This document shows, one piece after another, positions 1-64,000 of a stretch of 64,000 nt of DNA. The stretch is from the NCBI RefSeq assembly GCF_051903065.1, contig NZ_CP178438.1, one strand, 5' to 3'. The position numbers and the translations under genes are program-made. Below the pieces are notes generated by a model. That model was not told the DNA's origin, searched no databases, and worked only from the letters and a program-made list of their open reading frames with translations. Within the stretch, counting starts at the first letter, position 1, and each line of letters opens with the position of its first letter. The stretch is from Escherichia coli (GTDB taxonomy: Bacteria > Pseudomonadota > Gammaproteobacteria > Enterobacterales > Enterobacteriaceae).

Positions 1-10063: not shown

Positions 10064-10094
10064 AGGCCACCTTCTAATAGGTGGCTTTTTTATT
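10064..10094 (+). terminator. rho-independent terminator
   Basis: AGGCCACC-TTCTAATA-GGTGGCTT stem-loop followed by TTTTTATTTT. Confidence 0.6.
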
Positions 10095-10106
10095 TTCGGA
10101 GTGTAT

Positions 10107-11435
10107 ATGACGTGGAAAGACAGGCTTCAGGATGCGTCATTTCGAGGTGTGCCGTTTAAGGTTGAAGAAGAAAGTGCGGGAACCGGCCGTCGTGTGGAAA
10201 CACACGAATATCCGAACCGCGACAAACCCTATACCGAAGATCTGGGAAAAGTCACTTTCCGCCCGTCCATCACGGCTTATGTGGTGGGAGATGACTGCTT
10301 TGACCAGCGCGATCGCCTGATTGACGCGCTGAATAAACCCGGTCCCGGCACGCTTGTCCACCCGACATACGGTGAGTTGAAAGTCTGTGTTGACGGGGAA
10401 GTTCGGGTCAGCACATCGAAGAGTGAAGGGCGTATTGTCCGCTTTGACCTGAAGTTTGTCGAAGCGGGAGATCTCTCTTACCCCACATCAGGCGTGGCGA
10501 CGGCGCAGACGCTGATGTCATCCTGTTCTGCACTGGATGACTGCATCAGTGACAGCTTCAGCGGTTTCAGTATCGATGGCGTGGCGGATTTTGTGCAGAA
10601 CGACGTTATCGGTAATGCCAGCACAATGCTTGGGTATGTTTCTGATGCGATGAAAGTGGTGGATTCTGCCGTATCGGATGCCGCCAGGCTGTTGCAGGGT
10701 GATATCTCGGTACTTCTGCCGCCGCCATCGTCAGGCAAAAATTTCGTTGAGCAGGTGCAGAAAATGTGGCGTACCGGGAAACGCCTTTATGGTAACGCCA
10801 GCGACCTGGTCACCATGATCAAAACGCTTTCCGGTGTCAGCCTCGGCAGCGATCTGCAACCGCGCGGCGTCTGGAAAACGGACAGTAAAACCACCGCCAC
10901 GGCGACGCAGCAGCGTAACGTGGTTGCCAGCACCCTTCGTACGACCGCAATCAGCGAAGCGGCGTATGCCGTCATCCGATTGCCTGCGCCAACAACTTCC
11001 GCGGTGATGCAGAATGCCACAGTGGGGCAGGCAACAACACCCGCGCAGAGCACTGGCTGGCCTTCCGTCACGCATCCGGCACTGAACAATGCACCGGCGG
11101 TGAAAAACACGGTTGACCTGCCGACGTGGGAAGAACTGACTGACATTCGCGACACACTGAATACGGCAATTGATAAGGAGTTGTCCCGTACAACCAGCGA
11201 TGCGCTGTTTCTGGCGCTGCGCCGGGTGAAAGCAGATCTGAATGCGGATATCAACACGCGCCTTGAACAGTCTGCACGGATCATTCAGCGCACACCGGAT
11301 GAGGTTTTACCCGCGCTGGTGCTGGCGGCGACCTGGTTTGATAACGCGGCGCGTGACGCGGACATTATCCGGCGTAATGCCATTACGCATCCCGGCTTTG
11401 TGCCGGTGATCCCTCTGAAGGTGCCAGTGCAATGA
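10107..11435 (+). CDS. DNA circularisation protein (Mu gp43-like tail protein)
   Basis: ATG at 10107 five nt after GGAG; N-terminal region resembles the DNA-circulation family; position after tape measure as in Mu-like tails. Confidence 0.7.
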   Translation: MTWKDRLQDASFRGVPFKVEEESAGTGRRVETHEYPNRDKPYTEDLGKVTFRPSITAYVVGDDCFDQRDRLIDALNKPGPGTLVHPTYGELKVCVDGEVRVSTSKSEGRIVRFDLKFVEAGDLSYPTSGVATAQTLMSSCSALDDCISDSFSGFSIDGVADFVQNDVIGNASTMLGYVSDAMKVVDSAVSDAARLLQGDISVLLPPPSSGKNFVEQVQKMWRTGKRLYGNASDLVTMIKTLSGVSLGSDLQPRGVWKTDSKTTATATQQRNVVASTLRTTAISEAAYAVIRLPAPTTSAVMQNATVGQATTPAQSTGWPSVTHPALNNAPAVKNTVDLPTWEELTDIRDTLNTAIDKELSRTTSDALFLALRRVKADLNADINTRLEQSARIIQRTPDEVLPALVLAATWFDNAARDADIIRRNAITHPGFVPVIPLKVPVQ

Positions 11436-12511
11436 ACGACAATGTCACGCTACGGGTAAATGGCCGGGAGTGGAATGGCTGGACATCGGTGCGCATCGGT
11501 GCCGGTATTGAACGGTTGGCGCGGGATTTCAGTGTGGAGATCACCCGCCAGTGGCCGGGTGATGAGGGTATTACCACGCTTCAGCCGCGCATTAAAAACG
11601 GTTCAAAAGTGGAGGTGCTGATTGGTGATGAGCTGGTGATCACCGGCTGGGTGGAGGCGACGCCCGTTCGTTACGATGCCCGTTCGGTCAGCACCGGTAT
11701 TGCCGGACGTAGTCTGACGGCTGACCTGATTGACTGTGCAGCCGAACCGACACAGTTTAACGGACGATCACTGGTACAGATTGCGCAGGCGCTTGCTGCG
11801 CCCTTCGGCATTGAGGTGGTGAACAGCAGTGCGCCGTCGGGTGTTATTCCTGATGTCCAGCCTGATCACGGTGAAACGGTGATCGAGGTGATTAACAAAA
11901 TACTCGGTCAGCAGCAGGCGCTGGCTTATGACGACCCGCACGGCAGGCTGGTGATTGGCGGTATTGGCTCAACGCGGGCACATACCGCGCTGGTACTCGG
12001 GGAAAACATCCTTTCCTGCGATACGGAGAAGAGTATCCGGGAGCGATTTTCTGTTTACCAGGTGGCGGGGCAGCGTGCCGGAAACGACGATGATTTCGGT
12101 GAGGCCACCACCACCGCGCTGCGGGCCCGCACAGAGGACGCATTTATTGCCCGTTACCGTCCGATGTATATCAGGCAGACAGGGCAGGCTACGGGGGCAG
12201 GTTGTATTGCCCGTGCGGACTTTGAAGCCCGACAACGGGCGGCGCGGACGGATGAAACCACCTATGTGGTGCAGGGCTGGCGACAGGGTAACGGTACGCT
12301 GTGGCAGCCCAACCAGCGGGTGATTGTCTTTGATCCGGTCTGTGGTTTCGACAATACCGAACTGCTTGTCTCGGAAGTCACGTTTACTCAGGACCAGAAT
12401 GGCACCCTGACGGAAATCCGTGTCGGCCCACCTGATGCTTATCTGCCTGAACCCGAAGCCCCCGGCGCGCGGAAAAAGAAAAAAGCCAGAGTACAGGAGG
12501 ACCCGTTCTGA
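11432..12511 (+). CDS. baseplate hub / tail protein (Mu gp44, P2 gpD-like)
   Basis: 359-aa ORF, overlapping start (ATGA), Mu-like baseplate gene order. Confidence 0.6.
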   Translation: MNDNVTLRVNGREWNGWTSVRIGAGIERLARDFSVEITRQWPGDEGITTLQPRIKNGSKVEVLIGDELVITGWVEATPVRYDARSVSTGIAGRSLTADLIDCAAEPTQFNGRSLVQIAQALAAPFGIEVVNSSAPSGVIPDVQPDHGETVIEVINKILGQQQALAYDDPHGRLVIGGIGSTRAHTALVLGENILSCDTEKSIRERFSVYQVAGQRAGNDDDFGEATTTALRARTEDAFIARYRPMYIRQTGQATGAGCIARADFEARQRAARTDETTYVVQGWRQGNGTLWQPNQRVIVFDPVCGFDNTELLVSEVTFTQDQNGTLTEIRVGPPDAYLPEPEAPGARKKKKARVQEDPF

Positions 12512-13059
12512 TGAAGGCGATTGAAACCATACAGCGACAACTCCTCGGCCTGATTGGGCGGGCGGTGGTGAAAAGCATCAGTGCCGCCACGAAATGTCAG
12601 ACCGTGGATGTGTCCCTGATTGCCGGTGAACCCAAAGCCGGGGTTGAACATCTTGAACCCTACGGTTTTACCGCAAGGGCAAACAGCGGTGCGGAAGCGG
12701 TGGTGTTGTTTCCGGATGGTGACCGTTCTCATGCGGTGGTTGTTACGGTGTCGGACCGGCGCTACCGCCTGAAAGGGCTGCAGACGGGTGAGGTGGCTGT
12801 CTATGACGATCAGGGGCAGTCCGTGACGCTGACCCGGGCGGGGATCGTGGTGGACGGTGCAGGGAAAACGATCACGTTTCGCAATGCGCCTAAGGCTCGT
12901 TTTGAAATGGACCTGGAAGTGACCGGACAGGTGAAAGACCTGTGCGACTCCAGCGGCACCACCATGTCAGCGATGAGGCTTGCCTATAACGGGCATCGTC
13001 ACAGAGAGAACGGTCAGGGCAGTAACACCGACAAACCTGATAAAGCGATGGAGGCATGA
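12511..13059 (+). CDS. baseplate assembly protein V (spike)
   Basis: 182-aa ORF, gpV-like sequence, synteny. Confidence 0.65.
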   Translation: MKAIETIQRQLLGLIGRAVVKSISAATKCQTVDVSLIAGEPKAGVEHLEPYGFTARANSGAEAVVLFPDGDRSHAVVVTVSDRRYRLKGLQTGEVAVYDDQGQSVTLTRAGIVVDGAGKTITFRNAPKARFEMDLEVTGQVKDLCDSSGTTMSAMRLAYNGHRHRENGQGSNTDKPDKAMEA

Positions 13060-13484
13060 TGGAACTGTGGCTGACGGTGAACGGTAAACGCACCTGCGCC
13101 AGCGCACCGCTGGATCCGCTGACCCGTGCCGTGGTGATTTCCATGTTCACCTGGCGGCGGGCTGAACCTGATGACAATGCCGACGTCCCGATGGGATGGT
13201 GGGGGGATACCTGGCCTGCGGTACAGAATGACCGTTACGGCTCCCGACTGTGGCTGCTTCAGCGCAGCAAACTGACCAATCAGCTGGTGCAGACGGTAAG
13301 GGGGTATATCCGCGAATGCCTGCAATGGATGATTGATGATGGCGTGGTGTCCCGTATTGATCTGGATATCCGCCGCACCGGGATTAATGAACTGGGTAAC
13401 AGTATCACTCTCTGGCGTCGTGACGGACCGGTAATGATTTCTTTTGATGATCTGTGGAGTGCGATAACGCATGGCGGACAGTGA
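13056..13484 (+). CDS. baseplate protein (Mu gp46 / gpW-gp25-like)
   Basis: 142-aa ORF, overlapping start, synteny. Confidence 0.55.
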   Translation: MMELWLTVNGKRTCASAPLDPLTRAVVISMFTWRRAEPDDNADVPMGWWGDTWPAVQNDRYGSRLWLLQRSKLTNQLVQTVRGYIRECLQWMIDDGVVSRIDLDIRRTGINELGNSITLWRRDGPVMISFDDLWSAITHGGQ

Positions 13485-14529
13485 ATTTCAGCGTCCGACG
13501 CTGGCAGAAAATATCAGTATGCTCCGTAACGATTTATTCGCCAGGCTGGATGTCAGCGACACGCTCCGGCGCATGGATGAAGACGTGCGGGCAATGGTGT
13601 ATGCGGCGGCGCTGCATACGGTTTACGGGTACATCGATTATCTGGCAATGAACATGCTGCCTGACCTGTGCGATGAGTCCTGGCTGGCGCGACATGCTGC
13701 GATGAAACGGTGTCCGCGCAAGGGGGCCACGGCTGCCAGCGGGTATATGCGCTGGGAAGGTGTCAGCGATGGCCTGAAGGTGACCGCCGGGAGTGTTATT
13801 CAGCGCGATGACCTGGTGCAGTACACGGCAACTGCCGATGCAACCAGCTCCGGTGGTGTCCTGCGCGTGCCGATCGCCTGCTCAAGTGCAGGCGCGGTCG
13901 GTAACGCTGACGACGGTACGGCATTAATCCTGGTCACGCCGGTGAATGGTCTGCCGTCTTCCGGTGTGGCTGACACCCTGACAGGCGGATTTGATACTGA
14001 AGAGCTGGAAACGTGGCGCGCCCGCGTCATTGAGCGGTATTACTGGACGCCGCAGGGCGGGGCTGACGGGGACTATGTCGTCTGGGCTAAAGAAGTGCCC
14101 GGCATTACCCGCGCATGGACATACCGTCACTGGATGGGAACGGGGACTGTCGGTGTGATGATTGCCAGCAGCGACCTGATTAATCCCATTCCGGAAGAAT
14201 CAACGGAAACGGCGGCAAGACAACATATCGGGCCACTGGCTCCGGTGGCAGGCTCTGATTTGTATGTGTTCAGGCCGGTGGCACATACGGTGGATTTTCA
14301 TATCCGCGTTACGCCGGATACACCGGAAATACGAGCCGCCATCACCGCGGAGTTGCGTTCGTTCCTGTTGCGTGATGGTTATCCGCAGGGAGAACTGAAG
14401 GTATCGCGTATCAGTGAGGCGATTTCCGGTGCAAACGGGGAATACAGCCATCAGTTGCTTGCACCGGCGGACAATATCTCCATTGCAAAAAATGAACTGG
14501 CGGTTCTGGGGACGATTTCATGGACGTGA
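13471..14529 (+). CDS. baseplate J-like protein (Mu gp47)
   Basis: 352-aa ORF, synteny between gpW-like and gpI-like genes. Confidence 0.7.
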
Positions 14530-15104
14530 CAAACGATGATTACATCCGTCTGTTGTCGGCACTGTTGCCCCCCGGTCCGGCGTGGTCAGCCAGCGATCCG
14601 GCGATTGCCGGTGCGGCACCTTCATTAACTCGTGCTCATCAGCGTGCGGATGCCCTGATGCGGGAGCTGGATCCGCGCACCACCACTGAACTGATAAACC
14701 GCTGGGAGCGTCTGTGCGGTCTGCCGGATGAATGTATTCCCGCAGGGACACAGACCCTTCGCCAGCGTCAGCAACGGCTGGATGCGAAGGTTAACCTGGC
14801 GGGCGGCATCAACGAGGATTTTTATCTTGCACAGCTTGCTGTCCTGGGCAGACCAGATGCCACCATCACGCGATACGACAAAAGCACGTTCACCTGCTCA
14901 TCGGCCTGTACTGACGCTGTGAACGCGCCTGAATGGCGGTATTACTGGCAGGTCAACATGCCAGCCGCCACCAACACCACCTGGATGACATGTGGCGATC
15001 CCTGTGATTCCGCACTGCGTATCTGGGGCGACACAGTTGTCGAATGTGTGCTTAACAAACTCTGCCCGTCGCATACCTACGTAATTTTTAAATATCCGGA
15101 GTAA
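14520..15104 (+). CDS. tail protein (Mu gp48 / P2 gpI-like)
   Basis: 194-aa ORF, synteny immediately upstream of tail fibre gene. Confidence 0.6.
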
Positions 15105-15107
15105 TCC

Positions 15108-15833
15108 ATGCATCGTATAGACACGAAAACCGCGCAGAAGGATAAGTTCGGCGCGGGTAAGAACGGTTTTACCCGTGGTAACCCCCAGACCGGCACGCCT
15201 GCCACCGATCTGGATGATGACTACTTTGACATGTTGCAGGAGGAGCTTTGCAGCGTTGTGGAGGCGTCCGGTGCCAGCCTGGAGAAGGGGCGGCACGACC
15301 AGCTACTTACCGCGCTTCGCGCGCTGCTGTTAAGCCGCAAGAATCCGTTTGGCGATATCAAATCGGATGGCACGGTGAAAACGGCTCTCGAAAACCTTGG
15401 TTTGGGGGAAGGCTCTGCGTTGCCCGTTGGTGTACCTGTTCCGTGGCCCTCAGCCACACCGCCAGCAGGGTGGCTGAAATGTAACGGCGCAGCATTTTCT
15501 TCTGAAATGTACCCCAATCTGGCAAAGGCTTATCCTACAAATAAATTACCGGATTTACGCGGTGAGTTTATTCGTGGCTGGGATGATGGGCGTGGAGTGG
15601 ATAGTGGGCGCGCGTTATTATCAACTCAAACAGATGAATTTAAATCACATAGTCATTATTTCGAAAGAACATGGGCACAAACTGGATTTGATACAACAGG
15701 TGGATATTATCTTTTAGCCGCTGATGTTTCTGGCTCAGTAAATCAACAGAGATCCGATAGCACTAACTCGGTGGGGGGGAGAGAATCTCGCCCTCGTAAT
15801 ATTGCATTTAACTATATTGTGAGAGCTGTGTAA
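15108..15833 (+). CDS. tail fibre protein; constant N-terminus (15108-15397) joined to variable C-terminus inside the invertible segment
   Basis: 241-aa ORF; crossover site lies inside the ORF at 15392-15403; followed by tail fibre assembly gene. Confidence 0.65.
15392..15403. other. left invertase crossover site (AAACC-TT-GGTTT)
   Basis: Dyad-symmetric site resembling gix/cix/hix; inverted copy at 17301-17312. Confidence 0.5.
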
Positions 15834-16435
15834 TGGATAATGCTGTATTAAATAGCGAACATATTGCTACGAAGGCTGGAAATGTTACTGTTTATAACTT
15901 TGACGGTGAAACGCGAGAGTATATTTCCCCATCTATTGAATATATTGCCGTTGGTGTCGGTATTCCGGCATATTCATGTTTAGATGCTCCTGCCACACGT
16001 AAAGATGGTTATGCAATTTGCCGTTCTGCAGATTTTAACTCATGGGAATATGTGCCAGACCATCGCGGTGAAACGGTCTATAGCACTGAAACAGGAGAAT
16101 CAAAAGAAATCACAGCTCCGGGTGATTACCCTGAAAATACAACCACTATCTCCCCATTAACGCCATACGATAAATGGGATGGTGAGAAATGGGTGACCGA
16201 TACTGAAGCACAGCATAGCGCCGCAGTAGACGCGGCAGAAGCACAGCGCCAGTCACTGATTAATGCTGCAATGGCTTCCATTAGTCTGATTCAGCTGAAA
16301 TTACAGGCCGGACGGAAACTGACGCAGGCAGAAACAACCCGGCTTAACGCTGTGCTGGATTACATTGACGCGGTGATGGCAACAGATACCAGCACCGCGC
16401 CGAATGTCATCTGGCCTGAACTGCCGGAGGCGTAG
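15833..16435 (+). CDS. tail fibre assembly protein (current orientation)
   Basis: 200-aa ORF overlapping tail fibre stop; Tfa-like. Confidence 0.6.
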   Translation: MDNAVLNSEHIATKAGNVTVYNFDGETREYISPSIEYIAVGVGIPAYSCLDAPATRKDGYAICRSADFNSWEYVPDHRGETVYSTETGESKEITAPGDYPENTTTISPLTPYDKWDGEKWVTDTEAQHSAAVDAAEAQRQSLINAAMASISLIQLKLQAGRKLTQAETTRLNAVLDYIDAVMATDTSTAPNVIWPELPEA

Positions 16436-16850
16436 GCCATTCAATATCTGGAGCACTGGAGGGATCAACCAGTTCCAGTGCGTCCAGATAATCCAGCCAT
16501 AAATTATATTGTTCCAGCTCGTCACCTTTCAGACGACCAATAGCAGCTTTGCCAGGCCACTGATGGGTATTGATGTAGGTATTGGCTTCTGAAACCAAAG
16601 ATATTTTTTTCATTTCAGCCGTCAATACCTCATCCTCTTTTGAAGGTGGTGGGGAATTAATCCATACTGGCCGTCCTGAACTGTCAGCGCCAATTTCTTT
16701 CCCTTCTGGATGCAGCCCAAGAAATTGCTCATATATTTCTCTGGTAATTTCAATAACATCATCAGGAAGCGTTCCCGCATCCTCATATTCTGGAAATAAT
16801 TCTTGCAGATAAAAACTTTTACTTCCGGGTGAAAAGAATACTGAGTTCAT
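16407..16850 (-). CDS. alternative tail fibre assembly protein (inverted copy)
   Basis: 147-aa ORF on opposite strand, convergent with 15833-16435; C-terminus similar in character (EWPxPP motif). Confidence 0.55.
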   Translation of the reverse strand: MNSVFFSPGSKSFYLQELFPEYEDAGTLPDDVIEITREIYEQFLGLHPEGKEIGADSSGRPVWINSPPPSKEDEVLTAEMKKISLVSEANTYINTHQWPGKAAIGRLKGDELEQYNLWLDYLDALELVDPSSAPDIEWPTPPAVQAR

Positions 16851-16852
16851 TC

Positions 16853-17307
16853 TTACCGTCCAATGATTAACGCTGATACGCTGGTATCTGAAGGAAAGGC
16901 TGCATTCAGTGGTTTGTCGACTTTGAACACAATCGTATTATTCCCCCTGACAGCGGCAAAAGAACAAGCCGCCGTCGCGTATGAACCTGTAATATTACTG
17001 GATACACCACCATAAGCTGTTGTTGATACCAGAGGGATAACGCCCAGCACCTTATTAGGAAATACAAAGGGCAATGTGGCTGTGGCAATATAAGACTTAT
17101 TAGAGCCTGTAATGGCATAAGCATTATCAGTCATTCCATTCATCGCCACTGGACCGCTTATACTTACAGTAACCATCTGAATGATTAGCCCGTCAGGTTG
17201 ACGAATCACAAAATTTCCATTGCCACCAGTAACCGTCCAGAAAGACATATCAGGGATTTGGTTTTCCCCGTTGCCCACATTCCGTTTTGCCGCTTCTCCC
17301 AAACCAA
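16853..17307 (-). CDS. alternative tail fibre variable C-terminal segment (promoterless until inversion)
   Basis: ORF open on minus strand up to the right crossover site; no independent start expected. Confidence 0.5.
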
Positions 17308-17312
17308 CGTTT
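17301..17312. other. right invertase crossover site (AAACC-AA-CGTTT)
   Basis: Inverted repeat of the site at 15392-15403. Confidence 0.5.
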
Positions 17313-17373
17313 ATGAAAATGCAGAAATAACGAGCAAATGGCATCATTCCTGCTTTTGTCAGGGAGATCTACC

Positions 17374-17928
17374 ATGCTTATTGGCTATGTACGTGTGTCA
17401 ACAAATGACCAGAACACAGATCTACAACGTAATGCGCTGAACTGTGCAGGATGCGAGCTGATTTTTGAAGACAAGATAAGCGGTACAAAGTCCGAAAGGC
17501 CGGGACTGAAAAAACTGCTCAGGACATTATCGGCAGGTGACACTCTGGTTGTCTGGAAGCTGGATCGGCTAGGGCGTAGTATGCGGCATCTGGTCATTCT
17601 GGTTGAGGAGTTGCGCGAACGTGGCGTTAATTTTCGCAGCCTGACGGATGCTATTGATACCAGCACACCGATGGGGCGTTTTTTCTTTCATGTGATGGGT
17701 GCCCTGGCTGAAATGGAACGAGAACTGATTGTTGAACGAACAAAAGCTGGACTGGAAGCTGCTCGCGCACAGGGACGAATTGGTGGACGTCGTCCCAAAC
17801 TTACACCAGAACAATGGGCGCAGGCCGGGCGATTAATTGCATCAGGCGTTCCTCGCCAGAAGGTGGCGATCATCTATGATGTTGGTATATCGACACTGTA
17901 TAAGAAGTTTCCGGTCGGAGATAAATGA
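17374..17928 (+). CDS. site-specific DNA invertase, serine recombinase (Pin/Gin/Hin family)
   Basis: N-terminus MLIGYVRVSTNDQNTDLQ with catalytic Ser; AGGGAG RBS; C-terminal HTH; located beside the invertible segment. Confidence 0.9.
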   Translation: MLIGYVRVSTNDQNTDLQRNALNCAGCELIFEDKISGTKSERPGLKKLLRTLSAGDTLVVWKLDRLGRSMRHLVILVEELRERGVNFRSLTDAIDTSTPMGRFFFHVMGALAEMERELIVERTKAGLEAARAQGRIGGRRPKLTPEQWAQAGRLIASGVPRQKVAIIYDVGISTLYKKFPVGDK

Positions 17929-17966
17929 AACCGTAGCACGTCGTATGCAAGATCGTGCTGCGGTTT
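17928..17966. repeat. hairpin-forming repeat A (13-bp arms, 13-nt loop), probable terminator-like element
   Basis: AAACCGTAGCACG-N13-CGTGCTGCGGTTT directly after invertase stop; imperfect direct copy at 18947-18983. Confidence 0.5.
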
Positions 17967-17985
17967 ATGCTTATCACTTAAAGAC

Positions 17986-18855
<870 letters not shown>

Positions 18856-18946
18856 CTAATCCTTTGAATTTACATAGTAAAAAAGATACTTTTCCTCATA
18901 GTGTGAGCTAATTTTATGTTTCGTTTGATGATCGGACCGGTCTCAA

Positions 18947-18983
18947 AAACCGCAGGCACGTTGTATGCAAGAACGTGCTGTGG
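18947..18983. repeat. repeat B, degenerate copy of repeat A
   Basis: AAACCGCAGGCACGTTGTATGCAAGAACGTGCTGTGG; about 36 of 41 positions match repeat A by hand alignment. Confidence 0.45.
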
Positions 18984-19318
18984 CTGGCTGGTGAACTTCC
19001 AATAGTGCGAATATTGAATGATTTCTATCTGTTATAGATTTTACCGTATTTCGGCATGAATGAAACTGAATATCCTCCCACCGATTCTCCATGACTTTAC
19101 GCCACTGTCTCTAGGGCTGCTATGTGCCAGAGGCGGACGTTGTTAAAATAGAAAATATCCCAACCTTGTATGAGTCGTGCAATAATTTCGAACTTTATAC
19201 AAAGCTTTGGTTGTAAAGGTGTATAACCACAAGTGACATTAATCACATTTGTAAAGGCAAAATGCAACAAACTGAATTAGTTAATTGCGTAAATTTGAAG
19301 TTATGTTAAGGTGGTGAT

Positions 19319-19451
19319 GGTTTATGGGCAGATTTTGGGTCGCGTTTCGCGATCAGTGAAAAAAATGTCCGATAGGATTGCCTTTCAGGATCTCATGTTC
19401 CTCGCATTTCTTAAGGTTCTTGTCAAGTTTGCGTAAGAGTGCCCATAAACC
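19319..19451 (+). ncRNA. candidate retron msr/msd non-coding RNA bounded by a1/a2 inverted repeats
   Basis: Perfect 12-bp inverted repeat GGTTTATGGGCA (19319-19330) / TGCCCATAAACC (19440-19451), the latter 19 nt upstream of the RT start; internal hairpin TCGCG-TTT-CGCGA at 19340-19352. Confidence 0.4.
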
Positions 19452-19470
19452 CTTTTAGAGGCGATCTAAA

Positions 19471-21306
19471 GTGAAACGACTACAATCATTAAAAGAAGCA
19501 AAAACAAAACCAGACTTGGCTAAGCTATTAGGAATCAAACCTTCAGCGTTAACATACTGCCTATATGTATTAAAACCTGAAAATCAATACACACAGTTTA
19601 AGATACCAAAAAAAAATGGCGGCGAACGGATAATAAGTGCACCTAACGGAATATTAAAGACGATACAGTCATCCTTATCAAGACTGCTTCTAGATTGCTT
19701 AGACGAAATAGTTTGCATTAAGTTTCCAGACTCAGAGTTAGCAAGGCAGAAAGCAAAAAACTCAAAAATATTAAAGTTAAAATGTTCCAACTCAGAAATC
19801 AAACAACCCTCACTGTCTCATGGATTTGAAAGAAAGCGTTCAATTATTACAAATGCAATGATGCACTTGGGGAAAAAATATGTTTTTAATATAGACTTGG
19901 ATAATTTTTTCGGCAGTTTTAACTTTGGTAGAGTCCGAGGTTTTTTCATAAAAAATAGAAACTTTGCACTCGATCCGGAAATCGCAACTGTAATTGCTAA
20001 AATTGCGTGCTACAACAATGAACTACCCCAAGGCAGCCCATGCTCCCCAGTAATCACTAATCTAATCACTCACTCGTTAGACATTAAACTGGCAGCGATT
20101 GCATCAAGAAACTCATCCACTTTTACAAGATATGCTGATGATATTACATTCTCTACGAGGAAGGGGGAGTTTCCTTCTGCTATAGCAAAAAATCAAAATG
20201 GTAAATATATCGTTAGTAAGAAAATTAGGGGCGAGATAACTCGCTCAGGTTTTATAATTAATGATGGGAAGACAAGAAATCAGTATAAAGACTCGAGGCA
20301 AGATGTAACAGGCTTAGTGGTTAATAAAAAGCCAAACACGAAAAAAGAATATTGGAGGCTTGTGCGTGCGCAATGTGACCATTTATTTAAACATGGTGAG
20401 TTCTTAGAGGTGATTGACGGCAAGGAAATAAAGGGGAATGTTAATAGCCTTGCAGGCAAACTTAACTTCATAGACCAAGTTGACCACTATAATAGATTGC
20501 GTCAAGGCGAAAAATTAAATCCAAAATATCACTTAAAAAAAGATGCCAATAAAAATGGCCATGCCAAAAAAAGGCGTTACTTACATAGTTCTAGAGAAAA
20601 AACGTTTAGTGAGTTTCTCTTCTATCGTTTATTTTATGGCAATGAATTACCAACAATTCTTACGGAAGGTAAAACTGACAATATTTATCTGAAGGCAGCA
20701 ATACATAAGTTAGCCTCATCATTCCCTAATTTGGCGGTCGCTGAAAGTCCAGGGCTCTCTTATAAGCCACGGACTAAATTTGTTAACTACAATGAGCGGA
20801 CAAAATATTTACTTGAACTTTATGGTGGTGCTGATTATTTAAAGGATTTTGTTATTCATTATAAACAACACTTTAATCGTTATAAGGCTCCCAAACCATC
20901 TAATCCAGTAATTATACTTGTTGATAATGATAGCGGACCAAAAGATCTGATTAATTACGTTAGTAAAGTTGATAATATTGGTATTTTCCCCACAGGTGTT
21001 CCAGATATCCGCGCCTCTGAGTTTGTACATATTTTTTGTAATCTTTATTTAGTGCTTACCCCTCAAGTTAAGGGATATACAGGAACTGATATAGAGCATT
21101 TTTTTAAAGATACAGATCGACTTAGACCACATAAAGGTAAGTTTTTCAATACAGTCTCTAAGCGTGATCATGATAATGATTTGAGCAAGGAATCTTTCGC
21201 AACTCATATTGTTCATGCCCACAAGCATGAAATTGATTTTAGTGGATTTACAAGCCTGTTAGAACGGTTAGTAAAAGTCATAAATCACTTTGACACTGTT
21301 AAGTAA
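19471..21306 (+). CDS. retron-type reverse transcriptase fused to a C-terminal Toprim domain (Retron-Eco2/Ec67-like architecture)
   Basis: 611 aa; NAMMH (NAxxH) at about 128-132, motif A NIDLDNFF, QGSPCSP, YADD at 221-224, VTG at 279-281; C-terminal TEGKTD and DND motifs suggestive of Toprim; GTG start after AGAGG. Confidence 0.8.
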   Translation: MKRLQSLKEAKTKPDLAKLLGIKPSALTYCLYVLKPENQYTQFKIPKKNGGERIISAPNGILKTIQSSLSRLLLDCLDEIVCIKFPDSELARQKAKNSKILKLKCSNSEIKQPSLSHGFERKRSIITNAMMHLGKKYVFNIDLDNFFGSFNFGRVRGFFIKNRNFALDPEIATVIAKIACYNNELPQGSPCSPVITNLITHSLDIKLAAIASRNSSTFTRYADDITFSTRKGEFPSAIAKNQNGKYIVSKKIRGEITRSGFIINDGKTRNQYKDSRQDVTGLVVNKKPNTKKEYWRLVRAQCDHLFKHGEFLEVIDGKEIKGNVNSLAGKLNFIDQVDHYNRLRQGEKLNPKYHLKKDANKNGHAKKRRYLHSSREKTFSEFLFYRLFYGNELPTILTEGKTDNIYLKAAIHKLASSFPNLAVAESPGLSYKPRTKFVNYNERTKYLLELYGGADYLKDFVIHYKQHFNRYKAPKPSNPVIILVDNDSGPKDLINYVSKVDNIGIFPTGVPDIRASEFVHIFCNLYLVLTPQVKGYTGTDIEHFFKDTDRLRPHKGKFFNTVSKRDHDNDLSKESFATHIVHAHKHEIDFSGFTSLLERLVKVINHFDTVK

Positions 21307-21365
21307 TATTATGATGCGCACTGATTATTCCTTATTCAGCTAAAATTTCTGGTAATGACTCCAAC

Positions 21366-21869
21366 TTATTGATAGTGTTTTATGTTCAGATAATGCCCGA
21401 TGACTTTGTCATGCAGCTCCACCGATTTTGAGAACGACAGCGACTTCCGTCCCAGCCGTGCCAGGTGCTGCCTCAGATTCAGGTTATGCCGCTCAATTCG
21501 CTGCGTATATCGCTTGCTGATTACGTGCAGCTTTCCCTTCAGGCGGGATTCATACAGCGGCCAGCCATCCGTCATCCATATCACCACGTCAAAGGGTGAC
21601 AGCAGGCTCATAAGACGCCCCAGCGTCGCCATAGTGCGTTCACCGAATACGTGCGCAACAACCGTCTTCCGGAGCCTGTCATACGCGTAAAACAGCCAGC
21701 GCTGGCGCGATTTAGCCCCGACATAGCCCCACTGTTCGTCCATTTCCGCGCAGACGATGACGTCACTGCCCGGCTGTATGCGCGAGGTTACCGACTGCGG
21801 CCTGAGTTTTTTAAGTGACGTAAAATCGTGTTGAGGCCAACGCCCATAATGCGGGCTGTTGCCCGGCAT
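21366..21869 (-). CDS. insB: IS1 InsB
   Basis: 167-aa ORF matching the remembered IS1 InsB sequence. Confidence 0.9.
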
Positions 21870-22063
21870 CCAACGCCATTCATGGCCATATCAATGATTT
21901 TCTGGTGCGTACCGGGTTGAGAAGCGGTGTAAGTGAACTGCAGTTGCCATGTTTTACGGCAGTGAGAGCAGAGATAGCGCTGATGTCCGGCGGTGCTTTT
22001 GCCGTTACGCACCACCCCGTCAGTAGCTGAACAGGAGGGACAGCTGATAGAAACAGAAGCCAC
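21788..22063 (-). CDS. insA: IS1 InsA
   Basis: 91-aa ORF matching the remembered IS1 InsA sequence (zinc-finger CPSC...CSHC). Confidence 0.9.
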
Positions 22064-22382
22064 TGGAGCACCTCAAAAACACCATCATACACTAAATCAG
22101 TAAGTTGGCAGCATCACCCCCTTTTCGTATATGCTAACCGTGAGCGGGAGTGAACAAGTCACCATAGCCAGGAACACTAGCGGCGTAATTCTTAAGCTGA
22201 GTGGCATTTCACCTGCGGTTTATCAGTGCATTCATAGTACCTTCATCAGCCAGATTGAACGAGTCAGCTTAGAATTTGCTGGCGAGGTTGTCACTATGAA
22301 GCATGAGAGTTACCTCAATGTTTATATAAGGATTCGGTCCCCATACCTGGAACGGTAACTCTCAATCTGATCGGTTCCTGAG

Positions 22383-24071
22383 TCAGTTCAAATCACGACT
22401 CATTTTTTTCGCTCTCACCGGCATCCCATTTGCCACAAAATATCCCGCCGTGCTCCTCGGCAACGCTCCCTGTCCACGAATCATGTCCGCTATTTTCTCG
22501 CCAATCATAATTGTCGTGGCGTTCAAATTCCCGGTGATAATCTGCGGCATAATTGACGCATCCACCACGCGCAGGCCTTCCAGCCCATGCACGCGGCCTT
22601 CGCCGTCAACCACTGCCATCTCGTCATAACCCATTTTGCAGGTACCGCACGGGTGGAAGGCGGTTTCGGCGTGGTTACGCACGAACTCATCGAGTTGCTC
22701 ATCCGTCTGACATTCCGTGCCGGGGCTGATTTCGCGGCCACGATACTGATCCAGCGCCGGTTGATGCATGATCTCGCGGGTGATGCGAATTGCGTCGCGG
22801 AACTCCTGCCAGTCCTGCTCGTGCGACATGTAGTTAAACAGAATCGCCGGATGCTGGTGCGGGTCGCGGGATTTAATCCGCACATGCCCACGGCTTGGCG
22901 AGCGCATCGATCCGACGTGGCACTGGAAGCCGTGCTCTTTCACTGCATTCGAGCCGTTATAGTTAATCGCTACCGGCAGGAAGTGATACTGAATATTCGG
23001 CCACGCAAATTCCTCTCGGCTGCGAATAAATCCGCCTGCTTCAAAGTGGTTGCTGGCACCAACGCCGGTGCCGCCAAACAGCCACTCCGCACCGATTTTC
23101 GGCTGATTCCACCACTGCAGGGCAGGGTAGAGGGAAACCGGTTCTTTGCACTCATATTGCAGATACATCTCCAGATGATCCTGAAGATTTTCACCGACGC
23201 CGGGTAAATCATGCACCAGCGGAATATCAAACTCCGCCAGCAGTTCAGCGCTACCCACGCCGGAACGTTGCAGGATCTGCGGAGAGGCGATCGCACCTGC
23301 ACATAACAGCACCTCTTTATTCGCTGTCGCGCGGGTTGGAATGGTGCTGTCGCCTTCCTGCCACTCGACGCCCACCGCGCGTTTGCCGTCAAAAATGATG
23401 TGATCGGTCATAGCGCGAGTACGAATGGTCAGGTTAGGGCGCGATTTGGCCTGATCGAGATAGCCGCGCGCGGTACTGGCGCGACGGCCCTGCGGCGTGA
23501 CGGTGCGATCCATCGGACCAAAACCTTCCTGCTGATAACCGTTGAGATCGTCCGTGCGCGGGTAGCCCGCCTGCACGCCCGCTTCAATCATCGCTTCAAA
23601 CAGCGGATTGACGCCGGGTTTGGAGGTAGTGACGCTCACCGGGCCATCGCCACCGTGGTAGTCGTTCTCGCCCACATCGCGAGTCTCGGCCTTGCGGTAG
23701 TAGGGCAGGCAGTCGAGATAACTCCAGTTCTCCAGACCGGGTTCTTGCGCCCAGTTATCGAGATCCAGCGCATTGCCACGGATGTAGCACATGCCGTTGA
23801 TCAGCGACGATCCACCCAGACCTTTACCGCGTCCGCACTCCATGCGGCGGTTATTCATAAACGGTTCAGGTTCCGTTTCATAGGCCCAGTTGTAGCGTTT
23901 ACCCTGTAGCGGGAATGCCAGGGCAGCGGGCATCTGGGTGCGGAAGTCAAAGCGATAGTCCGGGCCGCCCGCTTCAAGCAGCAGCACGGAGGTATTCGGA
24001 TCTTCAGTCAGACGGGTAGCGAGAACGTTGCCGGCTGAGCCGGCACCAATAATGATGTAGTCAAATTGCAA
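22383..24071 (-). CDS. betA: choline dehydrogenase
   Basis: Translation matches BetA ([20 protein letters not shown]...); apparent TTG start 5 nt after AGGAGG, because the supplied ORF extends upstream without an in-frame ATG. Confidence 0.9.
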
Positions 24072-24084
24072 ATAAACCTCCTGG

Positions 24085-25557
24085 TTAGAATATGGACTGG
24101 AATTTAGCCATCTCAACCTGGATGGACTTCACCTGGGTGTAACTCTGGAGCGTCATCACGCCGTTCTCGCGACCAATGCCGGAGTGTTTGTAGCCGCCAA
24201 CGGGCATCTCTGCCGGGGATTCGCCCCAGGTGTTGATCCAGCAAATACCCGCTTCCAGCTGATGAATGACGCGATGCGCGCGGTTCAGGTCCGCCGTCAC
24301 GATTCCCGCCGCCAGGCCGTAGTCGGTATCGTTAGCGCGGCGAATGACTTCCTCTTCCGACTCGTAGGTCAGAATGGACATCACCGGCCCGAAGATCTCT
24401 TCACGCACGATGGTCATCTCGTCGCTGCAATCGGTGAACACGGTCGGTGCAACCCATGCGCCGTTATCGAGGCCATCGCCTTTCAGTACATCGCCGCCGC
24501 ACAGTACGCGCGCGCCTTCCTCTTTGCCTTTGGCGATATAGCGCAGCACGTTATCGCGATGCGGGAAGCTGACCAGCGGGCCGAAGTTAGTTTGCGGATC
24601 GAAAACGTCGCCCGCGCGAATGCGCTCAACGCGCGCCAGAATTTTCTGCTCAAATGCGGCTTTGCATTTCGCCGGAACGAAGACGCGGGTGCCATTGGTA
24701 CACACCTGACCGGAGCTGAAGAAGTTTGCCATCATGGCGATATCGGCGGCGAGATCGAGATCCGCATCATCGAAAACGATCAGCGGTGATTTACCGCCCA
24801 GTTCCATGGTCACTTCTTTCAGGGAAGAGGCCGCCGAGTTAGCCATCACTTTTTTGCCGCTGGCGACACCGCCGGTAAATGAAACTTTGGCAATGCCCGG
24901 ATGCTCGGTCAGATATTGCCCGGTCTCCGCGCCCACGCCCGGCAACACGTTAAATACGCCGTCCGGCAGGCCCGCTTCGCTGTAAATTTCAGCCAGCTTT
25001 AACGCGGTAAGCGGGGTGACTTCGCTCGGTTTGAAAATCATTGCGTTGCCTGCCGCCAGCGCCGGGGCGGATTTCCACAGGGCAATCTGGATCGGGTAGT
25101 TCCATGCGCCAATCCCCGCCACCACGCCCAGCGGTTCGCGGCGGGTATAAACAAATGACGTCTCACGCAACGGGATCTGGCTGCCTTCCAGCGCCGGGAT
25201 CAGCCCGGCGTAGTACTCCAGCACGTCCGCACCGGTAACGATATCGACGGTTGAGGTTTCCGAATATGCTTTTCCGGTGTCGAGGGTTTCCAGTTTTGCG
25301 AGTTCGTCATTGCGTTCACGCAGAATATCAACGGCCCGACGCAGAATACGCGAGCGTTCCATAGCGGTCATCGCCGCCCAGATTTTTTGCCCCTGTTGGG
25401 CACTCTTCACGGCGCGATCGACATCCTCACGCCCGGCGGCCTGCACGGTCGCCAGCACGTTACCGTTGGCCGGGTTAATGGTCTCGAAAGTGCGACCGCT
25501 GGTGGCGGAGGTATAACCACCATGTATATAAAGCTGCTGTTCTGCCATTCGGGACAT
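24085..25557 (-). CDS. betB: betaine aldehyde dehydrogenase
   Basis: Translation matches BetB ([15 protein letters not shown]...), aldehyde dehydrogenase family. Confidence 0.9.
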
Positions 25558-25570
25558 CACGTCTCCTCGG

Positions 25571-26158
25571 TTAATCGGTGGGTAAATGCTGAGTAATAAA
25601 GTGACGGGTCAGCGAGTGTGCGAGAGGTTTATCCAGCGGTTTGCCGCTCAGTGCCGCGCGCAGCCATAATCCGTCAATCAGCGCGGCAAGGCCGTAGCCC
25701 GCTTCCTGTGCCTGGTGGCGCGGCAATTCGCGGCGAAACTCGCTCACCAGATTCGACAGCAAGCGGCGGCTGCTGACCTGCTGTAAACGATAGAGCATCG
25801 GCTGATGCATACTGCTGGCCCAGAACGCCAGCCAGGCTTTCATCGCCGCACTGCTCACCTGCGTTTCATCGAAGTTTCCGCCAACAATCGCCTGTAATCG
25901 CTGCTCAGCACTGCCCTGCGGAAGTGCATGTAATCGATTCAAAACCGCGTCACGCAGCTGACTGGTGATATCGCGCATGGTTGCTTCCAGCAGACCATTT
26001 TTGTCCCTGAAATAGTGGCTGATGATCCCCGTAGAAACGCCTGCACGGCGGGCGATCTGCGCGATCGTTGCATCGTGCATGCCCACTTCATTTATTGCTT
26101 CCAGCGTGGCGTCGATCAGTTGTCTGCGCCGGATCGACTGCATCCCCAATTTGGGCAT
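25571..26158 (-). CDS. betI: TetR-family repressor of the bet regulon
   Basis: Translation from [14 protein letters not shown] matches BetI. Confidence 0.9.
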
Positions 26159-26286
26159 TTTCGCCACTCCATTCATCAGCGTTGTTTATCTATTAAAGCG
26201 GTTATTGATTGGACGTTCAATATAAAATGTGTCTTAATTGTTACGAATTTGATTTTAAATGGTAACAATAACAGTGGGGATACTGG
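26159..26286. promoter_or_regulatory. divergent betI / betT promoter-operator region
   Basis: Short intergenic region between divergently transcribed betIBA and betT; role assigned from known bet regulon organisation. Confidence 0.45.
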
Positions 26287-28320
26287 ATGACAGACCTTTC
26301 ACACAGCAGGGAAAAGGACAAAATCAATCCGGTGGTGTTTTACACCTCCGCCGGACTGATTTTGTTGTTTTCCCTGACAACGATCCTGTTTCGCGACTTC
26401 TCGGCCCTGTGGATTGGCCGCACGCTGGACTGGGTTTCTAAAACCTTCGGTTGGTACTATCTGCTGGCGGCAACGCTCTATATTGTCTTTGTGGTCTGTA
26501 TCGCTTGTTCGCGTTTTGGTTCGGTGAAGCTCGGGCCAGAACAATCCAAACCGGAATTCAGCCTGCTGAGTTGGGCGGCGATGCTGTTTGCTGCCGGGAT
26601 CGGTATCGATCTGATGTTCTTTTCCGTAGCCGAACCGGTAACGCAGTATATGCAGCCGCCGGAAGGCGCGGGACAGACGATTGAGGCCGCGCGTCAGGCG
26701 ATGGTCTGGACGCTGTTTCACTACGGCTTAACCGGCTGGTCGATGTATGCGCTGATGGGCATGGCGCTCGGATACTTTAGCTATCGTTATAATTTGCCGC
26801 TCACCATCCGCTCGGCGCTGTACCCGATCTTCGGTAAACGGATTAACGGGCCGATAGGTCACTCAGTGGATATTGCAGCGGTGATCGGCACTATCTTCGG
26901 TATTGCCACTACGCTCGGTATCGGTGTGGTGCAGCTTAACTATGGCTTGAGCGTACTGTTTGATATTCCCGATTCGATGGCGGCAAAAGCGGCACTGATC
27001 GCCTTGTCGGTGATAATCGCCACTATCTCGGTGACATCCGGTGTCGATAAGGGCATTCGCGTGTTATCGGAGCTTAATGTCGCGCTGGCGCTGGGATTGA
27101 TCCTGTTCGTGTTGTTTATGGGCGACACTTCGTTCCTGCTTAATGCACTGGTGCTGAATGTTGGCGACTATGTGAATCGCTTTATGGGCATGACGCTCAA
27201 CAGTTTTGCCTTCGACCGTCCAGTTGAGTGGATGAATAACTGGACGCTCTTCTTCTGGGCATGGTGGGTGGCATGGTCGCCGTTTGTCGGCTTGTTCCTG
27301 GCGCGTATCTCGCGTGGGCGTACCATTCGCCAGTTCGTGCTGGGCACGTTGATTATTCCGTTTACCTTCACGCTGTTATGGCTCTCGGTGTTCGGCAATA
27401 GCGCGCTGTATGAAATCATCCACGGCGGCGCGGCATTTGCAGAGGAAGCGATGGTCCATCCGGAGCGCGGCTTCTACAGCCTGCTGGCGCAGTATCCGGC
27501 GTTTACCTTTAGCGCCTCCGTCGCCACCATTACTGGCCTGCTGTTTTATGTGACCTCGGCGGACTCCGGGGCGCTGGTGCTGGGGAATTTCACCTCGCAG
27601 CTTAAAGATATCAACAGCGACGCCCCCGGCTGGCTGCGCGTCTTCTGGTCGGTGGCGATTGGCCTGCTGACGCTCGGCATGCTGATGACCAACGGGATAT
27701 CCGCGCTGCAAAACACCACGGTGATTATGGGGCTGCCGTTCAGCTTTGTGATTTTCTTCGTGATGGCGGGGTTGTATAAATCTCTGAAAGTAGAAGATTA
27801 CCGCCGTGAAAGTGCCAACCGCGATACCGCGCCGCGACCGCTGGGGCTTCAGGATCGCCTGAGTTGGAAAAAACGTCTCTCGCGCCTGATGAATTATCCG
27901 GGCACGCGTTACACTAAACAGATGATGGAGACGGTCTGTTACCCGGCAATGGAAGAAGTGGCGCAGGAGCTGCGGTTGCGCGGCGCGTACGTGGAGCTAA
28001 AAAGCCTGCCGCCGGAAGAGGGACAACAGTTGGGGCATCTGGATTTGTTGGTGCATATGGGCGAAGAGCAAAACTTTGTCTATCAGATTTGGCCGCAGCA
28101 ATATTCGGTGCCGGGCTTTACCTACCGCGCACGTAGCGGTAAATCGACTTACTACCGGCTGGAAACTTTCCTGTTAGAAGGCAGCCAGGGCAACGACCTG
28201 ATGGACTACAGCAAAGAGCAGGTGATCACCGATATTCTTGACCAGTACGAGCGGCACCTTAACTTTATTCATCTCCATCGTGAAGCGCCGGGCCATAGCG
28301 TGATGTTCCCGGACGCGTGA
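26287..28320 (+). CDS. betT: choline transporter (BCCT family)
   Basis: 677-aa ORF matching BetT. Confidence 0.9.
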   Translation: MTDLSHSREKDKINPVVFYTSAGLILLFSLTTILFRDFSALWIGRTLDWVSKTFGWYYLLAATLYIVFVVCIACSRFGSVKLGPEQSKPEFSLLSWAAMLFAAGIGIDLMFFSVAEPVTQYMQPPEGAGQTIEAARQAMVWTLFHYGLTGWSMYALMGMALGYFSYRYNLPLTIRSALYPIFGKRINGPIGHSVDIAAVIGTIFGIATTLGIGVVQLNYGLSVLFDIPDSMAAKAALIALSVIIATISVTSGVDKGIRVLSELNVALALGLILFVLFMGDTSFLLNALVLNVGDYVNRFMGMTLNSFAFDRPVEWMNNWTLFFWAWWVAWSPFVGLFLARISRGRTIRQFVLGTLIIPFTFTLLWLSVFGNSALYEIIHGGAAFAEEAMVHPERGFYSLLAQYPAFTFSASVATITGLLFYVTSADSGALVLGNFTSQLKDINSDAPGWLRVFWSVAIGLLTLGMLMTNGISALQNTTVIMGLPFSFVIFFVMAGLYKSLKVEDYRRESANRDTAPRPLGLQDRLSWKKRLSRLMNYPGTRYTKQMMETVCYPAMEEVAQELRLRGAYVELKSLPPEEGQQLGHLDLLVHMGEEQNFVYQIWPQQYSVPGFTYRARSGKSTYYRLETFLLEGSQGNDLMDYSKEQVITDILDQYERHLNFIHLHREAPGHSVMFPDA

Positions 28321-28334
28321 TTGTTATTGCATAA

Positions 28335-28370
28335 AACCGCGCCATGTCTGCATATGGCGCGGTTTCTCTT
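28335..28370 (+). terminator. rho-independent terminator of betT
   Basis: AACCGCGCCAT-N8-ATGGCGCGGTT perfect 11-bp stem followed by TCTCTT. Confidence 0.55.
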
Positions 28371-29195
28371 ACCTCTTGATACGTTATATCTGTACGGTTA
28401 AGCCCTTAGTATCGATTGATGATTGCCAGGCAACAGATAATAAAAAAGAAAAGAACTATTGAAGCCCAAAACCTACATTTGGACTGTTGTGAATGTTCAA
28501 TAAGCTTAGTCTTATTTAATGTAAATATTGGTGCTAATTTGAAATGACGATTTATTCATGGGGAACGCGTAGCGCAAATCAACTAAAATCAATGTAACCG
28601 TTTGTTGTTTAAGGTTTAATTGTCTGTGTCTGATATTTTATTGATTGTTTTAAATATTGTTTTTATTGTCATTGTTATAATGTTGGCTATCTATTGCTGA
28701 ATGGATTCAGTCTTAAAAGGCAGGTTGTTAAGGGATAGGCATAGAGTAATGACGTGTATGCATAACCAACATCTTTACTCATTATGTCATTGAATGTTGA
28801 CGCTATGCGTTTATGAGGTTGAGGTATTTTCAGTTGATCTGGATTGTTAAATTCATATAATGCGCCTTTACTCATGAGTGGGCATCAATACGTAGTGGGA
28901 AATTATAAATATCGAAATAGTCCAACTACTTCTTTATTACCAAAAATGAGTATCTGAATTTTAATATTGCATTCTTGCGTGATTATCTCCTGAGTTTGAC
29001 TTGTGATTACCTTTTTAAGGTATTTAGCGTAACTGTTTTTGAGCGAGCATCAGAGGTAAAGATAATCTTCTTGATAGTGATGTGGGATGTTATACGTATG
29101 GCATCGCTAATGTTTATGGTTACCCCTTATGTGTGCTCAGGAATCCACAGGTAATCACTCATACTGAACAGCGATAAAAGATAAAAGGTGTGTTC

Positions 29196-30284
29196 ATGAA
29201 TTCATGTGATTTTCGTGTTTTTCTGCAAGAGTTCGGTACAACGGTTCATTTGTCATTGCCTGGTAGCGTATCCGAGAAAGAACGACTGCTACTCAAGCTG
29301 CTGATGCAGGGAATGTCTGTAACAGAAATATCACAGTACAGAAATCGCAGTGCAAAGACAATTTCACATCAAAAGAAACAGCTCTTTGAGAAACTGGGGA
29401 TTCAGAGCGATATTACTTTCTGGCGCGATATTTTCTTTCAGTACAATCCGGAGATCATATCCGCCACGGGTAGTAATAGTCATAGATATATTAATGATAA
29501 TCACTATCACCATATCGTCACGCCTGAAGCCATCAGTCTGGCGTTGGAAAACCACGAGTTCAAACCGTGGATCCAACCGGTTTTCTGCGCGCAGACTGGG
29601 GTACTGACGGGCTGTGAGGTGCTTGTCCGCTGGGAACATCCACAAACGGGAATTATCCCACCGGATCAGTTTATTCCTCTGGCGGAGTCATCCGGTCTTA
29701 TTGTCATAATGACCCGCCAACTGATGAAACAGACTGCGGATATTCTGATGCCGGTAAAACATTTGCTGCCGGATAATTTCCATATTGGTATCAACGTCTC
29801 GGCGGGTTGTTTTTTGGCCGCGGGATTTGAAAAAGAATGCCTGAACCTGGTCAAGAAATTAGGTAACGATAAAATCAAGCTGGTTCTGGAACTCACCGAA
29901 CGTAACCCAATCCCTGTTACGCCGGAAGCCAGAGCGATATTTGACAGTCTTCATCAGCATAACATTACCTTTGCGCTGGATGACTTTGGTACGGGTTATG
30001 CGACCTATCGTTATCTGCAGGCGTTTCCGGTCGATTTTATTAAGATCGATAAGTCATTTGTGCAAATGGCGAGTGTCGACGAAATATCCGGTCATATTGT
30101 GGACAATATTGTCGAACTGGCGCGTAAGCCTGGTCTGAGTATCGTGGCGGAAGGGGTAGAAACCCAGGAGCAGGCGGATTTAATGATCGGTAAAGGCGTT
30201 CACTTTTTGCAGGGCTATTTGTACTCCCCGCCAGTACCGGGTAATAAATTTGTTTCTGAATGGGTAATGAAAGCTGGTGGTTGA
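29196..30284 (+). CDS. pdeL: c-di-GMP phosphodiesterase with LuxR-type HTH and EAL domain
   Basis: Translation from MNSCDFRVFLQEFG matches PdeL (YahA); preceded by about 870 bp of AT-rich non-coding DNA. Confidence 0.9.
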   Translation: MNSCDFRVFLQEFGTTVHLSLPGSVSEKERLLLKLLMQGMSVTEISQYRNRSAKTISHQKKQLFEKLGIQSDITFWRDIFFQYNPEIISATGSNSHRYINDNHYHHIVTPEAISLALENHEFKPWIQPVFCAQTGVLTGCEVLVRWEHPQTGIIPPDQFIPLAESSGLIVIMTRQLMKQTADILMPVKHLLPDNFHIGINVSAGCFLAAGFEKECLNLVKKLGNDKIKLVLELTERNPIPVTPEARAIFDSLHQHNITFALDDFGTGYATYRYLQAFPVDFIKIDKSFVQMASVDEISGHIVDNIVELARKPGLSIVAEGVETQEQADLMIGKGVHFLQGYLYSPPVPGNKFVSEWVMKAGG

Positions 30285-30325
30285 TGTAAACCGCTATTCA
30301 CAGCGCATCGGGAGGTTGGCAGCGA

Positions 30326-31258
30326 TTAATTCTCCCGATGCAGTAAATCCTGATAGATCCCCGTTAATATGCCATTTGGCGCAAATTGTTTTTTAATCCA
30401 CTGCGTCACCTGACCCGTAGCAGAATGCTGAGTCGCCAGTAACATGCGCGAATCCTGGCGCGGATTATGGATTTGTCGGGTAACCAGCAGGGATTGCGTC
30501 ATCGCCTCACGGACCATGTAATCCGGCAAAAAACCAATCCCTTCACCTAAAATCTGGCACTGACATTTGGTGTTGAAATCTGGCACCAGAATTGACTCCT
30601 GCCCGTGCAGCAACCAGCCCACTTTTTTATTAATCGTATGCGCGGTGTCCTCCACCATAATATTAGGGTAGAGACGCAGTTGGCTTTCGGCGATGGGTTC
30701 CGGCACAAAGGCTAACGGGTGATCCGGGGCGATAGCAAAAGCCCAGCGAATCGCGCCAATTTCAGTGTAATCAATACCGCCGCCGTCCAGTAGTGTATCG
30801 GGTGCGCCGATGGCGATATTGGCCTGATTATTAATAATCGCATCCCAGACGCCGTTATACACTTCGGTCGTCACGGTAATCTGGCAGGTAGGAAACTGCT
30901 TTTTCAGCACCTGTAATAAGCGCGCGGTGTGTTTGGGCGTATAAAGCAGCTGATTAATACAAATGCGCACACGCGCTTCTATGCCCTGCGAAATAGTATC
31001 GATACTGCGTTTGATGGCGTGAAAATCATTCAGCAGGTCGGTAGCTTTGCGGAAAAAATAACGCCCGGACTCCGTTAACTCAATGCTGCGGGTACTGCGA
31101 GTGAACAGCACCACATCCAGCCCCGTCTCCATACGCTTAATGGTGTAGCTAATGGCGGAAGTGGTTAAACCCAACTCTTCTGCGGCTTTACTGAAACTGC
31201 CAAAACGCGCAGCGGTAGTAAATGCCAACAGATTCTCTTCGGTAAAAATTGAGTTCAT
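30326..31258 (-). CDS. yahB: LysR-family transcriptional regulator
   Basis: 310-aa ORF, N-terminal HTH, LysR substrate-binding fold; K-12 synteny. Confidence 0.85.
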   Translation of the reverse strand: MNSIFTEENLLAFTTAARFGSFSKAAEELGLTTSAISYTIKRMETGLDVVLFTRSTRSIELTESGRYFFRKATDLLNDFHAIKRSIDTISQGIEARVRICINQLLYTPKHTARLLQVLKKQFPTCQITVTTEVYNGVWDAIINNQANIAIGAPDTLLDGGGIDYTEIGAIRWAFAIAPDHPLAFVPEPIAESQLRLYPNIMVEDTAHTINKKVGWLLHGQESILVPDFNTKCQCQILGEGIGFLPDYMVREAMTQSLLVTRQIHNPRQDSRMLLATQHSATGQVTQWIKKQFAPNGILTGIYQDLLHREN

Positions 31259-31349
31259 TAAACCATTCCCGCCATTATCTACTATGAATTTCTCCAGCTA
31301 TGACTGTAGAGGTATCGGTTAAAGATAGATAATCATTTTTGAATAACTT

Positions 31350-31847
31350 TTAATACCCGTCGCGTTTAGTCGTCGCTTCGCTTAATTTTTGTCCACCATA
31401 TTCTGAAATTATCCCCACGCAGTTACCCGCCAGAAAACCCAGTAATGTCACCGTCCAGTTCATCCCGCTGGCAAAAAACAGCGTCATGCCGAGAAAGCCA
31501 CCGGGAATAAATGACAGTAACCAGAAACGCCCTTGCCAGACCACCACCGCCGAGAAGGGTACGGTAGTAATTACGCTCGCCCAGAACGCGGACAGTCCAC
31601 TTACAGAGGCCAGCCAACCAGCAGCCAGCGCGGCGAAAAACGCCCACACCATCCCGGAATAATTAACCGCCAGACTTCTGATAAACCCCGATTTACCGCC
31701 GCCTGCGGCATAAAAACTGCAAAAGGCGACGAAGCCAATGGTTCCTAATAATTCCCATCCCTGAGAGAGCCCGACATGTGAAGACACTAACTGCCAAAGC
31801 CCTGCACAAATACCGACGGTGACACCCGTTGCCGTGAGTCCGTTCAT
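31350..31847 (-). CDS. yahC: inner membrane protein
   Basis: 165-aa hydrophobic ORF, K-12 synteny. Confidence 0.8.
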   Translation of the reverse strand: MNGLTATGVTVGICAGLWQLVSSHVGLSQGWELLGTIGFVAFCSFYAAGGGKSGFIRSLAVNYSGMVWAFFAALAAGWLASVSGLSAFWASVITTVPFSAVVVWQGRFWLLSFIPGGFLGMTLFFASGMNWTVTLLGFLAGNCVGIISEYGGQKLSEATTKRDGY

Positions 31848-32104
31848 CTTGTTCCCCTCTGGTTAGACATGGACGAAAGCTACTCTTACATGTGCAGACT
31901 ATAGAGAAATAAAACCTGATTGAGTGAAAGGGTATCGGGTCAAAGAAACAAATATTGCACTACCGCACACTGCGAAAAGATTGTTGAACATCATTCAACA
32001 AAAAGGCGAAATACGGCGAATTAAATTTAAGCGGGTTCTTTTATCAGATTATCGTTGCTATTCTCAATTCATCGAAAACAGCCACAAAAACCAGGGGAAT
32101 GTGA

Positions 32105-32710
32105 ATGAGTATAAAAAATCTACCTGCCGACTATTTATTGGCTGCACAACAGGGTGATATCGATAAAGTAAAAACCTGCCTTGCGCTGGGTGTCGATATT
32201 AATACCTGCGATCGTCAGGGGAAAACGGCAATTACGCTGGCAAGTTTATATCAGCAATATGCTTGCGTTCAGGCATTAATTGATGCCGGAGCGGATATTA
32301 ATAAGCAAGATCATACCTGTTTAAATCCTTTTTTAATCAGTTGCCTGAACGGTGATTTAACGCTACTACGAATTATTTTACCGGCTAAACCCGATCTTAA
32401 TTGTGTAACCCGTTTCGGCGGTGTCGGCCTGACGCCTGCCTGTGAAAAAGGTCACTTAAGTATTGTGAAAGAGCTTTTGGCGCATACGGATATTAACGTT
32501 AACCAGACCAACCATGTAGGCTGGACGCCGCTACTGGAAGCGATTGTGCTTAATGATGGTGGTATTAAACAGCAGGCGATTGTGCAGTTATTGCTGGAAC
32601 ACGGTGCCAGCCCGCATCTGACCGATAAATATGGCAAAACGCCACTGGAACTGGCGCGGGAACGGGGCTTTGAAGAGATTGCGCAGTTACTGATTGCCGC
32701 AGGTGCATAA
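32105..32710 (+). CDS. yahD: ankyrin-repeat protein
   Basis: 201-aa ORF with repeated ankyrin-like motifs (GKTAITLA, GWTPLLEA, GKTPLELA). Confidence 0.8.
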   Translation: MSIKNLPADYLLAAQQGDIDKVKTCLALGVDINTCDRQGKTAITLASLYQQYACVQALIDAGADINKQDHTCLNPFLISCLNGDLTLLRIILPAKPDLNCVTRFGGVGLTPACEKGHLSIVKELLAHTDINVNQTNHVGWTPLLEAIVLNDGGIKQQAIVQLLLEHGASPHLTDKYGKTPLELARERGFEEIAQLLIAAGA

Positions 32711-32749
32711 ACCGGGAGGCTTGCTATCAACACACCAGAAAAACGGTGT

Positions 32750-33613
32750 GTGTGGGCGCTAACTGCGGATGCGGATTTTCTGGCGCAGCGGGGGCAAGGA
32801 CAGGTTGAACAGGTCTTTGCCAGAGCGGTAAATATCGCACTCCCGGCTCGCCAGCAGTTGCTGACGCTGCTTTGTGAAGAGTACGACAATGCGCCAAACA
32901 GTTGTCGGTTGGCACTCACTCACTTTGATGGTCTGTTCCGGCATGGTGATAAGGTTCAGTTTGACGATCAAGGCATTACGGTTGGTCAACATCTTCATAT
33001 AGAGATGAGTCGTTGTCGGCGTTGGCTGTCCCCAACCTTGCAAATGACCGCTGTGAATTTTCACCTTATCGCCTGGCAACAGTGGCACGACATTATTCAT
33101 CAGCACTTGGGGGAAAATGAAACCCTGTTTAATTATCGCGGCGATAATCCGTTTTATCAGGCGTTAAATAAAGAATTACATATTAAACGACGGGCAGTTA
33201 TTCAGACAGTAAACGATAAGCAAAATATCGCCTCAGCGGTCACCAGTATGATTGGGTTAGGGATTGGCCTTACGCCATCAGCCGACGATTATTTAACAGG
33301 TCTGGCGCTTATTTTATTTATTCCCGGGCATCCGGCGGAAAAATACAAAGAGGAATTTTATCTCGGTCTGCAACGCGGCAGAAATAATACCACATTATTA
33401 AGTGCTATAACGCTGGAAGCCGCATTACAACAACGTTGCCGGGAAAATATTCATCGTTTTATTCACAACATTATTTATGACATCCCTGGGAACGCAACTC
33501 AGGCAATAGAAAAAATTAAACATATTGGCTCCAGTTCCGGCTGCGACATGCTGTATGGCATGGCCGATGGTTGTGCGCTGAGCCAAACCTACGGAGGGAA
33601 TTATGTCAGTTAA
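32750..33613 (+). CDS. yahE: DUF2877-like protein (YlbF paralogue)
   Basis: 287-aa ORF, K-12 synteny. Confidence 0.75.
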   Translation: MWALTADADFLAQRGQGQVEQVFARAVNIALPARQQLLTLLCEEYDNAPNSCRLALTHFDGLFRHGDKVQFDDQGITVGQHLHIEMSRCRRWLSPTLQMTAVNFHLIAWQQWHDIIHQHLGENETLFNYRGDNPFYQALNKELHIKRRAVIQTVNDKQNIASAVTSMIGLGIGLTPSADDYLTGLALILFIPGHPAEKYKEEFYLGLQRGRNNTTLLSAITLEAALQQRCRENIHRFIHNIIYDIPGNATQAIEKIKHIGSSSGCDMLYGMADGCALSQTYGGNYVS

Positions 33614-35150
33614 AATAGTCATTAAACCGAATACCTATTTTGATTCTGTCTCGCTGATGTCTATCTCCACGCGTGCAAATAAACTCGACGGCGTCGAGCA
33701 GGCATTTGTGGCGATGGCGACCGAAATGAATAAAGGCGTGCTGAAGAATTTAGGACTGCTGACGCCGGAGCTGGAGCAGGCGAAAAACGGCGACCTGATG
33801 ATTGTCATCAATGGTAAATCGGGTGCGGACAATGAGCAGTTGCTGGCGGAGATTGAAGAACTGTTCAACACCAAAGCGCAAAGCGGCTCGCACGAGGCGC
33901 GTTACGCCACTATTGCCAGCGCCAAAAAGCATATCCCGGAAAGTAACCTGGCGGTGATTTCGGTCAACGGTCTGTTTGCCGCTCGCGAAGCGCGTCAGGC
34001 GCTGCAAAACGATCTCAACGTGATGCTGTTTTCCGATAACGTCTCAGTTGAAGATGAACTGGCGCTCAAGCAACTGGCCCACGAAAAAGGGCTGCTGATG
34101 ATGGGGCCAGACTGCGGCACGGCGATTATCAACGGTGCGGCGCTCTGCTTTGGTAACGCCGTGCGTCGCGGCAACATCGGTATTGTTGGCGCATCCGGCA
34201 CCGGCAGCCAGGAGCTGAGCGTCCGCATTCATGAATTTGGTGGCGGCGTTTCACAACTGATTGGCACCGGCGGGCGCGACCTGAGCGAGAAAATCGGCGG
34301 CCTGATGATGCTCGACGCCATCGGGATGCTGGAAAACGATCCGCAAACTGAAATTATAGCGCTGATTTCAAAACCTCCCGCGCCTGCGGTGGCCCGTAAA
34401 GTGCTGGAACGCGCCCGCGCCTGCCGCAAGCCGGTGGTGGTCTGCTTCCTCGGTCGTGGCGAAACGCCAGTGGATGAGCAGGGGCTACAGTTTGCCCGCG
34501 GCACCAAAGAAGCGGCGCTGAAAGCGGTGATGCTCTCCGGCGTGAAACAGGAAAATCTCGACCTGCATACCCTGAACCAGCCGTTGATTGCGGATGTGCG
34601 TGCGCGTCTGCAACCGCAGCAGAAATACATTCGTGGCCTGTTCTGCGGCGGCACGTTGTGCGACGAAACCATGTTCGCGGTGATGGAAAAACATGGCGAT
34701 GTCTACAGCAACATTCAGCCCGATCCGGAATTCCGCCTGAAAGATATCAACCGCAGCATTAAACACACCTTCCTCGACTTTGGCGATGACGACTTCACCA
34801 ACGGCAAGCCGCACCCGATGATTGACCCCACCAACCGTATCAGCCGCTTGATCGAAGAAGCGCGCGATCCAGAAGTGGCGGTGATCGTGATGGATTTTGT
34901 GCTCGGATTTGGATCGCATGAAGATCCGGTCGGCTCCACCATCGAGGCGATCAAAGAAGCGAAAGCGATCGCCGCTGCCGAAGGACGCGAGTTGATCATT
35001 CTCGCCTATGTGCTGGGTACCGATCTTGATACGCCATCGTTAGAACAACAAAGCCAGATGCTGCTTGATGCCGGAGTGATTCTGGCGAGCAGCAGCACCA
35101 ATACCGGATTGCTGGCGCGTGAATTTATCTGCAAAGGGGAGGAAGCCTGA
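33603..35150 (+). CDS. yahF: FdrA-like protein (acyl-CoA synthetase alpha-subunit-like CoA-binding fold)
   Basis: 515-aa ORF with Gly-rich nucleotide/CoA-binding motifs; K-12 synteny. Confidence 0.8.
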   Translation: MSVKIVIKPNTYFDSVSLMSISTRANKLDGVEQAFVAMATEMNKGVLKNLGLLTPELEQAKNGDLMIVINGKSGADNEQLLAEIEELFNTKAQSGSHEARYATIASAKKHIPESNLAVISVNGLFAAREARQALQNDLNVMLFSDNVSVEDELALKQLAHEKGLLMMGPDCGTAIINGAALCFGNAVRRGNIGIVGASGTGSQELSVRIHEFGGGVSQLIGTGGRDLSEKIGGLMMLDAIGMLENDPQTEIIALISKPPAPAVARKVLERARACRKPVVVCFLGRGETPVDEQGLQFARGTKEAALKAVMLSGVKQENLDLHTLNQPLIADVRARLQPQQKYIRGLFCGGTLCDETMFAVMEKHGDVYSNIQPDPEFRLKDINRSIKHTFLDFGDDDFTNGKPHPMIDPTNRISRLIEEARDPEVAVIVMDFVLGFGSHEDPVGSTIEAIKEAKAIAAAEGRELIILAYVLGTDLDTPSLEQQSQMLLDAGVILASSSTNTGLLAREFICKGEEA

Positions 35151-36568
35151 TGAGCCAGTCACTGTTTAGCCAACCATTGAACGTTATTAACGTCGGCATC
35201 GCCATGTTTAGCGATGACCTGAAAAAGCAGCATGTAGAAGTGACTCAACTCGACTGGACGCCGCCGGGGCAGGGCAATATGCAGGTGGTGCAGGCGCTGG
35301 ATAACATTGCCGATTCGCCGCTGGCAGACAAAATCGCCGCCGCTAACCAGCAGGCGCTGGAGCGCATTATCCAGTCGCATCCGGTGCTGATTGGTTTTGA
35401 TCAGGCGATTAACGTGGTGCCGGGCATGACGCCGAAAACCATTCTTCACGCCGGGCCGCCGATCACCTGGGAAAAAATGTGCGGCGCGATGAAAGGCGCG
35501 GTCACCGGAGCGCTGGTGTTCGAAGGACTGGCGAAAGATCTCGACGAGGCGGCTGAACTGGCGGCTTCCGGGGAGATCACCTTCTCGCCGTGTCACGAGC
35601 ACGACTGCGTGGGATCGATGGCGGGTGTTACCTCGGCCTCGATGTTTATGCACATCGTAAAAAACAAAACCTACGGCAACATCGCTTATACCAACATGAG
35701 CGAGCAGATGGCGAAGATTTTGCGTATGGGCGCTAACGACCAGAGCGTGATTGACCGCCTGAACTGGATGCGTGATGTGCAGGGACCAATACTGCGCGAC
35801 GCGATGAAAATTATCGGCGAAATCGATCTGCGCTTAATGCTGGCGCAGGCGCTGCATATGGGCGATGAGTGCCATAACCGCAATAACGCCGGGACGACGC
35901 TGCTGATTCAGGCGCTGACGCCGGGGATTATCCAGGCGGGCTATTCCGTCGCGCAACAGCGCGAAGTGTTTGAGTTTGTCGCCAGCAGCGACTACTTCTC
36001 CGGCCCGACGTGGATGGCGATGTGTAAAGCGGCGATGGATGCGGCGCACGGCATCGAATACAGCACCGTGGTCACCACCATGGCGCGTAACGGCGTCGAG
36101 TTCGGCCTGCGGGTCAGCGGATTACCGGGGCAATGGTTTACCGGTCCGGCGCAGCAGGTCATCGGCCCGATGTTTGCCGGTTATAAGCCGGAAGATTCGG
36201 GGCTGGATATCGGCGATAGCGCCATCACAGAAACCTACGGTATTGGCGGGTTTGCTATGGCGACCGCACCCGCTATCGTCGCGCTGGTGGGCGGCACGGT
36301 GGAAGAGGCTATCGATTTCTCCCGTCAGATGCGCGAAATCACCCTTGGCGAAAACCCCAACGTCACCATTCCGCTGCTCGGTTTTATGGGCGTGCCATCG
36401 GCAATCGACATCACCCGCGTGGGTAGCAGCGGCATTCTGCCAGTGATCAACACCGCCATCGCCCATAAAGATGCGGGCGTCGGCATGATTGGCGCGGGCA
36501 TTGTGCATCCACCTTTTGCCTGCTTCGAGAAAGCCATTCTTGGCTGGTGCGAACGTTACGGCGTCTGA
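35150..36568 (+). CDS. yahG: DUF1116 protein (YlbE paralogue)
   Basis: 472-aa ORF, start overlaps yahF stop, K-12 synteny. Confidence 0.8.
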   Translation: MSQSLFSQPLNVINVGIAMFSDDLKKQHVEVTQLDWTPPGQGNMQVVQALDNIADSPLADKIAAANQQALERIIQSHPVLIGFDQAINVVPGMTPKTILHAGPPITWEKMCGAMKGAVTGALVFEGLAKDLDEAAELAASGEITFSPCHEHDCVGSMAGVTSASMFMHIVKNKTYGNIAYTNMSEQMAKILRMGANDQSVIDRLNWMRDVQGPILRDAMKIIGEIDLRLMLAQALHMGDECHNRNNAGTTLLIQALTPGIIQAGYSVAQQREVFEFVASSDYFSGPTWMAMCKAAMDAAHGIEYSTVVTTMARNGVEFGLRVSGLPGQWFTGPAQQVIGPMFAGYKPEDSGLDIGDSAITETYGIGGFAMATAPAIVALVGGTVEEAIDFSRQMREITLGENPNVTIPLLGFMGVPSAIDITRVGSSGILPVINTAIAHKDAGVGMIGAGIVHPPFACFEKAILGWCERYGV

Positions 36569-36581
36569 CCTACATGTTCAT

Positions 36582-37046
36582 GCCGGATGCGGCGTGAACG
36601 CCTTATCCGGCCTACGAATGGCGCAAGAATCTGTAGGCCTGATAAGCGTAGCGCATCAGGCATTTGTCACCATTGCCGGATGCGGCGTGAACGCCTTATC
36701 CGGCCCACGAATGGCACGAGAATCTGTAGGCCTGATAAGCGTAGCGCATCAGGCATTTGTCACCATTGCCGGATGCGGCGTGAACGCCTTATCCGGCCTA
36801 CGAATGGCGCAAGAATTGTAGGCCTGATAAGCGTAGCGCATCAGGCATTTGTCACCATTGCCGGATGCGGCGTGAACGCCTTATCCGGCCCACGAATGGC
36901 ACGAGAATTTGTAGGCCTGATAAGCGTAGCGCATCAGGCATTTGTCACCATTGCCGGATGCGGCGTGAACGCCTTATCCGGCTTACGAGTGGCACGAGAA
37001 TTTGTAGGCCTGATAAGCGTAGCGCATCAGGCAATTTGGCGTTGGT
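36582..37046. repeat. tandem REP/BIME array, 5 units of about 93 bp
   Basis: Five near-identical tandem units each containing GCCGGATGCGGCGTGAACGCCTTATCCGGCCTAC and GTAGGCCTGATAAGCGTAGCGCATCAGGC palindromic units. Confidence 0.85.
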
Positions 37047-37082
37047 CACAACCCCATCACCCTCTGTAGCGGACATAACAAC

Positions 37083-38033
37083 ATGAAAGAGCTTGTGGTC
37101 GTTGCCATTGGTGGCAACAGCATTATCAAAGATAACGCCAGCCAGTCGATTGAGCATCAGGCGGAGGCGGTGAAAGCCGTCGCCGATACGGTGCTGGAAA
37201 TGCTGGCTTCCGATTACGACATTGTGCTGACCCACGGTAACGGGCCGCAGGTCGGGCTGGATTTACGCCGTGCGGAGATTGCCCACGAGCGCGAAGGGCT
37301 GCCCTTAACGCCGCTGGCGAACTGTGTGGCGGATACGCAAGGCGGCATTGGCTATCTGATCCAACAGGCGCTGAACAACCGACTGGCGCGTCACGGCGAG
37401 AAAAAAGCCGTCACCGTGGTGACTCAGGTGGAAGTGGATAAAAACGATCCGGGATTTGCCCATCCCACCAAGCCCATCGGCGCATTCTTTAGTGACAGCC
37501 AGCGTGACGAATTACAAAAGGCAAACCCTGACTGGTGTTTTGTTGAAGATGCCGGGCGGGGCTATCGCCGCGTAGTCGCTTCGCCGGAACCGAAACGTAT
37601 TGTCGAAGCACCGGCCATTAAGGCGCTGATCCAACAAGGCTTTGTCGTAATTGGCGCGGGCGGCGGTGGAATTCCTGTGGTGCGTACTGACGCGGGAGAT
37701 TACCAAAGCGTGGACGCGGTTATCGACAAAGATCTCTCTACCGCGCTGCTGGCCCGTGAAATTCACGCCGACATTCTGGTGATCACCACCGGGGTGGAAA
37801 AAGTGTGTATTCATTTTGGCAAACCCGAGCAGCAGGCGCTGGATCGCGTAGATATTGCCACCATGACTCGCTATATGCAGGAAGGGCATTTCCCGCCCGG
37901 CAGCATGTTGCCAAAAATCATCGCCAGCCTGACGTTCCTGGAACAGGGCGGCAAAGAAGTGATTATCACCACGCCGGAATGCCTGCCTGCGGCGCTGCGC
38001 GGTGAAACGGGCACCCATATTATTAAAACGTAA
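37083..38033 (+). CDS. yahI: carbamate kinase-like protein
   Basis: 316-aa ORF, amino-acid kinase fold (VVAIGGNS, VLTHGNGPQVG). Confidence 0.85.
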   Translation: MKELVVVAIGGNSIIKDNASQSIEHQAEAVKAVADTVLEMLASDYDIVLTHGNGPQVGLDLRRAEIAHEREGLPLTPLANCVADTQGGIGYLIQQALNNRLARHGEKKAVTVVTQVEVDKNDPGFAHPTKPIGAFFSDSQRDELQKANPDWCFVEDAGRGYRRVVASPEPKRIVEAPAIKALIQQGFVVIGAGGGGIPVVRTDAGDYQSVDAVIDKDLSTALLAREIHADILVITTGVEKVCIHFGKPEQQALDRVDIATMTRYMQEGHFPPGSMLPKIIASLTFLEQGGKEVIITTPECLPAALRGETGTHIIKT

Positions 38034-38042
38034 GGACGTAAG

Positions 38043-39425
38043 ATGAAAGAAAATAATAGCCGCCGTGAATTTCTGAGCCAGAGCGGTAAGATGGTCACCG
38101 CCGCCGCGCTGTTTGGTACCTCTGTGCCGCTCGCCCATGCGGCAGTCTCTGGCACAACCCACTGCGACGCGAATAACGCCATGAAAATCACTGACCCGCA
38201 CTACTATCTCGACAACGTGCTGCTGGAAACTGGATTTGACTACGAAAATGGCGTGGCGGTTCAGACCCGCACGGCGCGCCAGACCGTGGAGATTCAGAAC
38301 GGCAAAATTGTCGCGCTGCGCGAGAATAAGCAGCACCCGGATGCCACGCTTCCGCACTATGATGCTGGCGGTAAGCTGATGTTGCCCACCACCCGCGACA
38401 TGCATATTCATCTCGATAAAACCTTTTACGGCGGGCCGTGGCGCTCGCTTAATCGCCCGGCAGGCACCACCATCCAGGATATGATTAAGCTCGAGCAAAA
38501 AATGCTGCCGGAGCTGCAACCCTACACCCAGGAACGGGCGGAAAAACTGATCGATCTATTGCAGTCGAAAGGCACCACCATTGCCCGCAGTCACTGCAAT
38601 ATCGAACCGGTTTCCGGCCTGAAAAATCTGCAAAATTTGCAGGCGGTGCTGGCGCGACGTCAGGCGGGCTTTGAGTGTGAAATCGTCGCCTTCCCGCAGC
38701 ACGGTTTGCTGCTGTCGAAATCGGAACCCTTAATGCGTGAAGCAATGCAGGCGGGTGCGCATTACGTCGGCGGGCTGGACCCGACCAGTGTCGATGGCGC
38801 GATGGAAAAATCCCTCGACACCATGTTCCAGATTGCGCTGGACTACGACAAAGGCGTCGATATTCACCTGCACGAAACCACTCCGTCGGGCGTGGCAGCC
38901 ATCAATTATATGGTTGAAACGGTAGAGAAAACGCCTCAACTGAAAGGTAAGCTGACCATCAGCCACGCCTTTGCGCTGGCTACGCTCAACGAGCAACAGG
39001 TAGATGAACTGGCGCATCGCATGGCGGCGCAGCAAATTTCTATCGCCTCGACGGTGCCGATTGGCACGCTGCATATGCCGCTCAAACAGTTGCACGACAA
39101 AGGCGTAAAAGTGATGACCGGCACCGACAGCGTTATCGACCACTGGTCGCCTTATGGTCTGGGCGACATGCTGGAAAAAGCCAATCTGTACGCGCAGCTC
39201 TATATTCGTCCTAACGAACAGAACCTCTCCCGTTCGCTGTTTCTAGCCACTGGCGATGTATTGCCGCTGAATGAAAAAGGCGAGCGTGTATGGCCAAAAG
39301 CGCAGGATGACGCCAGCTTTGTGCTGGTGGACGCCTCCTGTTCCGCCGAAGCGGTGGCGCGTATCTCGCCGAGAACCGCAACGTTCCATAAAGGGCAACT
39401 GGTGTGGGGGAGTGTGGCAGGTTGA
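38043..39425 (+). CDS. yahJ: amidohydrolase-family deaminase with twin-arginine signal
   Basis: 460-aa ORF; RREFLSQSG Tat motif near the N-terminus; metal-dependent hydrolase HxH motif. Confidence 0.85.
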   Translation: MKENNSRREFLSQSGKMVTAAALFGTSVPLAHAAVSGTTHCDANNAMKITDPHYYLDNVLLETGFDYENGVAVQTRTARQTVEIQNGKIVALRENKQHPDATLPHYDAGGKLMLPTTRDMHIHLDKTFYGGPWRSLNRPAGTTIQDMIKLEQKMLPELQPYTQERAEKLIDLLQSKGTTIARSHCNIEPVSGLKNLQNLQAVLARRQAGFECEIVAFPQHGLLLSKSEPLMREAMQAGAHYVGGLDPTSVDGAMEKSLDTMFQIALDYDKGVDIHLHETTPSGVAAINYMVETVEKTPQLKGKLTISHAFALATLNEQQVDELAHRMAAQQISIASTVPIGTLHMPLKQLHDKGVKVMTGTDSVIDHWSPYGLGDMLEKANLYAQLYIRPNEQNLSRSLFLATGDVLPLNEKGERVWPKAQDDASFVLVDASCSAEAVARISPRTATFHKGQLVWGSVAG

Positions 39426-39801
39426 TGCGCATTTGAAACGCCTGCAACGGTGAATAGTAAGAGATTTAAGCCCCAGGGAGTGGGGCAATCTGAATATGAG
39501 TGTGTCGGCAGAAATGGACATTATCTTTGAGGAATATGCCCTTATTGACGTTGTGTAGATAACTATTTGTCTACGTGAAAAGATCATCAGTTTTGCCGAT
39601 TTTAGTCTTTTACGGATAGCAAATATCACACTTATAGGCGCTCGCCTTATGGGGAACGTTGCTGCTTTGTTTCATTCAGGCTCGCGGCATGTTGGGGCTG
39701 GATCGGGTGGTTTAAATATTGGCTATATTCAATGGACGCGTTTTGCCGCGATGACATATCAGGCGTCGCCAAATACACATAGCTAATCAGGAGTAAACAC
39801 A

Positions 39802-40851
39802 ATGAAGATCAAAGCTGTTGGTGCATATTCCGCTAAACAACCACTTGAACCGATGGATATCACCCGGCGTGAACCGGGACCGAATGATGTCAAAATCGAA
39901 ATCGCTTACTGTGGCGTCTGCCATTCCGATCTCCACCAGGTCCGTTCCGAGTGGGCGGGGACGGTTTACCCCTGCGTACCGGGTCATGAAATTGTGGGGC
40001 GTGTGGTAGCCGTTGGTGATCAGGTAGAAAAACATGCGCCGGGCGATCTGGTCGGTGTCGGCTGCATTGTCGACAGTTGTAAACATTGCGAAGAGTGTGA
40101 AGACGGGCTGGAAAACTACTGTGATCACATGACCGGCACCTATAACTCGCCGACGCCGGACGAACCGGGCCATACGCTGGGCGGCTACTCACAACAGATC
40201 GTCGTTCATGAGCGATATGTTCTGCGTATTCGTCACCCGCAAGAGCAGCTGGCAGCGGTGGCTCCTTTGTTGTGTGCAGGGATCACCACGTACTCGCCGC
40301 TACGTCACTGGCAGGCCGGGCCGGGTAAAAAAGTGGGCGTGGTCGGCATCGGCGGTCTGGGACATATGGGGATTAAGCTGGCCCACGCGATGGGGGCACA
40401 TGTGGTGGCATTTACCACTTCTGAGGCAAAACGCGAAGCGGCAAAAGCCCTGGGGGCCGATGAAGTTGTTAACTCACGCAATGCCGATGAGATGGCGGCT
40501 CATCTGAAGAGTTTCGATTTCATTTTGAATACAGTAGCTGCGCCACATAATCTCGACGATTTTACCACCTTGCTGAAGCGTGATGGCACCATGACGCTGG
40601 TTGGTGCGCCTGCGACACCGCATAAATCGCCGGAAGTTTTCAACCTGATCATGAAACGCCGTGCGATAGCCGGTTCTATGATTGGCGGCATTCCAGAAAC
40701 TCAGGAGATGCTCGATTTTTGCGCCGAACATGGCATCGTGGCTGATATAGAGATGATTCGGGCCGATCAAATTAATGAAGCCTATGAGCGAATGCTGCGT
40801 GGTGATGTGAAATATCGTTTTGTTATCGATAATCGCACACTAACAGACTGA
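39802..40851 (+). CDS. yahK: NADPH-dependent aldehyde reductase (zinc-type alcohol dehydrogenase)
   Basis: 349-aa ORF with GHE and GxGxxG motifs of Zn-ADH family; K-12 synteny. Confidence 0.9.
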   Translation: MKIKAVGAYSAKQPLEPMDITRREPGPNDVKIEIAYCGVCHSDLHQVRSEWAGTVYPCVPGHEIVGRVVAVGDQVEKHAPGDLVGVGCIVDSCKHCEECEDGLENYCDHMTGTYNSPTPDEPGHTLGGYSQQIVVHERYVLRIRHPQEQLAAVAPLLCAGITTYSPLRHWQAGPGKKVGVVGIGGLGHMGIKLAHAMGAHVVAFTTSEAKREAAKALGADEVVNSRNADEMAAHLKSFDFILNTVAAPHNLDDFTTLLKRDGTMTLVGAPATPHKSPEVFNLIMKRRAIAGSMIGGIPETQEMLDFCAEHGIVADIEMIRADQINEAYERMLRGDVKYRFVIDNRTLTD

Positions 40852-40885
40852 AAAAATTAATAAATACCCTGTGATTTAACATATT

Positions 40886-40925
40886 AACTTCGCTCTCCAC
40901 TTAACTTTTTAGTTAAGGAGAGCGA
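40886..40925. terminator. palindromic hairpin downstream of yahK (terminator-like)
   Basis: TTCGCTCTCCACTTAACT-TTTTT-AGTTAAGGAGAGCGAA long inverted repeat; no external T-run, so function uncertain. Confidence 0.3.
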
Positions 40926-41093
40926 AATAATATCAAAGTAGCAGTAAAACCTATAACGTAAATTCAAATTGTTAAATTAACTCCCTCCAGTACACAATAC
41001 TTCTCACGTTAGTTATGAGCGATTTCTGATAGTGCCTGGTTTAATTAGAGCTTTATTATCTGCGACGTTTATTTTTATTTAAGAGAGATCGCG

Positions 41094-41909
41094 ATGATAT
41101 CATTAAAAGCTCCGCGCAATAATTTGATGCCATATACGCAACAAAGCATACTTAATACGGTTAAAAACAATCAGTTACCAGAGGATATCAAAAGCTCCCT
41201 GGTTTCCTGTGTCGATATATTCAAGGTTTTGATTAAACAATATTATGATTATCCTTATGATTGTCGTGATGATTTAGTCGATGACGACAAACTCATTCAT
41301 CTCATGGCTGCCGTACGAGACTGTGAGTGGTCAGACGATAACGCACTCACCATAAATGTGCAGTTTAATGATTTCCCTGGATTTTATGACTGGATGGATT
41401 ACCCTGATCACCCGGTTAAGTTTGTTTTTCGCATACTTGAAAATCAAAAAGGGACAGTTTGGGTATATGACCAGGATGATGCGTTTCTTGATATTAAAGC
41501 AAATGTGCAGGCTGGACGCTTTACCGGGCTTAAGAAATTAGTGCAGTTTATCAATTCAGTGCGAACAGATTGCAAATGTATTCTTCTTGAACACCATATG
41601 CCTTTGCTGAGACTTTTCCCTAAAGGGAAAGAATGTATGCATGTGGAAAAATGGCTTCGCGAAATGTCGTCTATTCCAGAGACAGACGCGCCCATTAAGC
41701 AGGCGCTTGCGCATGGATTATTATTACACTTAAAAAATATCTACCCTGTTTTTCCTGAATCACTGGTGATGTTATTGCTCTCTGTTCTGGACGTAAAAAC
41801 ATACAGAGATGATGCGCGATTAAATGAATGGATATCTAATAGAGTGCAGGAATTAGGTGACAGATATTATCCTGTAAATAAGCACGTTAAAATCCGCTAC
41901 ACTCTTTAG
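41094..41909 (+). CDS. yahL: uncharacterised protein
   Basis: 271-aa ORF in AT-rich context, K-12 synteny. Confidence 0.7.
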   Translation: MISLKAPRNNLMPYTQQSILNTVKNNQLPEDIKSSLVSCVDIFKVLIKQYYDYPYDCRDDLVDDDKLIHLMAAVRDCEWSDDNALTINVQFNDFPGFYDWMDYPDHPVKFVFRILENQKGTVWVYDQDDAFLDIKANVQAGRFTGLKKLVQFINSVRTDCKCILLEHHMPLLRLFPKGKECMHVEKWLREMSSIPETDAPIKQALAHGLLLHLKNIYPVFPESLVMLLLSVLDVKTYRDDARLNEWISNRVQELGDRYYPVNKHVKIRYTL

Positions 41910-42321
41910 TTCAGAAAGGGTTCCACCTGAAAGTTGTTATTCCACCAGAGAGTGAATGGCAATGCAGGTAATCATTTCATCTGTATATCTGTATGCCAAC
42001 TGGCATTCCATCTCTTTTTTCGCCGATATTTTGTTGTGATCGGCGACACTTCGCTTAAAAAAGCACCAGCAGTGGTTTCGCAGCTATGCGGTGTATAAAA
42101 AATGATCTCATGCAGATGTTTTGTGAATGTGTGGGTTGACATTCATATGAAAAAAATCATAATTCCATCATGTTTGTGTGGGGTCTTTTCTGTATCTTAC
42201 GCATCGCACTCAAGCCTGACAGAAAATATGCTGTAAGGCTCATATCAAAAACCGCCATTAGCTCATCAGGAAGAGCAGACGACAACCAGGATTGTTGTAT
42301 GGTACGGGGTTCGAGGCCTCG

Positions 42322-42567
42322 ATGGCGGTCCAACTTTTCAAAACTCTTCTGAATCAGATCCCCTTATTATCATCCCTGCAAAGTGGAACATTGCCATTGT
42401 TTGGCTATTCAGGACGGGTCAGACCAATGAAAAAAGCCCACACAGGGGAGAGTGGGCTGAAATGGGAAGCTAAAGACTCAAGTAAACTTATCGGAAATAA
42501 GGACCACGCATTACGGGGGCTATCATCGCCGATGGTCGGGATTCGGCAAATCAGGTTGATTACGTAG
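42322..42567 (+). CDS. yahM: small uncharacterised protein (81 aa)
   Basis: ATG at 42322 inside ORF 42292-42567 gives 81 aa, the size I recall for YahM; assignment by position and size only. Confidence 0.4.
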   Translation: MAVQLFKTLLNQIPLLSSLQSGTLPLFGYSGRVRPMKKAHTGESGLKWEAKDSSKLIGNKDHALRGLSSPMVGIRQIRLIT

Positions 42568-42583
42568 AGAGTAAATTATCTGC

Positions 42584-43255
42584 TCACCGCTGCGTCACCC
42601 CTTCGTAAATCAGGCGTAGCGCGAATACACCAATAATTGCACCAATAACCCGACTGGCAACGCGTTGCATACGCCCATAAGCACGACGCACAGCGGGCAA
42701 AGAAAACGCCTGACTAAGAAAAACTCGCCAGATAATTGATGCGAGCACAATCCCCGCCCAGGCCATTAAACGTGCCCATGTTGGTGTTTCGGCATTTAAT
42801 GTTACTGAGAAAATACTGATAAAAAATAAAACGGTTTGCGGGTTAGAGAGATCGGTAATTAATCCACGGCGAAAAAAGACATACCAGGGGGCGCTAATCG
42901 GTTGTTGTAGTGTGCTCATTTGCGGTGTTGACTGGCGGCGCATGCTGCACCACGCAAACCATAAGAGATAAGCGCCGCCGACGATTCTGATAAGCGAGAA
43001 AATCTCCTCACACTGCGTAATTAGCGTTGCAAGACCAAACAAACCCAATCCGGAATAAAATGCATCGCCCAGCGCCACGCCCAGCCCGGTCAGCACCCCT
43101 GCGCGTCGACCGGAAGCCAGGCTGGTTTGTACTACCACAAAGAGATTGGCTCCCGGATTAAAAAAAGTAATCACGAACAGTCCTACGGTCAGGTAAACGG
43201 CATGCAAAGGATCCATAGTGATTTCATCCATAAATAAGTGAACTAACTGCATCAT
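42584..43255 (-). CDS. yahN: LysE/RhtB-family amino-acid exporter
   Basis: 223-aa hydrophobic ORF, K-12 synteny. Confidence 0.85.
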   Translation of the reverse strand: MMQLVHLFMDEITMDPLHAVYLTVGLFVITFFNPGANLFVVVQTSLASGRRAGVLTGLGVALGDAFYSGLGLFGLATLITQCEEIFSLIRIVGGAYLLWFAWCSMRRQSTPQMSTLQQPISAPWYVFFRRGLITDLSNPQTVLFFISIFSVTLNAETPTWARLMAWAGIVLASIIWRVFLSQAFSLPAVRRAYGRMQRVASRVIGAIIGVFALRLIYEGVTQR

Positions 43256-43401
43256 ATTTCTACCAAAAATAATCGGGTGCGAGAGAGATCACAAAGTGTC
43301 TTATTTCCGGTTACTGGCGTTTATGCCCTGACTGAACTAATTATTAATCAACCCAATAATGTGGGTGGGTGATAGTGTGATAACAACTCTGGAGCCGTAA
43401 T

Positions 43402-43677
43402 ATGAAAATAATCTCTAAAATGTTAGTCGGTGCGTTGGCGTTTGCCGTTACCAATGTCTATGCCGCTGAATTGATGACTAAAGCGGAATTTGAAAAAGTC
43501 GAATCGCAATATGAAAAAATAGGTGATATTTCAACCAGCAATGAAATGTCGACCGCAGACGCGAAAGAGGATTTGATCAAAAAAGCGGATGAAAAAGGGG
43601 CTGATGTGTTGGTACTGACCTCCGGTCAAACTGACAATAAGATCCACGGCACGGCGGATATTTATAAGAAGAAGTAA
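43402..43677 (+). CDS. yahO: periplasmic YdgH/BhsA/McbA-family (DUF1471) protein
   Basis: 91-aa ORF with N-terminal signal peptide ([21 protein letters not shown]). Confidence 0.8.
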
Positions 43678-43706
43678 TTCTGAACCCTATGTAAACATCC
43701 CCGATG

Positions 43707-44763
43707 GGCTTTGTTGAATAAATCGAACTTTTGCTGAGTTGAAGGATCAGATCACGTATCTTCCCGACAACGCAGACCGTTCCGTGGCAAAGCAAAAGTT
43801 CAAAATCACCAACTGGCCCACCTACAATAAAGCCCTCATCAACCGTGGCTCCATAACTTTCTGGCTGGATGATGAAGCTATTCAGGCCTGGTATGAGTCA
43901 GCAACACCTTCTTCACGAGGCAGACCTCAGCGCTATTCTGACCTTGCCATCACGACTGTGCTGGTCATTAAACGCGTATTCAGGCTGACCCTGCGCGCTG
44001 CGCAGGGCTTTATTGATTCCATTTTTTCTCTGATGAACGTTCCGCTACGCTGCCCGGATTACAGCTGTGTCAGCAGGCGGGCAAAGTCGGTTAATGTCAG
44101 TTTCAAAACGCCCACCCGGGGTGAAATCGCACACCTGGTAATTGATTCCACCGGGCTGAAGGTCTTCGGTGAAGGCGAGTGGAAAGTCAAAAAGCATGGC
44201 CAGGAACGCCGCCGTATCTGGCGTAAGCTGCATCTCGCCGTTGACAGTAAAACACATGAAATCATCTGCGCTGACCTGTCGCTGAACAACGTTACGGACT
44301 CAGAGGCCTTCCCCGGGTTAATCCGGCAAACCCACCGGAAAATCAGGTCAGCCGCCGCCGATGGCGCTTACGATACCCGGCTATGTCACGATGAACTGCG
44401 GCGTAAGAAAATCAGCGCGCTTATCCCTCCCCGAAAAGGTGCGGGTTACTGGCCCGGTGAATATGCAGACCGTAACCGTGCAGTGGCTAATCAGCGAATG
44501 ACCGGGAGTAATGCGCGGTGGAAATGGACAACAGATTACAACCGTCGCTCGATAGCGGAAACGGCGATGTACCGGGTAAAACAGCTGTTCGGGGGTTCAC
44601 TGACACTGCGTGACTACGATGGTCAGGTTGCAGAGGCTATGGCCCTGGTACGAGCGCTGAACAAAATGACGAAAGCAGGTATGCCTGAAAGCGTGCGTAT
44701 TGCCTGAAAACACAACCCGCTACGGGGGAGACTTACCCGAAATCTGATTTATTCAACAAAGCC
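43707..44763 (+). mobile_element. IS903-type insertion sequence (IS5 family, 1057 bp) with 9-bp target-site duplication TCCCCGATG
   Basis: 18-bp terminal inverted repeats GGCTTTGTTGAATAAATC at 43707-43724 and 44746-44763; identical 9-mers at 43698-43706 and 44764-44772; left-end sequence matches the remembered Tn903/IS903 end. Confidence 0.85.
43784..44707 (+). CDS. IS903-type DDE transposase (GTG start, 307 aa)
   Basis: ORF 43739-44707; GTG at 43784 gives the 307-aa length I recall for IS903 transposase. Confidence 0.8.
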   Translation: MAKQKFKITNWPTYNKALINRGSITFWLDDEAIQAWYESATPSSRGRPQRYSDLAITTVLVIKRVFRLTLRAAQGFIDSIFSLMNVPLRCPDYSCVSRRAKSVNVSFKTPTRGEIAHLVIDSTGLKVFGEGEWKVKKHGQERRRIWRKLHLAVDSKTHEIICADLSLNNVTDSEAFPGLIRQTHRKIRSAAADGAYDTRLCHDELRRKKISALIPPRKGAGYWPGEYADRNRAVANQRMTGSNARWKWTTDYNRRSIAETAMYRVKQLFGGSLTLRDYDGQVAEAMALVRALNKMTKAGMPESVRIA

Positions 44764-44840
44764 TCCCCGATGCGTAAGTTTATCGGTGATCATCTATTGA
44801 AATTTATGCCGGATAAAGCGTTCGCGCTGCATTCGGCAGT

Positions 44841-46427
44841 TCAGCTTTTCAGCCGCCGCCAGAACGTCGTCCGGCTGATGCCTAAATAATTCGCCGCTGC
44901 TGTTTTATCGCCATTAAATTTCTCCAGTGCCTGTTGTGGTGTCAGTAAGCGTGGAGCGGGAGTTTTCGCCGACTCGCGCGCCAGTTCCGGCAGTAGCAGC
45001 TGCAAAAATTGCGGCGTTAAATCCGGCGTCGGTTCCACACTTAAAAATAGCGCCAGTCGCTCCATCATATTGCGCAGTTCACGAATATTGCCCGGCCAGT
45101 CGTAGTGCATCAGCACGGTTTCGCTTGCCTGTAATCCCTGGCGTAATGCGGCAGAAAACGGGGCGGAGAGCGCCGCCAGAGACACTTTCAAAAAGCTTTC
45201 CGCCAGCGGAAGAATATCCGCCACCCGCTCGCGGAGTGGTGGCAATTGCAGACGCAAAATACTCAGCCGATAAAACAGATCACGGCGAAAACGTCCTTGC
45301 TGCATATCTTCTTCCAGATTGCAGTGAGTGGCGCTAATGACCCGTACATCTACCGGAACAGGCTGATGCCCGCCGACGCGGGTGACCTCTTTTTCTTCCA
45401 GCACCCGTAACAGGCGAGTCTGCAAAGGTAGCGGCATTTCGCCAATCTCATCCAAAAACAGCGTGCCACCGTGGGCGATTTCAAACAGCCCGGCACGACC
45501 TCCGCGTCGCGAGCCGGTAAACGCCCCTTCCTCATAGCCAAACAGCTCCGCTTCCAGCAGCGATTCGGCAATCGCCCCGCAGTTGACGGCAACAAACGGA
45601 TGCGACTTTTTGCCCTGTCGCGCATCGTGGCGGGCAAAATATTCCCGATGAATTGCCTGGGCCGCCAGCTCTTTGCCCGTCCCCGTTTCCCCCTCAATCA
45701 ACACCGCTGCACTGGAGCGGGCATACAGCAAAATAGTCTGCCGTACTTGTTCCATCTGTGGTGATTGACCGAGCATATCGCCCAGCACGTAACGAGTTCT
45801 CAGGGCGTTGCGGGTGGCATCGTGAGTGTTATGGCGTAACGACATGCGCGTCATATCCAGCGCATCGCTGAACGCCTGGCGCACGGTGGCGGCGGAATAG
45901 ATAAAAATTCCGGTCATTCCGGCTTCTTCTGCCAGATCGGTAATCAGCCCCGCACCGACCACCGCTTCGGTGCCGTTAGCTTTTAGCTCGTTAATCTGCC
46001 CGCGTGCGTCTTCCTCGGTAATGTAGCTACGTTGATCGAGGCGCAAATTAAAGGTTTTTTGAAACGCCACCAGTGCCGGAATAGTTTCCTGATAAGTGAC
46101 AACGCCGATAGAAGAGGTGAGCTTTCCGGCTTTTGCCAGTGCCTGTAACACATCGTAGCCGCTCGGTTTAATCAAAATAACTGGCACTGACAGGCGGCTT
46201 TTCAGGTACGCGCCGTTAGAGCCAGCAGCGATGATGGCGTCACAGCGTTCGTTTGCCAGTTTCTTGCGGATGTAGGTCACTGCTTTTTCAAAGCCAAGCT
46301 GAATAGGGGTAATGTTCGCCAGGTGATCAAACTCGAGGCTGATATCGCGAAACAGCTCGAACAGGCGCGTTACAGATACCGTCCAGATAACCGGTTTGTC
46401 GTCATTCAGCCGTGGTGGATGTGCCAT
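44841..46427 (-). CDS. prpR: sigma54-dependent activator of propionate catabolism
   Basis: Translation from [16 protein letters not shown] matches PrpR; AAA+ sigma54-interaction domain ([14 protein letters not shown]). Confidence 0.9.
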
Positions 46428-46613
46428 AGCGCACCGCAAAGTTAAGAAACCGAATATTGGGTTTAGTCTTGTTTCATAATTGTTGCAATGAAACGCGGTG
46501 AAACATTGCCTGAAACGTTAACTGAAACGCATATTTGCGGATTAGTTCATGACTTTATCTCTAACAAATTGAAATTAAAGATTTAATTTTATTAAGGCAA
46601 TTGTGGCACACCC

Positions 46614-46629
46614 CTTGCTTTGTGTTTAT
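46614..46629 (+). promoter_or_regulatory. sigma54 promoter of prpBCDE
   Basis: TGGCAC-N5-TTGC match to the -24/-12 consensus, about 40 bp upstream of prpB start. Confidence 0.6.
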
Positions 46630-46665
46630 CAACGCAAATAACAAGTTGATAACAAAGGATGGGCT

Positions 46666-47556
46666 ATGTCTCTACACTCCCCAGGTAAAGTGTTTCGCGC
46701 TGCACTGACTAAAGAAAATCCATTGCAGATTGTTGGCACCATTAACGCCAACCATGCGCTGTTGGCGCAGCGTGCCGGATATCAGGCAATTTATCTCTCC
46801 GGCGGTGGCGTGGCGGCAGGGTCGCTGGGGCTGCCCGATCTCGGTATTTCTACCCTTGATGATGTGCTGACCGACATTCGCCGTATCACCGACGTTTGTT
46901 CGCTGCCGCTGCTGGTGGATGCGGATATCGGTTTTGGTTCTTCGGCCTTTAACGTGGCGCGCACCGTGAAATCGATGATTAAAGCTGGTGCGGCAGGATT
47001 GCATATTGAAGATCAGGTTGGTGCGAAACGCTGCGGTCATCGTCCGAATAAAGCGATCGTCTCGAAAGAGGAGATGGTGGATCGGATCCGCGCGGCGGTG
47101 GATGCGAAAACCGATCCTGATTTTGTGATCATGGCGCGCACCGATGCGCTGGCGGTAGAGGGGCTGGATGCGGCGATCGAGCGTGCGCAGGCCTATGTTG
47201 AAGCGGGTGCCGAGATGTTGTTCCCGGAGGCGATTACCGAACTCGCCATGTACCGCCAGTTTGCCGATGCGGTGCAGGTGCCGATCCTCGCCAATATTAC
47301 CGAATTTGGTGCCACGCCGCTGTTTACCACCGACGAATTACGCAGCGCCCATGTCGCAATGGCGCTGTACCCGCTTTCAGCGTTCCGCGCCATGAACCGC
47401 GCCGCTGAACATGTCTACAACGTCCTGCGCCAGGAAGGCACGCAGAAAAGCGTCATCGACACCATGCAAACCCGCAACGAGCTGTACGAAAGCATCAACT
47501 ACTACCAGTACGAAGAGAAGCTCGACGACCTGTTTGCCCGTAACCAGGTGAAATAA
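46666..47556 (+). CDS. prpB: 2-methylisocitrate lyase
   Basis: 296-aa ORF matching PrpB. Confidence 0.9.
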
Positions 47557-47569
47557 TAAACGCCCGTTG

Positions 47570-47868
47570 GTTGTATTCGACAACCGATGCCTGATGCGCC
47601 GCTGACGCGACTTATCAGGCCTACGGGGTGTACTGAACTGTAGGTCGGATAAGACGCATGGCGTCGCATCCGACAACCGATGCCTGATGCGTCGCTGACG
47701 CGACTTATCAGGCCTACGGGGTGAACTGAACTGTAGGTCGGATAAGACGCATGGCGTCGCATCCGACAACCGATGCCTGATGCGCCGCTGACGCGGCTTA
47801 TCAGGCCTACGGGGTGTACTGAACTGTAGGTCGGATAAGACGCATGGCGTCGCATCCGACAACAATCT
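47570..47868. repeat. tandem REP/BIME array, about 3 units
   Basis: Three about 100-bp tandem units containing GCCTGATGCGCCGCTGACGCGACTTATCAGGCCTAC and GTAGGTCGGATAAGACGCATGGCGTCGCATCCGAC. Confidence 0.8.
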
Positions 47869-47902
47869 CGACCCTACAAATGATAACAATGACGAGGACA
47901 AT

Positions 47903-49072
47903 ATGAGCGACACAACGATCCTGCAAAACAGTACCCATGTCATTAAACCGAAAAAATCTGTGGCGCTTTCTGGCGTTCCGGCGGGCAATACGGCGCTCTG
48001 CACCGTGGGTAAAAGTGGCAATGACTTGCATTACCGTGGCTACGATATTCTTGATCTGGCGGAACATTGCGAATTTGAAGAAGTGGCGCATCTGCTGATC
48101 CACGGCAAACTGCCGACCCGTGACGAACTCGCCGCCTACAAAACAAAACTGAAAGCCCTGCGCGGTTTACCGGCTAACGTACGTACCGTGCTGGAAGCCT
48201 TACCGGCGGCGTCACACCCGATGGATGTTATGCGCACCGGCGTTTCCGCGCTCGGCTGCACGCTGCCAGAAAAAGAGGGGCATACCGTCTCTGGCGCGCG
48301 GGATATTGCCGACAAACTGCTGGCATCACTTAGCTCGATTCTCCTTTATTGGTATCACTACAGCCATAACGGCGAACGTATCCAGCCGGAAACCGATGAC
48401 GACTCCATCGGCGGTCACTTCCTGCATCTGCTGCATGGCGAAAAGCCATCGCAAAGCTGGGAAAAGGCGATGCATATTTCGCTGGTGCTGTACGCCGAAC
48501 ATGAGTTTAACGCCTCCACCTTTACCAGCCGGGTGATTGCAGGCACCGGCTCTGATATGTATTCCGCGATTATTGGCGCGATTGGCGCACTACGCGGGCC
48601 AAAACACGGCGGGGCGAATGAAGTGTCGCTGGAGATCCAGCAACGCTACGAAACGCCGGACGAAGCCGAAGCAGATATCCGCAAGCGGGTGGAAAACAAA
48701 GAAGTGGTCATTGGTTTTGGTCATCCGGTTTATACCATCGCCGACCCGCGTCATCAGGTGATTAAACGTGTGGCCAAGCAGCTCTCGCAGGAAGGCGGCT
48801 CGCTGAAGATGTACAACATCGCCGATCGCCTGGAAACGGTGATGTGGGAGAGCAAAAAGATGTTCCCCAATCTCGACTGGTTCTCCGCTGTTTCCTACAA
48901 CATGATGGGCGTTCCCACCGAGATGTTCACACCACTGTTTGTTATCGCTCGCGTCACCGGCTGGGCGGCGCACATTATCGAACAACGTCAGGACAACAAA
49001 ATTATCCGTCCTTCCGCCAATTATGTTGGACCGGAAGACCGCCAGTTTGTCGCGCTGGATAAGCGCCAGTAA
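47903..49072 (+). CDS. prpC: 2-methylcitrate synthase
   Basis: 389-aa ORF matching PrpC, citrate synthase family. Confidence 0.9.
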
Positions 49073-49105
49073 ACCTCTACGAATAACAATAAGGAAATGT
49101 ACCCA

Positions 49106-50557
49106 ATGTCAGCTCAAATCAACAACATCCGCCCGGAATTTGATCGTGAAATCGTTGATATCGTCGATTACGTCATGAACTACGAAATCAGCTCTAAAGT
49201 GGCCTACGACACCGCACATTACTGCCTGCTCGACACGCTCGGCTGCGGTCTGGAAGCTCTCGAATACCCGGCCTGTAAAAAACTGCTGGGGCCAATTGTT
49301 CCGGGCACCGTCGTACCCAACGGCGTGCGCGTCCCCGGAACTCAGTTCCAGCTCGACCCCGTCCAGGCGGCATTTAACATCGGCGCGATGATCCGCTGGC
49401 TCGATTTCAACGATACCTGGCTTGCGGCAGAGTGGGGCCATCCTTCCGACAATCTCGGCGGCATTCTGGCAACGGCGGACTGGCTTTCGCGCAACGCGGT
49501 CGCCAGCGGCAAAGCGCCGTTGACCATGAAACAGGTGCTGACCGGAATGATTAAAGCCCATGAAATTCAGGGCTGCATCGCGCTGGAAAACTCCTTTAAC
49601 CGCGTCGGCCTCGACCACGTTCTGTTAGTGAAAGTGGCTTCCACCGCTGTGGTTGCTGAAATGCTCGGCCTGACTCGCGAGGAAATCCTCAATGCCGTTT
49701 CGCTGGCGTGGGTAGACGGTCAGTCGTTGCGCACCTATCGTCATGCGCCGAACACCGGCACGCGTAAATCCTGGGCGGCGGGCGATGCTACCTCCCGCGC
49801 GGTACGTCTGGCACTGATGGCGAAAACGGGCGAAATGGGTTACCCGTCAGCCCTGACCGCGCCGGTATGGGGCTTCTACGACGTCTCCTTTAAAGGTGAA
49901 TCGTTCCGCTTCCAGCGTCCGTACGGTTCTTACGTGATGGAAAATGTGCTGTTCAAAATCTCCTTCCCGGCGGAGTTCCACTCCCAGACGGCAGTTGAAG
50001 CAGCGATGACGCTCTATGAACAGATGCAGGCAGCAGGCAAAACGGCGGCGGATATCGAAAAAGTGACCATTCGCACCCACGAAGCCTGTATTCGCATCAT
50101 CGACAAAAAGGGGCCGCTCAATAACCCGGCAGACCGCGACCACTGCATTCAGTACATGGTGGCGATCCCACTGCTGTTCGGGCGCTTAACGGCGGCAGAT
50201 TACGAAGACAACGTTGCGCAAGATAAACGCATCGACACCCTGCGCGAGAAGATCAATTGCTTTGAAGATCCGTCATTTACCGCTGACTACCACGACCCGG
50301 AAAAACGCGCTATTGCCAATGCCATAACCCTTGAGTTCACCGACGGCACGCGCTTTGAAGAAGTGGTGGTGGAGTACCCAATTGGTCATGCTCGCCGCCG
50401 TCAGGATGGCATTCCGAAGCTGGTAGATAAATTCAAAATCAATCTCGCGCGCCAGTTCCCGACTCGCCAGCAGCAGCGCATTCTGGAGGTTTCTCTCGAC
50501 AGAGCTCGCCTGGAACAGATGCCGGTCAATGAGTATCTCGACCTGTACGTCATTTAA
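49106..50557 (+). CDS. prpD: 2-methylcitrate dehydratase
   Basis: Translation from [12 protein letters not shown] matches PrpD. Confidence 0.9.
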
Positions 50558-50596
50558 GTAAACGGCGGTAAGGCGTAAGTTCAACAGGAGAGCATT

Positions 50597-52483
50597 ATGT
50601 CTTTTAGCGAATTTTATCAGCGTTCGATTAACGAACCGGAGCAGTTCTGGGCCGAGCAGGCCCGGCGTATTGACTGGCAGACGCCCTTTACGCAAACGCT
50701 CGATCACAGCAATCCGCCGTTTGCCCGTTGGTTTTGTGAAGGCCGAACCAACTTGTGCCACAACGCTATCGACCGCTGGCTGGAGAAACAACCAGAGGCG
50801 CTGGCGCTGATTGCCGTCTCTTCGGAAACAGAAGAAGAGCGCACCTTTACCTTTCGCCAGCTGCATGACGAAGTGAACGCGGTGGCGTCAATGCTGCGCT
50901 CGCTGGGCGTGCAGCGTGGCGATCGGGTGCTGGTGTATATGCCGATGATTGCCGAAGCGCATATTACCCTGCTGGCCTGCGCGCGCATTGGCGCTATTCA
51001 CTCGGTGGTGTTTGGTGGATTTGCCTCGCACAGCGTGGCGGCGCGAATTGATGATGCTAAACCGGTGCTGATTGTCTCGGCTGATGCCGGAGCGCGCGGT
51101 GGCAAAATCATTCCCTATAAAAAATTGCTCGACGATGCGATAAGTCAGGCGCAGCACCAGCCACGCCATGTTTTGCTGGTGGATCGCGGGCTGGCGAAAA
51201 TGGCGCGCGTCAGCGGGCGGGATGTCGATTTCGCGTCGTTGCGCCATCAACACATCGGCGCGCGGGTACCGGTGGCGTGGCTGGAATCCAACGAAACCTC
51301 CTGCATTCTCTACACCTCCGGCACGACCGGCAAACCTAAAGGCGTGCAGCGTGACGTCGGCGGATATGCGGTGGCGCTGGCGACCTCGATGGACACCATT
51401 TTTGGCGGCAAAGCGGGCGGTGTGTTCTTTTGTGCTTCGGATATCGGCTGGGTGGTGGGGCATTCGTATATCGTCTACGCGCCGCTGCTGGCGGGGATGG
51501 CGACTATCGTTTACGAAGGATTACCGACCTGGCCGGACTGCGGCGTGTGGTGGAAAATCGTCGAGAAATATCAGGTTAGCCGGATGTTCTCAGCGCCGAC
51601 CGCCATTCGCGTGCTGAAAAAATTCCCTACCGCTGAAATTCGCAAACACGATCTTTCGTCGCTGGAAGTTCTCTATCTGGCGGGGGAGCCGCTGGACGAG
51701 CCGACCGCCAGTTGGGTGAGCAATACGCTGGATGTGCCGGTCATCGACAACTACTGGCAGACCGAATCCGGCTGGCCGATTATGGCGATTGCTCGCGGTC
51801 TGGACGACAGGCCGACGCGTCTGGGAAGCCCCGGCGTGCCGATGTATGGCTATAACGTGCAGTTGCTTAATGAAGTCACCGGCGAACCGTGTGGCGTTAA
51901 CGAGAAAGGGATGCTGGTGGTGGAAGGGCCGCTGCCGCCGGGGTGTATTCAGACCATCTGGGGCGACGACGACCGCTTTGTGAAGACGTACTGGTCGCTG
52001 TTTTCCCGCCCGGTGTACGCCACCTTTGACTGGGGCATCCGCGATGCTGACGGTTATTACTTTATTCTCGGGCGCACTGACGATGTAATTAACGTTGCCG
52101 GGCATCGGCTGGGGACGCGCGAGATTGAAGAGAGTATCTCCAGTCATCCGGGCGTTGCCGAAGTGGCGGTGGTTGGGGTGAAAGATGCGCTGAAAGGGCA
52201 GGTGGCGGTGGCGTTTGTCATTCCGAAAGAGAGCGACAGTCTGGAAGATCGTGATGTGGCGCATTCGCAAGAGAAGGCGATTATGGCGCTGGTGGACAGC
52301 CAGATTGGCAACTTTGGCCGCCCGGCGCACGTCTGGTTTGTCTCGCAATTGCCAAAAACGCGATCCGGAAAAATGCTGCGCCGCACGATCCAGGCGATTT
52401 GCGAAGGACGCGATCCTGGGGATCTGACGACCATTGATGATCCTGCGTCGTTGGATCAGATCCGCCAGGCGATGGAAGAGTAA
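50597..52483 (+). CDS. prpE: propionyl-CoA synthetase
   Basis: 628-aa ORF, AMP-forming acyl-CoA synthetase motifs (YTSGTTGKPKG). Confidence 0.9.
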   Translation: MSFSEFYQRSINEPEQFWAEQARRIDWQTPFTQTLDHSNPPFARWFCEGRTNLCHNAIDRWLEKQPEALALIAVSSETEEERTFTFRQLHDEVNAVASMLRSLGVQRGDRVLVYMPMIAEAHITLLACARIGAIHSVVFGGFASHSVAARIDDAKPVLIVSADAGARGGKIIPYKKLLDDAISQAQHQPRHVLLVDRGLAKMARVSGRDVDFASLRHQHIGARVPVAWLESNETSCILYTSGTTGKPKGVQRDVGGYAVALATSMDTIFGGKAGGVFFCASDIGWVVGHSYIVYAPLLAGMATIVYEGLPTWPDCGVWWKIVEKYQVSRMFSAPTAIRVLKKFPTAEIRKHDLSSLEVLYLAGEPLDEPTASWVSNTLDVPVIDNYWQTESGWPIMAIARGLDDRPTRLGSPGVPMYGYNVQLLNEVTGEPCGVNEKGMLVVEGPLPPGCIQTIWGDDDRFVKTYWSLFSRPVYATFDWGIRDADGYYFILGRTDDVINVAGHRLGTREIEESISSHPGVAEVAVVGVKDALKGQVAVAFVIPKESDSLEDRDVAHSQEKAIMALVDSQIGNFGRPAHVWFVSQLPKTRSGKMLRRTIQAICEGRDPGDLTTIDDPASLDQIRQAMEE

Positions 52484-52486
52484 GGT

Positions 52487-53130
52487 ATTGTCGGATGCGT
52501 CGCGTGGCGCATCCGACACCATGCGCAGATGCCTGATGCGACGCTGACGCGTCTTATCATGCCTACAGGCCTGAACCGTAGGTCGGATAAGGCGCTCGCG
52601 CCGCATTCGACACCATGCGCCGATGCCTGATGCGACGCAGGCGCGTCTTATCATACCTACAGGCCTGAACCGTAGGTCGGATAAGGCGCTCGCGCCGCAT
52701 TCGACACCATGCGCCGATGCCTGATGCGACGCAGGCGCGTCTTATCATGCCTACAGGCCTGAACCGTAGGTCGGATAAGGCGCTCGCGCCGCATCCGACA
52801 CCGTGTGCCGATGCCTGATGCGACGCTGGCGCGTCTTATCATGCCTACAGGCCTGAACCGTAGGTCGGATAAGGCGCTCGCGCCGCATCCGACACCGTGC
52901 TCAGTGCCTGATGCGACGCTGATGCGTCTTATCATGCCTACAGGCCTGAACCGTAGGTCGGATAAGGCGCTCGCGCCGCATTCGACACCATGCGCCGATG
53001 CCTGATGCGACGCAGGCGCGTCTTATCATGCCTACAGGCCTGAACCGTAGGTCGGATAAGGCGCTCGCGCCGCATCCGACACCATGCTCAGTTGCCTGAT
53101 ACGACGCTGGCGCGTCTTATCATGCCTACC
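52487..53130. repeat. tandem REP/BIME array, about 7 units
   Basis: Seven tandem copies of the GCGTCTTATCATGCCTACAGGCCTGAACCGTAGGTCGGATAAGGCGCTCGCGCCGCATCCGACACC unit between prpE and codB. Confidence 0.85.
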
Positions 53131-53281
53131 CACTGTTTTTACACCGATAATTTTTCCCCCACCTTTTTGCACTCATTCATATAAAAAATATATTTCCCCA
53201 CGAAAACGATTGCTTTTTATCTTCAGATGAATAGAATGCGGCGGATTTTTTGGGTTTCAAACAGCAAAAAGGGGGAATTTC

Positions 53282-54541
53282 GTGTCGCAAGATAACAACT
53301 TTAGCCAGGGGCCAGTCCCGCAGTCGGCGCGGAAAGGGGTATTGGCATTGACGTTCGTCATGCTGGGATTAACCTTCTTTTCCGCCAGTATGTGGACTGG
53401 CGGCACTCTCGGAACCGGTCTTAGCTATCATGATTTCTTCCTCGCAGTTCTCATCGGCAATCTTCTCCTCGGTATTTACACTTCATTTCTCGGTTACATT
53501 GGCGCAAAAACCGGCCTGACCACTCATCTTCTTGCTCGCTTCTCGTTTGGTGTTAAAGGCTCATGGCTGCCTTCACTGCTGCTGGGCGGCACCCAGGTTG
53601 GCTGGTTTGGCGTTGGCGTGGCGATGTTTGCCATTCCGGTGGGTAAGGCAACCGGGCTGGATATTAATTTGCTGATTGCCGTTTCCGGTTTACTGATGAC
53701 CGTCACCGTCTTCTTTGGCATTTCGGCGCTGACAGTTCTTTCGGTGATTGCGGTTCCGGCGATCGCCTGTCTTGGCGGTTATTCCGTGTGGCTGGCCGTT
53801 AACGGCATGGGCGGCCTGGACGCCTTAAAAGCGGTCGTTCCCGCACAACCATTAGATTTCAATGTCGCGCTGGCGCTGGTTGTGGGGTCATTTATCAGCG
53901 CGGGTACGCTCACCGCTGACTTTGTCCGCTTTGGTCGCAATGCCAAACTGGCGGTGCTGGTGGCGATGGTGGCCTTTTTCCTCGGCAACTCGTTGATGTT
54001 TATTTTCGGTGCAGCGGGAGCGGCGGCACTGGGGTTGGCGGATATCTCTGATGTGATGATTGCTCAGGGCCTGCTGCTGCCTGCGATTGTGGTGCTGGGA
54101 CTGAATATCTGGACCACCAACGATAACGCGCTCTATGCGTCGGGTTTAGGTTTCGCCAACATTACCGGTATGTCGAGCAAAACCCTTTCGGTAATCAACG
54201 GTATTATCGGTACGGTCTGCGCATTATGGCTGTATAACAATTTTGTCGGCTGGTTGACCTTCCTTTCGGCAGCTATTCCTCCGGTGGGTGGCGTGATCAT
54301 TGCCGACTATCTGATGAACCGTCGCCGCTATGAGCACTTTGCGACCACGCGTATGATGAGTGTCAATTGGGTGGCGATTCTGGCGGTCGCCTTGGGGATT
54401 GCTGCAGGCCACTGGTTACCGGGAATTGTTCCGGTCAACGCGGTATTAGGTGGCGCGCTGAGCTATCTGATCCTTAACCCGATTTTGAATCGTAAAACGA
54501 CAGCAGCAATGACGCATGTGGAGGCTAACAGTGTCGAATAA
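53282..54541 (+). CDS. codB: cytosine permease
   Basis: 419-aa ORF matching CodB; GTG start. Confidence 0.9.
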
Positions 54542-55814
54542 CGCTTTACAAACAATTATTAACGCCCGGTTACCCGGCAAAGAGGGGCTGTGGCAGATTC
54601 ATCTGCAGGACGGAAAAATCAGCGCCATTGATGCGCAATCCGGCGTGATGCCCATAACTGAAAACAGCCTGGATGCCGAACAAGGTTTAGTTATACCGCC
54701 GTTTGTGGAGCCACATATTCACCTGGACACCACGCAAACCGCCGGACAACCGAACTGGAATCAGTCCGGCACGCTGTTTGAAGGCATTGAACGCTGGGCC
54801 GAGCGCAAAGCGTTATTAACCCATGACGATGTGAAACAACGCGCATGGCAAACGCTGAAATGGCAGATTGCCAACGGCATTCAGCATGTGCGTACCCATG
54901 TCGATGTTTCGGATGCAACGCTAACTGCGCTGAAAGCAATGCTGGAAGTGAAGCAGGAAGTCGCGCCGTGGATTGATCTGCAAATCGTCGCCTTCCCGCA
55001 GGAAGGGATTTTGTCGTATCCCAACGGTGAAGCGTTGCTGGAAGAGGCGTTACGCTTAGGGGCAGATGTAGTGGGGGCGATTCCGCATTTTGAATTTACC
55101 CGTGAATACGGCGTGGAGTCGCTGCATAAAACCTTCGCCCTGGCGCAAAAATACGACCGTCTCATCGACGTTCACTGTGATGAGATCGATGACGAGCAGT
55201 CGCGCTTTGTCGAAACCGTTGCTGCCCTGGCGCACCGTGAAGGCATGGGCGCGCGAGTCACCGCCAGCCACACCACGGCAATGCACTCCTATAACGGGGC
55301 GTATACCTCACGCCTGTTCCGCTTGCTGAAAATGTCCGGTATTAACTTTGTCGCCAACCCGCTGGTCAATATTCATCTGCAAGGACGTTTCGATACGTAT
55401 CCAAAACGTCGCGGCATCACGCGCGTTAAAGAGATGCTGGAGTCCGGCATTAACGTCTGCTTTGGTCACGATGATGTCTTCGATCCGTGGTATCCGCTGG
55501 GAACGGCGAATATGCTGCAAGTGCTGCATATGGGGCTGCATGTTTGCCAGCTGATGGGCTATGGGCAGATTAACGATGGCCTGAATTTAATCACCCACCA
55601 CAGCGCCAGGACGTTGAATTTGCAGGATTACGGCATTGCCGCCGGAAACAGCGCCAACCTGATTATCCTGCCGGCTGAAAATGGGTTTGATGCGCTGCGC
55701 CGTCAGGTTCCGGTACGTTATTCGGTACGTGGCGGCAAGGTGATTGCCAGCACACAACCGGCACAAACCACCGTATATCTGGAGCAGCCAGAAGCCATCG
55801 ATTACAAACGGTGA
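54531..55814 (+). CDS. codA: cytosine deaminase
   Basis: Translation from (V)[15 protein letters not shown] matches CodA; GTG start overlapping codB 3' end. Confidence 0.9.
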
Positions 55815-55852
55815 TCGGCTGGGCTGTGTGTTGACAAAGCGAGCGTAGTTTA

Positions 55853-55933
55853 TGCCGGATGCGGCGTGAACGCCTTATCCGGCCTACGTAGAGCACTGAA
55901 CTCGTAGGCCTGATAAGCGTAGCGCATCAGGCA
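55853..55933. repeat. REP element pair
   Basis: GCCGGATGCGGCGTGAACGCCTTATCCGGCCTAC and GTAGGCCTGATAAGCGTAGCGCATCAGGC. Confidence 0.7.
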
Positions 55934-55946
55934 ATTGTGTCAGTGG

Positions 55947-56846
55947 CTACCGTGATTCATTCTCGCCAACATCCGCACATTCCTCCAACGCCGTGTGCAA
56001 AAATGCCTTCGCGGCGGCTGTCTGCCAGCTATTTTTCCGCCGCAACAAAACCGCCGTTCTCTCCAGTAGTGGCGGGGCAAGAGAAATAGCTTTAAGCCCG
56101 TCATGTTGTGTGGCAATCGCTGCTGGTAACAATGTGGAAAGGGAAGTGCGGCGAATCAGCTCCAGAACCGCGCTAATTGAGTTCGCCTCAATGACCACCT
56201 GTGGATGCAGCCCCGCTTTCTCGCAGTAGTGGTCAATTTGCTCTCTGGTGGCAAATTCCGCGCTGAGCAGTACCAGTTTTTCATCATGCAAGCGACTCAA
56301 CGCCACCTGTTCACAGGCAGCCAGCGGATGATGTTGCGCCACGACTAACGCTAAACTTTCTGTCAGTAAAGGAATTGCCTCCAGCTCCGGCGAATGCACA
56401 GCCGCGAAGGCAATCCCAACGTCCAACTCGTCGCGGCAAAGCATATCTTCGATTTTCTCCTGCGACATTTCCTGTAGCTGGAGCGTGATGCCGGGGTAGC
56501 GCGCATAGAAATCCGCCATTAAGGGGCCGATAAAGTAGCTCGTAAAGGTGGGGGTGACGGCGATACGCAGCGATCCTCGCGTCAGATCGGCAACATCATG
56601 AATCGCCCGTTTACCCGCCCCCAGTTCCTGTAACGCCCGGCTGGCGTACTGTCGCCAGACTTCTCCTGCATCAGTGAGACGAATCGTTCGCCCGCTACGG
56701 TCAAACAGCGGCACGCCTAAACTCTCCTCTAACTGGCGAATCTGCTGGGAAAGCGCAGGCTGAGAGACGTGCAACGCACTGGCGGCACGGGTGAAGCTGC
56801 CATGTTCAGCCACGGCAAGAAAATAATTGATATGTCGAGAGAGCAT
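55947..56846 (-). CDS. cynR: LysR-family regulator of the cyn operon
   Basis: Translation from [22 protein letters not shown] matches CynR. Confidence 0.9.
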
Positions 56847-56955
56847 TCGCCAACCTATAAGTAAATCCAATAGAACTCATCATAAATGAGACTTTTACCT
56901 TATGACAATCGGCGAGTAGTCTGCCTCTCATTCCAGAGACAGACAGAGGTTAACG

Positions 56956-57615
56956 GTGAAAGAGATTATTGATGGATTCCTTAAATTCCAGCGCGAGGCA
57001 TTTCCGAAGCGGGAAGCCTTGTTTAAACAGCTGGCGACACAGCAAAGCCCGCGCACCCTTTTTATCTCCTGCTCCGACAGCCGTCTGGTCCCTGAGCTGG
57101 TGACGCAACGTGAGCCTGGCGATCTGTTCGTTATTCGCAACGCGGGCAATATCGTCCCTTCCTACGGGCCGGAACCCGGTGGCGTTTCTGCTTCGGTGGA
57201 GTATGCCGTCGCTGCGCTTCGGGTATCTGACATTGTGATTTGCGGTCATTCCAACTGTGGCGCGATGACCGCCATTGCCAGCTGTCAGTGCATGGACCAT
57301 ATGCCTGCCGTCTCCCACTGGCTGCGTTATGCCGATTCAGCCCGCGTCGTTAATGAGGCGCGCCCGCATTCCGATTTACCGTCAAAAGCTGCGGCGATGG
57401 TACGTGAAAACGTCATTGCTCAGTTGGCTAATTTGCAAACTCATCCATCGGTGCGCCTGGCGCTCGAAGAGGGGCGGATCGCCCTGCACGGCTGGGTCTA
57501 CGACATTGAAAGCGGCAGCATCGCAGCTTTTGACGGCGCAACCCGCCAGTTTGTGCCACTGGCCGCTAATCCTCGCGTTTGTGCCATACCGCTACGCCAA
57601 CCGACCGCAGCGTAA
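56956..57615 (+). CDS. cynT: carbonic anhydrase
   Basis: 219-aa ORF matching CynT (beta-class carbonic anhydrase). Confidence 0.9.
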
Positions 57616-57627
57616 CCTTATTTTTAA

Positions 57628-58116
<489 letters not shown>

Positions 58117-58148
58117 CAGCCATGCGCAACCATCAAAAGACGTTCACG

Positions 58149-59303
58149 ATGCTGCTGGTTCTGGTGCTGATTGGTCTTAATATGCGACCACTGCTCACCT
58201 CCGTCGGGCCACTGCTACCGCAATTGCGCCAGGCAAGCGGAATGAGCTTTAGCGTGGCTGCCCTGTTGACCGCTCTGCCGGTGGTCACCATGGGCGGGCT
58301 GGCGCTGGCCGGAAGCTGGCTTCATCAGCATGTCAGCGAACGTCGCAGCGTCGCCATCAGTTTGTTACTGATTGCCGTCGGTGCATTGATGCGTGAGCTT
58401 TACCCCCAAAGTGCGCTGCTGCTTAGCAGCGCACTGCTTGGTGGGGTGGGGATCGGCATCATTCAGGCGGTGATGCCTTCGGTGATTAAACGGCGGTTTC
58501 AGCAGCGCACGCCACTGGTGATGGGGCTGTGGTCCGCGGCTCTGATGGGCGGCGGTGGACTTGGTGCCGCCCTGACGCCCTGGTTAGTTCAACATAGCGA
58601 AACCTGGTATCAAACACTCGCCTGGTGGGCGCTGCCTGCCGTTGTTGCGCTCTTTGCCTGGTGGTGGCAAAGCACCCGCGAGGTCGCCTCTTCCCACAAG
58701 ACAACAACCACTCCGGTTCGCGTGGTTTTCACTCCTCGCGCGTGGACGCTGGGTGTTTACTTCGGTCTGATTAACGGTGGTTACGCCAGCCTGATTGCCT
58801 GGTTACCCGCTTTCTATATTGAGATTGGTGCCAGCGCGCAGTACAGCGGTTCCTTGCTGGCATTGATGACGCTTGGGCAAGCCGCAGGAGCTTTGCTAAT
58901 GCCTGCTATGGCTCGCCATCAGGATCGGCGCAAACTTTTGCTGTTGGCACTGGCGTTACAACTGGTGGGTTTCTGCGGCTTTATCTGGCTGCCGCTGCAA
59001 TTGCCGGTATTGTGGGCGATGGTGTGTGGGTTAGGTCTGGGCGGCGCGTTTCCGCTCTGTTTGCTGCTGGCGCTCGATCACTCTGCGCAACCGGCTATTG
59101 CTGGCAAGCTGGTGGCGTTTATGCAGGGGATCGGTTTTATCATCGCCGGGCTTGCCCCGTGGTTTTCTGGTGTGCTGCGTAGTATCAGCGGCAATTACCT
59201 GATGGACTGGGCATTTCATGCGCTGTGCGTCGTTGGGCTGATGATCATAACCCTGCGTTTTGCACCAGCACGTTTTCCGCAGCTGTGGGTCAAAGAGGCA
59301 TGA
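58149..59303 (+). CDS. cynX: MFS cyanate transporter
   Basis: ORF 58122-59303; internal ATG at 58149 gives 384 aa, the length I recall for CynX. Confidence 0.85.
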   Translation: MLLVLVLIGLNMRPLLTSVGPLLPQLRQASGMSFSVAALLTALPVVTMGGLALAGSWLHQHVSERRSVAISLLLIAVGALMRELYPQSALLLSSALLGGVGIGIIQAVMPSVIKRRFQQRTPLVMGLWSAALMGGGGLGAALTPWLVQHSETWYQTLAWWALPAVVALFAWWWQSTREVASSHKTTTTPVRVVFTPRAWTLGVYFGLINGGYASLIAWLPAFYIEIGASAQYSGSLLALMTLGQAAGALLMPAMARHQDRRKLLLLALALQLVGFCGFIWLPLQLPVLWAMVCGLGLGGAFPLCLLLALDHSAQPAIAGKLVAFMQGIGFIIAGLAPWFSGVLRSISGNYLMDWAFHALCVVGLMIITLRFAPARFPQLWVKEA

Positions 59304-59332
59304 TGCGACGCTTGTTCCTGCGCTTTGTTCAT

Positions 59333-59393
59333 GCCGGATGCGGCTAACGTAGAACACTGAATTTGTAGGCCTGATAAGCGAAGCGCATCAGGC
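59333..59393. repeat. REP element
   Basis: GCCGGATGCGGC...GTAGGCCTGATAAGCGAAGCGCATCAGGC. Confidence 0.6.
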
Positions 59394-59405
59394 AATTTTG
59401 CTAAT

Positions 59406-60017
59406 TTAAACTGACGATTCAACTTTGTAATCTCTGAAATAATATTGCTTATCCCGGTCGTTTATTTCGCGAATAACCCGGCAAGGAACGCCAGCAGCCA
59501 CGACGTTTGGTGGAATGTCTTTTATGACGACACTACCCGCGCCAATAACAGAATTATCCCCGATGGTGACGCCTGGATTAATGACCACATGACTTCCGAT
59601 CCAGACGTTATTGCCAATCGTTATCGGAAAAGAGTACATCTCGCCGTTTTTTCTCAATTCATGGTGTACAGGGTGTCCCGTAACGGAAAGAGTAACGTTG
59701 GGTGCAATCAGTACGTTATCACCGATCGTTACCGTGTAGTCATCGACAATGGTTAAATTGAAATTTGCATAAAAATTGCGGCCTATATGGATGTTGGAAC
59801 CGTAAGAGAAATAGACGGGGGGCTCTACCCAGGCGTTTTCCCCTACCGTGGCAAACATTTCTTTAATCAGGCTTTCTCTTTTTTCAACGTCGGATGGATG
59901 CGAGTGATTAAACTCATACATTAATGTTTTCCCACGAAGTCTTTTTTCAGGTAAGCCTTCGCACATATCGGTAAATAGCTTGCCTGCTTTTATTCTTTCT
60001 GTCATCGACATGTTCAT
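59406..60017 (-). CDS. lacA: galactoside O-acetyltransferase
   Basis: Translation from MNMSMTERI matches LacA (hexapeptide-repeat acetyltransferase), 203 aa. Confidence 0.9.
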   Translation of the reverse strand: MNMSMTERIKAGKLFTDMCEGLPEKRLRGKTLMYEFNHSHPSDVEKRESLIKEMFATVGENAWVEPPVYFSYGSNIHIGRNFYANFNLTIVDDYTVTIGDNVLIAPNVTLSVTGHPVHHELRKNGEMYSFPITIGNNVWIGSHVVINPGVTIGDNSVIGAGSVVIKDIPPNVVAAGVPCRVIREINDRDKQYYFRDYKVESSV

Positions 60018-60043
60018 TTCGCTCATTCCGTCCTGATATGTTG

Positions 60044-60074
60044 GTCGGATAAGGCGCTCGCGCCGCATCCGACA
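60044..60074. repeat. REP element between lacY and lacA
   Basis: GGTCGGATAAGGCGCTCGCGCCGCATCCGAC palindrome. Confidence 0.6.
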
Positions 60075-60082
60075 TTGATTGC

Positions 60083-61381
<1,299 letters not shown>

Positions 61382-61387
61382 TTATTA

Positions 61388-64000
<2,613 letters not shown>

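Follow-up and report, generated by a model that had tools for sequence, protein, structure and literature searches.

A complete, very recent IS903B insertion between the convergent yahO and prpR genes of one Escherichia coli clone

The yahO-prpR spacer contains a complete insertion element

The window analysed here is a 64,000-nucleotide (64-kb) stretch of Escherichia coli DNA, and all positions refer to it unless another genome is named. Two genes frame the locus. The upstream neighbour, yahO (43402..43677, plus strand), encodes a 91-aa DUF1471/YdgH-BhsA-like periplasmic protein according to its ORF, a match to Pfam PF07338, and the RefSeq annotation, and it reads toward the element described below. 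On the far side of the spacer lies prpR (44841..46427, minus strand), which by its ORF and by the RefSeq annotation of L001 and L004, mapped onto these window positions, encodes a 528-aa protein that activates the propionate catabolism operon prpBCDE and which is convergent with both yahO and the transposase gene of the element. A REP-like palindrome (44805..44838), recognized by its match to the REP core and by a hairpin predicted on both strands, adjoins the prpR stop and is undisturbed by the insertion.

Between these genes lies a complete 1,057-bp insertion sequence of the IS5 family, IS903 group (43707..44763, plus strand). Read directly, its left end is the 18-bp terminal inverted repeat GGCTTTGTTGAATAAATC (43707..43724, plus strand), and its right end (44746..44763, minus strand) is the exact reverse complement of the left, i.e., the two repeats match at 18 of 18 positions, with identity between the ends falling off directly past base 18. 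When up to 3 mismatches are allowed, the 18-mer GGCTTTGTTGAATAAATC has only two sites in the 64-kb window, as compared to 0.05 expected from shuffled sequence. The element is flanked by two copies of the 9-mer TCCCCGATG, one on the left (43698..43706), which is single at the equivalent place in K-12, and one on the right (44764..44772), which was read directly. The identity of two given 9-mers has a chance probability of about 4e-6. Together, the element and both 9-bp duplications occupy positions 43698-44772. A gap of 29 nt separates the element from the end of the yahO stop codon (last base 43677), and one of 77 nt separates it from the prpR stop codon (44841-44843, minus strand); 68 of these 77 nt lie past the duplicated 9-mer.

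The original prediction, made from the sequence alone, had described a 1057-bp element with perfect 18-bp inverted repeats and identical flanking 9-mers, placed about 30 bp from yahO and about 80 bp from prpR, and the direct read bears out each of these points. Its assignment of the element as IS903-type also holds, as the length, the inverted repeats, the 9-bp duplication, and the single ORF encoding an IS5-family DDE transposase are all those of the IS903 group; we refine this assignment to IS903B below. The insertion breaks no coding sequence, with yahO and prpR both intact. For annotation purposes, the extra 1,066 bp between the two genes is mobile DNA.

A composite transposon was considered and ruled out, since the 64-kb window contains no second element and no passenger gene is carried; a search for a further copy of the inverted repeat across the window likewise found none beyond the element's own two ends. 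The element is a plain insertion. With respect to target choice, the flanks AAACA and CGTAA fit the IS903 target motif WTTYA-N9-TRAAW at 6 of 10 positions, versus about 3.5 by chance. This motif represents a preference and not a requirement, and the duplication length of IS903 is 9 bp (PMC2577343, Table 1). Because only 6 of the 10 motif positions match, the site would appear to be an acceptable one for IS903 rather than a preferred one.

The transposase gene is intact in the window

The single gene of the element (43784..44707, plus strand) encodes a 307-aa transposase when read from a GTG start codon at 43784, as supported by the ORF list and by profile matches. The frame remains open upstream to a TTG at 43739, which corresponds to the 322-aa model present in some annotations. 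The product scores 357.6 bits against the NCBIfam model NF033579 (IS5 family transposase), for which the cutoff is 140, and it matches Pfam PF13737 and PF01609 over almost their full profile lengths. At least 1,000 public contigs encode the exact 307-aa sequence, with the name "IS5-like element IS903B family transposase". D121, D193, and E259 are all present in the 307-aa product, and we take these to be the IS903 catalytic triad addressed by mutagenesis; a literature search for the positions of the IS903 DDE residues returned nothing relevant. Since the transposase reading frame is open, this copy should still be mobile. Circumstantial signs of activity, namely the open frame, the intact ends, the very recent insertion, and the many copies in the lineage (discussed below), are present as well.

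A promoter scan of the element produced a single site (43799-43828, plus strand), which lies within the transposase ORF and which we rejected as a promoter, the count of 1 comparing to 1.7 expected in shuffled sequence. The scan found no outward-facing promoter site in the element. Also inside the transposase ORF, at 43989-44007 on the plus strand, the sequence CCCTGCGCGCTGCGCAGGG forms a perfect palindrome rich in G+C, and CTTTATTGAT follows it. This palindrome was flagged by the terminator scan and has a weak Rfam match to ClpQY_promoter; the ClpQY_promoter fragment is below the Rfam threshold and was rejected as a gene. Judging by its sequence, the palindrome could attenuate transcription of the transposase.

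The element matches copies named IS903B

Many copies on E. coli chromosomes and plasmids that bear the annotation IS903B family are 100% identical to the element over its full length (bases 1-1057). The element shares with IS903B the length of 1,057 bp, the 18-bp inverted repeats, the 9-bp duplication, and the single 307-aa DDE transposase; no difference from the IS903B-named RefSeq copies is detectable, such that its location alone is specific to the lineage. Related sequence is widespread, being present in 1,993 of 5,426 complete E. coli genomes, across which 4,732 chromosomal places match the element, as well as in at least 5,000 plasmid records, mostly from Klebsiella, Escherichia, Enterobacter, and Salmonella.

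We also compared the element to IS102 of pSC101 (L005 6916-7972), which is likewise 1,057 bp long and has identical 18-bp ends. The two differ at 78 mismatched positions, for a nucleotide identity of 92.6%. The usual threshold for isoforms is about 95% nucleotide identity. Because 92.6% falls below this value, we rejected identity with IS102, and the comparison points to the window element being a sister of IS102 and not its isoform. As such, the element is best described as an isoform of IS903B, a name that follows the RefSeq/PGAP labels of its identical copies together with the exclusion of IS102, rather than an ISfinder reference sequence. In the literature, IS903B is an IS5-family element of 1,057 bp that makes 9-bp direct repeats (PMC9769513, PMC8431375). 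IS903, IS903B, and IS102 are separate ISfinder entries of 1,057 bp each (PMC8431375), and the identity given in that source is only to a fourth element, ISKpn74, at approximately 89-95%.

The IS903 of the kanamycin-resistance composite transposons Tn903 and Tn602, which we compared by architecture, belongs to the same group and has the same architecture as the window element. In Tn602, copies of IS903 flank aph(3')-I (PMC9282650). In contrast to that arrangement, the window element is single and has no passenger gene.

The site is empty in K-12 and in most complete E. coli genomes

We rebuilt the empty site from both flanks and a single copy of the 9-mer and searched it against the 5,426 complete E. 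coli genomes. The rebuilt spacer is uninterrupted in 5,186 of these, where it is annotated as lying between yahO and prpR. In K-12 MG1655, yahO occupies 346484-346759 and prpR 346857-348443, leaving a spacer of 97 bp, and the alignments of the two window flanks to this genome have exactly 9 bp in common, corresponding to its one copy of TCCCCGATG (L003 1781-1789). The gap of 1,163 bp between the two genes in the window is accounted for to the base as 97 + 1,057 + 9. The earlier statement that the element is absent from K-12 is therefore correct, the MG1655 site being empty with a single copy of the 9-mer.

To locate other carriers, we used a 300-bp probe spanning the left junction, which was fully covered in only four records. 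Two of these, 23CRST027 and 23CRST031, both from human faeces in Santo Domingo, Ecuador, contain the identical junction and are the only 2 of the 5,426 complete genomes to do so. The remaining two records are two assemblies of strain 167, in which the probe matches in two pieces because another IS903B copy sits approximately 300 bp further on, inside prpR. This strain 167 copy (L002 3456-4512) is 98.7% identical to the window element and has the same orientation, but it is flanked by its own 9-bp duplication, ATTGCGCAG, whose target is equivalent to window positions 45069-45077. Whereas the window insertion is intergenic, the strain 167 insertion is located within the prpR coding sequence and splits off its C-terminal end. 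The strain 167 insertion is independent of the window insertion. Nor do the two indicate an insertion hotspot, as two insertions some 300 bp apart are unsurprising among 4,732 chromosomal places.

Predicted consequences for yahO and prpR

A consensus scan found no intrinsic terminator in the yahO-prpR spacer of either the window or K-12, and folding of the empty spacer yields two modest hairpins without U-tracts (z-scores of -2.1 and -1.8). On both counts, the proposal that the insertion destroyed a terminator is unsupported as stated. The first hairpin includes CCCCGAU, which is part of the duplicated 9-mer, and the element has inserted into the 5' arm of this hairpin. The second hairpin is the REP-like palindrome at 44805-44838, which has one mismatch to the REP core GCCGGATAAGGCGTT; this core occurs 15 times in the window as compared to 0.19 expected. 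Following the insertion, the prpR side retains both predicted hairpins, the first because the duplicated 9-mer rebuilds it, while the yahO side is left without either and reads directly into the element. The insertion would thereby part yahO from the two hairpins normally downstream of it. On the plus strand, the terminator scan found no terminator-like site between the transposase stop codon and prpR, such that the transposase gene, with no obvious terminator after it, would now point at the prpR 3' end, and for the same reason transcription leaving the element may run antisense to prpR.

An RNA gene in the spacer was also considered. The Rfam family naRNA4 matches over the REP-like palindrome at 28.6 bits, below its gathering score of 59.5, and was rejected.

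Elsewhere in the window, three intergenic tandem arrays of the REP/BIME type, each with a period of approximately 93-94 bp, are located at 36581-37038, 47575-47863, and 52508-53129, between yahG and yahI, prpB and prpC, and prpE and codB, respectively. Their copy number varies among relatives; for instance, the prpB-prpC and prpE-codB spacers of GDSC2227PM (L007) are shorter than those of the window.

These predictions allow for the possibility that the insertion is functional, i.e., that the loss of hairpins downstream of yahO, or antisense read-through into the prpR 3' end, alters expression and propionate catabolism, and that the insertion has possibly been kept by selection. The position of the element in the 5' arm of the first predicted hairpin, which costs the yahO side both hairpins, would be consistent with such an effect, as would the lack of a terminator-like site past the transposase stop on the plus strand before prpR and the independent IS903B insertion in prpR of strain 167. 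Nevertheless, the insertion leaves both coding sequences and the promoter side of prpR untouched, the spacer offered no canonical intrinsic terminator that could be lost, and yahO already reads toward prpR at the empty site. Moreover, prpR retains 68 nt of its native 3' flank with the REP-like hairpin, next to which the duplicated 9-mer rebuilds the adjoining hairpin, and the strain 167 insertion carries little weight given the number of places in which matching elements are found. Taken together, we consider it unlikely that the insertion is functional in this sense, and a meaningful regulatory effect seems improbable to us; the effect on yahO and prpR expression is probably small.

A stronger form of this idea would hold that the insertion is non-neutral, tuning yahO or the prpR/prpBCDE propionate regulon, and that the region is a recurrent, selected target of IS903B during its expansion. 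If yahO-prpR were such a target, the strain 167 insertion in prpR would fit, yet we regard this as very unlikely.

Evidence for recent transposition within one clone

We compared the window to its closest relatives in order to place the insertion in time. From 23557 to 63857, a span of 40.3 kb, the window and 23CRST027 align without any mismatch, one 1-nt indel being all that sets them apart. A match of this length with no mismatch indicates that the window comes from the same clone as 23CRST027. Among relatives whose site is empty, the closest found is ECNB21-M121, isolated from meat in Zhejiang, which has 3 differences over approximately 39,600 flanking bases. Because this near-identical genome has an empty site, the insertion is very recent, younger than a very shallow split. 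The original prediction had called the insertion recent on the basis of its ends and duplication, and this agrees with both the relative just described and the small number of carriers (2 of 5,426).

The steps by which the locus would have arisen can be outlined from established IS903/IS5-family chemistry. The DDE transposase would bind both 18-bp terminal inverted repeats, the 3' ends of the element would be joined to target phosphates staggered by 9 bp, and gap repair would duplicate the target TCCCCGATG on each side. The product alone fits a simple transposition and a resolved replicative event equally well, and the two cannot be told apart from it.

Rather than having transposed into this site in the clone, the element could have been imported by homologous recombination on a chromosomal segment already bearing the insertion. 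E. coli recombines often, and the product of such an import would look the same. However, the 5,426 genomes include no further lineage with an insertion at this position that could have served as donor, and the flanks, with 3 differences in 39.6 kb from the closest empty-site relative, contain no divergent patch around the element. The lineage also already holds many matching copies as possible sources. An import is accordingly extremely unlikely in our estimation, and the locus is most simply explained by de novo transposition in the clone.

Insertion sequences present in several copies are well known to cause misassembly, but the insertion being a repeat that the assembler collapsed or misplaced is hardly credible, as a misplaced repeat would not duplicate exactly 9 bp that occur only once at the empty site, and the same junctions are present in two independently assembled complete genomes. 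The locus is thus almost certainly the product of one intact IS903B copy having transposed very recently into the 97 bp that separate yahO from the convergent prpR.

The single indel noted above is located within the transposase gene, where the window reads CCCC at 44308-44311 and both 23CRST027 and 23CRST031 read CCC (L001, L004). This is the sole difference of the window from the two RefSeq genomes with the same insertion across the 40.3 kb. Many identical IS903B copies elsewhere read CCCC, as the window does. In both RefSeq genomes the CCC copy at this site is annotated as "frameshifted", whereas the window copy is intact; the shift would end the transposase near residue 178, ahead of D193 and E259. 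In 23CRST031, a different IS903B copy is annotated as intact, and for this reason the CCC deletion is not a systematic error affecting every copy. Two readings fit the deletion: a true mutation that inactivated the copy, or an isolated homopolymer miscall or assembly error.

The number of places matching the element is 20 per chromosome in both 23CRST027 and 23CRST031, as compared to a median of 2 and a maximum of 47 among carriers. In ECNB21-M121, the chromosome has 12 matching places and a 372-kb plasmid has 3, with at least 1 per replicon being 100% identical. These counts suggest an ongoing expansion of IS903B in this lineage, to which the insertion adds one data point; no open question becomes testable through it. 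So far, the insertion has been seen only in the source of the window and in the two Ecuadorian isolates of human faecal origin, in keeping with its earlier description as a strain-specific marker, and it provides a precise, PCR-testable marker of one E. coli clone. It is otherwise an ordinary, known element behaving as expected. Copies of IS1 are also present in the clone (23CRST031, L008 3708-4104, together with whole-genome counts).

Follow-up and report, generated by a model that had tools for sequence, protein, structure and literature searches.

Arrays of REPs and BIMEs have been known since the 1990s, including their composition of Y and Z2 REPs and the polymorphism of their copy number from strain to strain (Bachellier 1994, 1997, as cited in PMC3333891). 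A BIME-2 is defined by y and z2 REPs that alternate in inverse orientation, with tandem copies, short linkers, and a copy number that varies with the strain (PMC3333891). Ton-Hoang et al. 2012 likewise reported BIME-2 copy numbers that differ between strains (PMC3333891).

REP325 is the BIME-2 between yjdM and yjdN and the source of naRNA1-6 and of the Rfam model RF02564. It is an array of 12 hairpins made of Y and Z2 REPs between two same-direction genes (Harris et al. 2026, bioRxiv 10.64898/2026.03.23.713779). It belongs to the longest such arrays of K-12 and has been the subject of experiments. It attenuates the downstream gene ~8- to 10-fold, partly via Rho, and stabilises the upstream mRNA, and its transcripts form a ladder of truncated, hairpin-terminated species (bioRxiv 10.64898/2026.03.23.713779). 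The same study found that REPs between tandem genes favour upstream expression genome-wide, that REP effects are context-dependent, and that REPs at transcript ends bring no general gain in half-life (bioRxiv 10.64898/2026.03.23.713779). The array between prpE and codB resembles REP325 in its alternating tandem Y/Z2 units between genes of the same orientation, and units of both score as naRNA4. It differs in having 14 hairpins, other linkers, and a mismatch-bearing Z2 variant.

The prpE-codB array is an expanded form of the BIME-2 present at this site in K-12 MG1655 and is an already-known kind of element. The two share their flanks, the leading hairpin after the stop codon, the unit of Z2, tail-to-tail linker, and Y, and the tail ATCATGCCTAC in internal Z2 REPs. 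The K-12 locus contains two Z2 and one Y in an insert of 175 bp, whereas ours contains seven Z2 and six Y in 644 bp. The terminal Z2 of K-12 keeps the canonical tail, ATCAGGCCTAC; our terminal Z2 differs. The K-12 annotation table lists only genes at this locus, with no repeat_region features.

The window is the 64,000-nt stretch of Escherichia coli contig NZ_CP178438.1 that we analysed. Gene positions were taken from the RefSeq annotation of E. coli 23CRST027 (NZ_AP045789.1). Over 1.7 kb, the array and its flanks are 100% identical to 23CRST027 and 23CRST031 and 99.9% identical to ECNB21-M121. The array lies in the 3' untranslated region of prpBCDE and ends just before the codBA promoter region (Table 1). 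Tandem Repeats Finder called it at 52508-53129, with a period of 94, 6.6 copies, 94% matches, and a score of 1097. An independent repeat search gave seven in-register copies at a spacing of 93-94 bp. The structured block is longer than the tandem call, as it includes the leading hairpin. The + strand of the array contains 32.8% C versus 29.2% G.

Table 1. Positions in the window of the prpE-codB array, its parts and flanks, and the other REP elements
Feature	Position	Strand	Basis
yahG-yahI array, 5 Y (+) alternating with 5 Z1 (-), period 93, 4.9 copies	36581-37038	.	Tandem Repeats Finder, REP typing
Two "hypothetical protein" CDSs wholly within the yahG-yahI array	36618-36821, 36896-37069		RefSeq
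prpB-prpC array, 3 Z2 (+) alternating with 3 Y-like palindromes, period 93, 3.1 copies	47578-47863	.	Tandem Repeats Finder, REP typing
prpE stop codon TAA (prpE is the last gene of prpBCDE)	52481-52483	+	RefSeq annotation of near-identical record; sequence
Whole prpE-codB BIME-2 array, 14 hairpins, 62% G+C	52489-53129	+	Repeat calls, REP typing, folds
Leading hairpin, TGTCGGATGCG-TCGCGTGG-CGCATCCGACA	52489-52518	+	RNA fold -25.1 kcal/mol, z = -5.0
Z2 REPs (7)	52531-52566, 52625-52660, 52719-52754, 52813-52848, 52906-52941, 53000-53035, 53094-53129	+	Z2 consensus, score fraction 0.83-0.94
Y REPs (6)	52578-52612, 52672-52706, 52766-52800, 52860-52894, 52953-52987, 53047-53081	-	Y consensus, score fraction 0.66-0.71
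Five Y-linker-Z2 units matching naRNA4 (RF02564)	52675-52751, 52769-52845, 52863-52938, 52956-53032, 53050-53126	+	65.2-74.1 bits, gathering score 59.5
Promoter-like site TTTGCA-17-TATATT, upstream of codB	53166-53194	+	Consensus scan only
codB (cytosine permease), downstream of array, same orientation	53282-54541	+	RefSeq annotation, ORFs
Y+Z1 pair between convergent codA and cynR	55853-55932		REP typing
Single Z1 between convergent cynX and lacA	59365-59393		REP typing
Single Y between lacY and lacA	60040-60074		REP typing

For REP typing, all candidate palindromes of the window were aligned with the consensus sequences for Y, Z1, and Z2 quoted in Durrant et al. (PMC11208160). The array contains one partial-Y hairpin followed by seven Z2 REPs in + orientation, which alternate strictly with six Y REPs in - orientation. 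All REPs have either CTAC at the end or GTAG at the start. In each Y REP the GTAG tetranucleotide is conserved, as is the AA/GC stem mismatch, which is required for binding by TnpA-REP, the REP-associated transposase (Ton-Hoang et al., PMC3333891). The Z2 tail is ATCATGCCTAC in six of the seven and ATCATACCTAC in the second Z2. The tail-to-tail linker is AGGCCTGAACC, has 11 nt, and is nearly invariant. The head-to-head linker is CCATGCGCCGA or a variant of it, also of 11 nt.

Whole-array RNA folds gave z = -9.5 for the + strand and z = -12.9 for the - strand. They were not used, as they join distant Y and Z2 units into a single long nested helix. Such a helix is unlikely to form during transcription, and single-REP folds were therefore preferred. 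Folded singly, Z2 and Y REPs both form hairpins interrupted by internal mismatches, and the Y fold has an internal loop.

The leading hairpin consists of two Y-type REP heads placed face to face and is non-canonical as a REP. Its stem is a perfect 12 bp (52490-52517) that starts 6 nt past the prpE stop codon. It was found in all non-B2 alleles examined and in Escherichia whittamii. Alleles of the phylogroup B2 type, such as that of IHE3034, do not contain the head-to-head hairpin. They have a Y REP without GTAG directly after the prpE stop codon (IHE3034 fetched stretch, 1685-1720). The left boundary of the array therefore has two forms within the species.

The initial annotation had called this block a REP/BIME array between prpE and codB, made of units of about 95-100 bp with paired palindromes and no unique spacers. 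The presence of the array was borne out by the tandem repeat calls and REP typing, and the name by the match of its REPs to the published Y and Z2 consensus and its agreement with the BIME-2 definition. The unit proved shorter, at 94 bp. Each unit does contain two inverted palindromes, a Z2 REP (+) and a Y REP (-), and unique spacers are indeed lacking: the tail-to-tail linker hardly changes, and differences in the head-to-head linker are confined to a few sites. Two smaller arrays had also been pointed out, and both are real (yahG-yahI and prpB-prpC, Table 1).

The array is almost certainly a BIME-2, in which REPs of the Y and Z2 types are clustered in tandem. It is so classed because its tandem Y and Z2 layout with short linkers fits the definition in PMC3333891. 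It occupies an extragenic 3' site, after the stop codon of prpE and before the start of codB. It occurs in tandem copies whose number varies with the strain (6.6 copies here; one to nine Z2 among 116 genomes). BIME-1, a single Y and Z1 pair with a long L linker carrying an IHF site, was ruled out: Z1 is absent, the copies are in tandem, and the long L linker is excluded because both linkers have 11 nt. A REPtron, which is rayT flanked by its REPs, was also ruled out, with rayT ~82 kb from prpE in 23CRST027. An intrinsic terminator, a G+C-rich hairpin followed directly by a U tract, was rejected as well: no + strand terminator-like site was found in 52300-53400.

A scan of the window with Rfam gave 11 matches. 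All were to naRNA4 (RF02564), and all lay within the three arrays. The naRNA4 model was built from a Y-linker-Z2 unit of the REP325 BIME-2 (PMC4550694), and the matches therefore confirm the sequence family and nothing more.

The yahG-yahI array is an atypical BIME. It resembles the prpE-codB array in its tandem 93-bp unit of two inverted REPs and its strain-variable number (zero to five units), and it is an IS621 target. It differs in being made of Y and Z1, in keeping the IS621 target in Z1, and in attracting spurious CDS calls (yahH). In K-12, "yahH" is annotated in this array. Other genomes have a gene call there only at about three or more units; of the two-unit genomes, one has a call and one does not. 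The ORFs of the array match no protein family above the cut-off, and the yahH-type calls fit the behaviour of a spurious gene. The prpB-prpC gap is longer by 93 bp, or one unit, in K-12. A frameshifted IS5-family transposase pseudogene lies between yahO and prpR (~43784-44707), where K-12 has no copy. It contains a 1-bp indel relative to NZ_AP045789.1, near 44311.

Copy number was surveyed by joining the flanks without the array and searching them with megablast against 5,426 complete genomes. Records were taken at even steps down the ranking. The survey was run twice with different flank lengths, for 2 x 58 = 116 genomes, and the insert was calculated as the span minus the query length. The inserts form a 94-bp ladder. 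Inserts of ~81-89 bp (one Z2) occurred in 32 of the 116 genomes and inserts of ~170-184 bp (two Z2, including K-12 with 175 bp) in 56, so that one or two Z2 account for ~76% of the sample. Ten genomes had ~269 bp (three Z2). Single genomes had 362 bp (four Z2), 458 bp (five Z2), 551 bp (six Z2), and 831 bp (nine Z2). Nine genomes (~8%), mainly O157:H7, had 739-746 bp (eight Z2). Four had ~1,460 bp, interrupted by IS621, and one had an irregular insert that gave no Z2 count. The smallest insert was the leading hairpin plus one Z2, and in no sampled genome was the element wholly absent. Serotype O157:H7 alone has alleles of five, seven, and eight units.

The window allele (644 bp, seven Z2) was not met in the random part of either 58-genome sample. 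By direct search it was found in 23CRST027, 23CRST031, and ECNB21-M121. At least 11 further complete genomes, O157:H7 and horse isolates among them, have alleles of this length with other unit variants. Its 14 hairpins exceed 12, the stated maximum among annotated K-12 REP elements. The longest allele found is that of JNE12-007, with nine Z2 and more hairpins than ours. A small deletion marks the right edge of the JNE12-007 allele (fetched stretch 2520-2545), just upstream of the codB promoter region. The deletion joins the last tail-to-tail linker to GGATAATTTTT, and CCCACTGTTTTTACACC is lost.

The initial annotation had proposed comparing copy number across E. coli genomes and had suggested that the array may be a strain-specific expansion. 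The comparison bore the suggestion out in essence, as the locus does vary, from one to nine Z2. The seven-unit allele is long, but it is neither the longest, given the eight- and nine-unit alleles, nor private to one strain, as other lineages have alleles of the same length.

To describe unit variation, nine alleles were fetched and split into units, and variation was scored over 37 full units from eight strains. The Y body is invariant across the 37 units, and the tail-to-tail linker is nearly so. Differences between units fall in the loops of Z2 and Y and in the head-to-head linker. Among stem positions, just two differ in more than two units, a G/A site in the Z2 arm and a C/T site in the Y head. 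Both still pair in the + strand RNA, where G-U becomes A-U and G-C becomes G-U. No two of the six full units of the window are alike, and each is a different combination of states at a few sites with two to four states. One whole unit is shared with O157:H7 F8798, and none is shared with the long alleles of JNE12-007 and TUM13867. The alleles of JNE12-007 and TUM13867 are one internal unit apart (HIJKLLJM versus HIKLLJT).

Unit number behaves as a minisatellite, with one to nine Z2, and probably drifts through unequal recombination. The simplest route for gain and loss would be unequal homologous recombination or replication slippage between the 94-bp units. The unit sequences contradict a single recent burst of identical copies. 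Their mosaic fits stepwise gain and loss with shuffling by recombination between units, and the pattern would also be compatible with at least two separate expansions.

An alternative route for gain and loss would be strand transfer mediated by RAYT, which has been shown in vitro (Ton-Hoang et al., PMC3333891). In 23CRST027, rayT lies between yafL and the lfhA remnant and is split by IS1A (NZ_AP045789.1 585017-586291, ~32 kb before the window start). ECNB21-M121 shares the array allele with 23CRST027 but has an intact rayT. A role of RAYT in the expansion is possible but unsupported here: one array allele accompanies both states of the gene. Coverage of the K-12 rayT region reaches at least 80% in no more than 3,567 of the 5,426 complete genomes. 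In many of the others, only the flanking REP part of the region matches. Judged from these matches, roughly one third of the genomes may have no rayT or a diverged copy.

The age of the element was approached with a scan for one exact, invariant 29-mer from the unit in a collection of one genome per species, a search blind to single-base differences and to one-Z2 loci. It gave one match, in E. whittamii (NZ_JACSQI010000014.1, fetched stretch 5903-6177). The prpE-codB gap of this species contains the same leading hairpin, three Z2, and two Y. Its Z2 tails are ATCATGCCTAC in both internal REPs and ATCACGCCTAC in the terminal one. As the same element and tail variant occur in E. whittamii, both the element and the non-canonical Z2 tail are older than the species split.

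The G-to-T change in the Z2 tail makes a mismatch in the outer stem. The target of IS621, a bridge-RNA recombinase element, is missing from all seven Z2 REPs of the window's prpE-codB array. The tails are non-canonical, so the long array gives IS621 no canonical site. The ten exact IS621 targets of the window are all in other REPs (36633-37014, 47614-47810, 55904, 59365). In ~3% of the sampled genomes, IS621 lies inside the terminal Z2 of the prpE-codB array (e.g., NZ_CM188749.1, fetched stretch 1683-3298). The junction, ...ATCAGGCCT / IS...AGTATCT / AC, corresponds to the published natural target ATCAGGCCTAC and its CT core. IS621 was also found in the yahG-yahI array of one genome.

The likeliest role of the array, by analogy with REP325, would be that of a local 3'-UTR element that acts as terminator and stabiliser at prpE-codB, and we give this role about an even chance. 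No + strand intrinsic terminator follows prpE, so the array is the sole structured 3' element before the codB promoter region. A promoter-like site lies 36 bp past the array end. It is followed by ACGAAAACGATTGCTT (53200-53215), which resembles a PurR operator. During transcription of prp, the successive hairpins would stop 3'-to-5' exonucleases and would also give partly Rho-dependent attenuation. Together, these effects would stabilise the prp mRNA and limit read-through to codBA. The roles put forward by the initial annotation, mRNA stabiliser, insulator, and recombination substrate, are those that the literature supports for such arrays. The 2026 REP325 preprint mentions neither prpE nor codB (bioRxiv 10.64898/2026.03.23.713779).

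Two further effects may be considered. A distance of less than 16 nt between stop codon and REP reduces translation (Liang et al. 2015, as summarised in PMC12306157). The first hairpin, 6 nt from the stop codon, could impede the terminating ribosome and lower PrpE output. Applying the 16-nt rule to it is a plausible extrapolation, since the hairpin is a non-canonical REP. BIME-2s are also enriched in gyrase cleavage sites, more so in y than in z2 (PMC6379681). By analogy with other BIME-2s, the Y REPs in the DNA are likely sites of gyrase binding and cleavage, and a gyrase role of the array is plausible. The accessible part of the supplements to that study (PMC6379681) mentions neither prpE nor codB. 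One or two Z2 suffice in most genomes, so no function can hinge on a long array, and the extra units may be neutral.

It is also possible, if unlikely, that the whole array is neutral, selfish DNA, an old REP insertion resized by slippage, unequal crossing-over, or RAYT and with no meaningful effect on prp or cod. The wide range of copy number, variable even inside one serotype, would agree with this, as would the prevalence of short alleles. Insertions of IS621 into the array are tolerated, and the shuffled unit mosaic is what recombination without selection for particular units would be expected to leave. However, the element has been retained since before E. coli and E. whittamii split, and no sampled genome has lost it below the leading hairpin and one Z2. 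Its stems and Y body have stayed invariant while loops and linkers vary. REP325, moreover, has ~3- to 10-fold effects on its neighbours at its own chromosomal locus. The best overall explanation, a BIME-2 with a drifting unit number, is very likely, and the role proposed above keeps about an even chance.

Unit number could instead be a heritable, fast-mutating dial, with long alleles (seven to nine units, as in O157:H7 and the window's lineage) kept by lineage-specific selection and not by drift. We regard this as improbable. If it were true, longer arrays would shield codBA better from prp transcription induced by propionate, and PrpE output or local supercoiling could also change.

It is very unlikely that the units are genes for nucleoid-associated RNAs of the naRNA4 kind, bound by HU and bridging DNA cruciforms to condense the chromosome. 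This was the original model for REP325 RNAs (PMC4550694), and five units of the array do score above the naRNA4 gathering score in the orientation of prpE transcription. The Rfam model, however, derives from a BIME-2 unit and will match any Y-linker-Z2 unit, so that a match indicates family and not function. In the 2026 re-examination, deletion or overexpression of REP325 left the nucleoid unchanged, and there was no stable complex of HU, cruciform DNA, and naRNA4 and no REP-REP contact in Hi-C data (bioRxiv 10.64898/2026.03.23.713779).

An expansion or collapse during assembly, which the initial annotation had named as the possible refutation, is a highly improbable source of the seven-unit length. 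Tandem repeats of 94 bp over 640 bp are difficult for short reads alone. However, the same allele is present in three separate assemblies from two countries: the locus is identical in 23CRST027 and 23CRST031 and nearly so in ECNB21-M121, which comes from an unrelated project in another country. The other complete genomes with alleles of this length have different unit variants. The six full units are also all distinct, and an assembler is therefore able to place each.

The initial annotation had further described several long, spurious ORFs in the array. ORFs do exist, they match no Pfam or NCBIfam family above the cut-off, and RefSeq places no CDS in the main array. Those wholly within the array are not long, at 42-92 aa; one ORF of 354 aa, antisense to prpE, merely starts there. 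A degenerate CRISPR-like array or an array encoding small proteins can be dismissed as next to impossible: CRISPR arrays likewise have short palindromic repeats evenly spaced in an intergenic region, and ORFs of up to 92 aa lie in this one, but it has two different, opposite-facing palindromes, its "spacers" are recurring 11-nt linkers of which none is unique, it has no leader, no cas genes are annotated in window positions 32,000-64,000, its period of 94 is not divisible by 3, its ORF content shifts with unit number, and family matches and RefSeq CDSs are lacking.

The length polymorphism at prpE-codB, in steps of 94 bp from one to nine units and variable within O157:H7, is a possible typing marker. 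REP arrays mislead gene callers, as "hypothetical protein" and yahH calls appear only in a yahG-yahI array that is long enough. The natural alleles of one to nine units between same-direction operons provide a ready series for testing REP arrays as tunable terminator and stabiliser elements.
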